DNA of 64,000 nt from Eledone cirrhosa (Eukaryota). Shown piece by piece: positions 1 to 64,000 of this stretch; position 1 is the stretch's first letter; each line of letters begins with the position of its first letter. The notes beneath the pieces were generated by a model. That model was not told the DNA's origin and ran no database searches. It worked only from the letters and a program-made list of their open reading frames with translations. Position numbers and translations under genes: made by a program. Where the stretch lies: contig OZ024755.1 of assembly GCA_964016885.1 (NCBI GenBank), positions 14,942,001-15,006,000 of the forward strand, written 5' to 3'.

Positions 1-78
<78 letters not shown>

Positions 79-233
79 GTGTGTTTGTTCGTGTGTGTGT
101 GAGTGAGTAGGTATATGCATTTATATGTATATATGCATGCATATCGATACAAATCAAAGCTGCAGCTGATCAATAGCGGAATGCGCGTCACCACTCAATA
201 AACGTTATGAAGACATAACAAATCGTCTTTTTA

Positions 234-288
<55 letters not shown>

Positions 289-319
289 ATGTATGTATAT
301 AATTATAAAAGGACGATAA

Positions 320-374
<55 letters not shown>

Positions 375-643
375 AAGAGAGAGGGGGATGTATATATATA
401 TATATATATATAGGGGAGATGCTCCATGATATATCTTAAATCAAATATCCTGTGAAACACTTTCCTTCACCACTTATGTATTACAGGAATTTAGATCGTT
501 ATACAATAATGTTGTACTTGTTGTATCATTACCGCTGTATGAGTGTATATGAGAATAACCTTGCACATGACGACGAGAGATTCTTCTATTTAAAAACATC
601 ATGACAGATGCCGAAGTCAAGACAATAAGGTCAACATAGAGGA

Positions 644-698
<55 letters not shown>

Positions 699-745
699 TT
701 GTATGCATATATATGTGTGCGTGTATGCATATATATGTGTGCGTG

Positions 746-796
<51 letters not shown>

Positions 797-1689
797 AGTA
801 ATAGGGAGATGAAAAACATATTTAAACATATTTACTGGAAAACTACTCTTAAATATTTTATTCTACCTTTTGAAAACAACGCGAATGACCTAAAGGCAGG
901 GAAGGAAGCTGCTTCGTGATATATTTTAAATGGTGGAACATCAAATATCCTATGAAACACTTTCCTTCGCCACTTATCTTTAAGTGCTCCCCCACCCATT
1001 TTCTTTCTTTTCATTCGTTCGTTCACTTCATTAGTTGACAGACTATTAACTAGTATTAAAATTATTTTATTAATGAAGCTACTTAGAGAGCCTATTTTTT
1101 CGGGCATTATATTCATCGATTGCTTCATGTCTTAGAACAAATAAATTAAAATAAAACAATAACAATAGCCATATGCATGTGCACAGACACAAACATAAGC
1201 AATCACACTCAAACACACACAAATACACATATACTCACACACACATATATACACACATATATATACACATATACTGACACACACGCACACTTATTCCAAT
1301 GTAAAACATATATAAAATAATAACACACACATATATACACACATATATATACACACACTGACACACACGCACACATATATATTCACACACACACATACAC
1401 ACATATACACATACATACACACACGCACACTTATTCAAATGTAAAACATATATATAATAATAACTAACTAAATATAAATATATCAATATAAATGAAATTA
1501 ATAATAAAAAATAATAAAAGGAGATTTGGTTAATTTTCCTTTCAATAATACCCCTAACGTATAATTTAAAAAATCGATAATCTCTCAAATGCTTTGTTGC
1601 CATAGTAACATCCTTGCTAGATGTAAATGACGCCGTTATCAAAGTGAATGGAAAGCAGAGCTGAAGTAAATGATGGATTACATATAAGA

Positions 1690-2070
1690 ACAGAAATGAT
1701 TTAAAGAGATAATAATGGCGAGGATGATGATAATAATGCTATTGTTGATGATGATGATGATAGTGATAGTGATAATAATGCTGTTGATAATAATGATGGT
1801 GTTGGTGATATCGATGATGGTGATGATGATGGTGAGTTTGATAATGATGATGATGAGGATGATGAGAGCGGGTATTATTGATGATGATGATGATCATGAG
1901 ATCAATAATGAAGATGATGACAACACATAGGATGTTGATGATAATGTTGGTGATTATGATCACTATAATGATAATGGTGAGAATATTGAGGGTTAACATG
2001 GTGGTTATGACGATGTTGGTGTTGATGGTGATGGGGAGAATATTAGCGATGATATTGATGAAGGGGGTGA
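1690..2070. repeat. Degenerate (GAT)n low-complexity tract
   Basis: Direct reading. Confidence 0.85.
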
Positions 2071-2376
2071 AGGTTTAGGAGGGGGAGGAGTATTCAATTA
2101 TCAAAATTGATAATTTCTCACATTGGTATGAGGCCAACCATAGTAGAGTCGATCTTATTATTTTATTGCTATTCACCAATGGATCGTGTCGGTAATGGTC
2201 CACCCCGTTCAAGAGATTTTAAAGCAATTATATCGACCCTCGGGTGCATCTATTGAAACATTATGCTAACATAGGAACCTCCCTATATTTAAAAACCATA
2301 AGGTTTTACCATAGCTTTCCTCAATTATACTAATATTTAAGCACAGGAATTCACAATCAAATACACAAGCACACAT

Positions 2377-2417
<41 letters not shown>

Positions 2418-2562
2418 TAGATACATATATATATATTCCAATATTTTTTATGAGAAAGCAGACTTAATAATACAGGGTAGAGTTGTGTAGGGCACGTTAG
2501 GTTCAATTCTCCTGGACTTTGCGTCACTAATATAGATTCACAGCTATATGTAAATATGCATA

Positions 2563-2667
<105 letters not shown>

Positions 2668-4583
2668 GTTTAAACACCTATATATATATGGCCGTATATC
2701 CATTTACGTAATCTTTATGCGGTTTGTTTTTGATAAGTAACACAAAGATTTGGTCAAGGCAAGTGTATGATACAAGTTGCCATGCAGATTGATGTAACCG
2801 GAAAAATTTACTATTGAAATACATATTTTAACCACAGAACCACCCGTCTGTTCATATAAAATCCGTGCCCACTATGTAATTTTGAGCAGTTTAAACTTGT
2901 ATCATTCTAAATGTGATACAACACAAATGGAAAGTCTTCTTTTTCCTTTTTATTACGGTGCTGTGTGGTGTCGTATAAATTGCTTTGCGGGTAGTTGCGT
3001 TCGTTTTCACGCTTTGACTTCTAATTCAACTTAATGAACATAGTCTGTCATCCTTCCGGTGATCATGAATTAAACAGGTCTCAATCAAGCACTCCAATCT
3101 AACTAATTCATTATCAACCTATGACAACGTGTAATATGCAAACATGGAACAATAGACCCAAAATCTCGTCGAAGTGTTGAACTTCGATGTGAGGTGAAAT
3201 TACACGTCGTGAAGAGTATAATGTTCTCAAGTCAGTGTATCACCCTATATTACTGCTATCATATGACATAGACACAGACACCCTATCATTCACTAATTTA
3301 TACACACACACACATATATATATACACTCGCCCTTTTGGGAAGTGGAACCAGCACCACTACCACAACCACCAACACCAACTCCAATAGAAAAATTAAAGG
3401 AAAGGCAAAAAAAGAAGCTGGCAATAGTGTGATCGTGTGGTTAAATGTGTTTTAGCGGTCACACACCTGATTCTTTTTAAGGACAATACATATTCAATTA
3501 CTATAAAATGGAAAATTCATTGCCACGTTTTGCATGTCCAATAACCATCTTGAGACATAGCTTGCTATCTTTCAAGTAATGTGGTGCTCATGCTTTGATC
3601 CTTCAACATATCCATTATGTGACATCTTGTAGGAAAGAGGACTGCGATATCGATACGACTAAATGCAAGGTAGACCTCGGCGAGATTTGAACACAGAATG
3701 TAGAGCCATAGAACGACTGTGAAAGCTACTACCTATACACAGCACACAGTATAGACATAATAAGGCGGGTTAGAAACAGGTTTGTTAGGTTATTGTTACA
3801 AGGAAACTTGCTTAGACAAATTAATGTTTAACTTATGAAATTTCCATTTGCCTAAAATCTCTTCGACCACGGAAATTATAAAATTATTATCTTTCATTAA
3901 ATACTCACAAACTTAAATGAGAAATCAACTTTCTGCCAAATTAAAAAAATATATAAATTAAATAAATATATTTTAACATGATAAATAATGAAATGAACTC
4001 GATAATTAGATTTTCAAACTGCAATGGTCATGTGTACTTTAATGGTTTCAAAATTCTACTCATGTTTTCAACGTGGTGAAATTATCTTGATGATTAACCT
4101 TAATTAAATAGCACCAATTTTGAAGTTGTCAACGTTTGATTGCATCGGGGCGCCATCGTTAAGCTGGCTATACGAATTGATCATTTTGATTACGTTGAGG
4201 AGGATACTTACAATTATGATAATGATGCTTGTTCTGATGATTATATAACTAAGCAAAATACAACTTTAAATACTTAACGTCGAAGGCTGACAATTTAATT
4301 TAGATAAAATATCTGGAAAAAATGAATAAAGCGCAATTAGATAGGATTCGTTGACAAGGAAGTTTGAATTTCGGTGGTCATTTTATCATTGGCTTTCAGG
4401 GATTTTATTTCGCAAGACGCAAGAAGGTGTATTGAAGGTAATCTAATTTATTTAACGACATCTGTCACTTATTTGTGAAAATCATCATCAACGAGAGCTA
4501 TTTATTTTTAAGCAATGTTCAACAAGAAAATGATAAAGTGGGAATTCATACGCGGTGGTAAGAAACTCATTCTATGTATGTCA

Positions 4584-4622
<39 letters not shown>

Positions 4623-4636
4623 CTCATATATACATA

Positions 4637-4722
4637 CGTAATTTCACGCGTATGAGACGCCGTTCTTTTTGCCCTAAAATTTGATGTCAAATTTGATATG
4701 CGTCCTATATACGAACAAATTA
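4637..4722. mobile_element. Degenerate pogo/Tc2-like MITE
   Basis: Imperfect inverted ends CGTAATTTCACGCGTATGAGACGC and GCGTCCTATATACGAACAAATT. Confidence 0.4.
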
Positions 4723-4749
4723 ATACAATATTAACAACATCATTATATG

Positions 4750-4787
<38 letters not shown>

Positions 4788-5875
4788 CTGTTATGTCCCT
4801 ACTGAAGTAAGTGTAGCATCGCAATAATGAAATACACGGTGTATTCGGCATTTTTAACTTGGCGGAATCCATCTCATTTCTTGTCTGAACACAGGCGAAG
4901 TTTAACCGAGGAAAGAAAAACAGATATACAAAAAAGTGGGAACAAAATGAGTTACAGTGGAAAAATCGATCCCAATACTGCACTGGCACTTTTGTATCGC
5001 CTTTGAGCGGATGAATGACAAAGTTGACCAAAGTTGAAAACCTAGAGGCAGGTATCATCTCAACAGGTCGGTACACAACTGATTTCTTCTACAGAGAGAG
5101 GGAGAGAGTAATAGAGGTGATATGAGGAAGAGATATGGAAGAAGAATCGCCCTTAGTACTAGGACGTTACGTTTTATATCGATATTGATAGGATAAAAGG
5201 CGAGTTTTGAACTCCTAGCGCAGAGAGCATTTTATCAGCCAATTCGCTGCCTATCTTTTCAAGTGTAACCTCAAGCAAAATTACAGTAAGAAATAAAATG
5301 TGCTTTTATCTACTTTCTCAAGTTTAGGATTAAAATTAAAACTTGAATAACGAAATATTTGCTGCTATGATTTTACCCCAAGCTAGGCTATGTTGAAGTA
5401 TGATTCAAGCATCCACAGAAATTATAAAGAAATAAAGGGGACAATGAAATTCTCGATACATTACAATTTTAAACTTAAGAATCCTATTGAATATCATAAA
5501 CTATCAACTCAGGAAAATAAAACCGCCTTACAGATAATACTTATATATATTTTTAGAGATAGGGTTGGGGGAGTAAAAAAACTAAATCATTAATTTAGAA
5601 AAAATATTTTCTTTTTGTAATTCATTATGAGCATAGTCATAAGGAAAGGAAAGATTTTCTTCAAAAACACAGAGAAAAATAAAGTATCTTGTGTGTATGT
5701 GTGAAGACATAATTGTTGTTTCTAAATACACGAAATTAATTTAAATTTTAGGTTAATTTCTTACACCATCCATTATATATATACCATGTTGTGCTACGTA
5801 TGAAATCGAACCGGTAACTCTGAGTGTACATTGAAATAGCTATGCATAATGTAATATATTTTGATAGTTAGCTAA

Positions 5876-5984
5876 TGGCACAAGATCAGCAGTTTTTTGG
5901 GGAAGGGGAAAAGCAATTAAATCGACTCCAGTGCGTGACTGGTACTTTCTTTTATCGACCCCGAAAGGAGGAAAAGCAAAGTTT
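5876..5984 (-). mobile_element. Partial SINE, same family
   Basis: AATCGACTCCAGTGCGTGACTGGTACTTTCTTTTATCGACCCCGAAAGG. Confidence 0.75.
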
Positions 5985-8174
5985 TGATAGTTAATTAATA
6001 CCAACAAAGTTAACTATCCTCCTTACATCCTCATTACTAAAACCAATACTTATATGTTATAGGAATTGGATAAACGTTTCATATACTCTGAAGATATCTA
6101 AATATATCTTCGTGTGTGATAAAACATTGGCTTTCATTTATTTTTTTTTTAAGTCCTTTGTTTCTGCAACAGTTGTATTAAATTCAGGTTTAAATGTTCT
6201 TCAATATATCACATTTTCATATTACAATACTTGTGTGACTGGTGCCGTCAACATTCCGCTTAAACTGCTAGTTATGTGTAGACAGTTGTAGAAAAGGCAT
6301 GGACAGGGAGTGGATTTAAGAAGGCTTGGATTCTGGGAACACGGACAGTAGTTGTATTTGACCTGTGCTTTTGGACACAACACCAGATGTGTGATGAGAG
6401 GATGTAAGATGAATTGGGGGGTATGAGGCGGCACGAAACCAGGCGGCTTCAATATGTCGGTGAGTGACGTTATGCCAATCAGCATAGTGGTTTTGTTTTT
6501 CTGCATACAAGCTAGGATGTTTGTGTATGCTGCAGTAGATACGTTATAGATATGGAAGCGAGATTGAAATGGTATGTTAATTAAAACATGCGTAATGCGC
6601 ATACACAGACACACACATACACACACACTCATAAACGCATACACATTTACATCCACATACACACAAGGCAGAGAGTCATAATATTTCAAATAGAATTATC
6701 CGTATATGATTACTCTGTTAGTTCATATATATGGAAATAATTAATAAAGCCGCCTGTATCAGATGTACGTTTGTATATGTTTATGTGTTGGTAGTTATAT
6801 AATTTAATCGATGGTTGGCATGTATACGAAGCCCTTTAATATGTACGTTTTCCATTGGTATATAAAACATTTTCTCTCCACCCGCGACAATGTGTCTGAA
6901 ATTAAGGCATCTATTTATACCTTCATACATTACTACACAAACATCATTAACATAAGCTGTTAGTGCAATGTCGCAAGTCGTATGAAAAGTGTTTGGACGT
7001 GGCCATGCTAGCAGATGTTTTATTGTACTAATAATTTTAACGTGGTTTCTCCTGGCCTTGCCATTAGCTAACTTGTTCATGGTCGCGTTCAAGAAGTGTT
7101 TTATCGGGAAAACAAACGTTCTGTATATTGTAAACCCTCGCTGATCCGTATATTAGATGGTTAAAAACATTACTTTGTATGACGTGTTAATCCTTGGTTG
7201 TTCTTCAGTTTCTCGCACAAATGTTCGGAATGCTGAGCTAACCTTGTTCAGCCTGTAATCTAGTTTGTCAGATCTTAACTTTCGATAACAATTGCTTAGG
7301 GTTTGGTCACATGGCTAGAGGCGGAGCCTGGCTGATAACAGCTATCTGTTGTAGCTACACTGTTATCTACCGACCAATATTACCTCCACATGTTATTGTC
7401 TCTTTCAAGTAGAAACTCTAGTTTGGTTATCTCATTCCCTTGGTTGAGGATAGTTTTGATTATAGCTGGCAGAGAAATCATTGAATAGTCTCCGTATTCA
7501 TACATATACATATTGAATATATAGGAGATTCTTGCATTTGTTCAATGCTAAAGATCACTATCGTTCGTTAATTCCATCAGCCAATGATGGAGATATGTAA
7601 TGAGATTAACTGTTACATTTAACCAAACAATCGATGCAATACTATTTAACTACTCGCACCTCAATACCCGAGTAAGTCCTGGTTGTGAACAATACTTTCA
7701 TCCATTTCTACTTCAGTTGTGTAAGGCATCACATGTTCATATGTCACCTATTCGATTTCTTGGTACATTGATCTACTTTTGAAAGTTTTCTGCACAATTG
7801 GCCAAATAATTTATTTTCCTGGGACATTTTAACCTAGGCTCATGGGCATGTAAATTCTGAGATCTGCATATATCTTCCGGTTTACCATTGAAGATACACA
7901 CGGCATTTAATTCCACAGCTGTTAGTAGATAAATTGATTGTTTCACATCACTACAAACTTCATTATACGGGTATCATGTTACAGTTTCATCTCTTAAACT
8001 CCGGTTGAGGATTGGGACTCTTGGGATATATCTGGCAAGTTTGGTTGCTTTGCTCTAAGAATAAAACAACAGTGCTATCATCGCCAGGAAACAAATGTTG
8101 CTGTTTCCTCGTTGGTTTATCAAGCACGCTTGTATGGACGTATATATATATATACACACACAAACGAGCAAATA

Positions 8175-8243
<69 letters not shown>

Positions 8244-8604
8244 GCGCGCGCGTAAATGGACATACACACATATATGTGGATGATAGGTCATATCTCCTAG
8301 TGGAAACAATAGTAAATATCATTTGCATAAGTTTCTGTGGAATGTTTCCAGAAATCTAATTATATTTATTTAATTATTTATCACTTATCAGTTGTTATAT
8401 GAAATGCTAGACAAACGATATCTCTATTACTGACTATGATGTACTTCAAATCCTTTCTCATTTATACGAAATGGTATATAAAATATCAAGTTAAGTTAAC
8501 CCACAACAAACTAATAATTTTGCCAATGCGAAACATTCTACAAACTATTACCACAACGAAACACAATTTCACTTCCACCACTATATAATGTGCTATATAT
8601 ATAT

Positions 8605-8650
<46 letters not shown>

Positions 8651-8654
<4 letters not shown>

Positions 8655-8843
8655 AAGTATGACCCCGACGGCAGAGCACAAGCCGTTTCGACGGCTATTT
8701 CTGGACTGAAATAGCCGTCGAAACGGCTTGAGCTCTACCGTCGGAGTCATACTTTTTCCTATTTCCAATAGAGTTTACTTACCCTAAGTATTGAGTACTC
8801 TGGTGCGTTATGGTCCATCTGGTTCCTTACCACAATTCCTTTG

Positions 8844-8847
<4 letters not shown>
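8651..8847 (+). mobile_element. TA-embedded fold-back element, family A (PLE terminal-repeat derived)
   Basis: Inverted arms 8651-8701 and 8708-8758, then a ~90 nt tail ending TTCCTTTGTTA. (TA)n lies on both sides. Confidence 0.8.
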
Positions 8848-8874
<27 letters not shown>

Positions 8875-8876
<2 letters not shown>

Positions 8877-9076
8877 ATCTTAGTTTTTCGTATATTAATA
8901 ATAATATTCGATTCGTTTGCAATTATGCAAACAATCCTCATTTTTAAAGCCATGTCAGTAGAATGAGCCCCTGATTCTTGCTCTTGTGTTGGCATGTTAA
9001 CAGAACTGCAGACACTAATGTTTTTGGGTATTACCCTTCATCAGTACAGCTCACTGTTCACTGTCCACTGTTAGAG

Positions 9077-9078
<2 letters not shown>
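8875..9078 (-). mobile_element. TA-embedded element carrying a hammerhead fold
   Basis: Unique sequence between two (TA)n tracts that contains the 8999-9058 fold. Confidence 0.55.
8999..9058 (-). ncRNA. Type I hammerhead ribozyme fold with G12A substitution
   Basis: Minus strand reads AACAGUGAGCUGUA-CUGAUGA-AGGGU(AAU)ACCCA-AAAA-CA(UUAG)UGUC-UGCAGUUCUGUU. Stem I is about 12 bp with a bulge, the triplet is GUC, and GAAA reads AAAA. Confidence 0.7.
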
Positions 9079-9140
<62 letters not shown>

Positions 9141-9144
<4 letters not shown>

Positions 9145-9229
9145 GATCGATCGATCGACTTTCGTCAAATCAGACCGAGGAAATAATGTTTTCGCCGGTA
9201 TTCCAGTTGCTAGTACTATCTATAATGCG

Positions 9230-9232
<3 letters not shown>
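9141..9232. mobile_element. Short TA-embedded repeat, family F
   Basis: A reverse-complement copy lies at 16403-16473 (ATAGTATTAGAAACTGGAA...CCTCGGTCCGATTTGACGAAAGTCGATCG), also next to (TA)n. Confidence 0.65.
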
Positions 9233-9298
<66 letters not shown>

Positions 9299-9429
9299 AT
9301 GCTTTATATATATATATACACAATGCTATATACAATCCTACACATATGTAATGTGCTATATAGCTTCTATATAATATATCATTTTTACTAATACGAAAAC
9401 GTGTAACGAAACACAACTACACTTCCACT

Positions 9430-10360
9430 ACAAATGTAACTACCACCATAAAGATAAGTAATATCAATACTGACGTCACTAGTCCTCCCATGATCATCAT
9501 CAATGTTACTAGCCCTATCACAATCCAAATCACTAAATTAATCAACAACTATAACGCCCCCGCCACCACAGAAGCAGAAGCAGTAGTAGAAACACCGCAT
9601 CCAGTACAACGCCCACTAGCCACACCACCACAACCCCCATCGGTACCAGCAACAACAATGTCGACAGATTTACCATCTTCCCACTACCATCAGCAGTAGA
9701 AACAAAGCCACTATATACACCCACTGCCACTTTATCAAACACAACAGCAAATTACCATTAACAAATCCCAAAAGTACCCCACCAATACAACACCTTTATA
9801 CACATCTATTACAATCACTAATATCAACTACCCTCAGTGACAACAAATGACAACAGCAACAAAATCAACTATATGGTAGCACCAAAAAGATATTGACATT
9901 ATCAGCAATAGTAACAACAGCAAGTATAACAGCAACAACAATAACATCAACTATATATTATGACGATCAATCGCAGCAACAAGTATAATGATATCAGCAA
10001 TTCTAACAACATCAAATACAACAGCATCAGCAACAGCATCAACTAAAACGACAACAACAACATCGACAATAGCAACAACAACATCAAGAATAGCAACAAC
10101 AACATCAGCAATAGCGACAAGACCAACCATAGTCGCAGCAATTATATTGACAACATAAACAATTATAACGAACAGCAAGACAAAGATAGACAACGTCAGC
10201 AAGCATGAGAACTCCTTCAATAGCAACAATACCAACAATAGCAACACCAACTGCAAATATATTGACAGCAACAGCAAGAACAATAGCAGTTATAAAGGTA
10301 ACACTAGCACCATCAGCCATAATGACAATCCCAGTGATAGCAACACAACATCAACAACGC
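9430..10360. repeat. Degenerate (CAA/CAG/CAC)n low-complexity tract
   Basis: Direct reading. The ORFs here are short and low complexity. Confidence 0.75.
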
Positions 10361-10519
10361 CTAAACTACTTCATTACAAACAACCTGTTGTTAAAGAAAG
10401 TAGCAAAACATGGAAATGAAAAAATATACGTAAATAATAAAAAGTAGAACAGCACACACATAAGTATGTACGTATATGTCTATATATATACATGTATATA
10501 TATATATTCATATATATGC

Positions 10520-10573
<54 letters not shown>

Positions 10574-10695
10574 TCATATGCATGCATATATGTATGTATA
10601 AATATATACTTATATGCATATATGTATGTATATACGTATACATATAGAGAGAGATAGATATACTCATATATATGTATGTATATGCATATATATAT

Positions 10696-10726
<31 letters not shown>

Positions 10727-10832
10727 CTCATATGTATGTATGTTTATGTATATATATATATATATACACACGCATATATCTATATCTATATATATATATA
10801 CGCATAGATATGTATGTATATATATGTTTTGT

Positions 10833-10863
<31 letters not shown>

Positions 10864-10874
10864 CATATACATAC

Positions 10875-10930
<56 letters not shown>

Positions 10931-11360
10931 GGAAATCACGTGCTTTGGCAAATCACTTATAAACTCTGCAAACATGTTTGTTAGTCGCTTTGAGAATAAG
11001 GGAAATGCGCAACCTACGATTAGGTTGATGTTACCTAGCAACTAGATTTGATTAAAAAGCAAACAAAACAAACACCAGAAAAGAAATATAACAAAACTAA
11101 AAAAAAAAGCATGTAAAGAATAATGTATAAACAAACTATAAAAAAAATCCACTAAAACATAAAGGAAACTAAAAACAAAAGGAAAAACGATTAGCCATGC
11201 TCGGAAATAATGTTACTAGTTACAATGTTAATTAATGCTCTCTTCATCAGCCTCCTACTTCTTCACTGAGTCATGCAAATTTAGAGAAATATCTGGCAAA
11301 ACTGGGAGAGAGTTGGACAGAGAATAGATGAATGGAGGAATGGTGGTATAGCGGAATAGA

Positions 11361-11630
11361 GGGATGGAGGGTTAGATGGAGTAACGGGAAGGTATGTATA
11401 GAATGGGGGAGAAAATAAAGAGGAGGTTGTGTAGGTGGGGATTTTGGTGATGGTGATGATGATGATGATGAAGGTTGTGGCGATGATGATGATGATGATG
11501 GTGGTGATGATGATGATGATGATGCTAGTGGTGTTGGGGATGGAGGGTTAGATGGAGTAACGGGAAGGTATGTATAGAATGGGGGAGGAAATAAAGGGGA
11601 GGTTATGGAGGTGGGGATTTTGGTGATGGC

Positions 11631-11697
<67 letters not shown>

Positions 11698-11995
11698 CTA
11701 GTGGTGTTGGGGATGGAGGGTTAGATGGAGTAACGGGAAGGTATGTATAAAATGGGGGAGGAAATAAAGAGGTTGTTGGGGTGGGGATTTTGTTGATGGC
11801 GATGGTGATGAAGATGATGATGAAGATGATGATGATGATGATGGTGTTGAGGATGGAGGCTTGGGATAGAATGTTGGAGGGATTAACGGGTAGGTGTTTA
11901 GAAAATTGGGGACGAAATAAAGCATTGTTGGAGGCGGTTGTGGGGTCGGAGATTTAGGTGATGGTGATGATGATGATGGTAGTGGTGTTAGGGAT
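11361..11995. repeat. ~175-bp tandem repeat containing (GAT)n, three copies plus one degenerate
   Basis: GGATGGAGGGTTAGATGGAGTAACGGGAAGGTATGTATA recurs at ~11361, 11538 and 11711, with a diverged copy at ~11851. Confidence 0.9.
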
Positions 11996-12586
11996 GGAGT
12001 GATGGAGATGAGGAGAGGTGGTGGTTTGGGTTAGGACGCTGTTGATGATGGTGATGGTAGTGTTAAAGGAATGTGGATGGAGTGATGGGAGTGAGGTGGT
12101 GATTATGGAAGTGGTTTTATTGGTAGCGGCGGTAATGATATAGAAGGTCGTGTGGGTGGTTGTAGTGCAACTATCGGTGATGGTGGCGTTGTTATTGGTT
12201 TTGGTAGTGTTGGTGTTGTTGGTAGTCGTATTTTGTTGTACTGGTGATAATAGTGAAGTGGTAACATTGATAGTAGGGCCATGTGGAGATAGAGGGTGTT
12301 TTCTTAGTGATATTCGTGATCGCAGTGGAGGTGGGTGTTTTGGTAGTGTTATTGGTGGCAGTAGAAGTGGTGGAACTGTTGGTTGATATCAGAGGTGGTG
12401 TTGCTGAGGGTAGCTGTCTTGCTGGTAGTAGTCGTATTTACAGTAGGTCATGATGTTGGGATAGTGGTGTTGGTGTAATTGGATGGTAGATATAGTGTTG
12501 GTGCAGAGATGCTCGTAGTTTGATGATTAGAGCAAGTAGACAACAAAGATGTAAAGATTCAAGGTGATAAAAATGAAGATGGCAAG

Positions 12587-12672
<86 letters not shown>

Positions 12673-13431
12673 GAGAGAGGAGAGGAAGAGGAAACAGATA
12701 GTATGAATATGAAGGACAAGAACGAAAATTAAAGAGAAAGAAGTTAAGCAATGAGATATGTATAAGCAGCATAAATCAACAGAGATTATATAAATAAAGG
12801 AGAAAATAGTTGGACGGAAGAGTTAGGAGATAGGGGTGGTATGGGAGAAGGAAAGGTAATAGAAACAACATCAATGCGAGCAAGAGGAGAAGCTAGGGAT
12901 ACATAAAAAAGAAATAGAAATGGTTGAAGCAGACGAAAAATACACGATGAAAACAAAGAAGAAAATAAACAAAAGAGGAGGGGGACTTTGAAGAATATAT
13001 CGGTGAATTTAAAAAAAAATAAAACTATGAGTACAGAAGAGTTTGTAATTAAGATAGGAAATTTTTGGAGATGAAGAAAGAGGAAGACAAAGCTAATGGC
13101 GTAGAACGGAAACAGAAGGAAATGGCGAAAAATTGAAAGAAAATGAAGGCGGAGAGGTAGGGGTAGATGAAAATGAAGCTAATAGACACACTATCGTTAG
13201 CTGAACATCGTTTAGCAGCATGTATACCCCCATTGTCTTCTATTCTCATTTGTGAATTTTATTTAGTCCTATTCTCCTTTTTCTAAGTGTGTTGACTGTA
13301 TATGCTCTCATCTGAACTACATAATTGCATTGTCTTCAATCTCTATCTAACATCCCACGTCAATGCAAACTGAACAAATATACTCACACGTCAAAATCAG
13401 TTTTCAAAAAATGCGCCACTGTAAATATTTG

Positions 13432-13466
<35 letters not shown>

Positions 13467-13544
13467 CATATATAGAGTTAAGAAATGTCTACTATCCTTC
13501 ATTTAAATAGTAGACAAGAAAAGCTCGTACACCAAGTGGTCCGC

Positions 13545-13830
13545 CATAGATTACACACAAGCTCCACACTGTAAAAATTACTAGCAAGAATACCTTGTGT
13601 TTTATTAACTCCGAGAATCTGTGAAATTGGTAGTTTCCAAGCACATTTTAGAGAAGTTTACTCTGAGTGTAAATTATAATACGTCTTCCATTATGGAACA
13701 ACATCATATTACCATTAGAATGGTTTTGCGGGTATCATGATAAGCAACATTGTAGGGTTTCCCAGTTTGATTTCATTGGTTTTAATCCTTCTATCGCTAA
13801 GCCCATTCTCAATGCTTTGACCTTGGGAAA
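13545..13830 (+). pseudogene. Decayed Penelope-like reverse transcriptase fragment (N-terminal RT motifs)
   Basis: Frameshifted translation PCVLLTPRICEIG/VSKHILEK.../LWNNIILPLEWFCGYHDKQHCRVSQFDFIGFNPSIAKPILNAL matches the PLE RT pattern CRLINP..SEIG..SK.IL...W.NT..V..WF....K....FD...FYPSI. Confidence 0.7.
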
Positions 13831-14915
13831 TAACATCGTACAAGTCAGCTAATCCGACAGTAATATAATTATACACGCAAGGAAATGTTTCTGGTTTTTT
13901 CCTTTTTTTATTTCTTTTTTGCTAATTCCAATCGTGTTAGAAAAATGGAGAGAATTTAATCGATGTCTCTATGGGGCATATGGTGACACTCAATTGTGCC
14001 TTATGTATTCATTTTTAAATTGAAGGCAGTGTTAAGTTCACACCCTAGTGCCTCTTGCAAGAGGATTCTATTTCACGGTGTTACTGTTATTTTCATTATT
14101 GTTGTTGTTTCCTGTTTCCATTGTTGCGGTTGTTTTCGTTAGCATAGAAGTTGTTTACTTGTTTTTTGTTGCTTCTCTCGCTATTATTGATGTGACCGCT
14201 GATGCAGTTATCATTTTCTGTTTTCCAGTAATAGTATTAGCTTTTGTTTAGCCACGGGTTAGCTCTTACTGAGCAGAATTATAAGATATCGTAGCCTCGA
14301 TCATCCCCTTTTGTTTTAGCTTTTCCGCATCTTAATAGAAATCTTAACCACATTATAGTAGGGCGGTGTTTGAGAGGGATCTGGCTGCTATTTCTCGCAG
14401 ATCGAGATATCAAATAAAGATTTACTCACTAGGTGTCATCCGTTTTATTCGACATTTTCCTCACATCGTTTACCTTTATATCGCTTGTATTGATGTCAGC
14501 ATGTTTGTTTTTCTATCTTCCATCGTCTTATCTTTTGTTGTTGATATTCTTGTTTTCATCATATTACTGTTATTGTTGATGATATATTGTGTGTTGTTAT
14601 TCTATGTTTTGTTCAGTATCGATTTCTAACTCACAGCTCTATTACACGATAACGACTCGTGATGCTAGAGTTAACACGTGCATGTCTAATATACCCCGAA
14701 TACATCTACGGTAAAAAAACATGTGTGTGCTTTGTTGAGCAAAATGTTCCATTCAGTCGACAGTATTCCTCGTTACCTACATATATCACTCCTATCCTTT
14801 TAAGCTTACCATCACTTCTCACACTTAAAATAAACAAACAGCGTAAAATAACTCCGCTGTCGCACCTCAAAATTGACTTGGCAAGCTATTTAGAACACTG
14901 GATTAACAGCTTTAC

Positions 14916-14955
14916 TTCCCTCTGAAGAAGAGATATTATCTCAAAAATTAAGGAC
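14916..14955 (+). ncRNA. Degenerate minimal hammerhead motif
   Basis: Reads UCCCU-CUGAAGA-AGAGAU(AUU)AUCUC-AAAA-AUUA-AGGA. G12 appears lost, consistent with CpG decay. Confidence 0.35.
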
Positions 14956-15067
14956 ATTTAAATAAATCTAAGGTAAAAGACTAATTGTCGACAATATCTT
15001 TTGCATTTGCATTCTTTATTCTATGTCCATACCTGCATTGTTTTGGCTTTATTATATATATACAAAC

Positions 15068-15137
<70 letters not shown>

Positions 15138-15154
15138 TTATATATATATATATA

Positions 15155-15650
15155 GGAAAAAGTATAACCCGACGGCAGAGCTCAAGCCGTTTCGACGGCT
15201 ATTTCTGGACTAAATTAGAATTTTTAGCCTAGTGAATAAATAGGCGAAATTTTCAAGGGGTACTTCCTTATATGGGAAGATTGTAGTTGTCAAGAGGATT
15301 GGTTAAACTTGGTTGTAAACACAAATAAGTCTATCATGGCATTTGGTGGGAGGTAGGGGTGGCTGAACTTGCCTGTAGTACAATAGGGGAGTGAGTGGAG
15401 CTGTCAAGCGTTGAAAGTGATATGTATACAGCAGATTCTAAGGATAGTGTATGAAGTGGAGGAGGGAGGTTATAGAATAGGTAAATCGAATGAGAGTAGG
15501 AGACAATAAAAGATAATAGAAATAAATAAAAAAATATATAAAATTAGATAATGAGAAATGAATAAAAAAAAATCACAATGCTATCTTAAAATTACAGGTT
15601 AATAAGTTGATAATAGAAAAAAACTTGTAGGAATTGAGTAGTACCAGAAC
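15155..15650 (-). mobile_element. Family A element, longer non-folded copy
   Basis: Starts after (TA)n with GGAAAAAGTATAACCCGACGGCAGAGCTCAAGCCGTTTCGACGG and continues past the turn-around points of the other copies. The right boundary is approximate. Confidence 0.6.
15161..15265 (-). ncRNA. Hammerhead-like fold with U3-A8 core and 56-nt stem II domain (family A)
   Basis: Minus strand reads ACCCC-UUGAAAA-[56 nt]-GAAACGGC(UUGAGCUCU)GCCGUC-GGGU. The stem III and GUC half recurs in the copies at 8651, 16872, 42545 and 42752. Confidence 0.55.
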
Positions 15651-15671
15651 TGATACAAAATCAGTGATCAT

Positions 15672-15772
15672 GTCAGATCCATACAATGATCATGTCTCGA
15701 GCTATCTGGCGCGAAACAATTGTAACACGCAATAAACTGAGTCCAGATGCATCAATGATTTTTCGTTTGTTT

Positions 15773-15777
<5 letters not shown>
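15672..15777 (+). mobile_element. Family B partial copy
   Basis: Homologous to 52867-52970 (CAGATCCATACAA...TGTCTCGAGCTA...GTCCAGATGCATCA.TGATTTTTCGTTT) and ends at (TA)n. Confidence 0.75.
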
Positions 15778-15810
<33 letters not shown>

Positions 15811-15814
<4 letters not shown>

Positions 15815-16232
15815 ATGTTGAGAAGGTAACACACTAGAGATAGTTCACTATCAATAAAACAGGGAAAAACCACCAGTGTATGGAATCTATAACCTATGAA
15901 AGGCAGGGTAGACACACGGTAATTAAAAATATAAATTAAAGTGTATATACAAACCTCTATAACTATATAACACACACGTACAAATCCAATGAGATCTGTT
16001 TCACCAATAGTTTGTTGACAGAAATAAATAGCCCATGGTTCTTCTGCGTGTGTAAGGCTATACATTTCAGACAACTCTTTTTTCCCCTGTTTTATTGATA
16101 GCGCACTATCTCTCTCTAGTGTGTTACCTTTTCAACATATTGTATTTTAAAGAGCTCAGGATTCCTTCTCCTTTGAGCACATTATTGACAGGGAATAGCG
16201 AGAGCCTATGGCTCTGTTAATCTATCGTGATT
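15811..16232. mobile_element. TA-embedded fold-back element, family C
   Basis: Inverted repeats 15811-15869 and 16078-16142, a ~90 nt tail to (TA)n, and a hammerhead fold inside. Confidence 0.75.
15971..16054 (-). ncRNA. Type I hammerhead ribozyme fold with U4A substitution
   Basis: Minus strand reads UACACACG-CAGAAGA-ACCA...UGGU-GAAA-CAGAUC(UCAUUG)GAUUUGUA-CGUGUGUG. Stem I is 8 bp, stem III 7 bp, and the triplet is GUA. Confidence 0.7.
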
Positions 16233-16260
16233 ATATATATATATATATATATATATAAGT

Positions 16261-16375
16261 GAAGGCGTGTGTCTGAGTGGTTAGAGAGTCGGATTCACAA
16301 TCTTGAGGTTATGAGTTCGGTCGCTGGACCGGATGATGCGTTATGTCATTGAGCAAGACACTTTATGTCACGTTT
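16261..16375 (+). mobile_element. Second tRNA-derived SINE family, 5' part
   Basis: tRNA-like head GAAGGCGTGTGTCTGAGTGGTTAGAG...GAGTTCG followed by TTGAGCAAGACACTTTA. Related copies lie at ~19598-19800 (+) and ~48770-49020 (-). Confidence 0.6.
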
Positions 16376-16817
16376 CTCCTTCTACCTGGAGTTGCGACCG
16401 ATAGATAGTATTAGAAACTGGAAAACCAACGGGAACATTGTTTCCTCGGTCCGATTTGACGAAAGTCGATCGAAAATATGTATATATATATATATATATA
16501 GTTAAAGAATGAAGATTAACATTGTTGGCTGTACAATAGGGGATTTATTTAAAGTACTGACAATTGTTTGGTTGATCATGTGGGTCTAGAGTTCGCTAAT
16601 TGCTTGATGTTGCGTTATTCGATCTCCAATACATTATTCACCTATGGTCAACACATCAGGGTATGTAGATATAACCTGCATAAAAATTAACGCGAACTCG
16701 CTGCATAACTATGGAAGCATCTTATTCAGTAAAAAAAGAAGCCGTACGTTAAAACTATCAACGACGGAGACCATTCACAATCTCTAACTGGATTACCTAT
16801 AACGATAACTTGTTATC

Positions 16818-16861
<44 letters not shown>

Positions 16862-16871
16862 GTGTGTACAG

Positions 16872-17130
16872 AGAAAAAAGTATAACCCCGACGGCAGAGC
16901 TCCAGCCGTTTCGACGGCTATTTCTGGACTAAATTAGAATTTTTAGCCTGGTGAATAAAGTTTTGTTCACCTGGCTAAACATTCTAATTTAGTCCAGAAA
17001 TAGCCGTCGAAACGGCTTGAGCTCTGCCGTCGGGGTGATACTGTTTCCCATTTCCCACTCTACTACCCTAAGTATTGAGTACTCTGGTACGTTATGGTTC
17101 ATCTGGTTCCTTACCACAATTCCTTCGTTA
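16872..17130 (+). mobile_element. TA-embedded fold-back element, family A
   Basis: Arms of ~87 bp fold at ~16960, followed by the same tail ending TTCCTTCGTTA before (TA)n. Confidence 0.8.
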
Positions 17131-18796
<1,666 letters not shown>

Positions 18797-21700
18797 TCAT
18801 ATATCGAACCTTATTTATTGCTTCTATTTACGTTATCTTGTAAATTGCACCGAAGAAATAACAACTACACTGCCGGGGAAATGGAAATAAAATGGAATAA
18901 TTTTGCCAGAAAGACGAAAGCCTCTTATAACGTTCAAGTTGCTTATGTGTTTAAAATGAAATATTTTATTACTATTTTATGGTTAGATTGTACGACCTGA
19001 TCTCAACAGGTGTAGATTATTGTACTGAGTATCTAATAAGTAAATATACATTAGATCCGTCTTGCCAAATATGATTAACGCTGAGTGTATGTGTTCACTC
19101 GATTTGCTATAAACAATAATAGTAGAATTATTTCCGTCTCCCTGTTTAACACTCTAAGTATGCCGTACCTGTGGAGGATTTCTCGCATTCATTTGCAAGC
19201 ATTCTGGCCAGGTTTCCTTGTTGAGGGTAATTTATGCGAGCTATATGCTAGGCTCTGTCTCGGAGTTCCTAGAAATTCCTACGGACACTGTTTTTTTCTC
19301 CTGACTAGCTGAAACCAAGCAATGCATAATATATTTAGTAGTGTATTCCTTCATGTGATCATCCAGCCTTATAGGTCGAGAAATACATCTGGAACACATT
19401 GAAACATAGGCTAGCTCAATCAGTGCATGCCTGCGACAAACCAAAAGCAATTGGAAGTAAATTTCTATTTTCTCAATTTAGGCAGATCTAATTTCTCTAA
19501 TTTGGCAGATAACATATTGATCCTGAATCGATATCTACGATTTTCAAACCATCTGTTAGGTTTCCAGGTTGTTTCCCTCTACCTAACTTTCCATGCGAGG
19601 AGGCGCGTGATTTAGTCGTGAGATGCTTGAACTTCCGATTATAATGTCATTGGTTCGATTCCTGGACACGCTTCTGTGTTGTGTTCTTGAACAAAACACG
19701 TATTTCCATTGTTCTAGTATACACAGCTGAGAATGAGCACTAGCAGTAGCTAGGGTTTTAACCCTGTGATGGAATGGCTTAATGCTCAGAGGGAAGTCAT
19801 GTATTCTCAGTCACTTTGTTTCAACCAAAGTCTATCGTCAAAGAGTTTTGCCTCAGATGGAATTGAACCTAGTACCTTACTATTCGGAAGTCGAATCTTT
19901 AACCATTTGGGTATACTGTGTCCATTTGTGATCAACCTCCCTTTCAGAATTAGGTTACGTATAGAAAATGTTTTTTCTTTTTTTTCTTCTAAAGATTGAT
20001 ATCTCAAATGAAATAATCTATGGAATAATACAAGGAATTTTATTTCTATCGAATAGAAATTTTATTGTGACAATTTCGGAAGATCATAAAATGGGTATTT
20101 CCGTAATTTATCAAATTTTAAATACATTATCTGCCAAATTAGAGTAATTGTCTTAAATGCGATTTTTGTCATATTTTTTGTTATATATAATTTTAACTTT
20201 AAGTTACAAGTATCTTTGATAACAACATCTACTAATTAGACCGCTATCATTTTTATCCATTTAAGCTGGAATGTTTTATGTTGCACATATAATATTTGTG
20301 AAAAGCAAATTACCCCCAAATCTGTAATAATAGTGTTAGCATTCAATTTTAAATATTGAGACAAAGTGTAAGACATTAAGACATTCTAGGACATAATGCA
20401 TATATTCTGTAGTAATTTATTTGTAGTTCAAATCCTACATTGAGACAAGAGTTGAGGACTCTAGTAACCTTTAGTGTAATCACAAAGTATTCTTTCAATG
20501 AACTTCGTTGAAACACAGAATAATGATGTCAACAAATAATATGATATTAATATGCTATTATCGTTATTGCTTCGGAGAGAATGTTCTGCGGTATTTGTTT
20601 CGGCTCATTGCTATTTAATATCAAATCGCGCCGAGGTCAACTTTGCCTTTCATCCATTCAAGGTAGATAATAAAAGTACCAGCTAATTAGTAGTGTAGCT
20701 TCTTCTTTTATAACGCTTTGTCACTTCCATTCTCTCAGTTTCTTTCCTTCTCAGGAACAAATCTGCTTTTTAAATCAGGTTTTTAAATGCCCTTCAAACA
20801 CCGCATGTAGATACAGGACCCCAGCAAATCTATCATGAGTTTCGGGAGCATGTATACATAGTTATTATTGTTATTGTGGCTTCCTCGTCTCCAAAGACGA
20901 GTGTTCCAGTTCTTTAATAAAAAACAAACAGTTATATATATATATATACGGAGAGAAAGAGAGATACATAGATAAATAGTTATATAGATATAGTGAGTGA
21001 GAGAGAGGAAAGTATGAGGCAGAGTGTGTGTGTGTGTGTGAGAGAGAGAGAGGTGCATATCAGATGGGTCCGGTGAGAATAAATAAATGGTATATGGAAC
21101 AATATACTTGGTGATATACAAACGAACGAGATGGTCAAGACTGGAAATGTTTCGATTAATTATGATCTGTAGCAAAACAAACAAAAATTATATTTCGTCG
21201 AGCCAAAGTATATGTGTCTGTGTGTGGTAGTTCAATCTGCTGTATATAACAATCAATGTTTATTCATATCTTTCATATATAAATATAGAAATTGTTAAAG
21301 ACGAATTCATATTAATGACTATATATTTTCCTGGCATAGAAAAATCTCATTTATTACCGGAGAGATAGAGCGGAAAATACAATAGATGGTTGTCATACAC
21401 ACCTGTAATTATATTATCGGTCCTAGGGGATGAAAAAAATGCGTTACCTGTAGGAAAAGTGTAGGCTGTTATATGAGAGCGGCTTTAGCAAATTCTAAAA
21501 TGGATTTTCTACTAAACACACTCAATATATTGTATAATGATAAACGAACCAACGAAGAAACATTCGATCTAGAAGCAAACGATTCACGATATTTCAAAAT
21601 AGTTTGAAAAGTATAAAAAGCATACTTCATTAGAAATATGGTTAAAAATCGGTTAAATAATATATAATCCAGATATTCAAATCTGATGCTTCTACTATGG

Positions 21701-22821
21701 AGTGGTCTTTACGTTAATGTCATCTGTTGAGATAAACCAATGTAATGATTATGCGAAACTTAAATTTCGTGTAATGGTATCCGATTTATTGATACACTGC
21801 ATTACATTCAGCGATCCCAAGGTGTAGGAAATTTGGCAGTGGGAAACTGTGGATATATGTCGAATGCTTTGTTATTCAAATTTTCAGCTATACCCTATAT
21901 TTTGATACGCTGATTAGGTTTCGGAATTACTATGAGTCTACATATTTCTATGGCATAAGCACATAGGTACATGTTAATTCACGTTTTAAACGTTTCATTT
22001 ATCAAACGAATTAATGCCCTTCGTCAATATTTAATGGAACATCCATCATGGTATGAAAAGAAAACAATTGAAAATATATTTGATATTTGATCGGAGAGAG
22101 ATGAGTGCAAAATATATAACACGTAGATATTATATTAACTAGAAATGAGAGAAATATCAAGCAAAGTGATAACACGACCAAAAGCAAATTTCTAAAAGTA
22201 ATGTTATCATGGATTATGTATTCTTTGCAAGATTTTAACCATCATGGGAATTAAGAAAGTCCATTCTATTTAATGATATAAATCGAGGACAAACTTTCTA
22301 ATTTATTGATGCCTGGCACTTAATCAGCTGACCTTTCATTACGCGAGCTTTCCTTTTCTGATATTGCACCTTCTGGTGAATTGTACATAGGACTTTGACA
22401 TTAAACAGATAAACATTCCACAGGCATATATTGATGGATGTTTTTAAGTTTATCTTTCTTTCCTTCCCTGTAAACACAACAATGCGTTTTCTCACTAAAT
22501 ACATAACCCACCAACTTAGTAATCCATCGTTAGTTCAATTGCCTGGTTGAACACAGTAAATACATAGTTCAAATCTTACCCCAGAGAGGTGGATAATATA
22601 TACATGTTCTGTACTTCTCGAGTTAATGATGCTGCGCTGCAGTGAATGTTGTGCAAACATCTTTACGCTTGCAGTGTCAAACACAATCGCTTATATATCA
22701 GATTCTAAACTATTCTTGCTTACTTATAATTGCAGGAATGTTGCAATAGAATTATCTTAGAAATCCCAGTTCAAATTTAAGGAAAATTATTCACATTTAT
22801 ACGACAGTTTATATTATTGTA

Positions 22822-22981
22822 CGAGGGTCAGCTGAAAGTTCATAGACTGACTACGAAGGAGTGACATTTGATCTGCGAATTCGTGTATACATTAATTTCA
22901 ACTCTTAGTAATAACTGCATTCTATCTGTACAGGGACTGGAGAGTATCTTGGTCAGCCTATGACATTTTCAGCTGAACTCG
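22822..22981. mobile_element. Mariner-type MITE
   Basis: TA-CGAGGGTCAGCTGAAAGTTCATAGACTGAC ... GTCAGCCTATGACATTTTCAGCTGAACTCG-TA, i.e. ~30 bp imperfect TIRs with a TA TSD. Confidence 0.8.
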
Positions 22982-23394
22982 TAATTTATATTAGCTTGGT
23001 TGAGATTACATATATATTTATATGTGTGTAATCGGCTTAATGAAGGAAGGAAGATGAGACAGTAAGTGAAAATTAGTGATAGCCAGATGAGTAAACTTCT
23101 ATGCACTAAAAATATGACAATTCCGAATCATAATATTCATTTTTTCAGATTCATTCATACAGTGAAATCCTATAATTTTGATCAACATGAATATTTACTA
23201 GATTCCAAGACGATTTATTCATTCTTTCTGTGTCTCTATATCCATTAATGCCCTGATACAAAAAGCATTATCAAAATGATTCGCGTCTACGGGTATGATT
23301 TAGAAATCACATGGTTCAGCGTTTCATCTCTCATCACACTGATGACAATGATAAGAATATATCATTGCTTTAACGGAAACAGCAATGGTTTACA

Positions 23395-24010
23395 TCACCA
23401 CGGGTTCCAAGAAATGTGAACCGAGCAGTGAGATGTAATATACCCTGTTTGTTTCTGCTGATCATCATCTCAGCAAATAACGGTGAAGGGATTTGTCAAT
23501 GAGTGTACAGGCTGGTTGTCGTTGCAGTCCTACCAGCTCATCTCATTTAGGCATATGTTATTGGCGACAGCACATAGTATATTTTACGCTTAACATTTTC
23601 ACCACGCCTACCTCTACACTTTCACATTTCAACACAAACCTGAACCTACTCGGAGATCCGCGATAACTCGAATGACATCGTTATCCATCTTTTTACCTTT
23701 GAAGTTAGTAGTTAATTGATCCAAACACCACTCGCTGAATCATGTGCAGCAGGTAAACTTGTAAAATCTTATTGATTTTGTGCGTCTGCAACTATATATA
23801 CTGTAACTCTATTAATAATTGTCTTATCCGGATTTCGTTGCTGTCTTTATAATTCTGTTATCTTGTTCCTCTCACAAACCTTCTATTTTTCGATGAAGCT
23901 CAAGGGTCCAAAACGTTTAAGAATCACTCACAACTTTATCAAGCGTTGAACTAATATACTATTAGTACAGTTTATTGTTCTACTTTGTTGTTCTACTTGT
24001 GTTTGAACCT
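23395..24010 (+). pseudogene. Possible highly decayed PLE GIY-YIG endonuclease end plus terminal repeat
   Basis: A frameshifted ITTGSKKCEPSS/DVIYPVCFC...GE-like string is followed by the degenerate hammerhead CGATGA-AGCTCAAGGGTC-CAAAACGTTTA at ~23891-23920. Confidence 0.35.
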
Positions 24011-26511
24011 GCATTCTTTAAATTTCATAGACCTAAAAATATAAAAAATGCCTCTAATCACTAATGATGAATTGGATATAAGTCAGAAGTGTATCGCCTG
24101 AGGATCAAGAATCAATAACTTAAAGTAGCGGCGTTTTGAGACTCAATTCTGAATAAATACCAGGTATACTATAACACTCTACATACACATATAGACTGTT
24201 TTCGTTCATTTTATTGCATTTTACTCTAGTGTGATACTACTAACTCTATATTTGAATGTTACCTTCTATTGATTGTTATAAGTAAATTCCTTCCGTAACC
24301 AGCAGATCAAAAAATAACAAAGTAAAACCATAAAGCTTCATTTTTCGACTTTATCGATTGCTTGGAATATTTGCAGTGATGTATAACACGACGAGTTTGT
24401 TAATGAATTGGTCATACTGTTCAGTTTAATTCTGAATTTAACGGCTCATATTTGGTTTGAGGCAAACATCTAATTGTTATAGATTGCAAATATATTTGGT
24501 AGCAATTATAAAGTTACTGTTTGACGCACAGTAGTTTGAAGGATTTACAAACTGAACAGCTGAACAAATGAACATAGGAACAGTAGCTTTCCAGTAACAG
24601 AAACCTGTGGCTACTGGCACAAATAGATGCTGCTTCTTAAATTTTCTGAAACTAAACTAAATTAATCTGCACTGAATCCTTATATCTACTAAAACATAAT
24701 AAGAAATGCACTGTACAAATATACTGCGTTAAAGCAATAGGCTAGTTGTCAAATAATGACAAAGTTTACACAACTTTATAGAGGAAATTTTATTTATTCT
24801 CGCTATTTGCCGTCTTAAACATCGACACAGTTTTAAACATTGATGGTCATTTCGATTTAATAAAGAAACTTCGGTACACATTGAATATTCTTTTACTTGC
24901 TAAGTCGTTAGGTTTGTTGTATGGTTTCTCTCACTGTCTAACTTTATTTATTTACAACGCTCTGAGTGTGATTTCTTCGTCATCATCATCATTACCACCA
25001 CAGCCATCAACGCAAACTTCGCCCTCGTCGTCCTCATCGTCAGCTTTATCAAAGTCATTACCAACGTCGTCGTCGCCTTTGTATTCGTCATGGTCATCAT
25101 CATAATCGCTATCGTCTTCTTCATAGTGGTTGCCACCATCAACTTTCTCCCCCTCTATAACCTCCTCCTATTCATCCTCTATTCCTCCCGTTTCCTCTCA
25201 CCTTCTTCGTCATCATCATCATCAGTAGCATCAGCCACAGAAGCAAAATAAAATCGTCAGTGATCGTATTTTATTTTAACGTATCTGAGTTGAGCTTCAG
25301 CATCAGTTTCCGTGTCTTCATCTATATTGTTTAGCACCCCACCTGTGCGACCGTCTACGTATATTGGTCAAATGTACAACCTGTGCTGGCATCTACATTT
25401 GCTGATTAACAACACCACATACAAGTAGCTGCCTCAATATCTCAATATGTGGGTCAGTAACACCACATGTATGACTGTCATTTACATCTGTTGGTCAACA
25501 GCACCCCGTGTGTGGGCATATCAATCTGTTAATTAACACAAACACCTGTGAATATCAGTCTCTGAATATCAGTCAGCAACGTCACTCAGGTGATCATCTT
25601 AATCTGTTGGTCGAAACAGCAATTCTGTACGTGTTGGTCAACAACATTCTGTAAACGTTCGCCTACATTTGTTGGTAAACGGCAATAATTTTACATCGTT
25701 GTTTTTATATGCGTGTGTGTCACCCCCTCCCCTGTACGAGATTGCTCTCATTTACATGCATGCCAATGACCCCACTCTGGTTGTCTCCCTCACAATTTAG
25801 TATGAAATCTCATGTTGAAGTTGGCTATGGACACACGCACATTTAGACATACACAACACACACAGACACACAGAGACGAACAGACATATGTAAACACACA
25901 TTTACACGCATACACATAAATCACACATGCATAAACAGACTAAGACGCACATACACACATACACAAAACTGTCATACATACACATACACACAGAGGCACA
26001 TACACATACATTCACACACGCACATTTACACACACATATACATACAGACAGTTGCACACACATACAAACAGTATTCTCTTTCCTAAACCTGCAATTAAAT
26101 ATTTCGTTAAAATTCCAGGAAACCATTGAAACGTTGGTTTACAAAGACTACCAGCGCCACCAGCCACACAAAATAAGATTAATGAATGTCAAATTGTTAA
26201 AGAAGTTTAATGATTAGCCGTGACCGTCACCAGCGATTGGGAATGTATTTTATTTTATACGTGGGATTCAGAGCTATGTTTAAAAAAATACGATCAATGT
26301 TTTATTTTTGTATTTTCTGACTAATATTTTTCCAAATTTCTGAAATTTAATCCAACATATACAAGTACGTAGACATAGGAAAACACACATACTCGTGGCT
26401 ATATATAGAGAGAGATAGATAGATAGATAGATATACACACACGCACACAATTGTGTATACTTTTACATCCCCCCCCCACACACACACATATATATGGGTG
26501 TGTCTGTGTGT

Positions 26512-26615
26512 CCCAGTTTTAATCGAGGGTAACCACAGTAAGTAAGGAACTGCTTTCCTGATGATTTCTTTCGAATGAAACAGTTCTAGTCCTGTAGAAG
26601 CCATTTATATATTAA
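26512..26615. mobile_element. Family E copy with internal inversion
   Basis: The tail segment is in minus orientation and is joined to the hammerhead segment in plus orientation. At 42299 the two segments are colinear. Confidence 0.7.
26552..26601 (+). ncRNA. Type I hammerhead ribozyme, canonical core
   Basis: Reads GCUUUC-CUGAUGA-UUUC(UUUC)GAAU-GAAA-CAG(UUCUAGUC)CUGUA-GAAGC, with stem III ACAG/CUGU and GUA cleavage after 26596. A homologous copy at 42382-42429 has a longer but still paired stem II. Confidence 0.8.
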
Positions 26616-27043
26616 ATATATATATTGTTTGTGATAATCTACAGGTATACGCTTACACTCAGGCGTTCGTATGTGCGGGTGTGTGCGTATGTATTTGTGT
26701 ATGCACGTGAGAGTGCATGTGTCCCAAACGTGTTATGAGGGAACAGTGATTCAAACGATTTGATTTATCGAGCCCTGGAGATTGAAAGAAGTAGACCTCG
26801 AAGGGATTTAGATTTACACAAAGATATTTTTGTCCGTGTCTCTACCAATTATTTTTCTCTCTAATTCTCACATGCAGAACTAATATAATAACATATATTC
26901 TGCTTTCTTGCGAGATGTTTTTCGGCTGTGTCAATTTCCTTAACGTCTTAATTTATGCTGGATTAGAACGATGTTATGCTTAGAGACTACAGAGTTACAA
27001 AAGCTGAAATAGTTAAAATATAATGCTACGTAAACTTCACGTA

Positions 27044-27121
27044 CAGGGTGTCCCATAAATTGTATACACCCTTTGATTAGAATGCTGTTGAAGTGTGTAT
27101 GTATTTTTGGGGGACACCCTA
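27044..27121. mobile_element. Tiny Tc1/mariner-type MITE (~78 bp)
   Basis: TA-CAGGGTGTCCCATAAATTGTATACAC ... GTGTATGTATTTTTGGGGGACACCCTA-TA. Confidence 0.75.
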
Positions 27122-28552
27122 TATTTCTTATAAGTAATAGTGATTGACGTTCTCCTCAACTTCCAGCCCATTATAAATCTTTAAAATCAGAAGATATCAT
27201 AAATTGTCTTTATTTTCTACTCCACAATTAATATATGAATGTTTTGTTTTTTTTAAACCATTTTGATACGAAACCACTTGAAACTGCATCTAGTTGAATG
27301 ATACAAAACTGTTTTGAAATATATTTATTTAATAACTTTCTGTCATACTGTTAAGTAAAAAAAAGTATGTTAAGTTATGCTGCAAAACTCAGCTAGATAA
27401 TGGGAAAATTAGTTATTTTACTGAATCATTTCAAACTCTTTCGAAACTCATGAGTCTTATACACACAGACACACACTCACAAACAGACACACACAGACAG
27501 ACAAACAGACACAATATATTCTAAAAGATGATACGCGGATACTGATAATTACCACTGTTATACCTTTCTTAATGTCCTCATGAATATTTCAGATGAATGC
27601 AAAATGTAATAGAAATGTAGTGGCTTCAATGTGCCAAAACAAAATCTATACACAAAAAAATTAGTTTAAGCTGTATCTGCAAGACGAAGACATGAACGAC
27701 ATAATTCACCTGTCCTATAGCAAAAAAAAAAAAAGAAAAAAAAAGAATCCTCAAACTTCATGATTATATAAGATAACTTTGACGAAATAGGTATCGATAT
27801 GCTACTTCAGGGTTTAGTACTGTAACAATAACATATATTCAAATTCTTTATAGTAAATTATAGCTGAATAGTTTTACTTGCATTTTCGAAAGAAAAAAGT
27901 TAAATAATTTGAAAATTATTCAGCATATATTTTTCTGTTGTCCGTTTTATTAATTGGCAAGTGAGAATAGTATCTTTCAGTTGTTAGTTTGCATTATTTC
28001 GTGAGACCTTATCAAAAGATGGAATGTTGAGGGGTAAATCGAATTCTTAATATATGTAACAGGTCTGATCCAAGCTTTTATTGGATCTTATAAATCGACA
28101 CCGAAAATATATGTATTTTTTATGTTCCTCCTACGTTTCCTTCATAAGAAAAAAACATCGGATTATCTCATTCTATTTAATAAAGGTTCTTATGATGTAT
28201 TATTTGTAGTATTTGTAAAGCATTAATATTACACGGAATTCATTCGGTAACTCTGTCGAAGCAAGCCTTCAATAGATTTGTAAGATATAATTTACACATT
28301 TATTTCTCGTTTCATTTTTACTCCATATAATACAGTGAAGAATGTAAAGAATTCCTTTCTTTCTATCGCACTATAAGACGTTAGTAAAGAGTAATCTTTT
28401 ATGTGGCACGTCCCCTTAAGAAACTAAGTCTGAGAATTGTGAAGAATATATTTGTATGGGAATTACTTTCCGTCTGATAGTTGGACATCTGGTTATTCAC
28501 GTAAAGTAATCGAGAAATACATGCTATGTATCACATAATAATAATAATAATG

Positions 28553-29032
28553 TTTCTACTTTAAGCAAAAGGCCATAGAAGGAGGAGAAAGTCGATTAAA
28601 TCGACCCAGTGCATTACTGGTACTTTACCTTATCGACCCCGTAAGGAGGAAAGGCAGACCTAACATCGGCGGAATTTGAAATTAGAACGTACAGGGCCGT
28701 AATTATATATCACAATGCATCGTGTCTGTTGCTGTACTGATACTGCCAACCGACCGCTCTTTTATAATAATTGTTTCTACTTTTTGCACAAGGCCAGCAA
28801 TTATCCAGTGCATTACTGGTACTTTATTTTATCGAGCCTGTAAGGTTGAAAGGAAAAGTTAACCTCGGCGGGATTTGAACTCAGTTCATAAAGCGACGTA
28901 ACTATGCTGCAAAGCATAGCATCCGACCCTCTACCGATACTGCCAAATAATAATAATAATAATGGTTCCTGATTTAGACACAAGGCCAGCAATTTTTCGA
29001 GGAGGAAAAGTCGATTAAATCGATCTCTGTGC
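28553..29032 (-). mobile_element. Three head-to-tail SINE copies, same family
   Basis: Copies at ~28553-28760, 28772-28945 and 28962-29032 (partial), separated by TAA-rich spacers. Confidence 0.8.
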
Positions 29033-29821
29033 AAAGCTTAACAGTAATATGTTTTAAAACTAAGAAACAATTATATTGTAAATTCAAGAAACATCTTCGC
29101 ACAGAATGTAATAATGTTTTGTTTGATTTTCTTTCTTAAAACAAGAAAGCAACATTAATTCCAGCGGAGAAATTAAAACGAGAGGATGGGTGAACATGTA
29201 AGACAGTCATATATATTTAGTCTTCACCATTTTTTTTTTCCAATTTTCTTAAATTCAACATGTGTAACATACACAAATATAAAATAATATATAGGTTTAT
29301 TGAATTAGACTCGTTAATACTAATACATAAACTGAGTTAAATTTGATAATTGTTTTAAAAAAATCGGAGAGATAACGTAGTTGTTAAATAGACCATTATT
29401 GATTTCTTAAAGTAGCTAAAAGTACATTTATTATATTTAGTAAATACAAGAATATACTGCTTTGTATACAGTCATGGAATGGTAATTTTGTATAGATGTA
29501 TGCATTCCTGGTGTTCTATATGTACATGCTCAGTGAAATGGAAGAGACGGTAAATCGTAGGATGGAATCATTCGTTGTAGTCGTTACTACTTTCCGCGCT
29601 TTGAGTGAGTTCACATTCCATGTAGGTTAACATCGCCTCTCATGCATCCCAGGTAGATAAATACAGTACTATACCAGTATTGGGATCCATCTCTCTCCCC
29701 CCCTCTCTCTCCTTCTGGAAAAAATAGGCTGTGTTCAGACCTCGAGAGGAATGGGGTACGCGAGGTATAAAATGTCGACTATGGTGCCCTTACGACTCCA
29801 TCAGGTATTATGGATCCATTC

Positions 29822-29852
<31 letters not shown>

Positions 29853-31561
29853 CACACACATGCAGGTGAAAGACATTCATTTCTAGTTTTGTATACATAT
29901 ACAAATACATACACTATATTAAGACGTTCCTCTATATTATACACCAAGAATGTTTTTATATGTCTATCATTAGCAGAGGAAATTATAATACTGAGCAGTT
30001 TCTGTGAGAACATCGGTGTATATGTCTTAACTATTTATGGCCTTGCACAATTAGAGTTCAAATATCTAGAGAGTCAAAGTCACCTTTCATCCCTCTGTTG
30101 TCGATAATATATGTACCTATGAAGTTGGAAATATTCCTTCCACAAGATGTGTGGACTTGTGCTTCTGGAAGAGACCACTATTAGTAGAAACGAGTGACTA
30201 ATGACCAGATATTTTCAACAACAAATGCTAAATTCCTGGTAAATAGTGTTAAATCGATATAAGCTTTCCTTTAAATACATTTAGGATTTCGCTGTTCATC
30301 CAGGATATAGAGAAAACATCAGCAATGGAATGTGTCAAACATATCAACTAGATGGTTAATGCATTTCTTGTAGCATTTCATGTTATTTATTTTAAAGGTT
30401 TCATATGTCTTGAGATATTGCGTGAAGATATATGCATGCTATTTATTAAAAACAAGTAAAGAAGATATATTTGGTCATAGCAATGTGCATATATTCACGT
30501 GTTATTTTTATTGGCGTGACTCATTGCTTAATAATATATCTGTCAGAGCATATATAAATTTCGTTGCACACCATTCAGGTGTAGACACATTGCAGAATTT
30601 ATTCGAAATCGATGCAGTTATACATGAATTACAATAAGATTTCATTGCGATATTTCTAATCCCAAGGGAATACAGTGTTGAACACGTGTTACAAATATTC
30701 ATAGAATTAAATATTGTTAGCCATTATCATTTACTCTAATAAATACATTTCTCCAGTCAATTAGTCAAGCTCTCATGTATCACAGGTTTCTGTCCGTAGT
30801 AGGAAAAAAACCATCATTAAAAATATAAGACAGATCACTCTGCAACAGAGTAAAGCACAAAGATTTGTTTTCTTCTTTTCGACACTATTATATGGTAATA
30901 TATATAGTTCTAGTTGAAAAACACCTCATCACATATTCCTATAGCAGCAATTCGTGAACAAACCGGTATCCTAGAACTGCTCGTTGATATATTTCCAACT
31001 AAATTCGAAAGCAACATAAATAATTTAGCCCTTGGGAACTTGTGCAAATTTTGCATGCATGCTACTCTATTGAGTGGTGCTAATTTATACCACCTCCGAG
31101 GCGCCTACTAATCGTTCTATTTACGTCGTCTAGAAGTTTACAACTCTAGTGCCAAAGCTGTTAGCTTCCAATTCTTCACCTTAAATCCACAAGCTCAAAC
31201 AGAAATGAGTTATCCAAGATATTGATTTTATATACAACAAGTTACGCCCATAACCTTATAAACACAAGATGATTTCAATATATTAGTGTTTTAAAAATAT
31301 CTCATTGCTCAAAAAAATTATATGTGATTATAAATATATATATATATATATATATATGTTTAGACATATATTTAAACATATAATGTGCTTTAAAAAAATA
31401 TGTTTATACATGTAATGTGCTTATAAAACATATTTAAATATATTTTTACAGGTGGCTGATTGATAACGCGTAAATTCGCTCGTCTACACTTTCCACCGTT
31501 TTCATTTACCTCTCGTCTCTCTTCCTTTTTCTTCTCTCTTCCAGACATCCTATTATCTTTT

Positions 31562-31608
31562 ATAGTCTCTCATCTGATGAAGGGTAACCCTCAAAGGTTT
31601 ATGACTAT
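31562..31608 (+). ncRNA. Degenerate minimal hammerhead motif (PLE terminal-repeat remnant)
   Basis: Reads UCAU-CUGAUGA-AGGG(UAA)CCCU-CAAA-GGUUU-AUGA, with outer pairing AUAGUC/GACUAU. The GAAA box is mutated. Confidence 0.45.
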
Positions 31609-31738
31609 TTTCCAATTATATTTAGCCTTCATCTAATATACCATAATTGTACTGTATTTTTCTGTTCTGTTGCCTTATTCTGTTGATGGTTCTGATACAC
31701 ACATACATACAAACGTCACATACAGCCGCACTCCCCCT

Positions 31739-31779
<41 letters not shown>

Positions 31780-33756
31780 TGTGTGTGTTAGGTGTGTAAC
31801 AACAGTTACGGCAGCAGTGTGCAGAGTGCAAATAAATTTAAGAGAGTCGAAATGAGTTTTGCAGCATATGTAAATAAAGTTTGTACGCATGCTGTTCCAC
31901 TCATGTTGATTATTTAAAATCTCTCTCTCTCTCTGTATATATATATATATGAAATGTACCTAACCCCAAACACTTAGAATACATTCTGTATATATATGAA
32001 ACATACCTAATGTAGAGTACATTTATTTTATTCAAAGCAATATCGTGTGTGTTGTAGACTAATTTCGCTACATCTGTGGTTTTTCAGAAATAAAAAAAAA
32101 ATACTGAGACTCTATTTCCCTGCAACAAGAAATAAAAAAATCGTAGGCAAAAATGCACCAGTGTTCTGCATTTAAAATGAGCATCGGGGAATTAGAAGCA
32201 AAGTGAGCAAAACTATAGAAATTAGTAAGAAAGTTCAGAACAGAGTAAAGAGGAGCATGTTTAAGAACCTTTGTTGGAAAATTAACCCCTTATGTGATGT
32301 CTTTCCTTCGTACTTGAACGGGTTTAACGAAGACCCCAGTTTTAGGCTTCAAGTCACTAAGAGTAGACTAAGATACAATCTGTGGGGAGACTAAGCCCCA
32401 GTTGCTACTAGCACGCATTTTCAGCTTATGAAGCTATAGCAATATTAAATAAAAGGCATTTATCACGAAAACAGTTCGTAACTTTGTCAATGAAACGAAA
32501 CTACGACCTGATGGTGAGCGCAACACTTTACACAGTAATCCACCCGACGTCAGTGTTCTGTTAATCTACTGGTTAAATTTGTTTATAAATATCTAATTAA
32601 TCAAATTATATCATTGTTTAATTAAACAGACTCGATCTCTGATTAGTTAAAATGAATTGTAGAGGGAAACAACGTAATGCTATATTTTTTTAAACATTTT
32701 TTCTATGTATGAGTTAATAATTTACAGCTATTTGTATGTCTTAATTTGAGTCAAGGAATTCTAATTATGGTTGTAATTTAATTAATATTCTAGTAGAGAT
32801 TAGAGGGTTCAATTAATTTAATGTTGAAACATTCCCATAATCAAACTGATAATTTGATTCCAATGTGATTGTCATCAGTGTAAATCGTGCTTACGGGCCT
32901 AAATAAAAAATATTGAAGTCTAAGTTATTTCATTTAAAAAGAAAAAGTTAAAATATCGAAATATTTGCAGGAGTATGTTGAAAAACCCAAAAATTTAGGT
33001 GCAAGAAAGTTGGGAGTGAATTACTTCAGTGGATCAATTAGTGAACACACACATATACATACACGTAACCACAAAAACAGATGCACACAACATAATATAA
33101 TTGACAACCCAGCAACAAAATTGTAATCTCAAATGGAATAAAACATGTATAGCATGTACATAAAACCTACAGTCTAATAAATGTGTCCGAACACGGAGAG
33201 CCGAACTCCCACTGTCATCGCCTCCGTCTCTTTTGCCCTCCGGATCACTCTATATTATGAGGAAATGGGGTCCCACGTGCTGGCCACCCCACGGCCCCGG
33301 CGGACAGAATAGAGAAGGCGTTTTCCCGGAGGATGGTGAGACAGATGCGCTAGGAGAGCCATTCCATTTCGCGAGGCTCACACCTGCGGCAAGCCAGCTC
33401 AGTGCCTATGGTGGTAAGTAGGGATGTCGACCTAAGGCGAAGGACACCAGAAGTTTCCACTGTTAGGGGAACGACCGCAAAACTGTTGGGGAGGGGCCGA
33501 TAGTTGTTGTACGTATATGGGTGTATGCAAACATTATATGAGTCGGACAGCTAGTGAGGTAATTTTGTTAACATCAGTGATTTGAAGGACTTTTAATATG
33601 AAAATTAATATTTACACATAATGAAAACGCAATCCTCATCCACATGAAATATATGTCGAAGAATAAACAAAGTAAACACAGTGATGCAAATACACAAAGT
33701 CTTGGGAATGAAGACAAAGGAAAAGGAAACAGGAAGCAAATTATATATATATATTT

Positions 33757-33897
33757 ATAACGAAGGAAGTGTGGTAAGCAACCAGGTGGACCATAACGCA
33801 CCAGATTAGATTACTCGATACTATACCCACTCTACTACCCAAAGTATCGAGTACTCTGGTGCTTATGGTCCACCTGGTTCCTTACCATACTTCTTTA
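33757..33897. mobile_element. Family A element folded within the tail segment
   Basis: AACGAAGGAAGTGTGGTAAG...CACCAGA is followed by the inverted TCTGGTGCTTATGGTCC...TTCCTTACCATACTTC. TA tracts flank it. Confidence 0.75.
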
Positions 33898-33917
33898 TAT
33901 ATATATATATATATATG

Positions 33918-33949
<32 letters not shown>

Positions 33950-34047
33950 ATTTGCTTCCTGTTTCATTTGTCTTCATTCCCAAGACTTTGTGTATGTGTA
34001 TCACTGTGTTTACTCTTCTCCTATATATATATATATATATATATATA

Positions 34048-34311
34048 GTTATGTAATAAACAACATAAGGCAATTATTTCATTTACGAGTGGTTTCTTAA
34101 AAGCAAACAAATTCTGCTTTCAATCATCAGAATGAAAAAGTCCTGGTGTATTTATTGGTATTGGATTTTAAAAAACCTTTTTAAAAACCTTTTTTAAAAA
34201 CCGTTTTACATAGAGCACTCTTTTTCCTGGACTTTTTCGACGGAATTACTTCATTTATACAGCTCCAACCGGGATTGATTGAAGCATATTCTATATTACA
34301 TATACGATTGG

Positions 34312-34315
<4 letters not shown>
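34048..34315 (-). mobile_element. TA-embedded element carrying an intact hammerhead
   Basis: Bounded by (TA)n, with an internal inverted repeat GAAAAAGTCC/GGACTTTTTC and a central repeated AAAAACCTTTTT. Confidence 0.6.
34077..34137 (-). ncRNA. Type I hammerhead ribozyme, canonical core
   Basis: Minus strand reads UUUCAUU-CUGAUGA-UUGAAAGCAGA(AUUUG)UUUGCUUUUAA-GAAA-C(CACUC)GUA-AAUGAAA. Stem I is 7 bp, stem II 11 bp and stem III 2 bp. Predicted GUA cleavage falls between 34084 and 34083. Confidence 0.85.
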
Positions 34316-34372
<57 letters not shown>

Positions 34373-36969
34373 AGCACATCTATATATATATATACATCTA
34401 AGCGCACATACATTTGTGAAAAGTAAATGGATAAAAAATACTGTAACACGATTCAGTACAATTACGAAATATATTAGTCGATCGCTTGATATAGTAGGGA
34501 AGGTGTCTTAAAGATTCGGACGTTATATTTCATCTGGAAATACACTGAGAAATAATATAAGATATAGACATATAGACAGGAATGAGAAGATGAAGAAACG
34601 GACAGCGATGGGTTTTGACGAAAAAGCATGTGTGCATACAGTTAGCTGTACACACACACACACATCATATATATATATATATATATATATAGTCCTGGCA
34701 TCTGGCTGCCTCACATAAATTAATAAAGTCTCAGACGCGTCTCTCAATATATAACACGAAGACAAACGTGTTCTATAAATTGGAGCTATATAACTTATGT
34801 AAATAAAATATGTTACACTAGCTATAACAATTCGTGAACAGGGATATAAATGATGATTTTATTCACGATATAGATCATAGAGAAGAGTATGCTGAATTGT
34901 GTAAATACTTCATATGACACAACAGCAACATAATGTAACCGATCCAGGTAATCGTTCGAAATCGGTTACATTGCCTTCGGATTAATTGGTGAGGGTTGCT
35001 TGTGACAGAACAATGCTGGAAGGCGTGTTTGAGGATTTTGTCACCAAGACCCACTCAGATATCTGTGGGAACAGATTTTACTGGGACAAAAAACTCCAAC
35101 CAGCAGGAGATCTAGGTATACACCCCGAGCTAGATCTGTGGATAACATCCATGGGTTTGAGTTGAGGACGCTACTTCTATGACCCTCCCAGCAATAGGTG
35201 GGCGAAGAAGAAGTAAATGTTTTCCTCTCCATCATTTTGGATTCAATAAATAAATTACTCGTACACACAGCGGGATTGGCGAGAATATGACGAGGTCAGT
35301 ATCACTTACTCGCATCATATATTTGATGATACCATTTTTCTTGAATAACATTAGTACTGTAGAGAGGGGCTTTTTCCATTCATAGGAAAATGGTGGTCAC
35401 GAAAGAAGAGAAAAATGTACAAGACCAGGTCTACTCTCTGAAGAGGATATTTCAAGGTAAAATCGACAATTGCCCGTGATATACAGCGGCGCTTGATACA
35501 TGAGAGTGAGAGAGAGATCAGAATACATACAAGCACTGGTGTTTCCCTACACTCTACAACGTTCGACATACCTTACCAAGAACATGCGCGATAATAACAG
35601 GTGTCTTGAAGGTAAGGTATACAACATCCTTATTTTCTTTATCGAAACCTACACATCGGATAAGTGGAAATTATAATCTGAATATATACGTTAAAATATT
35701 ACTGAGATCGCAAAACACATTTCGATTAAAGAAAAATATGTACTTTATATAAGGCTAGTTCAAATTCTTTACACATATAACGTTTATATTCACCATAATA
35801 AAAAAAACGCCAACGATGTACTTACACACAAAGAGTTAAATGTATTGAACAGTATTTTTTATATAATAATGCTTTATTCATAGTTCGGCGTAAAACCAGC
35901 GGTAGGTATATTTATTACTATCTATAGAACGCAAAACTCTTTGATACGAATGTATTGTATTTTTGCTTCGAAATGCTGGAATAGTTTCGCTAACAGAATT
36001 TAGGTTCTGCTGCATAAATGTAGACATAAGTTAGAATATAGATCTGATAATGACAACACCACAGTAAGCTTATGCCAGTCGTAGTCAGTTGCTGCTGATC
36101 CACATGCAAACTGAGTTTATATTTTTTCCTCTACATTTGTCATCTATATATTTAGTCTAAACAATTTTCACTTTCCTTTAAATTTTCTTGAGATTTAAAT
36201 GTTAACTGACTTAACAAAGGGGCAATTTTTTGTTGTAAACTAATAAAAAGTGAAGAAAACGTGAAGTATAAAAGAAAAAATATTGTACTGAAATTTAAGC
36301 AGATTCGTCAGTGGTATGTAAAATTGATTGAATATTTTCTATAGAATAGTTTAGAATGAAGGGCTTTGACATCAGCCGTTCACGACGGGATTTCAGAGCA
36401 GAGAATGACAAATAGGATACGAAAATAAAATGAAGAAAGAAATTAAATATGCAAAAGGACAATAAAACTGTTGGATTATTAAACAAGAGGGAGAAAATGG
36501 CGAGGACTGACAAGGAGAATGATTAGACAAGCGGAAAAATGAAAAAAAAAGATGGAGAGAGAAAAAAAAGAAACAAAGAATAGGATATATATATAGTGAA
36601 AGGAAAAGGACAAAAGAATGGCTGAAATGCATAAAAAGTATAATAGGCATCATATTGATACAATATCATTGTACATGATTACAGTGTGTGGAATGAGATA
36701 GCAACTGGATGCGCCAATAGGGTAACTAGTTCAAGAAATAAAAAGATAATATTATAGGAATCTACGTTCTAAAAGCACAAGAACTATAGAAATGTCATTT
36801 CCAGAAGTAGAGCCAGCACACACAAGGAACTGCTTGGATAATTCTTTTACAGCATGAATATAATTTGTAAATTATTAAAAAAAACAAAGCCGTATACAAA
36901 AATAAAAGTTCAGTTTCCGAGTAGATATATACAAGCGCACGCACGCACACACACACACACGCACACACA

Positions 36970-37020
<51 letters not shown>

Positions 37021-37991
37021 GAGATAGAGAGAGAAAGCGGAAGGGAGACAGAGAGAGAAAATATGCTTCCATAGATTTTATGCATATGCATAATTGTACT
37101 TGTGCAGATAAGCGCACATATCTATTGTAACAAAATAAAATAAAGCTATATTTCTATTCCTATATCCTTTAATATTTATTGCTATCAAATTCGATATTTT
37201 TGTGTATTAATACATATGTGCGACTGTATAAAACCCTAAGTTGGTTTTGTTGCTGTTTAGCCGTAGGTCGGACAAAAAGAACAGGCCTATGATCAAATCC
37301 TCCAAGCCAGCCATATCTTTTATCAAACAATATATTATGACGGAAGGGTGCAATTTGCGTTATTTCGATGCTATTTCTAGCATAAAGAAAGGCCAGGGTG
37401 AACGTAAAGACTCACAGTTTAGCTGGGAACTGACATAATAATATTTATTTCCCTATCAGCCGTAAACTATTAATGGTCTACGGGTTTTCATAAAATCTCA
37501 TGCCATGCAATGCTCTCTTAACATCCTATGAATTCGGAGACACGATATTGTGATATGGGCTTTTATATCTGGTGGACTTTTCGAGTTTGAATATCGAATT
37601 TCTTACAGAGAGAAAAGGAGAGAAAGAGAGACGGAGAACCGAAAGGATGAAAGACAAATTTGATTTTCGCAAAATTTCAACTCAGGGCGCAGAGAATCTT
37701 CTAACTGGGCGAAGGACCAGAGTTATGTTTTCACTGCTCATTGAATCCTATTCTATTTTCGCTGCAATCTTCGTGCATCGGCTATGATTTCAGTTTTTAG
37801 TGACAATTTTTAGCTGTACTTTTTTTCTACCCAAGGCAGCACCCAAAAGGGCATTGCCCAATTACCCGTCTTACAAGTCTACCTGACTTTTCTAAAGTTT
37901 AACAATGTGATACAAATACATTTTTCTAATATCAACGACTGAGGTCTTTCCTTAAACGAAGAATCCAAATAAAAAAGAACGAACAACATAT

Positions 37992-38139
37992 AAAGGGTGA
38001 CACAAAAATGGTCACAAGTAATGTAACACTACCATAATACTTTTTGACTATAAATATATATTGTTATTTTTGTCAACGAATATAACAGATCTTCGTAAAA
38101 AAGAACGATTAACTGGTGCGGGACTTTTGCGCCACTCTG
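37992..38139. mobile_element. Degenerate Tc1-like MITE
   Basis: Imperfect TIRs AAGGGTGACACAAAA and TTTTGCGCCACTCTG, flanked by TA. Confidence 0.4.
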
Positions 38140-39128
38140 TATACATGCAATATATGATTGTACTCTTTCAACAAAGTATTACCAATATTTTCTTATGACT
38201 TTCTCTTATCTTTAAAAGAAATAAAATATATTATTTATATATCAGTATATATTTATAAATGTCAATGTGTATTGCAATGTGTATTGCAATATATAATTCA
38301 GGATTGTTCAATATTTTATAGTAATGTTAAGCGTTATCCAGCAGTCCTGAATTAGAAGATTTAAATGGAAAAAAGATACAACGAAATGCATATATATATA
38401 TATATGTGTGTGTGTGTATGTATGTGCGTGGGTGTGTGTATGTGTGTGTGTGTACACACAGATATAGACTAATACACACATGTCAATGTATATAGGTATT
38501 TATGTATTTTTGTATGTATATATTTATGTATGCACGTGGCTATTTTCACCTTGTTTTTAACTCTCTCTATCGACAATGAAATGCATACATCTAACAATGT
38601 TATCTGTACTGTGGTCTATGACCACACCTTAAAATAGTCATCTAGTGAATCTAAATGTATGCTTATTATACTTGTGACTCGTATATAAACATTGTAAATG
38701 TAACTACGACTGCTTAATATGTATATATATATGTATCCACTGATTATATATAACATGTTTCGGGTATGGTCCATCTTGCCATAATGCCTAACTTATTCAC
38801 TTACATGTCTTTTATCATGTTTTCTGATTTTAACTAATTTAATATTTCCCAGATTTTTTTCCAGAGAAGAATTGACAATAAGAAAGAGAAAGTAAGACAG
38901 ATATACAAGAAGAATCGACCGCAGTACTAGACTGGTATATGTTTGTCGACCTCGAAAATGTGAAAGGCGAAGTAGACCACTCCAGACTCTCTTGAACTCT
39001 TCTCAACTTCCCTCCAATAAGAAAGTGCATCCATGTTGAAAATGCTACCGATTTTGCTGTCTTTGTTTTCTACACCTCCGAATGACTGATGCGGCAAAGT
39101 GCCTCGGCCTGTGGACGGACCACAACGT

Positions 39129-39458
39129 CAAAACTCACTAATACATAACTCACTAATACAAAACTCACTAATACAAAACTCACTAATACAAAAGTCACTA
39201 ATACATAACTCACTAATACAAAACTCACTAATACATAACTCACTAATACAAAAGTCACTAATACAAAATTCACTAATACATAACTCACTAATACAAAACT
39301 CACTAATACATAACTCACTAATACATAACTCACTAATACAAAAGTCACTAATACAAAAGTCACTAATACATAACTCACTAATACAAAACTCACTAATACA
39401 TAACTCACTAATACAAAAGTCACTGATACAAAAGTCACTAATACAAAACTCACTAATA
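39129..39458. repeat. 15-bp minisatellite, 22 units (CA[A/T]AA[C/G]TCACTAATA)
   Basis: Exact 15-bp period over 330 bp, with three main unit variants. Confidence 0.95.
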
Positions 39459-40043
39459 CAAAACAAGGAATCAAAGTTGAATTAATGTCAATCACTCCAG
39501 CATATGCAGATAGGAATGTAAAATCTTGGCAGGGCAAACGAGTAATATTCGCGTCACTCATACATGAGATGGGGATCAGGTGATGCCAATTCCTGAAATT
39601 GAGATGCAACCATCATGTATGTATGAGTGTGTGTGAATTAGCTTGTAATATGTAAATCTGTGACCGTGTTCTAGATTATGCCTGGTATTCTGTGTATGTG
39701 TTTTGTATGAGCTCCATTTATTGTTATCTAAGATAGCAACAATGTAAATAAGTGCCTGATAGCTCCCCTACTGAGGGGACAGCCGACTCAAAATATCGGG
39801 TCTCATTTCTTATCTGTACAACACATTAGAGTTACAGAATAAAAACAAATTTAGCCTGTCTCTTTTGACACAAACACTTACGCACACACACACATATATA
39901 TAAGTGATATATATATGTATACATATATATATATATATATATGTGTATACATATATATATATATGTGTGTATACATATATATATATATATATATATATTT
40001 GTGTCTTTATATATATATATATATTTATATATATATTTATATA

Positions 40044-40083
<40 letters not shown>

Positions 40084-40093
40084 TATATACATA

Positions 40094-40131
<38 letters not shown>

Positions 40132-40183
40132 TATATATATATATATATATACATATATTTTTATATATATATATATATACATA

Positions 40184-40221
<38 letters not shown>

Positions 40222-40604
40222 CACATACATACATACATTCGTGCATACATATATACATGCATACATACATAGGCATACGATGGGAAGAGGAGGAGTAATA
40301 GTCCATAAGAGAGAGACGGAGTGAGATAGAGTAGGTGAGGAAACAGAGGACAGCGGAGAAAAATAAAAGAAGAACAGCAGCATGTAGAGATGAAATCAAC
40401 AAGAAATGCAGCATTAATTTGCATATGTTATCATATATAGATCTGCGCGTGTATACACAGCTACTAAAGCAAACGCGCACAGCAGTAACAAGCGCCACAA
40501 CAATAGCAGTAACACCATAAAACAAACAAGGACAAAATATTGACAATAGAGGAACAGAATCACATGAATTAATACATGTACGATCACACACGGACACACA
40601 CACA

Positions 40605-40612
40605 TATATATA

Positions 40613-40651
<39 letters not shown>

Positions 40652-41550
40652 TATATATATATATGTATTATATATATATATATATGTATTATATATATAT
40701 ATATATGTATTATATATATATATATGTATTATATATATATATATATGTATTATATATATATATATATGTATTATATATATATATATGTATTATATATATA
40801 TATATATGTATTATATATATATATATATGTATTATATATATATATATATTATATATATATATATATTATATATATATGTATTATATTTATATATATATAT
40901 ATATTATATATATATATATATTATATATATATATATATTATATATATATATGTATTATATATATATATATTATATATATATATGTATTATATATATATAT
41001 ATTATATATATATATATGTATTATATATATATATATATTATATATATATATTATATATATATATATATTATATATATATTATATATATATTATATATATA
41101 TATTATATATATATTATATATATATATTATATATATATTATATATATTATATATATATATATATATGTATTATATATATTATATATATATTATATATATA
41201 TATTATATATATATTATATATATTATATATATATATATATATTATATATATATATATGTATTATATATATATATATATATGTATTATATATATATATGTA
41301 TTATATATATATATTTATTATATATATATATATGTATTATATATATATATATATGTATTATATATATGTATTATATGTATATATATATATAATATATATA
41401 TATATATTATATATATATATATATTATATATATATATATAATATATATATATAGAATATATATATATATATATATATAATACATATATATATTATATATA
41501 TATTATATTATATATATATATACATTATATATATTATATATATTATATAT

Positions 41551-41598
<48 letters not shown>

Positions 41599-41690
41599 TA
41601 TATATATATTATATCTATTATATATTATATATATATATACATATATATACATATATATATATATTATATATATATATTATATATATATAT

Positions 41691-41722
<32 letters not shown>

Positions 41723-41800
41723 ATATTATATATATATATTATATATATATTATATATATATATATTATATATATATATTATATATATATATATTATATAT
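40605..41800. repeat. Long compound (TA)n microsatellite
   Basis: About 1.2 kb with TGTATTA/TATTA interruptions. Confidence 0.95.
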
Positions 41801-41898
41801 ATAACATATATTTATACACCCATATATAGACAGATAGATAAATAAAAAATGGGGCTAAAGACTGTTGTGCATACACACACACACATATATATATACAC

Positions 41899-41947
<49 letters not shown>

Positions 41948-42236
41948 CGTGTGTGCGTGTTTGTGTGCATGTGTGTACATACAATATTACGATGGCAATT
42001 TCCCCATAATCACTTATATAGATTGACTTTCGTACACGTGCAAAAATATAAACACGCGTTTAAAAATACTACACACGCGTGCACAATATTATATTGCTCT
42101 ATGTAAATATATATTGTGCCATATGATATACCTGTGTACGTTTGTGTGTATTTGTATGTACGTCATTATGTGGGCATATGATAGATATATGAACGTGTAC
42201 ATTTAGAGATACTATTACATTTATACTCTACAAAGC

Positions 42237-42293
<57 letters not shown>

Positions 42294-42298
42294 GATGA

Positions 42299-42429
42299 GT
42301 TATTCCGGGTTGAATCAGAGGTTACCACAGTAAGTAAGGTACTCAATACATAGCAGAGTATAAATGTTTTAATATAGAAGAGCTTCTACAGGACTAGAAC
42401 TGTTTCATTCTCCATTCGTGAGAAATCAT
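42299..42429 (-). mobile_element. TA-embedded hammerhead-bearing element, family E
   Basis: GTTATTCCGGGTTGAATC.GAGGT.ACCA.AGTAAGTAAGGTACTCAATACAT is shared with 17388-17441 and partly with 26512-26547. Confidence 0.75.
42382..42429 (-). ncRNA. 5'-truncated hammerhead (same family as 26552)
   Basis: Minus strand reads AUGA-UUUCUC(ACGAAUG)GAGAAU-GAAACAGUUCUAGUCCUGUA-GAAGC. The CUG start of the core is replaced by (TA)n. Confidence 0.65.
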
Positions 42430-42496
42430 ATATATATATATATCTATCTGTGTGTATGTATATATATTTATATCTGTGTGTGTGTATATATATATC

Positions 42497-42544
<48 letters not shown>

Positions 42545-42545
<1 letters not shown>

Positions 42546-42735
42546 CTAAGGAAGTGTGGTAAGGAACCAGGTGGACAATAACGCCCCAGAGTACCCAATA
42601 CTTAGGGTAGTAGAGTGGGTAATAGGAAAAGGTATAAACCCGACGGCAGAGCTGAAGCCGTCTCGACGGCTATTTCTGGACAGAAATAGCCGTTGAAACG
42701 GCTTGAACTCTGCCGTCGGGGTTATACCTTTTCCT
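42545..42735 (-). mobile_element. TA-embedded fold-back element, family A
   Basis: Tail 42545-42622, then a palindrome 42623-42735, flanked by (TA)n. Confidence 0.8.
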
Positions 42736-42751
42736 ATATATATATATATAT

Positions 42752-42941
42752 AACGAAGGAAATGTGGTAAGGAACCAGGTGGACCATAACGCACCAAAGT
42801 ACTCAATACTTGAGGTAGTAGAGTGGGTAATAGGAACCAGTAAGACCCCGACAGCTGAGCTCAAGCCGTTTCGACGGCTAATTCTAGTCCAGAATTAGCC
42901 GTCGAAACGGCTTGAGCTCAGCTGTCGGGGTCTTACTGGTT

Positions 42942-42945
<4 letters not shown>
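42752..42945 (-). mobile_element. TA-embedded fold-back element, family A (second adjacent copy)
   Basis: Tail followed by a near-perfect palindrome, 42830-42945. Copy-specific variants are shared by both arms. Confidence 0.8.
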
Positions 42946-42984
<39 letters not shown>

Positions 42985-43225
42985 CTTTCTTTGTGTGTGT
43001 CTAAATGTTCTAGTACCATGTTATTTATATATGTGTGTGTGTATATATATATACATGTATATACAGGTAGATAGATGAAGGTGTGTGCATTTATTTATGT
43101 TTAAATGTGTTGAGATATGATAAATATTTAGTGGTTAATTCCAACTAACACCTATAACAATAGATATAGATACAGCCACATATACCAGAATGGAGGCTGG
43201 CCACACACAAACGATCACACACATT

Positions 43226-43264
<39 letters not shown>

Positions 43265-43877
43265 GTGTGTGCCTGTGCGTATATATACATACAGATACAC
43301 ATACATAGAGAAACACGTATACAGACATATACATACGCAAACTCACATATACAGTCAAAAGATACATACATACATCTACACACCGGCATGCATATGAAAC
43401 AAAATAGGTCATATGTTTATAGAGAGGATTGTTAAAGTTCCCTACACACATACAGAGTCATGTATACAAACACATACAAAGGACAGTATTTTGGTCCCCT
43501 ACTGCAATGGTATCACTCGATTATTGATTGGTCTCTCTCAAGGGGACAAAACAAGGCGACAAACGTTTCTGGAATTCGGTCGTATTTATAATATCGAAGT
43601 TTATTTTGGGAAATAGGGGACACTATGTGAGAAGGAAGTGAGGGAGTGCTGAGCAAAGACAAAGGATCCATTTGGAGAGGGAAAAGGAGAGGATAATAGA
43701 GGGAAAGAAACACAGATAGAAAGAGGGAGAGAGAGAGACTAAGGATAAGGATGCGTATATTTTATAAACAGATATAAATAGATATATAGAGAGAGCGTGG
43801 TGCCTATATTGAAAACAGATCGACGGTGATGTGTATATATACTAAAAGACATAGCGAGAGAGATATAATATAGGTAT

Positions 43878-43937
<60 letters not shown>

Positions 43938-44391
43938 ATACATCAGGTCAGAAAATCGATTATTTGATAAAAATTTCAATTCATTCAATACAACAATTAT
44001 AAAAATATTCATTCTATATATATTATGTGTGTATATGTGTGTTATGTGTGTGTATTTATATATATGTACGCTCCTCTGGCAGAAAGATGAGGCGATTAAG
44101 TTGAAGAATCGAAGTCACTGCAACATTTCTACACTTCACACACGAGCAATGAATGTTCAGTATTGTAAAGTTTGCAAAAAAAACCTGGCCAATATATACG
44201 GTCACTCGACCTGCTAGAAATACCAACCATCCTCATTGAAATCATATTGTAGAGTTTTACAGAAAAGTGACAAAAAATTGAATAAATTTTCCTGCATAAG
44301 ATTACTTAACGGGATCGTCGTGGTTGGATTGACCGTAGTGGTTTTTAACCATAATATCTGTATACATCGTTGTCTCCCACCTCTCTCTCTC

Positions 44392-44441
<50 letters not shown>

Positions 44442-44773
44442 GTAGATGTTATATATAAGTATACATACGTATCGCTCCCCCCTCTCTTTCTACGTATGTA
44501 TATATATATATATATATGAAGTGTGTAAATAAACACACTATAGAACAATACATGATTTATATGTATATAAATGTGTATATATGTGTGTACGAGTTATTAA
44601 CAGTCTGTGTTGTGTAGTGTTTTGAGGTGAACACAACTGAAGAATTATGCTAACAGTTGATATGGTATAGAAAAAGAAGAGCATACAAATCATGGGGAAT
44701 ATATAGATAGAAGGAAGGAGAGAGAGTGACAAGGAGAAATATAGAGAGAGAGTTTGTGTGAGAGAAATAGATA

Positions 44774-44804
<31 letters not shown>

Positions 44805-45913
44805 TGTGTGTGTAATAGAAAGAGAGGATGAGTGAATAAGGAAAAATTATCTATGTTATTTCTTCCGTAGTCTATATATTATTTCGTTCTCTTTTCCTGT
44901 TTCTCATATAGCACATCCGAACTGACGCCATCTAGTCAAATACACACACACAGACACACACATACACATACATACACACCCAAACACGCACATACATAAA
45001 AAACACGCAGAAACACACACCCACGCACATAGAGACACGAACACACACAGACATATAAACGCATACATACACAAAAGCACACACGCACCGACACAGATAC
45101 ACATACATGCATTCACAAAAACACACACATGCTCAAACACCCCACCACCACCACCACATTGACACCCTATACATACACACAAACACTTGCAAACTATCTC
45201 CTATAACATACAAACACACACACTTGCAAACCTTCTATACTGATAGTATAAATGTGTTTCTGAAATAAATACTAAAACTTTACTCGAAAGCGTGTTTGTG
45301 CGTGTGAGTGTGTGCGTGTGTTAATATTCACCAGTCACAGTGAGTTGTTTGGAATATCCAAGAGAGACGACCATAGAAGCAGATTATAGTGTAAGATAGT
45401 CTACTGCTGTCACACACTTTACAAGTATGAATCATCTATCGAACCGAATATATGAATATGATATAAGCACGGACGTGAGACTGCCAAGTCCTGGGCTGTA
45501 TTCCAACTCGAACAGACACTTGTTAACCGGGTTAACATTTCGAGAGGCAGAGGGTTAAGATCTCTGACATTTGTCAGTGCAATATAATGCTGCAGCATCC
45601 TTCTATAATAAGTGGAATAGTAGAAATATCTGTATCTTGTGACCACTCAGTCGGATTCAGTTTTAGTTTGGCTAAGCGTCATACTAATAAGACTTTGTGT
45701 TTTTGCCTCCCTGTGCATGTGTTGTCATTTCTACAATCATCATATATATATACCTACACACACATATATATATATTCATAAATATATATAAAGATGTAAA
45801 AGATACAGAAGCGAAACCCAATCCAAACCACACAGTGAGTGTGTTTTATTATTATTTCTGACATTATTATAACAACATGACCCATCTCAAGTATAACTAT
45901 ATATATATATAAT

Positions 45914-46063
45914 TGGTTCTACTTTTCCCACATGGCCAGAAATTACCCAGTGCATTACTGGTACTTTATTTTATCGACCCCGTCAGGATGAAAGGCAAAA
46001 TTAACCTCGGCGGGATTTGACCTCAGAATGGCAAAACTCTATGCGTCAAAGCATGTCGTCCGA
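45914..46063 (-). mobile_element. tRNA-derived SINE, same family
   Basis: GGTACTTTATTTTATCGACCCCGTCAGGATGAAAGGCAAAATTAACCTCGGCGGGATTTGA. Confidence 0.8.
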
Positions 46064-47710
46064 CCCTCTACCGATACTGCCAATTAATGATCGCGATTGT
46101 GGTGCAGAGTTGGTGTTAGTATCATTTTGGAGTTGCTGTATCTCCACTGCATCGTTACATATTTATATTGATGAGACTATTTTGTTACTCCTCTACAATA
46201 TATTCCGTGCTATTTCTTCTATCTAATACTTCAGCTCTTGTTCGCCGAGAAATCTAATAAAAAGGGAATGACGCAGACAAAAACGAAACAAAAAAAAAAT
46301 TAGTTATTTTGGACCAGTTGAAACAATTATGGAAAAACACGCACAAAATCAACCACACGTATGTAGCAACATTGACAAGCATGCACAGTAGAAGGTCGAA
46401 ATAGCAATAATAGAGTAAAAACGTTAACCAAGGGCAAGCTTCATATACCCTTGAACAATTATAAAAAATAAAATTCTCCAAGCAGACCATTAAATTATAT
46501 TAATATACTTTAAAATCAAGAAAGGAGTAGAATATCACACAAGTAATCTAAAACTTAAACAAGCCTCACAATAATCTATATGAAATAAAACCTCGTGAGT
46601 AATAAATGGCAATATAACAATAAGAAACTTCCAAATATTGCATATTCAAACTGGTTTAAACTTGAGATCCCTAATTATGTAATCCCGCCGAAAATCCTCA
46701 GAGTTCGGTAATAAATTTGCATCTATTTGCAATAATAACTAGTCAATTATATTAGTCTGAAAATATATACCGTGGCACTGATACATCAGTATTGTTAAGT
46801 TATGTCTGCAGGATGTAAACTACAGCGAAAAACATCTCCTCTTCAAACGAAATCCTTTGTAAGAATGAATTTCTTTACACTGAGTTACAGATGTTTCTGC
46901 ATAATTCTCGCTCTCAAAACAACAGTGAATAGTGATTGAGGCATTGCAAGACTAACCACAACATTATTCATATGAAGCAGTTATCTCGATAAATTCCACA
47001 ATTCAGGTGGTCAAATATTTTGTGTAATATGTTGTGAGCAACGATATATCAAATGTTAGCTGCATATAAGATACATATATAGATTAGTATTTTGTTAAGG
47101 GAACGTAACGGTCATCTAGCGTGTAGAATGTTGTCATTGTCACTGCTTTATGATTGCACAGTTCAGTGAAGTGTAATATTGAACCATGTAAACTTTCATA
47201 AATATATACAAGCCTTTGATATTAAGACAAATATACCAGATAATATCTAATTTGCCATTGTTCCATAGGGTTAGATTTGATGTTTGTGAAGATTTTATAT
47301 TGCATAGAGGTTGTGTGGAATGTTTGGTTTGTAGTCATTAAATATCATGAAAGCTACCCAACTATCGCCTAGGTCTCTATATCTAAAGTAATTGCTAGTT
47401 CTTTGGCCTTTTGGCTTTTGGAGATTGAGTTGACATGCTAGATTCTATGGTACCTGATTGTGAAGGAGTTAGATTAGTAAAATCGTTACGGTATCGGACT
47501 AATGCTCTGTAGAATTTGCTCCGGTTCTGCATATTCTGAGTAGATTATAAATCCACCAAGGTAAACTTTGGATTTCATCATTTTGAGATCAATAAAGTAA
47601 AGTACCAGTGGGGTGGATCTAATCAACTCCACTTATACCAAATCTTGGTCTACTGCCAATTTTAGATATCATTATATATGGCCGTTGCTGGTATTAATAT
47701 TAAAACTTAC

Positions 47711-47920
47711 GGCGGTGGATTGGCAGTATTGGTAGAGGGACGGACACCATGCTTTGCCGCATAGAGGTACCACTCTTTATGGTCTGAGTTCAAATCCCGC
47801 CGAGGTTAACTTTTCCTTTCATCCCTACGGCGTCGATAAAATGTAGTACCAGTCACGCACTGGGGTCGATTTAATCGACTTTCCCCAAAAATTGCTGGCC
47901 TTGTGTCTATATAAGAAACC
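47711..47920 (+). mobile_element. tRNA-derived SINE (octopus-type), near full length
   Basis: A-box-like TGGCAGTATTGG, B-box GAGTTCAAATCC and core TTTCATCC...GTCGATAAAAT..GTACCAG. Many copies occur in the window. Confidence 0.85.
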
Positions 47921-49066
47921 AACATAAAAACTTACTCTTTTCCGAAAGATGAAGATAACATGTTCCATCAGCTTGTTAGCATGGAGGAATTTGTACGTGT
48001 TGAAGTAATAACTGATTTCAGACAGCGGCACATGTGGAGTAGGCCTATCCAATTTCTGTTTCCTCATTAAAGAACAGCATTTCTATCGAAACGAATACTT
48101 CTGTTATTAGGTGATACAGGCCATGTGTATTCTCTTCGTAGACGCTAAGTAGGTTACAATAATTTCATTACTTTAGAGAATCGTTAGCTTTGTGGAGTGT
48201 GTACCATCTCTTTTTGTTCTAAACTCAAATCCTGTCGAAGTCAACAAAGTTATTTATGCTAGCAGAATCGTTAAAATCACTGTAGTTAATTTATCCAATT
48301 AACCACTGTCTAGAAATTTCTGACCTTGTACCTATTTTTAAAAGAATTATTACTAATATTACTACAGGTAGGACATTAACAGAATCATTAGAGCGCTGGT
48401 TTAACAAATAGCATTCAGGTACTCCTGTCGGTGTAATCGAATTTTCCCTCGTTCCAAATCATTGGCTTTGTGCCTAAAATTGAAACCATTATTACTATTC
48501 TTGCAGCTATCCATTACAACTCTAATTTCCGTTATTAGCATGCTGAGTTTAGACATCCCCATTCCATCCTTTCTCTCGGAAATGAAGTTAACAAAAGATA
48601 GGTCAGTTGGAAATATGTAAGCAACGAGAATAATATCCGCAAACTAAACCTTAACAATACAAGTTGATTGAGTCAATCTAATATATGACTGGTATTCGTT
48701 TTATAGACACGGGAAACAAAGACATGTATATATAAAAACGGATGATTTTTGCTGTTAAGAGTTAAGGATTTACATCTGTTTCCTATGCTATCACAAAATG
48801 TGTGAGGCCGAGAGCTCATCCAGCTTTCATAGATGTTAAATGACTGAGTGTAGAAAACGTCCCACTACATTCACTGATGCACATTTTCTGTTAACTGAGT
48901 TGATGCGACAATAGATGAAACGCGTTCCGTAACGGCATGATGTATCAGCTGGTCTGTAAAATGAAACAACGATCTCATGTTCGTTAACCAACCTCTCTAA
49001 CCGCTTCACTACGTGCCTTCATGTGTTAAGAGATGTAACACAACATGAATAAAACCATTGTTAATA

Positions 49067-49423
49067 ATGGTTTCTGATTTAGGCATAAGGCCAGCAATGT
49101 TTTTTGAGCGACGTCGATTAAATCGGGATTTGAGATCAGAAAGTAGAGGGTCGTAACTCTATGCCACTAAGTATACTGTCCGATTCTCTACCGATATTGC
49201 TAATACACTGAATAAGGGTTTCAGATCTAGGCATAAGGCCAACAATGTTTTTTGGAGGATGGGGGGTCGATTAAATCGACCCAAGTGCGTTACTGGTATT
49301 TTATTTTATCGACCCCATAAGGATGAAAGGCAAATCTAACTGCGCCGGGATTTGAAATCAGGGCGTAAAAGGTCGTAACTCTATGCCGCAAAGCATGTTG
49401 CCGATGCTCTACCGATACTGCTA
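49067..49423 (-). mobile_element. Two tandem SINE copies, same family
   Basis: Copies at 49067-49203 (internally deleted) and 49217-49423. Confidence 0.8.
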
Positions 49424-50263
49424 ATATATTGAATAATTATATTAATAATAATTATAATTATATGATAAAACTGATGGTACGAGGATGCTAATTTGATAAA
49501 TTTATACGAAATTAAATTTCTAGAGGGAAGTTGTGGTCAATTGGCTCCGGAACGTGACGGGAATCTATCCACTTTATATGCCTGGAGTGATAAATTGTGA
49601 GGTCAACCTCAACAGGATTTGAACTCAAGATATATAATGTTGTAAACTTCAATTTAATCCCACGCAGAAATATATCTGCCATCTTGCAATGGCATTATGT
49701 TAAAAATAATTACATCAATAGTAATAAAATATATCGCATGTGTAGTGAGTGTTTGTGAAAACCAACAACTGCCACAACCGCCATCGTCGCTGTCCTCATG
49801 TAGCAGCATCAAAATGTATCTATAGTAGAAACAGAATCTCTCATTAAAAAATAATATTGTAGCTCGATGGTATGCTCTCATACAAACATACATACATGCA
49901 TAGACACATATATACATACATACATACATTCATATGTGCATGTGCATACCTATACATACACAATAAATACAAGCATAGAGGAATGAATATATTCATGAAT
50001 AAATATATACATGCATGTATACATACATGAATACATATATACATGCTTGCATACATGCTTGCATACATACATGCTTGCACACATACATATATATACATAC
50101 ATACGCATATGATTACATATATGTTTGCACACATACATATATACATACATATATGAATACATACATACATACATACATACATACATACATACATTCAAAC
50201 ATACATAATTGAATATGTACATACATGATGGACACAAACATGCATACAAACATACATACAAAC

Positions 50264-50296
<33 letters not shown>

Positions 50297-50679
50297 ATAT
50301 GAAAACATACATACATGTTTGCATATATACATGCTCACATACACATATGCATACATACATATATGCATGCATGTATACAGACAGGCAGAGGATAAGCGAG
50401 ATCACCATCTGACACCGTCGTAAAAGACAAATAGGCAGGAGTTACACATTGAGTGATGTGACATTCCTAACCGTTAAAACACATTTTATAAAGGATATTG
50501 AACATTTCAAAATAATATCTTGCAAGGGAATAGTGAAAATGTGAATTATGGCTACAGGAACTGTCAATGTGATCACGAAAACTGCAACAGCATTTAAACA
50601 TGAAAATAAAATATAAAATTTAAATTCTCCCAAGCAAACATTTCACGTGAAACCTTCAAACAATACAATACATATTTCA

Positions 50680-50995
50680 GTGTCGCATGGCTGAATTGCT
50701 AACCGTTTTGCTTTAGAAACGTAAGTGCCCGGGTTCGATCGCACATCATTGTATCTTGGACAGTTATAATAAACTCAGTACGAGTCGAGTACATGGAAAT
50801 TGTTTCAAAGCCCATCGAATGATCTACATACGTAATTTATGTACAAGGACGGCTTTTTCACAAACTGTGTGACCCTGAATGTCCTTAAGAATTACTTGCC
50901 CGTAGAATACTTAGGCACTTATACGTTATCATTTTATGAGCAATCTTTTCTGTCGATCAAATAATTGAGACTCTCATCGTCGAATCCGACGGAGG
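50680..50995 (+). mobile_element. Third degenerate tRNA-derived SINE family
   Basis: Head GCATGGCTGAATTGCTAA...GGTTCGATC and end CCGACGGAG are shared with ~58410-58728 and partly with ~57823-58110. Confidence 0.5.
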
Positions 50996-52508
50996 TCTAT
51001 TCCAACTACACATTGCAAATCAACGATTGATTATATATAAACATATAACCAGATACTGTATTTGAATTAAAGTCTCGTCTTGCTTTACAAAAATAAAGAG
51101 AGAATCAAAGGGAATATAATGATATTTTCACAGCTAAAGACTATTCTCAAACCATTTTCACATAATTAAACCAAGCAAGAGCTGTTCATGTACATCAACA
51201 TTATCACCATTATCAATACACAATTTATACATATTTTGAAACAATTAAATTGCAAATCTTTAACTCATTATAATAAATTTCAAACCAGGTGTGCTGTTTT
51301 AATTAGTATCTAGGATGCTGAGATAGCAATTATACATTGTTGATTATATAAATTATTCAACAACAGTGTGTCGGATGCAAGATACTGCTCATAGAGAACT
51401 ACATCAGCCTATTATAACAAATTTCCAGCTGTAACCAGTTTGAATCGACAAAATACACATACAATCCTTACAATTTTCGAATATATATAAGCATGTATGT
51501 ATTAAAGAATAATAAACCTCGAGAAAAAGCCAATAGCTAAAAAGTGTCTGCCTGATTTATAATTTTGATAACACTGAAATATTTTTAGATTTTTGAAACT
51601 AGTGTTCACAAACTATATTCCGTTTTTAGAGTTCATGAATATTTTATGCAACATCATACGGTCGTGTTGGCTGCAAGTCTATAGCTCTTGTGCTCCCTCC
51701 AGCCATCTCGATCATTCAGTGCCCTTGAAAATCTACAGTGCATGTTGCATCATGACAAATCTGGATGCTGTGGTTCTTTCTTATAAAGTCGACCGATCTT
51801 GGCACGTCCACGAATGCGGTTCCACAACTATACATTGCTGAAAACCTCCTCCATGCTTCTCGACCAAAATCCAGGAAAAGACATCCTTCTTTCCCAGAAT
51901 ATCTGGAAGACATAAGCTACTATGTGTCCATAACGTTATTTCGTGGATTACTGTCATCAGGAGATATTCAAAACCGCCCGGAGCGTCTGTACCATCTAAC
52001 TCCCTTTCAAGTATTACTGTTTGTTATATTGTACACCAAAATTAGTTGCCTATATTAAGAAACATCACCGAAACTAATGATCAAGCGGTTAGCAATTATA
52101 CGAATGAAGGACCAACAACATACACACACACATGTGCACACATCTGATTAACGTCTGCATTCTAAATGAATGCTTATTTTTTATGTGAATTGTAATCACT
52201 TTTAATTAAGCCTTTTAATTCACTGTTCATTCAATGATTAGTCAAAGTCAACATTTCATTTGGAATAAAACATATTTACTCAAACACACTCACATACTTA
52301 CAAACACGCGCACACATACAGACACACAGAGACATAGACGCGCATGTACAAACACGTGCACACATGTTCAGGCACATGAATATCAACGTTGAAATAAGTT
52401 TATAAATAAGATGTTTATCAGTGCAACTGTTTAAGTATTGGACTTATGTATGAGTGTATGTGTATATATGTATGTATGTATGTATGTATATATATATATA
52501 TATATATA

Positions 52509-52966
52509 GTTGTGTATAATGGTACCTATGGTGCTTCCATAGGCGGTATGCCAAAATTAACACTAGATATTCATCAGAGTAGAGTGTAGATATTATAAAG
52601 AAAACGAAAAACCAGTGATCAATCTGGACTTAGTTTATTTCGTGTTACAAATCTTTCGCCGGCATGTAGCTCGAGACATAGTCCTTGTATGGATCTGGCT
52701 GATTCTACTTCTGCGGGTTCTTTCAGATACGGGTGTTTCGTCCGGAGCGAATTTTATCACTGGGGTGTTATCATCAAACATGATGAATTTTTGATAACAC
52801 CCCAGTGATAACATTTGCTCCGGACGATACAGCCGTGTCTGAAAGAACCCGCAGAAGTAGAATCATCCAGATCCATACAAGGACCATGTCTCGAGCTACA
52901 TACCGGCGAAACATTTGTAACACGAAATAAACTAAGTCCAGATGCATCACTGATTTTTCGTTTTCT

Positions 52967-52974
<8 letters not shown>
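52509..52974 (-). mobile_element. TA-embedded fold-back element, family B
   Basis: Tail of ~80 nt (52509-52589) and inverted arms 52590-52773 and 52792-52974, with (TA)n on both sides. Confidence 0.8.
52834..52924 (+). ncRNA. Hammerhead-like fold with variant core and long stem II (family B)
   Basis: Reads CGUGU-CUGAAAGA-[61 nt]-GAAACA(UU)UGUA-ACACG. The homologue at 15713-15729 has a perfectly palindromic stem III, ACAAUUGU. Confidence 0.5.
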
Positions 52975-53006
<32 letters not shown>

Positions 53007-54401
53007 CCTTTGCTTTTGCACACGGTACCAGGCAGATATGTTTCATCTCTCATTCACTCTCATTCGGGAACAATTGTGTGTGGCGCCAGTTTGTGATTTG
53101 AGCTCGAGAATTTAATATTCTTCGAATGAGAAAAGCCTTCTGACGACGATCTCTTTCTCAATGAAAATCCGCTTGGATTATTTGTTTATTTTGGGATCAG
53201 AAACCGCGGTAAAGGCCCATATAGGAAGTACAGTAAAATATTTTGAAATTTATTAAAAAACTTTTTCTCTATTTGCTTGACCTTGATATATATATATATA
53301 TTAACGTATAAATATGTACCTTTGTATTCATCTATGTATGTACATATGTATGCATGCGTTTATGTTTGTATGTATCTATGTATTTGTATGTATGTACATA
53401 TGCATGCATGTATGTTTGTATATATGTATATTTATATGTGCGTTTGCGTGAGTGTGTGCAGTAGCCCACGCTAAAAGAACAGACCAGAAAATGAAACATA
53501 TCAGATCCGCTCTTCCGTTAGCTCATTCGTGCAAAATCTCAGACTTCCAGAAATCTAGCCTTATATATCCTCATGGACCCAGCGGTCACAACTGAATAGA
53601 TATCACACCGGAGAATAGCGAGGAAAGTGCACCCTAAGAGCTAATCCAACTAGCGTGGCTCGTTCTGGTTGTGTTAAATGCCTTTCAGTTAGCAGGAATG
53701 ACGGAAGATATTCAGGACACAAAGACGTCAAATAGTTCCACCGCTGTAGATTCAATGAAACTTCTATCGAAAGACATTCAGTAATTCAATTGTGTAAATT
53801 GTTCCAAATTTATATTTATATTCCACGTTAATTTTCTAGCATATCTATTTATCTTCATATGAATGACCAGTTAAAGTCTTAAAGCAACGATCTACTTTAA
53901 TCATTGAAAATAATTATTGTTTTTATCTTCTTTCTTGGTGTCTAGAAACCTTTTAAACATCAGAAGACGTGATTGAAGCGAACGCAGCATCATTCTAGTC
54001 TAGACGTCGTCAGAAATATGTTTGCGCGTATTTCACAAACCTCTAAGTAAATCAGAATTTTACTAACTTTTAGTAGAATGTGCTAAAGCAGAGATTTGTA
54101 AACAATTCTATACTTTAAAGTAGTAAATGTTGTTACACATGAGTCACTATGGCGCGCAGTTCTTCCGTTTCATAACTTGTCAGAGACTTGTTCGTTAAAG
54201 CAACTGAATACTGGTGTATTTGGCGTCGTGAGCAATTACATTTGAATCACAGCATGTCTCCAACAGCTATGATGTTTGAGGAAATGAAGTAAGTGTATCT
54301 AATGATTAGCAATTCAATCGAATATCAATCATCGCGAGCTAGTAGATTAGATATTCACTTAACTATGCTAGTGTACAACGCCGATAAAATCCACATTAAT
54401 A

Positions 54402-54474
54402 ACTGTTTCTACTTTTGGCACAAGGCAAGCAATTACCCAGTATATTACTGGTACTTTATTTTCTTGACCCCGTA
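54402..54474 (-). mobile_element. SINE 3' fragment, same family
   Basis: Matches the 3' part of the 28772 and 45914 copies. Confidence 0.65.
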
Positions 54475-56812
54475 AAATAACGAAAGCCTACTGCTGGAAT
54501 CTATGCGTGGGTTCTTGTCATACTAGAAATAGTGGCGAAACCTCCCTCAAACTACCCCAACGCCCTTTAAAACTGGAAGAATATAGAGGATAATCTAGTT
54601 TCCATAAAGTCAAGGTAGTCATGATTGGAATGCCGTTGGTCATACTTGCTTTAGTTAAAAACCATTATAGGGCAAAGCACATTGACAACAATATTAACAA
54701 TTTCGCAAAAGTAAAAAAAAAAAGTAGAGATCGTAATTCACCATAGAATAGCATAAATCTGACATATTGTCCATCCTCTACATAGATAAACCCATAGGGA
54801 ATCATTATAGCTCCATATTTTGCAGTTGTTTTCGAATCAACTGCCACACAAGCTATAGTTGACAAACAAGTGATTATTTTACCTCTGTAGAAAATATTTC
54901 ACCGTTTTATCATAATGAATAGAAAAAAAAATAAACAGGTGTAAACATATTTTCTGAATATAACACCATAAATAACCTATTGTTCCCACAGAACTGTAAT
55001 AAAAAGAAGCTCTGCTGTCTGCAAAACAATCGTAAACATATCTTTATTGTACTATGTATTTCAGTAGCTTGCTATTTCATTATAACCTGCGTTACAATCG
55101 ATATTGCCATAGCAGTGTCATCGCAATCCATATCCCCCATGTTCCTTAATAACATATCTTTCTCTAGCCAGGTTGATTTATTTCCAATACAATAAATGCA
55201 ATCTAATTAATAATCAAATGCGAAATAATAAAGAATAAAAAAAAAAGACATCGATATTAATTGAAAATAATGGACAAATGCAAACAAACACGTAATGAGC
55301 ATTCTATTAAATATTAATTTTCTTCCTTGAAATTAAAGCGCGAGTTATTGTTATCAAAACTGCTATTCTGAATACAACTATTATTTTGTATTTCCTTCAA
55401 AATAATTTCATTTTTTTTTTAAATGGAGAAAAAAAGTGTATGAAACACTAACGAAGCAGGAATCAAGTTTCCTTTTTAAATAATTGAAAGGCCTGTTTCG
55501 TTCATTACTTAGTTTCGCCTTTCATTTTTCACGGGGTGATTATTTTATAAACTATGTTAGAACGGAAACGTAAACAGAAGCCATAGAACATGAAATATTT
55601 AAAACTGGATTGCATGATTAAACACCCACCATGCAGCAAGTTAGAATAACGCTGAGGTTTAAATGTAAAAACAAACAAACTAACAAACTGAAATAAAGAT
55701 TAAAAAGAGAAAGCAACATTTCTGATATATTAATGCAGACGTGTAGTCGATCTGATAAATATTAATGATGTGAAACACATCTTATTTAGAATAATATATC
55801 ACATAATGTTTAAGGTAAGGTCTCACTTCTCTGTGTAGTCTCTAGGAAACATTATACTTTATTTATAGTGTGCGATAAATATTGCTGTAAAGATTATGGA
55901 TCATTTCTTTTTTGTCTTTTATTGATCTTTTTTTTTTTGTTTCTTATTCATCTTTCCCCTAATGTATTTTAAGTTGTATGTCATTATGTTAGAAATATAG
56001 CCAAAGATTTATTTATTGATCACTGATACCATAACACCTAATGGAATAGTATGTGTGTCGTCGTAAGGCATGTCTCAGTCATTTTAAACCTGGCAGAGCC
56101 TTTGCCTTTCAAGGTTTACCAATAGCCGAATTCTTTGTAAGATATATATAGGGAGATAGAGATATGGATAGAGAGATAGAGAGAGTAAATCAGTGTTAAT
56201 ACTAGACAGGTACTATATTTGTAGATGCTGCATAGATGAAATAAAAATTTACCCTCGGTTGGTTTTGAACTCGGCGCGTGGAGAGCCACTGAGTTTGCTG
56301 AGTTGCCTTCTCCTAGAAGAATGCCCTGTCAAAGGATAGGGGTCCTTCCATCCCAGTGGTTTAACCGCGCGATCGGGTGTCCATCCCGACTATTTCTATC
56401 TCCCCGCGCATATACACACACATTCACCCATGTATATACACATATACATACATGTGTACATGTGTGTATGTGTATTTATACATTTTGGATGGCCGTTGAC
56501 TCTTATGAGTTCTTCCGCCCGTTGTCAGGTTTTGTTTTTTGTCCTGCAGGGTGTCCCAAATCACCCTCCTCACCAAGTAAACTTGGTGGGGTTGCCGGTT
56601 TAGTCGCCGATGACCCGACCATGCGACAGGTTTTACTGGGTTACATGTTACCAGTAGCACTCAAGAGTAACCCGACATACATACATACATAAATACATAC
56701 ATCACCTACTTACATACATACATACATTATACATACATACATATATCACCTACTAACATACATACATACATACATACATACATACATACATACATACATA
56801 CATACATACATA

Positions 56813-57012
56813 GATCACCTACTAACTAATAAAATGATTCAAGAAAAAACAACAAAGAATCGAAGAAACATGACTGTGGTGTGGCTGGACTATCATAAAG
56901 CATTTGATAGTGTACCTCATGGGTGGATTGTTAAGGCTTTACAGTTAGCCAAATCCCACAACAACTGGTAGCTGCTGTTGAACATCTGACCAAGAACTGG
57001 TACACCAATAAT
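56813..57012 (+). pseudogene. Non-LTR retrotransposon RT fragment (R4/Dong-like)
   Basis: Translates DHLLTNKMIQEKTTKNRRNMTVVWLDYHKAFDSVPHGWIVKALQLAK, then after a frameshift PQQLVAAVEHLTKNWYT. This matches the R4-clade W.DY.KAFDSVPH.WI motif. Confidence 0.85.
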
Positions 57013-57243
57013 ACGGGATGTTTGTTTACAAACACACCGAGCATTATAATAAGTGTTCGGTGAATCCATACGTACATTTATGTGTGCATGTATATATATA
57101 TATATATACATACTACTACACGTCTGTATACATATATGTATGTACGTGTACAAACTTATATTTAATTAACAGCCGTACTAAGAGTGGGAAATTAAATTTC
57201 GTTTCATTTTCTCCGTTTATATATTTATACATTATATATATAT

Positions 57244-57329
<86 letters not shown>

Positions 57330-58122
57330 CACAAAGGGAAGGGGGGTAAGCATGTTTAGTTTCATGACACTAGAGTGTGACACGAGGAAGGATAGGAAGC
57401 AAGTCTATTTGAACCTGAGACATGGTCCTGATTCCAAACGAATAAACACAGTTAAAGGCAAACAAAAGCCTAGTGCTAGTGTTATACCGAACAACGGGAT
57501 ACATTAGAAAATTATGCGCCGAAACAAAAAACAGAACATTCGTCAATCCACTCTCCTGCACGGAAATTTAATTTAATTTAACGCAAAAGGATGAAAAAGA
57601 AAGTTGTTACCAGAGGGACGTGAATCCAGAAAACAATGGACCGGAAGATATTTTGCAAGTATTGTTAACTACGCTTTAAGGACACTGGTGATGTGTTCCT
57701 TTATCAATTAGCCTGTAGGAAAAACCTGTGAAACATATTAAAGAGTGTGCATCAAATTATTTTAAAATTTTACTTTGTAATTCAGTATATGAAATATTTG
57801 TAGGAAAATATGTGGACACAACATAGGCGGATGGTTAAGAATCACCCCTTGCAATCATACGGTTCCGTGGCATCTTGACCAATGTCATTTATCATTGACT
57901 TAGGTTGATCCAAACATTGTAAATGAACCTCAATTGACTGAAACTGTTTGGAAGCTTGTAGGATAAACTATGCTCTTAATATAACAAAGGTTCAACCTTG
58001 TTACAAACAGTGTCTTCTGAATTATTTAGGAATTACATTAGGCGAACGCGTGCTTGTGGAATGCTCCGCTACTTACATGTTAATTTCAGGGGCAGGCTGT
58101 TCTGTTAGCACTATTGGCAAGG

Positions 58123-58310
58123 GCCGGTAGATTGGCAGTATCAGTAAAGGGTGTGACCTTATGCTTTGTAGCATCGAGTTATGGCCCTTCACGCTCTGAG
58201 TTAAAATCCCGCTGAGGCTAACTTTGCCTTTAATCCTTACGGCGTCGATAAAATAAAGCACCAGTATTGCACTGGGATAATTGCTGGCCTTTTACCAAAA
58301 GTAGAAACAA
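58123..58310 (+). mobile_element. tRNA-derived SINE, same family
   Basis: Homologous to 47711-47920. Confidence 0.8.
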
Positions 58311-59583
58311 TTCTTATTCACGGAACGTGTCCACTAGTAAAAAAACATACTATGAAAATATAGTGAATATGACCATGTTATTTCCATGTATACATTTGTG
58401 TAAAATATGTAGGCATGGCTGAGTGTCTAAGAATTCTGATTTCGAATCATAAGGCCACGAATTCCATCCCACTGCATGGGATGTTTAATATAGTACATTA
58501 ATATAGTAGATTGCAGCCTTGTGAATGAAAATAAGTAGACGGGATATCTGGGTGTATTGTAACTAATACAAATATCAAGTCTTATCAGTCACATGCTGGG
58601 TCATGCTAATTGTGCTTATGTTAATATTGCATATGCTTAGGGAATGCTCAGTCACACACATGATTATTAAATGAGCAGATTATTTCGTTGATCGAACAAT
58701 TAGAAGTATCGTCAAAACCGACGGAGTTCCGTTACTTAAAACTTAGTTGTATTACATACGATGGAAATGGAGGAAATATGATGGAGGTATCTCAACGTGG
58801 GAATATTGCAGTTATATAAATTGATTGTCACTTCCAGGAAAACACTACATTCTTTCCTCAGCAATAGTTAATATCTACCCCCCCCCCCCCCCACACCCCT
58901 TTCATCCTCCTCCTCCTACTACTACTATAGCTGTTGCTACTACTAACAACAACAAGAATATTACTACGACAATTACACTCAACTCTCCACCTACTACTAC
59001 TACTACTACTTCAACGAAGTTGTTGCCTCTAACGCTATAATTATTTCATGATTTTATGATAATATTTAATATAAACACCAATTAATTAGAACGTCAATAT
59101 TTAAGTGTAAGGGAATGTAGTTAGTATACAGTGACTCCGGTAAAGCCGTGGTGTAATGACACGTTAAATAAGCCTAATTTTCTTAGATATTAGACGAATA
59201 TTTTTTTATTCACTAACAAATTCATAAATCCGCCCAAGTCAAATAAAGGAAGAAGTAAAAGCGCAATGATAAGCCGCAACCAATAATTTTTATGATCCAC
59301 AGAAAAACGTAACATTTCTATTTTAATTGGATATATGAATTTGTTTACATTGGTGTGATGTTGGTTATAGTCAATATTATTCGAAAAGCATAGGCAGTGC
59401 ACGTTTTAGTTTTGTTTGATAAGAGAAATGATGTAACAAAGTTATTAGCTGACATTTTATATTTATAATGAATGACAAGTTAACATTTTAAACAAATTTC
59501 ACCCCGTGGAAATTCTACCGTTTCAGTTAATAAACAACCGCCAAGTATTGAAAATCAGAAAATCAATGTTAAATTTAAAACAT

Positions 59584-59819
<236 letters not shown>

Positions 59820-61429
59820 CAAGTATGTGTGTATGTGTATGTGCCTGTGTTTCTCTGTGTGCTTATGTGTCTATGTGTGTGTATTTAAAGTAATTAGGTA
59901 GTTATTATAAAGAAAAGTTGTAAGATTATATTATAAGAAAAGCTGTAAGATTTTTATATCATATTATACATGTTTAATAGACTTATGTTGCAGCCTGCGA
60001 AATGTTGGGGAATATGTAATATTTGATATTTTGTGGATTTGGGATATCTAACAAACATTCAAGACAATTTCGATTGTCAACATCACATTTAGGCTTTTTG
60101 CTGTTATATGGTCCCTGTTGATAGAATACTAAATCGATTGACATGGAGAATAGTGAAGGTCATGTGCTGAATGAGCCAATTCTGGGTAAGAATTAGTGAA
60201 CTAACAGAGAAAGATACATATGGCAAGATACGTATGCAAGGCAGCAAGGTATGTTTTCGCTCTTTATTCAAGAGACACACAGAAAGAGGTTTCCATATAA
60301 CTGCAACTTTACAATTGACCTTAAATTATGACCTGGAGGTAGCTATACCAATTTGTGGAGTGATATCTTCAGCTTTGTTCAATGTAGAACTTATGTGTCT
60401 GCGGCTATTCAATGTATTTTCGTTTCATATGAATTTATTTAACCAATAAATGAGCATAAATACACATAAGTAAATGGTGAACACATAATTAATGTATGTG
60501 GCATAACCTATATAACTTCCTATTGAATAGTCTGATAAACAAATTTATTTTATCAGAATAAAGTTTCGATATCCTAATTCATCATATGATCTGCCCAAGG
60601 TTCCCCCCGCCCCTACTATCTTTCTCTCTCTCTCACTCATACACCTACACACACACTGTGTTTGTCAATGCCAATTTACGCACACACAATCAATCACAAC
60701 AGAACACGCAAGAAGTGTACGCTAGAGTAAATCTTTCTTTGTCAAATATAATTATCGCCTGCGTCTAAAATTCTGCTCTGGCTCTATAATATAAAGTATG
60801 TTTATATTCAACAATTTTTTTTACTGATCAATAACTAATACAAACTAACCATTCTTCTTATGTTTACATTTCGGTTTGTTCATAGCGTTTTTGATCCTCG
60901 ATTTCAACGAATAAATTAACATCTCATTGAACATTTTTCTTTATTTCTACCAGAAGTAACCATTAGAAATTTAACTCGGAAACAAACTTTTGTTTATATT
61001 TTCATCTCAAATATGTACATAACCACAATGCGTTTTACGAAATAAATACCTCAATACAGAACGAAATAAGATATTTCCATATTTATTATTCTATTTATAT
61101 GCAAATGCTTTACATCATAGACTAGATTCTCTATTTAAGCTGTTTCGTTTTTCGGGTGATCGACATTTATGCCATCGCAATTTTTCAAGCAAATATTTAT
61201 TTTTAGTATTATATTTTTTGGGGTATATAAGCAATCGTACTTCTATCAACAATAGCTACCGTTTTCATTGACTAGTTTTTAAGTATTAGTTTGTGGTGGT
61301 GTTCTGATTGTTATCGTGTTGTCACTTTTCGTTGGAATTTTCGGTTGTTCCATTTTTGTTGGTTGATTTTGTGAGCATATTCAGTTTTTCTAGGTTTTCC
61401 TTCGCTTACATTAGAACAATCATGCTCTG

Positions 61430-61880
61430 TGATGTATGGCCAATTATTGTGTTTGTAATGGAGGTTAGTCTGTTTCGATTTGGACATTCTCCAGGGAAAA
61501 GATTTCTACGCTAGCAGAAACGTAAAGTTTTGTACCTGTTCAACTTAGTGTTTATTCAAGGAACGTGGATTTTCTAGGATGAACACAGAATATCAACTCC
61601 TTGCTTAGTAGACACAGAGACTTGCGGCAGCATGATATTTAAATATAAAATAGCTTTAAATTCCCCACAACCTTACGTATTCTATGTATTGAAATATCCT
61701 GCACTCTATGGTGCTTCTAGCAGTGGTGTTGAAATACTGTTCTTTAAAGATGATTGTCAACCTATTTCTAAATCTGTCGTTTTAGAATTGCATCACGTTA
61801 TAAGAAACTGCTACTCAATCGTCCCTATATATTCCAGACATATGGGTGTTTTGTGTTTCTTGGTGGGGTCTAAGGATGTG
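61430..61880 (-). pseudogene. Decayed Penelope-like reverse transcriptase fragment (catalytic YxDD region)
   Basis: Minus-strand SGIYRDD*VAV...NDRFRNRLTIIFKE (GIYRDD at 61835-61818) matches PLE GLYRDDGL...DR.RK.L..IFK. It contains stop codons and the boundaries are approximate. Confidence 0.7.
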
Positions 61881-61911
61881 TATAGCTAAAAGTGTTACCT
61901 CCACCATAGCT

Positions 61912-61951
<40 letters not shown>

Positions 61952-61954
<3 letters not shown>

Positions 61955-62484
61955 AGAGTATTGAAGTTTGCTTGAAGCATTGTGGAATAATAAGTAAATA
62001 TCTTTAAGTCGTTTGGAAGCCTCGACAATGCAAATGGGTAAATCTCCGGGTAACAAGATCCGGTGGTGGAGAGAGAGATGTAAGTGGGTGTACGTTGAGA
62101 TGCGTGGTGTGTATAAGATATGTAAGATGTGTAGAAGAATGAAGGGAAGAGTATAAAGGATAAAATAAAAATAAAAATAACAACACAAGAGAGAGTTACC
62201 TTGGGAGAGATTTAATAGTCCCTATTAATAGGGACTATTAAATAGGGACTATTAAATAGGGACTATTAAATAGGGACTATTAAATAGGGACTATTAAATC
62301 TCTCCCAAGGTAACTCTCTCTTGTATTTTTATTTTTATTTTATCCTTTATACTCTTCCCTTCATTCTTCTACACATCTTACACATCTCAACGTACACCCA
62401 CTTACATCTCTCTCTCCACCACCGGATCTTGTTACCCGGATATTTACCCATTTGCATTGTCGAGGCTTCCAAACGACTTAAAGA

Positions 62485-62490
<6 letters not shown>
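61952..62490. mobile_element. TA-embedded fold-back element, family D
   Basis: Tail 61952-61994 and inverted arms 61995-62226 and 62283-62490, with a central 14-bp tandem. (TA)n lies on both sides. Confidence 0.8.
62227..62296 (+). repeat. Five perfect copies of AATAGGGACTATTA at the fold-back apex
   Basis: Direct reading. The last unit continues into the right arm, and the left arm ends in the reverse complement of the unit. Confidence 0.95.
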
Positions 62491-62524
<34 letters not shown>

Positions 62525-63163
62525 TATATATATATGAATATTGATTGTTCCTTATATCTCATTCTGTTATTTTGCCCGAGAAAATATCTGTGTGTGTCAT
62601 CAAATGTTGTACACACATAGATATTATTTTTCAATTTCCAATTGAGTTCTTAGCACGTGGCCTGAATTCCTTTCAGAGTTCATTGTCACGCGCATGTATT
62701 GTTATTTTTGGCGGTAATTCACTTCCTCATTTTTTGAATCAGTTCGAGCACTTCTTTCAGAACTGCTGGACTGGCAACCTGACAGATACCTCAGGCACAG
62801 AAAGTGATTATCGCTAAATGCTGATGTTGGTTAGATTATCAATATTAGTATTATTGGGGCACCCACTGATGAATTATAGGAGCCCACTTGAATATATATC
62901 TATTGATGGTATACAAGCTCCTACATAAATTGGTATAATTTCACCCAAATTGTAGGAATCCTATAATGAAACGAGACGTCCGTCTGGGAAGAGATATATT
63001 AGATATGTCTCATTTGAAATAATACAGCCAATTTTCCACGCAATACTTTTAGTCAGCACCCCGAACACATAATTGGGAATATAATCACTTATTTCCTAAT
63101 GTTTGTTGAGTGAGTTGGAATGTGGCCGGAGTATCGCTAAAAAGCTTTCTCCGATACTGTATT

Positions 63164-63217
<54 letters not shown>

Positions 63218-63586
63218 CTAATTAGCTGTGCTGATTTGAGACAGCAAGAGCTAAATATAAGGAGGGCGTCAATATATTTCGCTCTATAGTTTTCTGCATT
63301 TAATGTTGCTAATAGAAGTGCACTTTCCCGAAATTACAGGATTTTGATGAAAATGGATTCATATAGAAATCTACTATATCTAATTGATTAAATTAGTTTC
63401 ATATGTTATCGGAATATTTGATAATCAAAGCTCTGAAGTTCCATGTTGCAAATGTTGTGGTGTTTCTGATCTTAAACTTAATTCTGCAAAGTAAACATCA
63501 TAGACCTTTGCCCAATTTAGATTTTGAGCGCTTTATATTTGAGCCTATACATACATTCATTCACACACACACACACACACACACGG

Positions 63587-63633
<47 letters not shown>

Positions 63634-64000
63634 GAGCGTATAAATCATTTTCACCGAAGCAGCTCCTTTAGCGTTTTCAGTAAGCATACGGTGTTTCTCC
63701 AGGATAGCTCTCAACAAGGATACATTTATATAAATAAAGCAATAATGTAATCCGAACTAATTTATTTCACATTGTTGTATTTACCTAAACTGAAGAAGAT
63801 ACGAAGCCATCAATTGTCGTTGAGTGTCACATGTCTGTTTAAATACTTTGCTTCCTATTGCATCCTTTCAACATACGTTTTTGTTATTTACTATCACTAA
63901 ATCTACAGAAGATTTAAGAAATAGGGAATACTATGTTTAAACTGAGTTTGAACATTCACACAAGATTTTACGTACTTTATTCTATGCTGCAGTAACTGCT

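What the first reader, a model, noticed from the sequence alone, without database searches (positions are those of the whole stretch)
62227..62296. Telomerase-like repetition of a 14-nt unit at a fold-back apex
Seen: the left arm ends ...TAATAGTCCCTATT and turns with no spacer into five perfect AATAGGGACTATTA units, the last continuing as the right arm. Each unit is itself a mini-hairpin (AATAG-GGA-CTATT). Established: PLE RTs are the closest relatives of telomerase RT. Inference: the RT copied a short template segment repeatedly (realign and extend) at the turn-around point before completing the second arm.
Basis: partly seen in the sequence, partly recalled or inferred. Interest (0 to 1): 0.75.

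Follow-up and report, generated by a model that had tools for sequence, protein, structure and literature searches.

The report
Stutter scar at Penelope head-to-head joint
Five exact copies of a 14-letter piece sit where two halves of a Penelope-like jumping gene meet back to back; smaller stutters occur at sister junctions too, so this is likely an unusually long repair scar left while the two halves were joined, and probably not telomerase-like copying from RNA.

Summary
The array is real. Five identical 14-nt units lie at 62227-62296, unique in the genome, absent from 29 other family loci, and present in read-derived contigs at a depth fitting 4-5 units. The arms are the 3' end of a Penelope-like element (RT plus GIY-YIG). 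The locus is probably not a fold-back: 140 of 145 head-to-head insertions pair one tailed arm with one tail-less arm, and in 44 of 140 neither arm contains the other, which points to two separately primed cDNAs. Re-copied segments occur at 13 of 168 other apices and 3 of 58 other 5' ends, so they are not apex-specific. Several units contain target (TA)n, the opposite arm or foreign bases, which an RNA template cannot supply; one such array has three copies. Best reading (0.6): iterative DNA-templated re-priming during end joining, Pol theta-like. RNA-templated reiteration by the RT: 0.2. Later slippage expansion: 0.17. The scan noted a similar two-copy stutter in another genome (e1-9320090). 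Interest is modest; the arm-pairing rule is the more useful by-product.

The parts
61914..61951 (.). (AT)n target microsatellite, left flank
61952..62225 (-). Left arm: 3' end of the PLE in antisense, carrying the ~40-nt tail
   Evidence: matches reference copy L018 positions q1180 to the tail end
61952..61993 (-). Tail; in a longer copy it runs on into the 5' coding region
   Evidence: L040
62226..62227 (.). Junction bases not collinear with the family; centre of the palindrome
62227..62296 (+). Five identical 14-nt units (four extra plus the family's own copy); period-14 run ends at 62299
62284..62490 (+). Right arm: PLE 3' end in sense, tail-less
62323..62324 (+). Site of a 6-nt deletion in the right arm relative to the left
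62387..62388 (+). Site of an 18-nt deletion in the right arm between two CATCT repeats
62491..62521 (.). (AT)n target microsatellite, right flank

Best explanation
The array is five identical 14-nt units at the joint of a head-to-head Penelope-like insertion, and it is likely a scar of end joining: two cDNAs were probably primed separately from the two cut target strands, and a DNA-templated polymerase (likely host Pol theta) would have annealed, extended about 14 nt, let go and re-annealed four times before the joint was sealed. Shown: the element, the arm anatomy, the uniqueness and reality of the array, and the family-wide junction pattern. Inferred step 1: the PLE protein cuts both strands of an (AT)n target and starts one cDNA at each of its two start sites, giving one tailed and one tail-less arm from one source. 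Inferred step 2: the two 3' ends have the same polarity and cannot pair, except through the ATAG/CTAT mini-inverted repeat, which gives a 4-nt hold by snap-back or in trans. Inferred step 3: extension makes an end (CTATTAAAT) that matches the joint at 8 of 9 bases, or the upstream family sequence at 4 of 5, so it re-primes 14 nt back, repeatedly. The same slip-prone synthesis may have made the two deletions in that arm. The enzyme is not shown; the PLE RT acting on DNA would leave the same scar.
For: Dual priming: 140 of 145 classifiable apices have exactly one tailed arm; in 44 of 140 the tail-less arm reaches more than 15 nt further 5'. Arms share subfamily alleles at 908 of 981 site comparisons against 565 expected, and differ by 2.4% against 5.0% between insertions; 2.2% in the non-nested set. 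PAc cuts and extends both strands and has two RT start sites that flank the tail (PMC11167929, main text read). Junction enrichment: 13 private re-copied runs in 11,434 nt of junction zone, focal excluded, against 5 in 67,844 nt of arms; 0 in 50 continuous copies. DNA template needed: 5 of 14 units are 6-13 nt longer than any family-contiguous piece (L068, L155, L165, L168, L176). 4 of 7 non-inverted cases have target (TA)n between the copies (L285, L292, L299, L300). L287's unit spans a deletion joint. L294 has three copies of a unit built from both orientations. Two independent insertions carry the same 18-nt duplication (L280, L281), so local sequence drives the outcome. Iterative cis, trans and snap-back synthesis is the described Pol theta/SD-MMEJ signature (passages of PMC2895639, PMC5728401, PMC4912351). 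The host has a Pol theta gene. The insertion is young (1 substitution in 207 aligned arm bases) and is the only one of 122 arm pairs with two indels of 5 nt or more, which fits one slip-prone synthesis.
Against: No enzyme is identified. The focal unit is a contiguous family segment with a 2-nt alignment, as are 6 other of the 14 units (0-4 nt), and 2 more are borderline, so RNA could have templated them. Re-copying concentrates at the apparent RNA 5' boundary: 8 of 36 apices there against 0 of 48 further 3'. Both focal arms stop at the same template base. Read on the cDNA strand, several cases end in a partial last cycle with microhomology to the other arm, which suits growth of the cDNA end itself (my reading). 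Pol theta insertions are described as imperfect repeats of 5-8 nt (PMC2895639), whereas these four are perfect 14-mers. Apex-spanning duplications could be later repair of a cruciform and not integration scars. Apices were collected with exact anchors and gaps up to 110 nt, so rates are biased towards young, short cases.
Confidence: 0.6

Rival explanations
1. Telomerase-like reiteration: the PLE RT making the tail-less cDNA reached a template boundary, realigned its 3' AT on the RNA 14 nt back four times, then joined the other cDNA through ATAG/CTAT.
For: The unit plus 2 nt is contiguous family sequence. Both arms end at one template base. Two forward skips lie in the same arm. Duplications are enriched at the apparent RNA 5' end (8 of 36 versus 0 of 48). 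[quoted passage not shown]
Against: Only a 2-nt alignment exists on RNA, against 8 of 9 on the joined DNA. This position is no hot spot of 5' ends (5 of 61 in q1175-1191 against 15 of 61 in q1062-1078). Many sister units cannot come from RNA. No other perfect array of three or more units longer than 5 nt with an RNA-compatible unit was seen in 168 apices. The PAc paper has no hit for 'slippage' or 'repeat addition'.
Confidence: 0.2
2. One duplication arose at or after joining, between the CTATTAA direct repeats that the palindrome creates, and ordinary hairpin-assisted replication slippage later raised it to five units.
For: The first period is 13 nt and the later four junctions are identical 14-nt steps, as expected if one junction was amplified. 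The array folds out of register (-9.2 kcal/mol; 0 of 200 shuffles as good). The depth ratio of 2.66-2.88 lies between a 4/5 heterozygote and 5/5. The window has other minisatellites.
Against: The insertion is young. None of the other junction duplications with a period of 9 nt or more in the 169-apex set reached three copies. The two extra deletions in the same arm suggest one faulty synthesis.
Confidence: 0.17
3. Assembly or sequencing artefact at a palindrome.
For: Hairpins and (AT)n flanks trouble assemblers; no long read or contig spans the locus.
Against: Apex and unit contigs are present without differences in three runs at the expected depth ratio.
Confidence: 0.02

Closest known systems
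Head-to-head (inverted) insertions of endonuclease-bearing Penelope-like elements (PMC8557442, PMC3846280; passages read)
   Same: RT plus C-terminal GIY-YIG ORF, 5'-truncated inverted copy, 30-40 nt tail on one end only, microsatellite targets, palindromes at the inverted junction.
   Different: The passages read describe no tandem array at the junction. PMC3846280 reads the inversion as self-priming on an antisense template; the non-nested arm pairs here fit two primings better.
PAc (Poseidon of Anolis) in vitro TPRT (PMC11167929; main text read)
   Same: Cleavage and extension of both strands, two RT start sites bounding the tail, AT-rich targets: what dual priming needs.
   Different: It does not treat inverted insertions, 5' junctions or repeat addition.
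Pol theta / SD-MMEJ templated insertions (PMC2895639, PMC5728401, PMC4912351; passages read)
   Same: Junction-limited direct and inverted re-copies, snap-back, trans priming, several rounds, 1-4 nt microhomology (37 of 112 junctions), context-driven recurrence.
   Different: Reported repeats are mostly short and imperfect; four perfect 14-mers is extreme. Genetic dependence is untested here.
5' junctions of non-LTR elements: R2 cDNA snap-back (PMC11371274, passages) and L1 twin priming (bioRxiv 10.1101/2024.12.14.628481, passages)
   Same: The cDNA 3' end primes extra DNA-templated synthesis before joining; both target ends can be primed.
   Different: L1 twin priming copies two different parts of the RNA; here both arms copy the same 3' region from two start sites about 40 nt apart.
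Telomerase repeat addition (features recalled); DRT2 and DRT10 repeat synthesis (abstract starts only)
   Same: Perfect tandem copies of one short template segment with a short alignment overlap.
   Different: No fixed template segment or boundary, units differ by locus, usually two copies, and many units need DNA.

Membership tests
EN+ Penelope-like element | Single ORF with RT and C-terminal GIY-YIG | tested here: met
   L036:1521-3206:- RVT_1 E=8.5e-11; GIY-YIG E=1.7e-4, 22.3 bits, just under the 22.6 cut-off; both domains in 2 of 4 proteins scanned, RT in 3 of 4
EN+ Penelope-like element | pLTR with optional 30-40 nt tail on one end; inverted 5'-truncated copies | tested here: met
EN+ Penelope-like element | Hammerhead ribozyme in the pLTR | tested here: inconclusive
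   No Rfam hammerhead hit in 3 loci; a hammerhead-like motif with two core changes seen by eye, not the minimum-energy fold
EN+ Penelope-like element | Clade by RT phylogeny | not tested
   No tree built; a Cys cluster before the EN hints at Neptune or Nematis (PMC8557442 passage)
Telomerase-like repeat addition | Fixed RNA template segment reused across events (feature recalled) | tested here: not met
   Units differ by locus (periods 5-27 nt); 6 loci genome-wide duplicate this segment, with periods of 14-22 nt
Telomerase-like repeat addition | Unit wholly templated by the RNA, with an alignment overlap | tested here: inconclusive
   Met at this locus (2-nt overlap); 7 of 14 compatible, 2 borderline, 5 not
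Telomerase-like repeat addition | Template boundary at the end of the unit | tested here: inconclusive
   Both arms stop here, but the site is no hot spot of 5' ends
Telomerase-like repeat addition | Repeat addition by the purified RT on RNA | not testable with these tools
   Needs biochemistry
Pol theta / SD-MMEJ templated insertion | Insertions copied from DNA next to the joint, direct and inverted, confined to joints | tested here: met
Pol theta / SD-MMEJ templated insertion | Host encodes Pol theta | tested here: met
   Two exons on G000:C23 hit Pol theta structures best (E 3.9e-20 and 1.4e-27); gene completeness not checked
Pol theta / SD-MMEJ templated insertion | Genetic dependence on POLQ | not testable with these tools
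   Needs knockout cells
Fold-back inversion (second arm copied from the first) | One arm contains the other | tested here: not met
   Holds at this locus, but fails in 44 of 140 family pairs; fold-back does not predict the one-tail rule that this locus also obeys

The most novel reading that the evidence does not exclude
The RT of an endonuclease-bearing Penelope-like element performs true repeat addition in vivo: at a stalled or ended RNA template it realigns on a 2-nt overlap and re-copies 14 nt, four times here, leaving a genomic fossil of proto-telomerase activity.
Probability: 0.2. Interest if true: 0.75.

Novelty: new member of a known kind. Interest (0 to 1): 0.3.

Why it matters
As a joining scar it is ordinary, though it is the longest among 169 apices surveyed and shows how a minisatellite seed can arise in a single insertion. 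The survey matters more. How PLEs form inverted insertions is called undefined in PMC8557442. The one-tail/one-no-tail rule with non-nested arms from one source links the two in vitro start sites to priming from both target ends, which the PAc system can test directly. That the tail is often on one end only is in print. I did not find the non-nesting argument in three paper searches, a limited check of an open-access library. If the RNA-templated reading were right, it would be in vivo evidence of repeat addition by telomerase's closest retroelement relatives.

Tried and rejected
Array as part of the family sequence: rejected. Repeated hairpin fold-backs: rejected for this locus, since the loops would alternate GGA/TCC and all five read GGA; L056, L051 and L176 do look like multiple folds. 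Hammerhead cleavage as the boundary of the unit: no Rfam hit, no supporting fold, the predicted site lies 3 nt from the arm ends, and only 5 arm ends fall there, against 2-8 at neighbouring positions. Source of the foreign inserts in L068 and L155: not found within about 1.5 kb of flank. Independent individuals: RAD-seq run X21 and run X1 gave no cover of the array, so no test. The control search for target-adjacent 5' ends returned mostly overlapping matches and gave only about 23 places, all on one contig. The set of 58 other 5' ends is noisy: by eye about 7 are chaining breaks inside copies and about 5 are short unrecognised apices. The PLE protein has no PDB sequence match. Rows dropped: 12 duplicates and 5 mis-paired or reference-edge pairs of 129, 24 of 169 apices had an arm ending at neither start site and were left out of the tail count, 47 of 169 pairs overlapped by under 80 nt. 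No supplements were read; those of PMC11167929 may show junction products.

Full report
Observation. The window holds five identical AATAGGGACTATTA units at 62227-62296, right of a perfect palindrome with 17-nt arms centred at 62226/62227. The period-14 run spans 62227-62299. The flanking arms, 61952-62225 and 62284-62490, are inverted copies set between two (AT)n tracts. They differ by one aligned substitution and by deletions of 6 and 18 nt in the right arm, and only the left arm has a 40-nt extension. The unit folds weakly alone (-0.6 kcal/mol) and the array folds out of register (-9.2).

Reality. The exact dimer occurs only here in a genome of 3.0 Gb. Read-derived contigs of one sample, three runs, hold the apex (45 nt; depth 11, 10.3, 7.69) and a cyclic 44-nt unit contig (28.7, 29, 19.5) without differences. 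The ratio, 2.66 against the apex and 2.88 against unique flank, fits 4-5 units; 3.07 is expected for five. The sample may be the assembled animal, and no long read was available.

Family. The right arm found 43 matches among the 40 best of 1,302 candidates; an exact 43-nt 3' motif occurs 1,114 times. Long copies encode RT plus a C-terminal GIY-YIG domain in one frame, so this is an endonuclease-bearing Penelope-like element, and the window holds only its last 210-270 nt twice. None of 29 other loci has the unit in tandem. Copies end at one of two sites about 40 nt apart; in a longer copy the extension runs into the 5' coding region. This is the PLE tail. In the Anolis element the tail lies between two RT start sites, and the protein cuts and extends both target strands (PMC11167929, main text read). 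Positions below (q) refer to copy L018.

How the two arms arise. I collected head-to-head junctions with five anchored patterns and from consecutive family sites on one contig: 279 loci, 169 distinct apices. Of 145 whose arms both end at a start site, 140 pair one tailed with one tail-less arm; single copies split 32 to 24. In 44 of the 140 the tail-less arm reaches more than 15 nt further 5', so neither arm can be a copy of the other. Yet arms share subfamily alleles (908 of 981, 565 expected) and differ by 2.4% against 5.0% between insertions, also in the non-nested set. I infer two cDNAs from one source, primed from the two target ends and joined end to end. This locus obeys the rule. Its own arms are nested, so a fold-back is not excluded here by nesting alone. 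PMC3846280 (passages) proposed self-priming on an antisense template; PMC8557442 (passages) calls the process undefined.

Re-copying at junctions. A fixed rule (period 4-45, run of 8 nt or more, found at no other locus) flagged 14 of 169 apices including this one, 3 of 58 other 5' ends, and 5 runs in 67,844 nt of arms, all in the family's own simple repeats; 0 in 50 continuous copies. The enrichment over arms is about 15-fold; apices and other 5' ends do not differ (p=0.77), though the second set is noisy. Two genome-wide searches for direct duplications gave 21 loci besides this one: 12 apices, 7 non-inverted junctions, 1 internal deletion, 1 unclear. This array is the longest seen.

RNA or DNA template. 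Of the 14 units, 7 are contiguous family sequence with 0-4 nt overlap (this one has 2), 2 are borderline, and 5 hold 6-13 nt that the family lacks in that order. L165 and L168 span the apex; L068 repeats a foreign insert. Four non-inverted cases have target (TA)n between the copies, L287's unit spans a deletion joint, and L294 has three copies of a unit made of both orientations. These need DNA templates and show that several rounds occur on DNA. L280 and L281 are independent insertions with the same 18-nt duplication. Junctions also show 1-4 nt microhomology (37 of 112) and snap-backs. This matches the cis, trans and iterative synthesis described for Pol theta and SD-MMEJ (passages of PMC2895639, PMC5728401, PMC4912351) and cDNA snap-back at R2 5' junctions (PMC11371274 passages). 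The host has a Pol theta gene.

This locus. By inspection, the end CTATTAAAT matches the joint at 8 of 9 bases and the upstream family sequence at 4 of 5, whereas realignment on RNA has only AT. The insertion is young, and it is the only one of 122 arm pairs with two indels of 5 nt or more; 31 comparably young pairs have three such indels, two of them here. One slip-prone synthesis explains all six slips, but it does not say which strand or which enzyme.

Against my reading. Both arms stop at one template base. Duplications cluster where 5' ends cluster, at q1055-1095 (8 of 36 apices, against 0 of 48 beyond q1225). Several two-copy cases read most simply as a cDNA end re-copying a sense template. 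Four perfect 14-mers exceed what the Pol theta passages describe. A mouse-telomerase-like 2-nt overlap (recalled) would suffice in principle. The DNA-only cases could be later repairs. Later slippage also fits the 13-then-14 spacing. Hence 0.6 for DNA-templated re-priming at integration, 0.2 for RNA-templated reiteration, 0.17 for later expansion, 0.02 for artefact.

Verdict. A real, extreme member of a common class of PLE 5'-joint scars. It works like realign-and-extend, but it fails the fixed-template test for telomerase-like synthesis and does not need RNA. An earlier scan note on another genome reached a similar view for a two-copy case (e1-9320090, seen after my reading was recorded; not checked on its DNA). 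Interest 0.3.

Noticed in passing
L018:1383-1399 (q1062-1078); many loci: Hot spot of 5' ends at GATATTC: 15 of 61 ends between q1000 and q1400 in the unanchored sample fall in this 17-nt window. Probably the pLTR start or transcription start (inference).
   Followed up: partly
L039:6255-6310: Hammerhead-like motif just upstream of the unit in full copies: helix II with a GNRA-type loop, GAAA, palindromic helix III, but two core changes. No Rfam hit, not the minimum-energy fold.
   Followed up: partly
L294 (G000:C4:273998450): Three-copy array of a 21-nt unit built from both arm orientations at an apex.
   Followed up: yes
L280 and L281 (G000:C1:13716969 and 15746934): Identical 18-nt apex duplication in two independent insertions with the tail on opposite arms.
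   Followed up: yes
P0001, about residues 450-463: Cysteine cluster between RT and GIY-YIG, suggesting a Neptune- or Nematis-type PLE; no tree built.
   Followed up: no
window 42545-42946; also about 8632-8876, 15100-15240, 16820-17239, 33742-33950: A second short repeat family inserted in (AT)n tracts, about 190 nt, with a long internal hairpin near one end; two copies in tandem at 42545-42946.
   Followed up: no
window 39129-39464: 15-nt minisatellite, 22.4 copies, 92% matches; no match to this PLE arm.
   Followed up: partly
window 11361-11855: 176-nt tandem repeat, 2.9 copies, with internal (GAT)n.
   Followed up: no
window about 28584-29032, 45904-46091, 47713-47920, 49063-49441, 58125-58317: A third dispersed repeat family, 75-85% identity.
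   Followed up: no
window 62306-62315: Splice-donor-like CAAG/GTAACT in the arm, upstream of a pyrimidine-rich stretch; a pLTR intron is possible but untested.
   Followed up: no
G000:C23:21159745-21166969: Exons of a Pol theta gene.
   Followed up: partly
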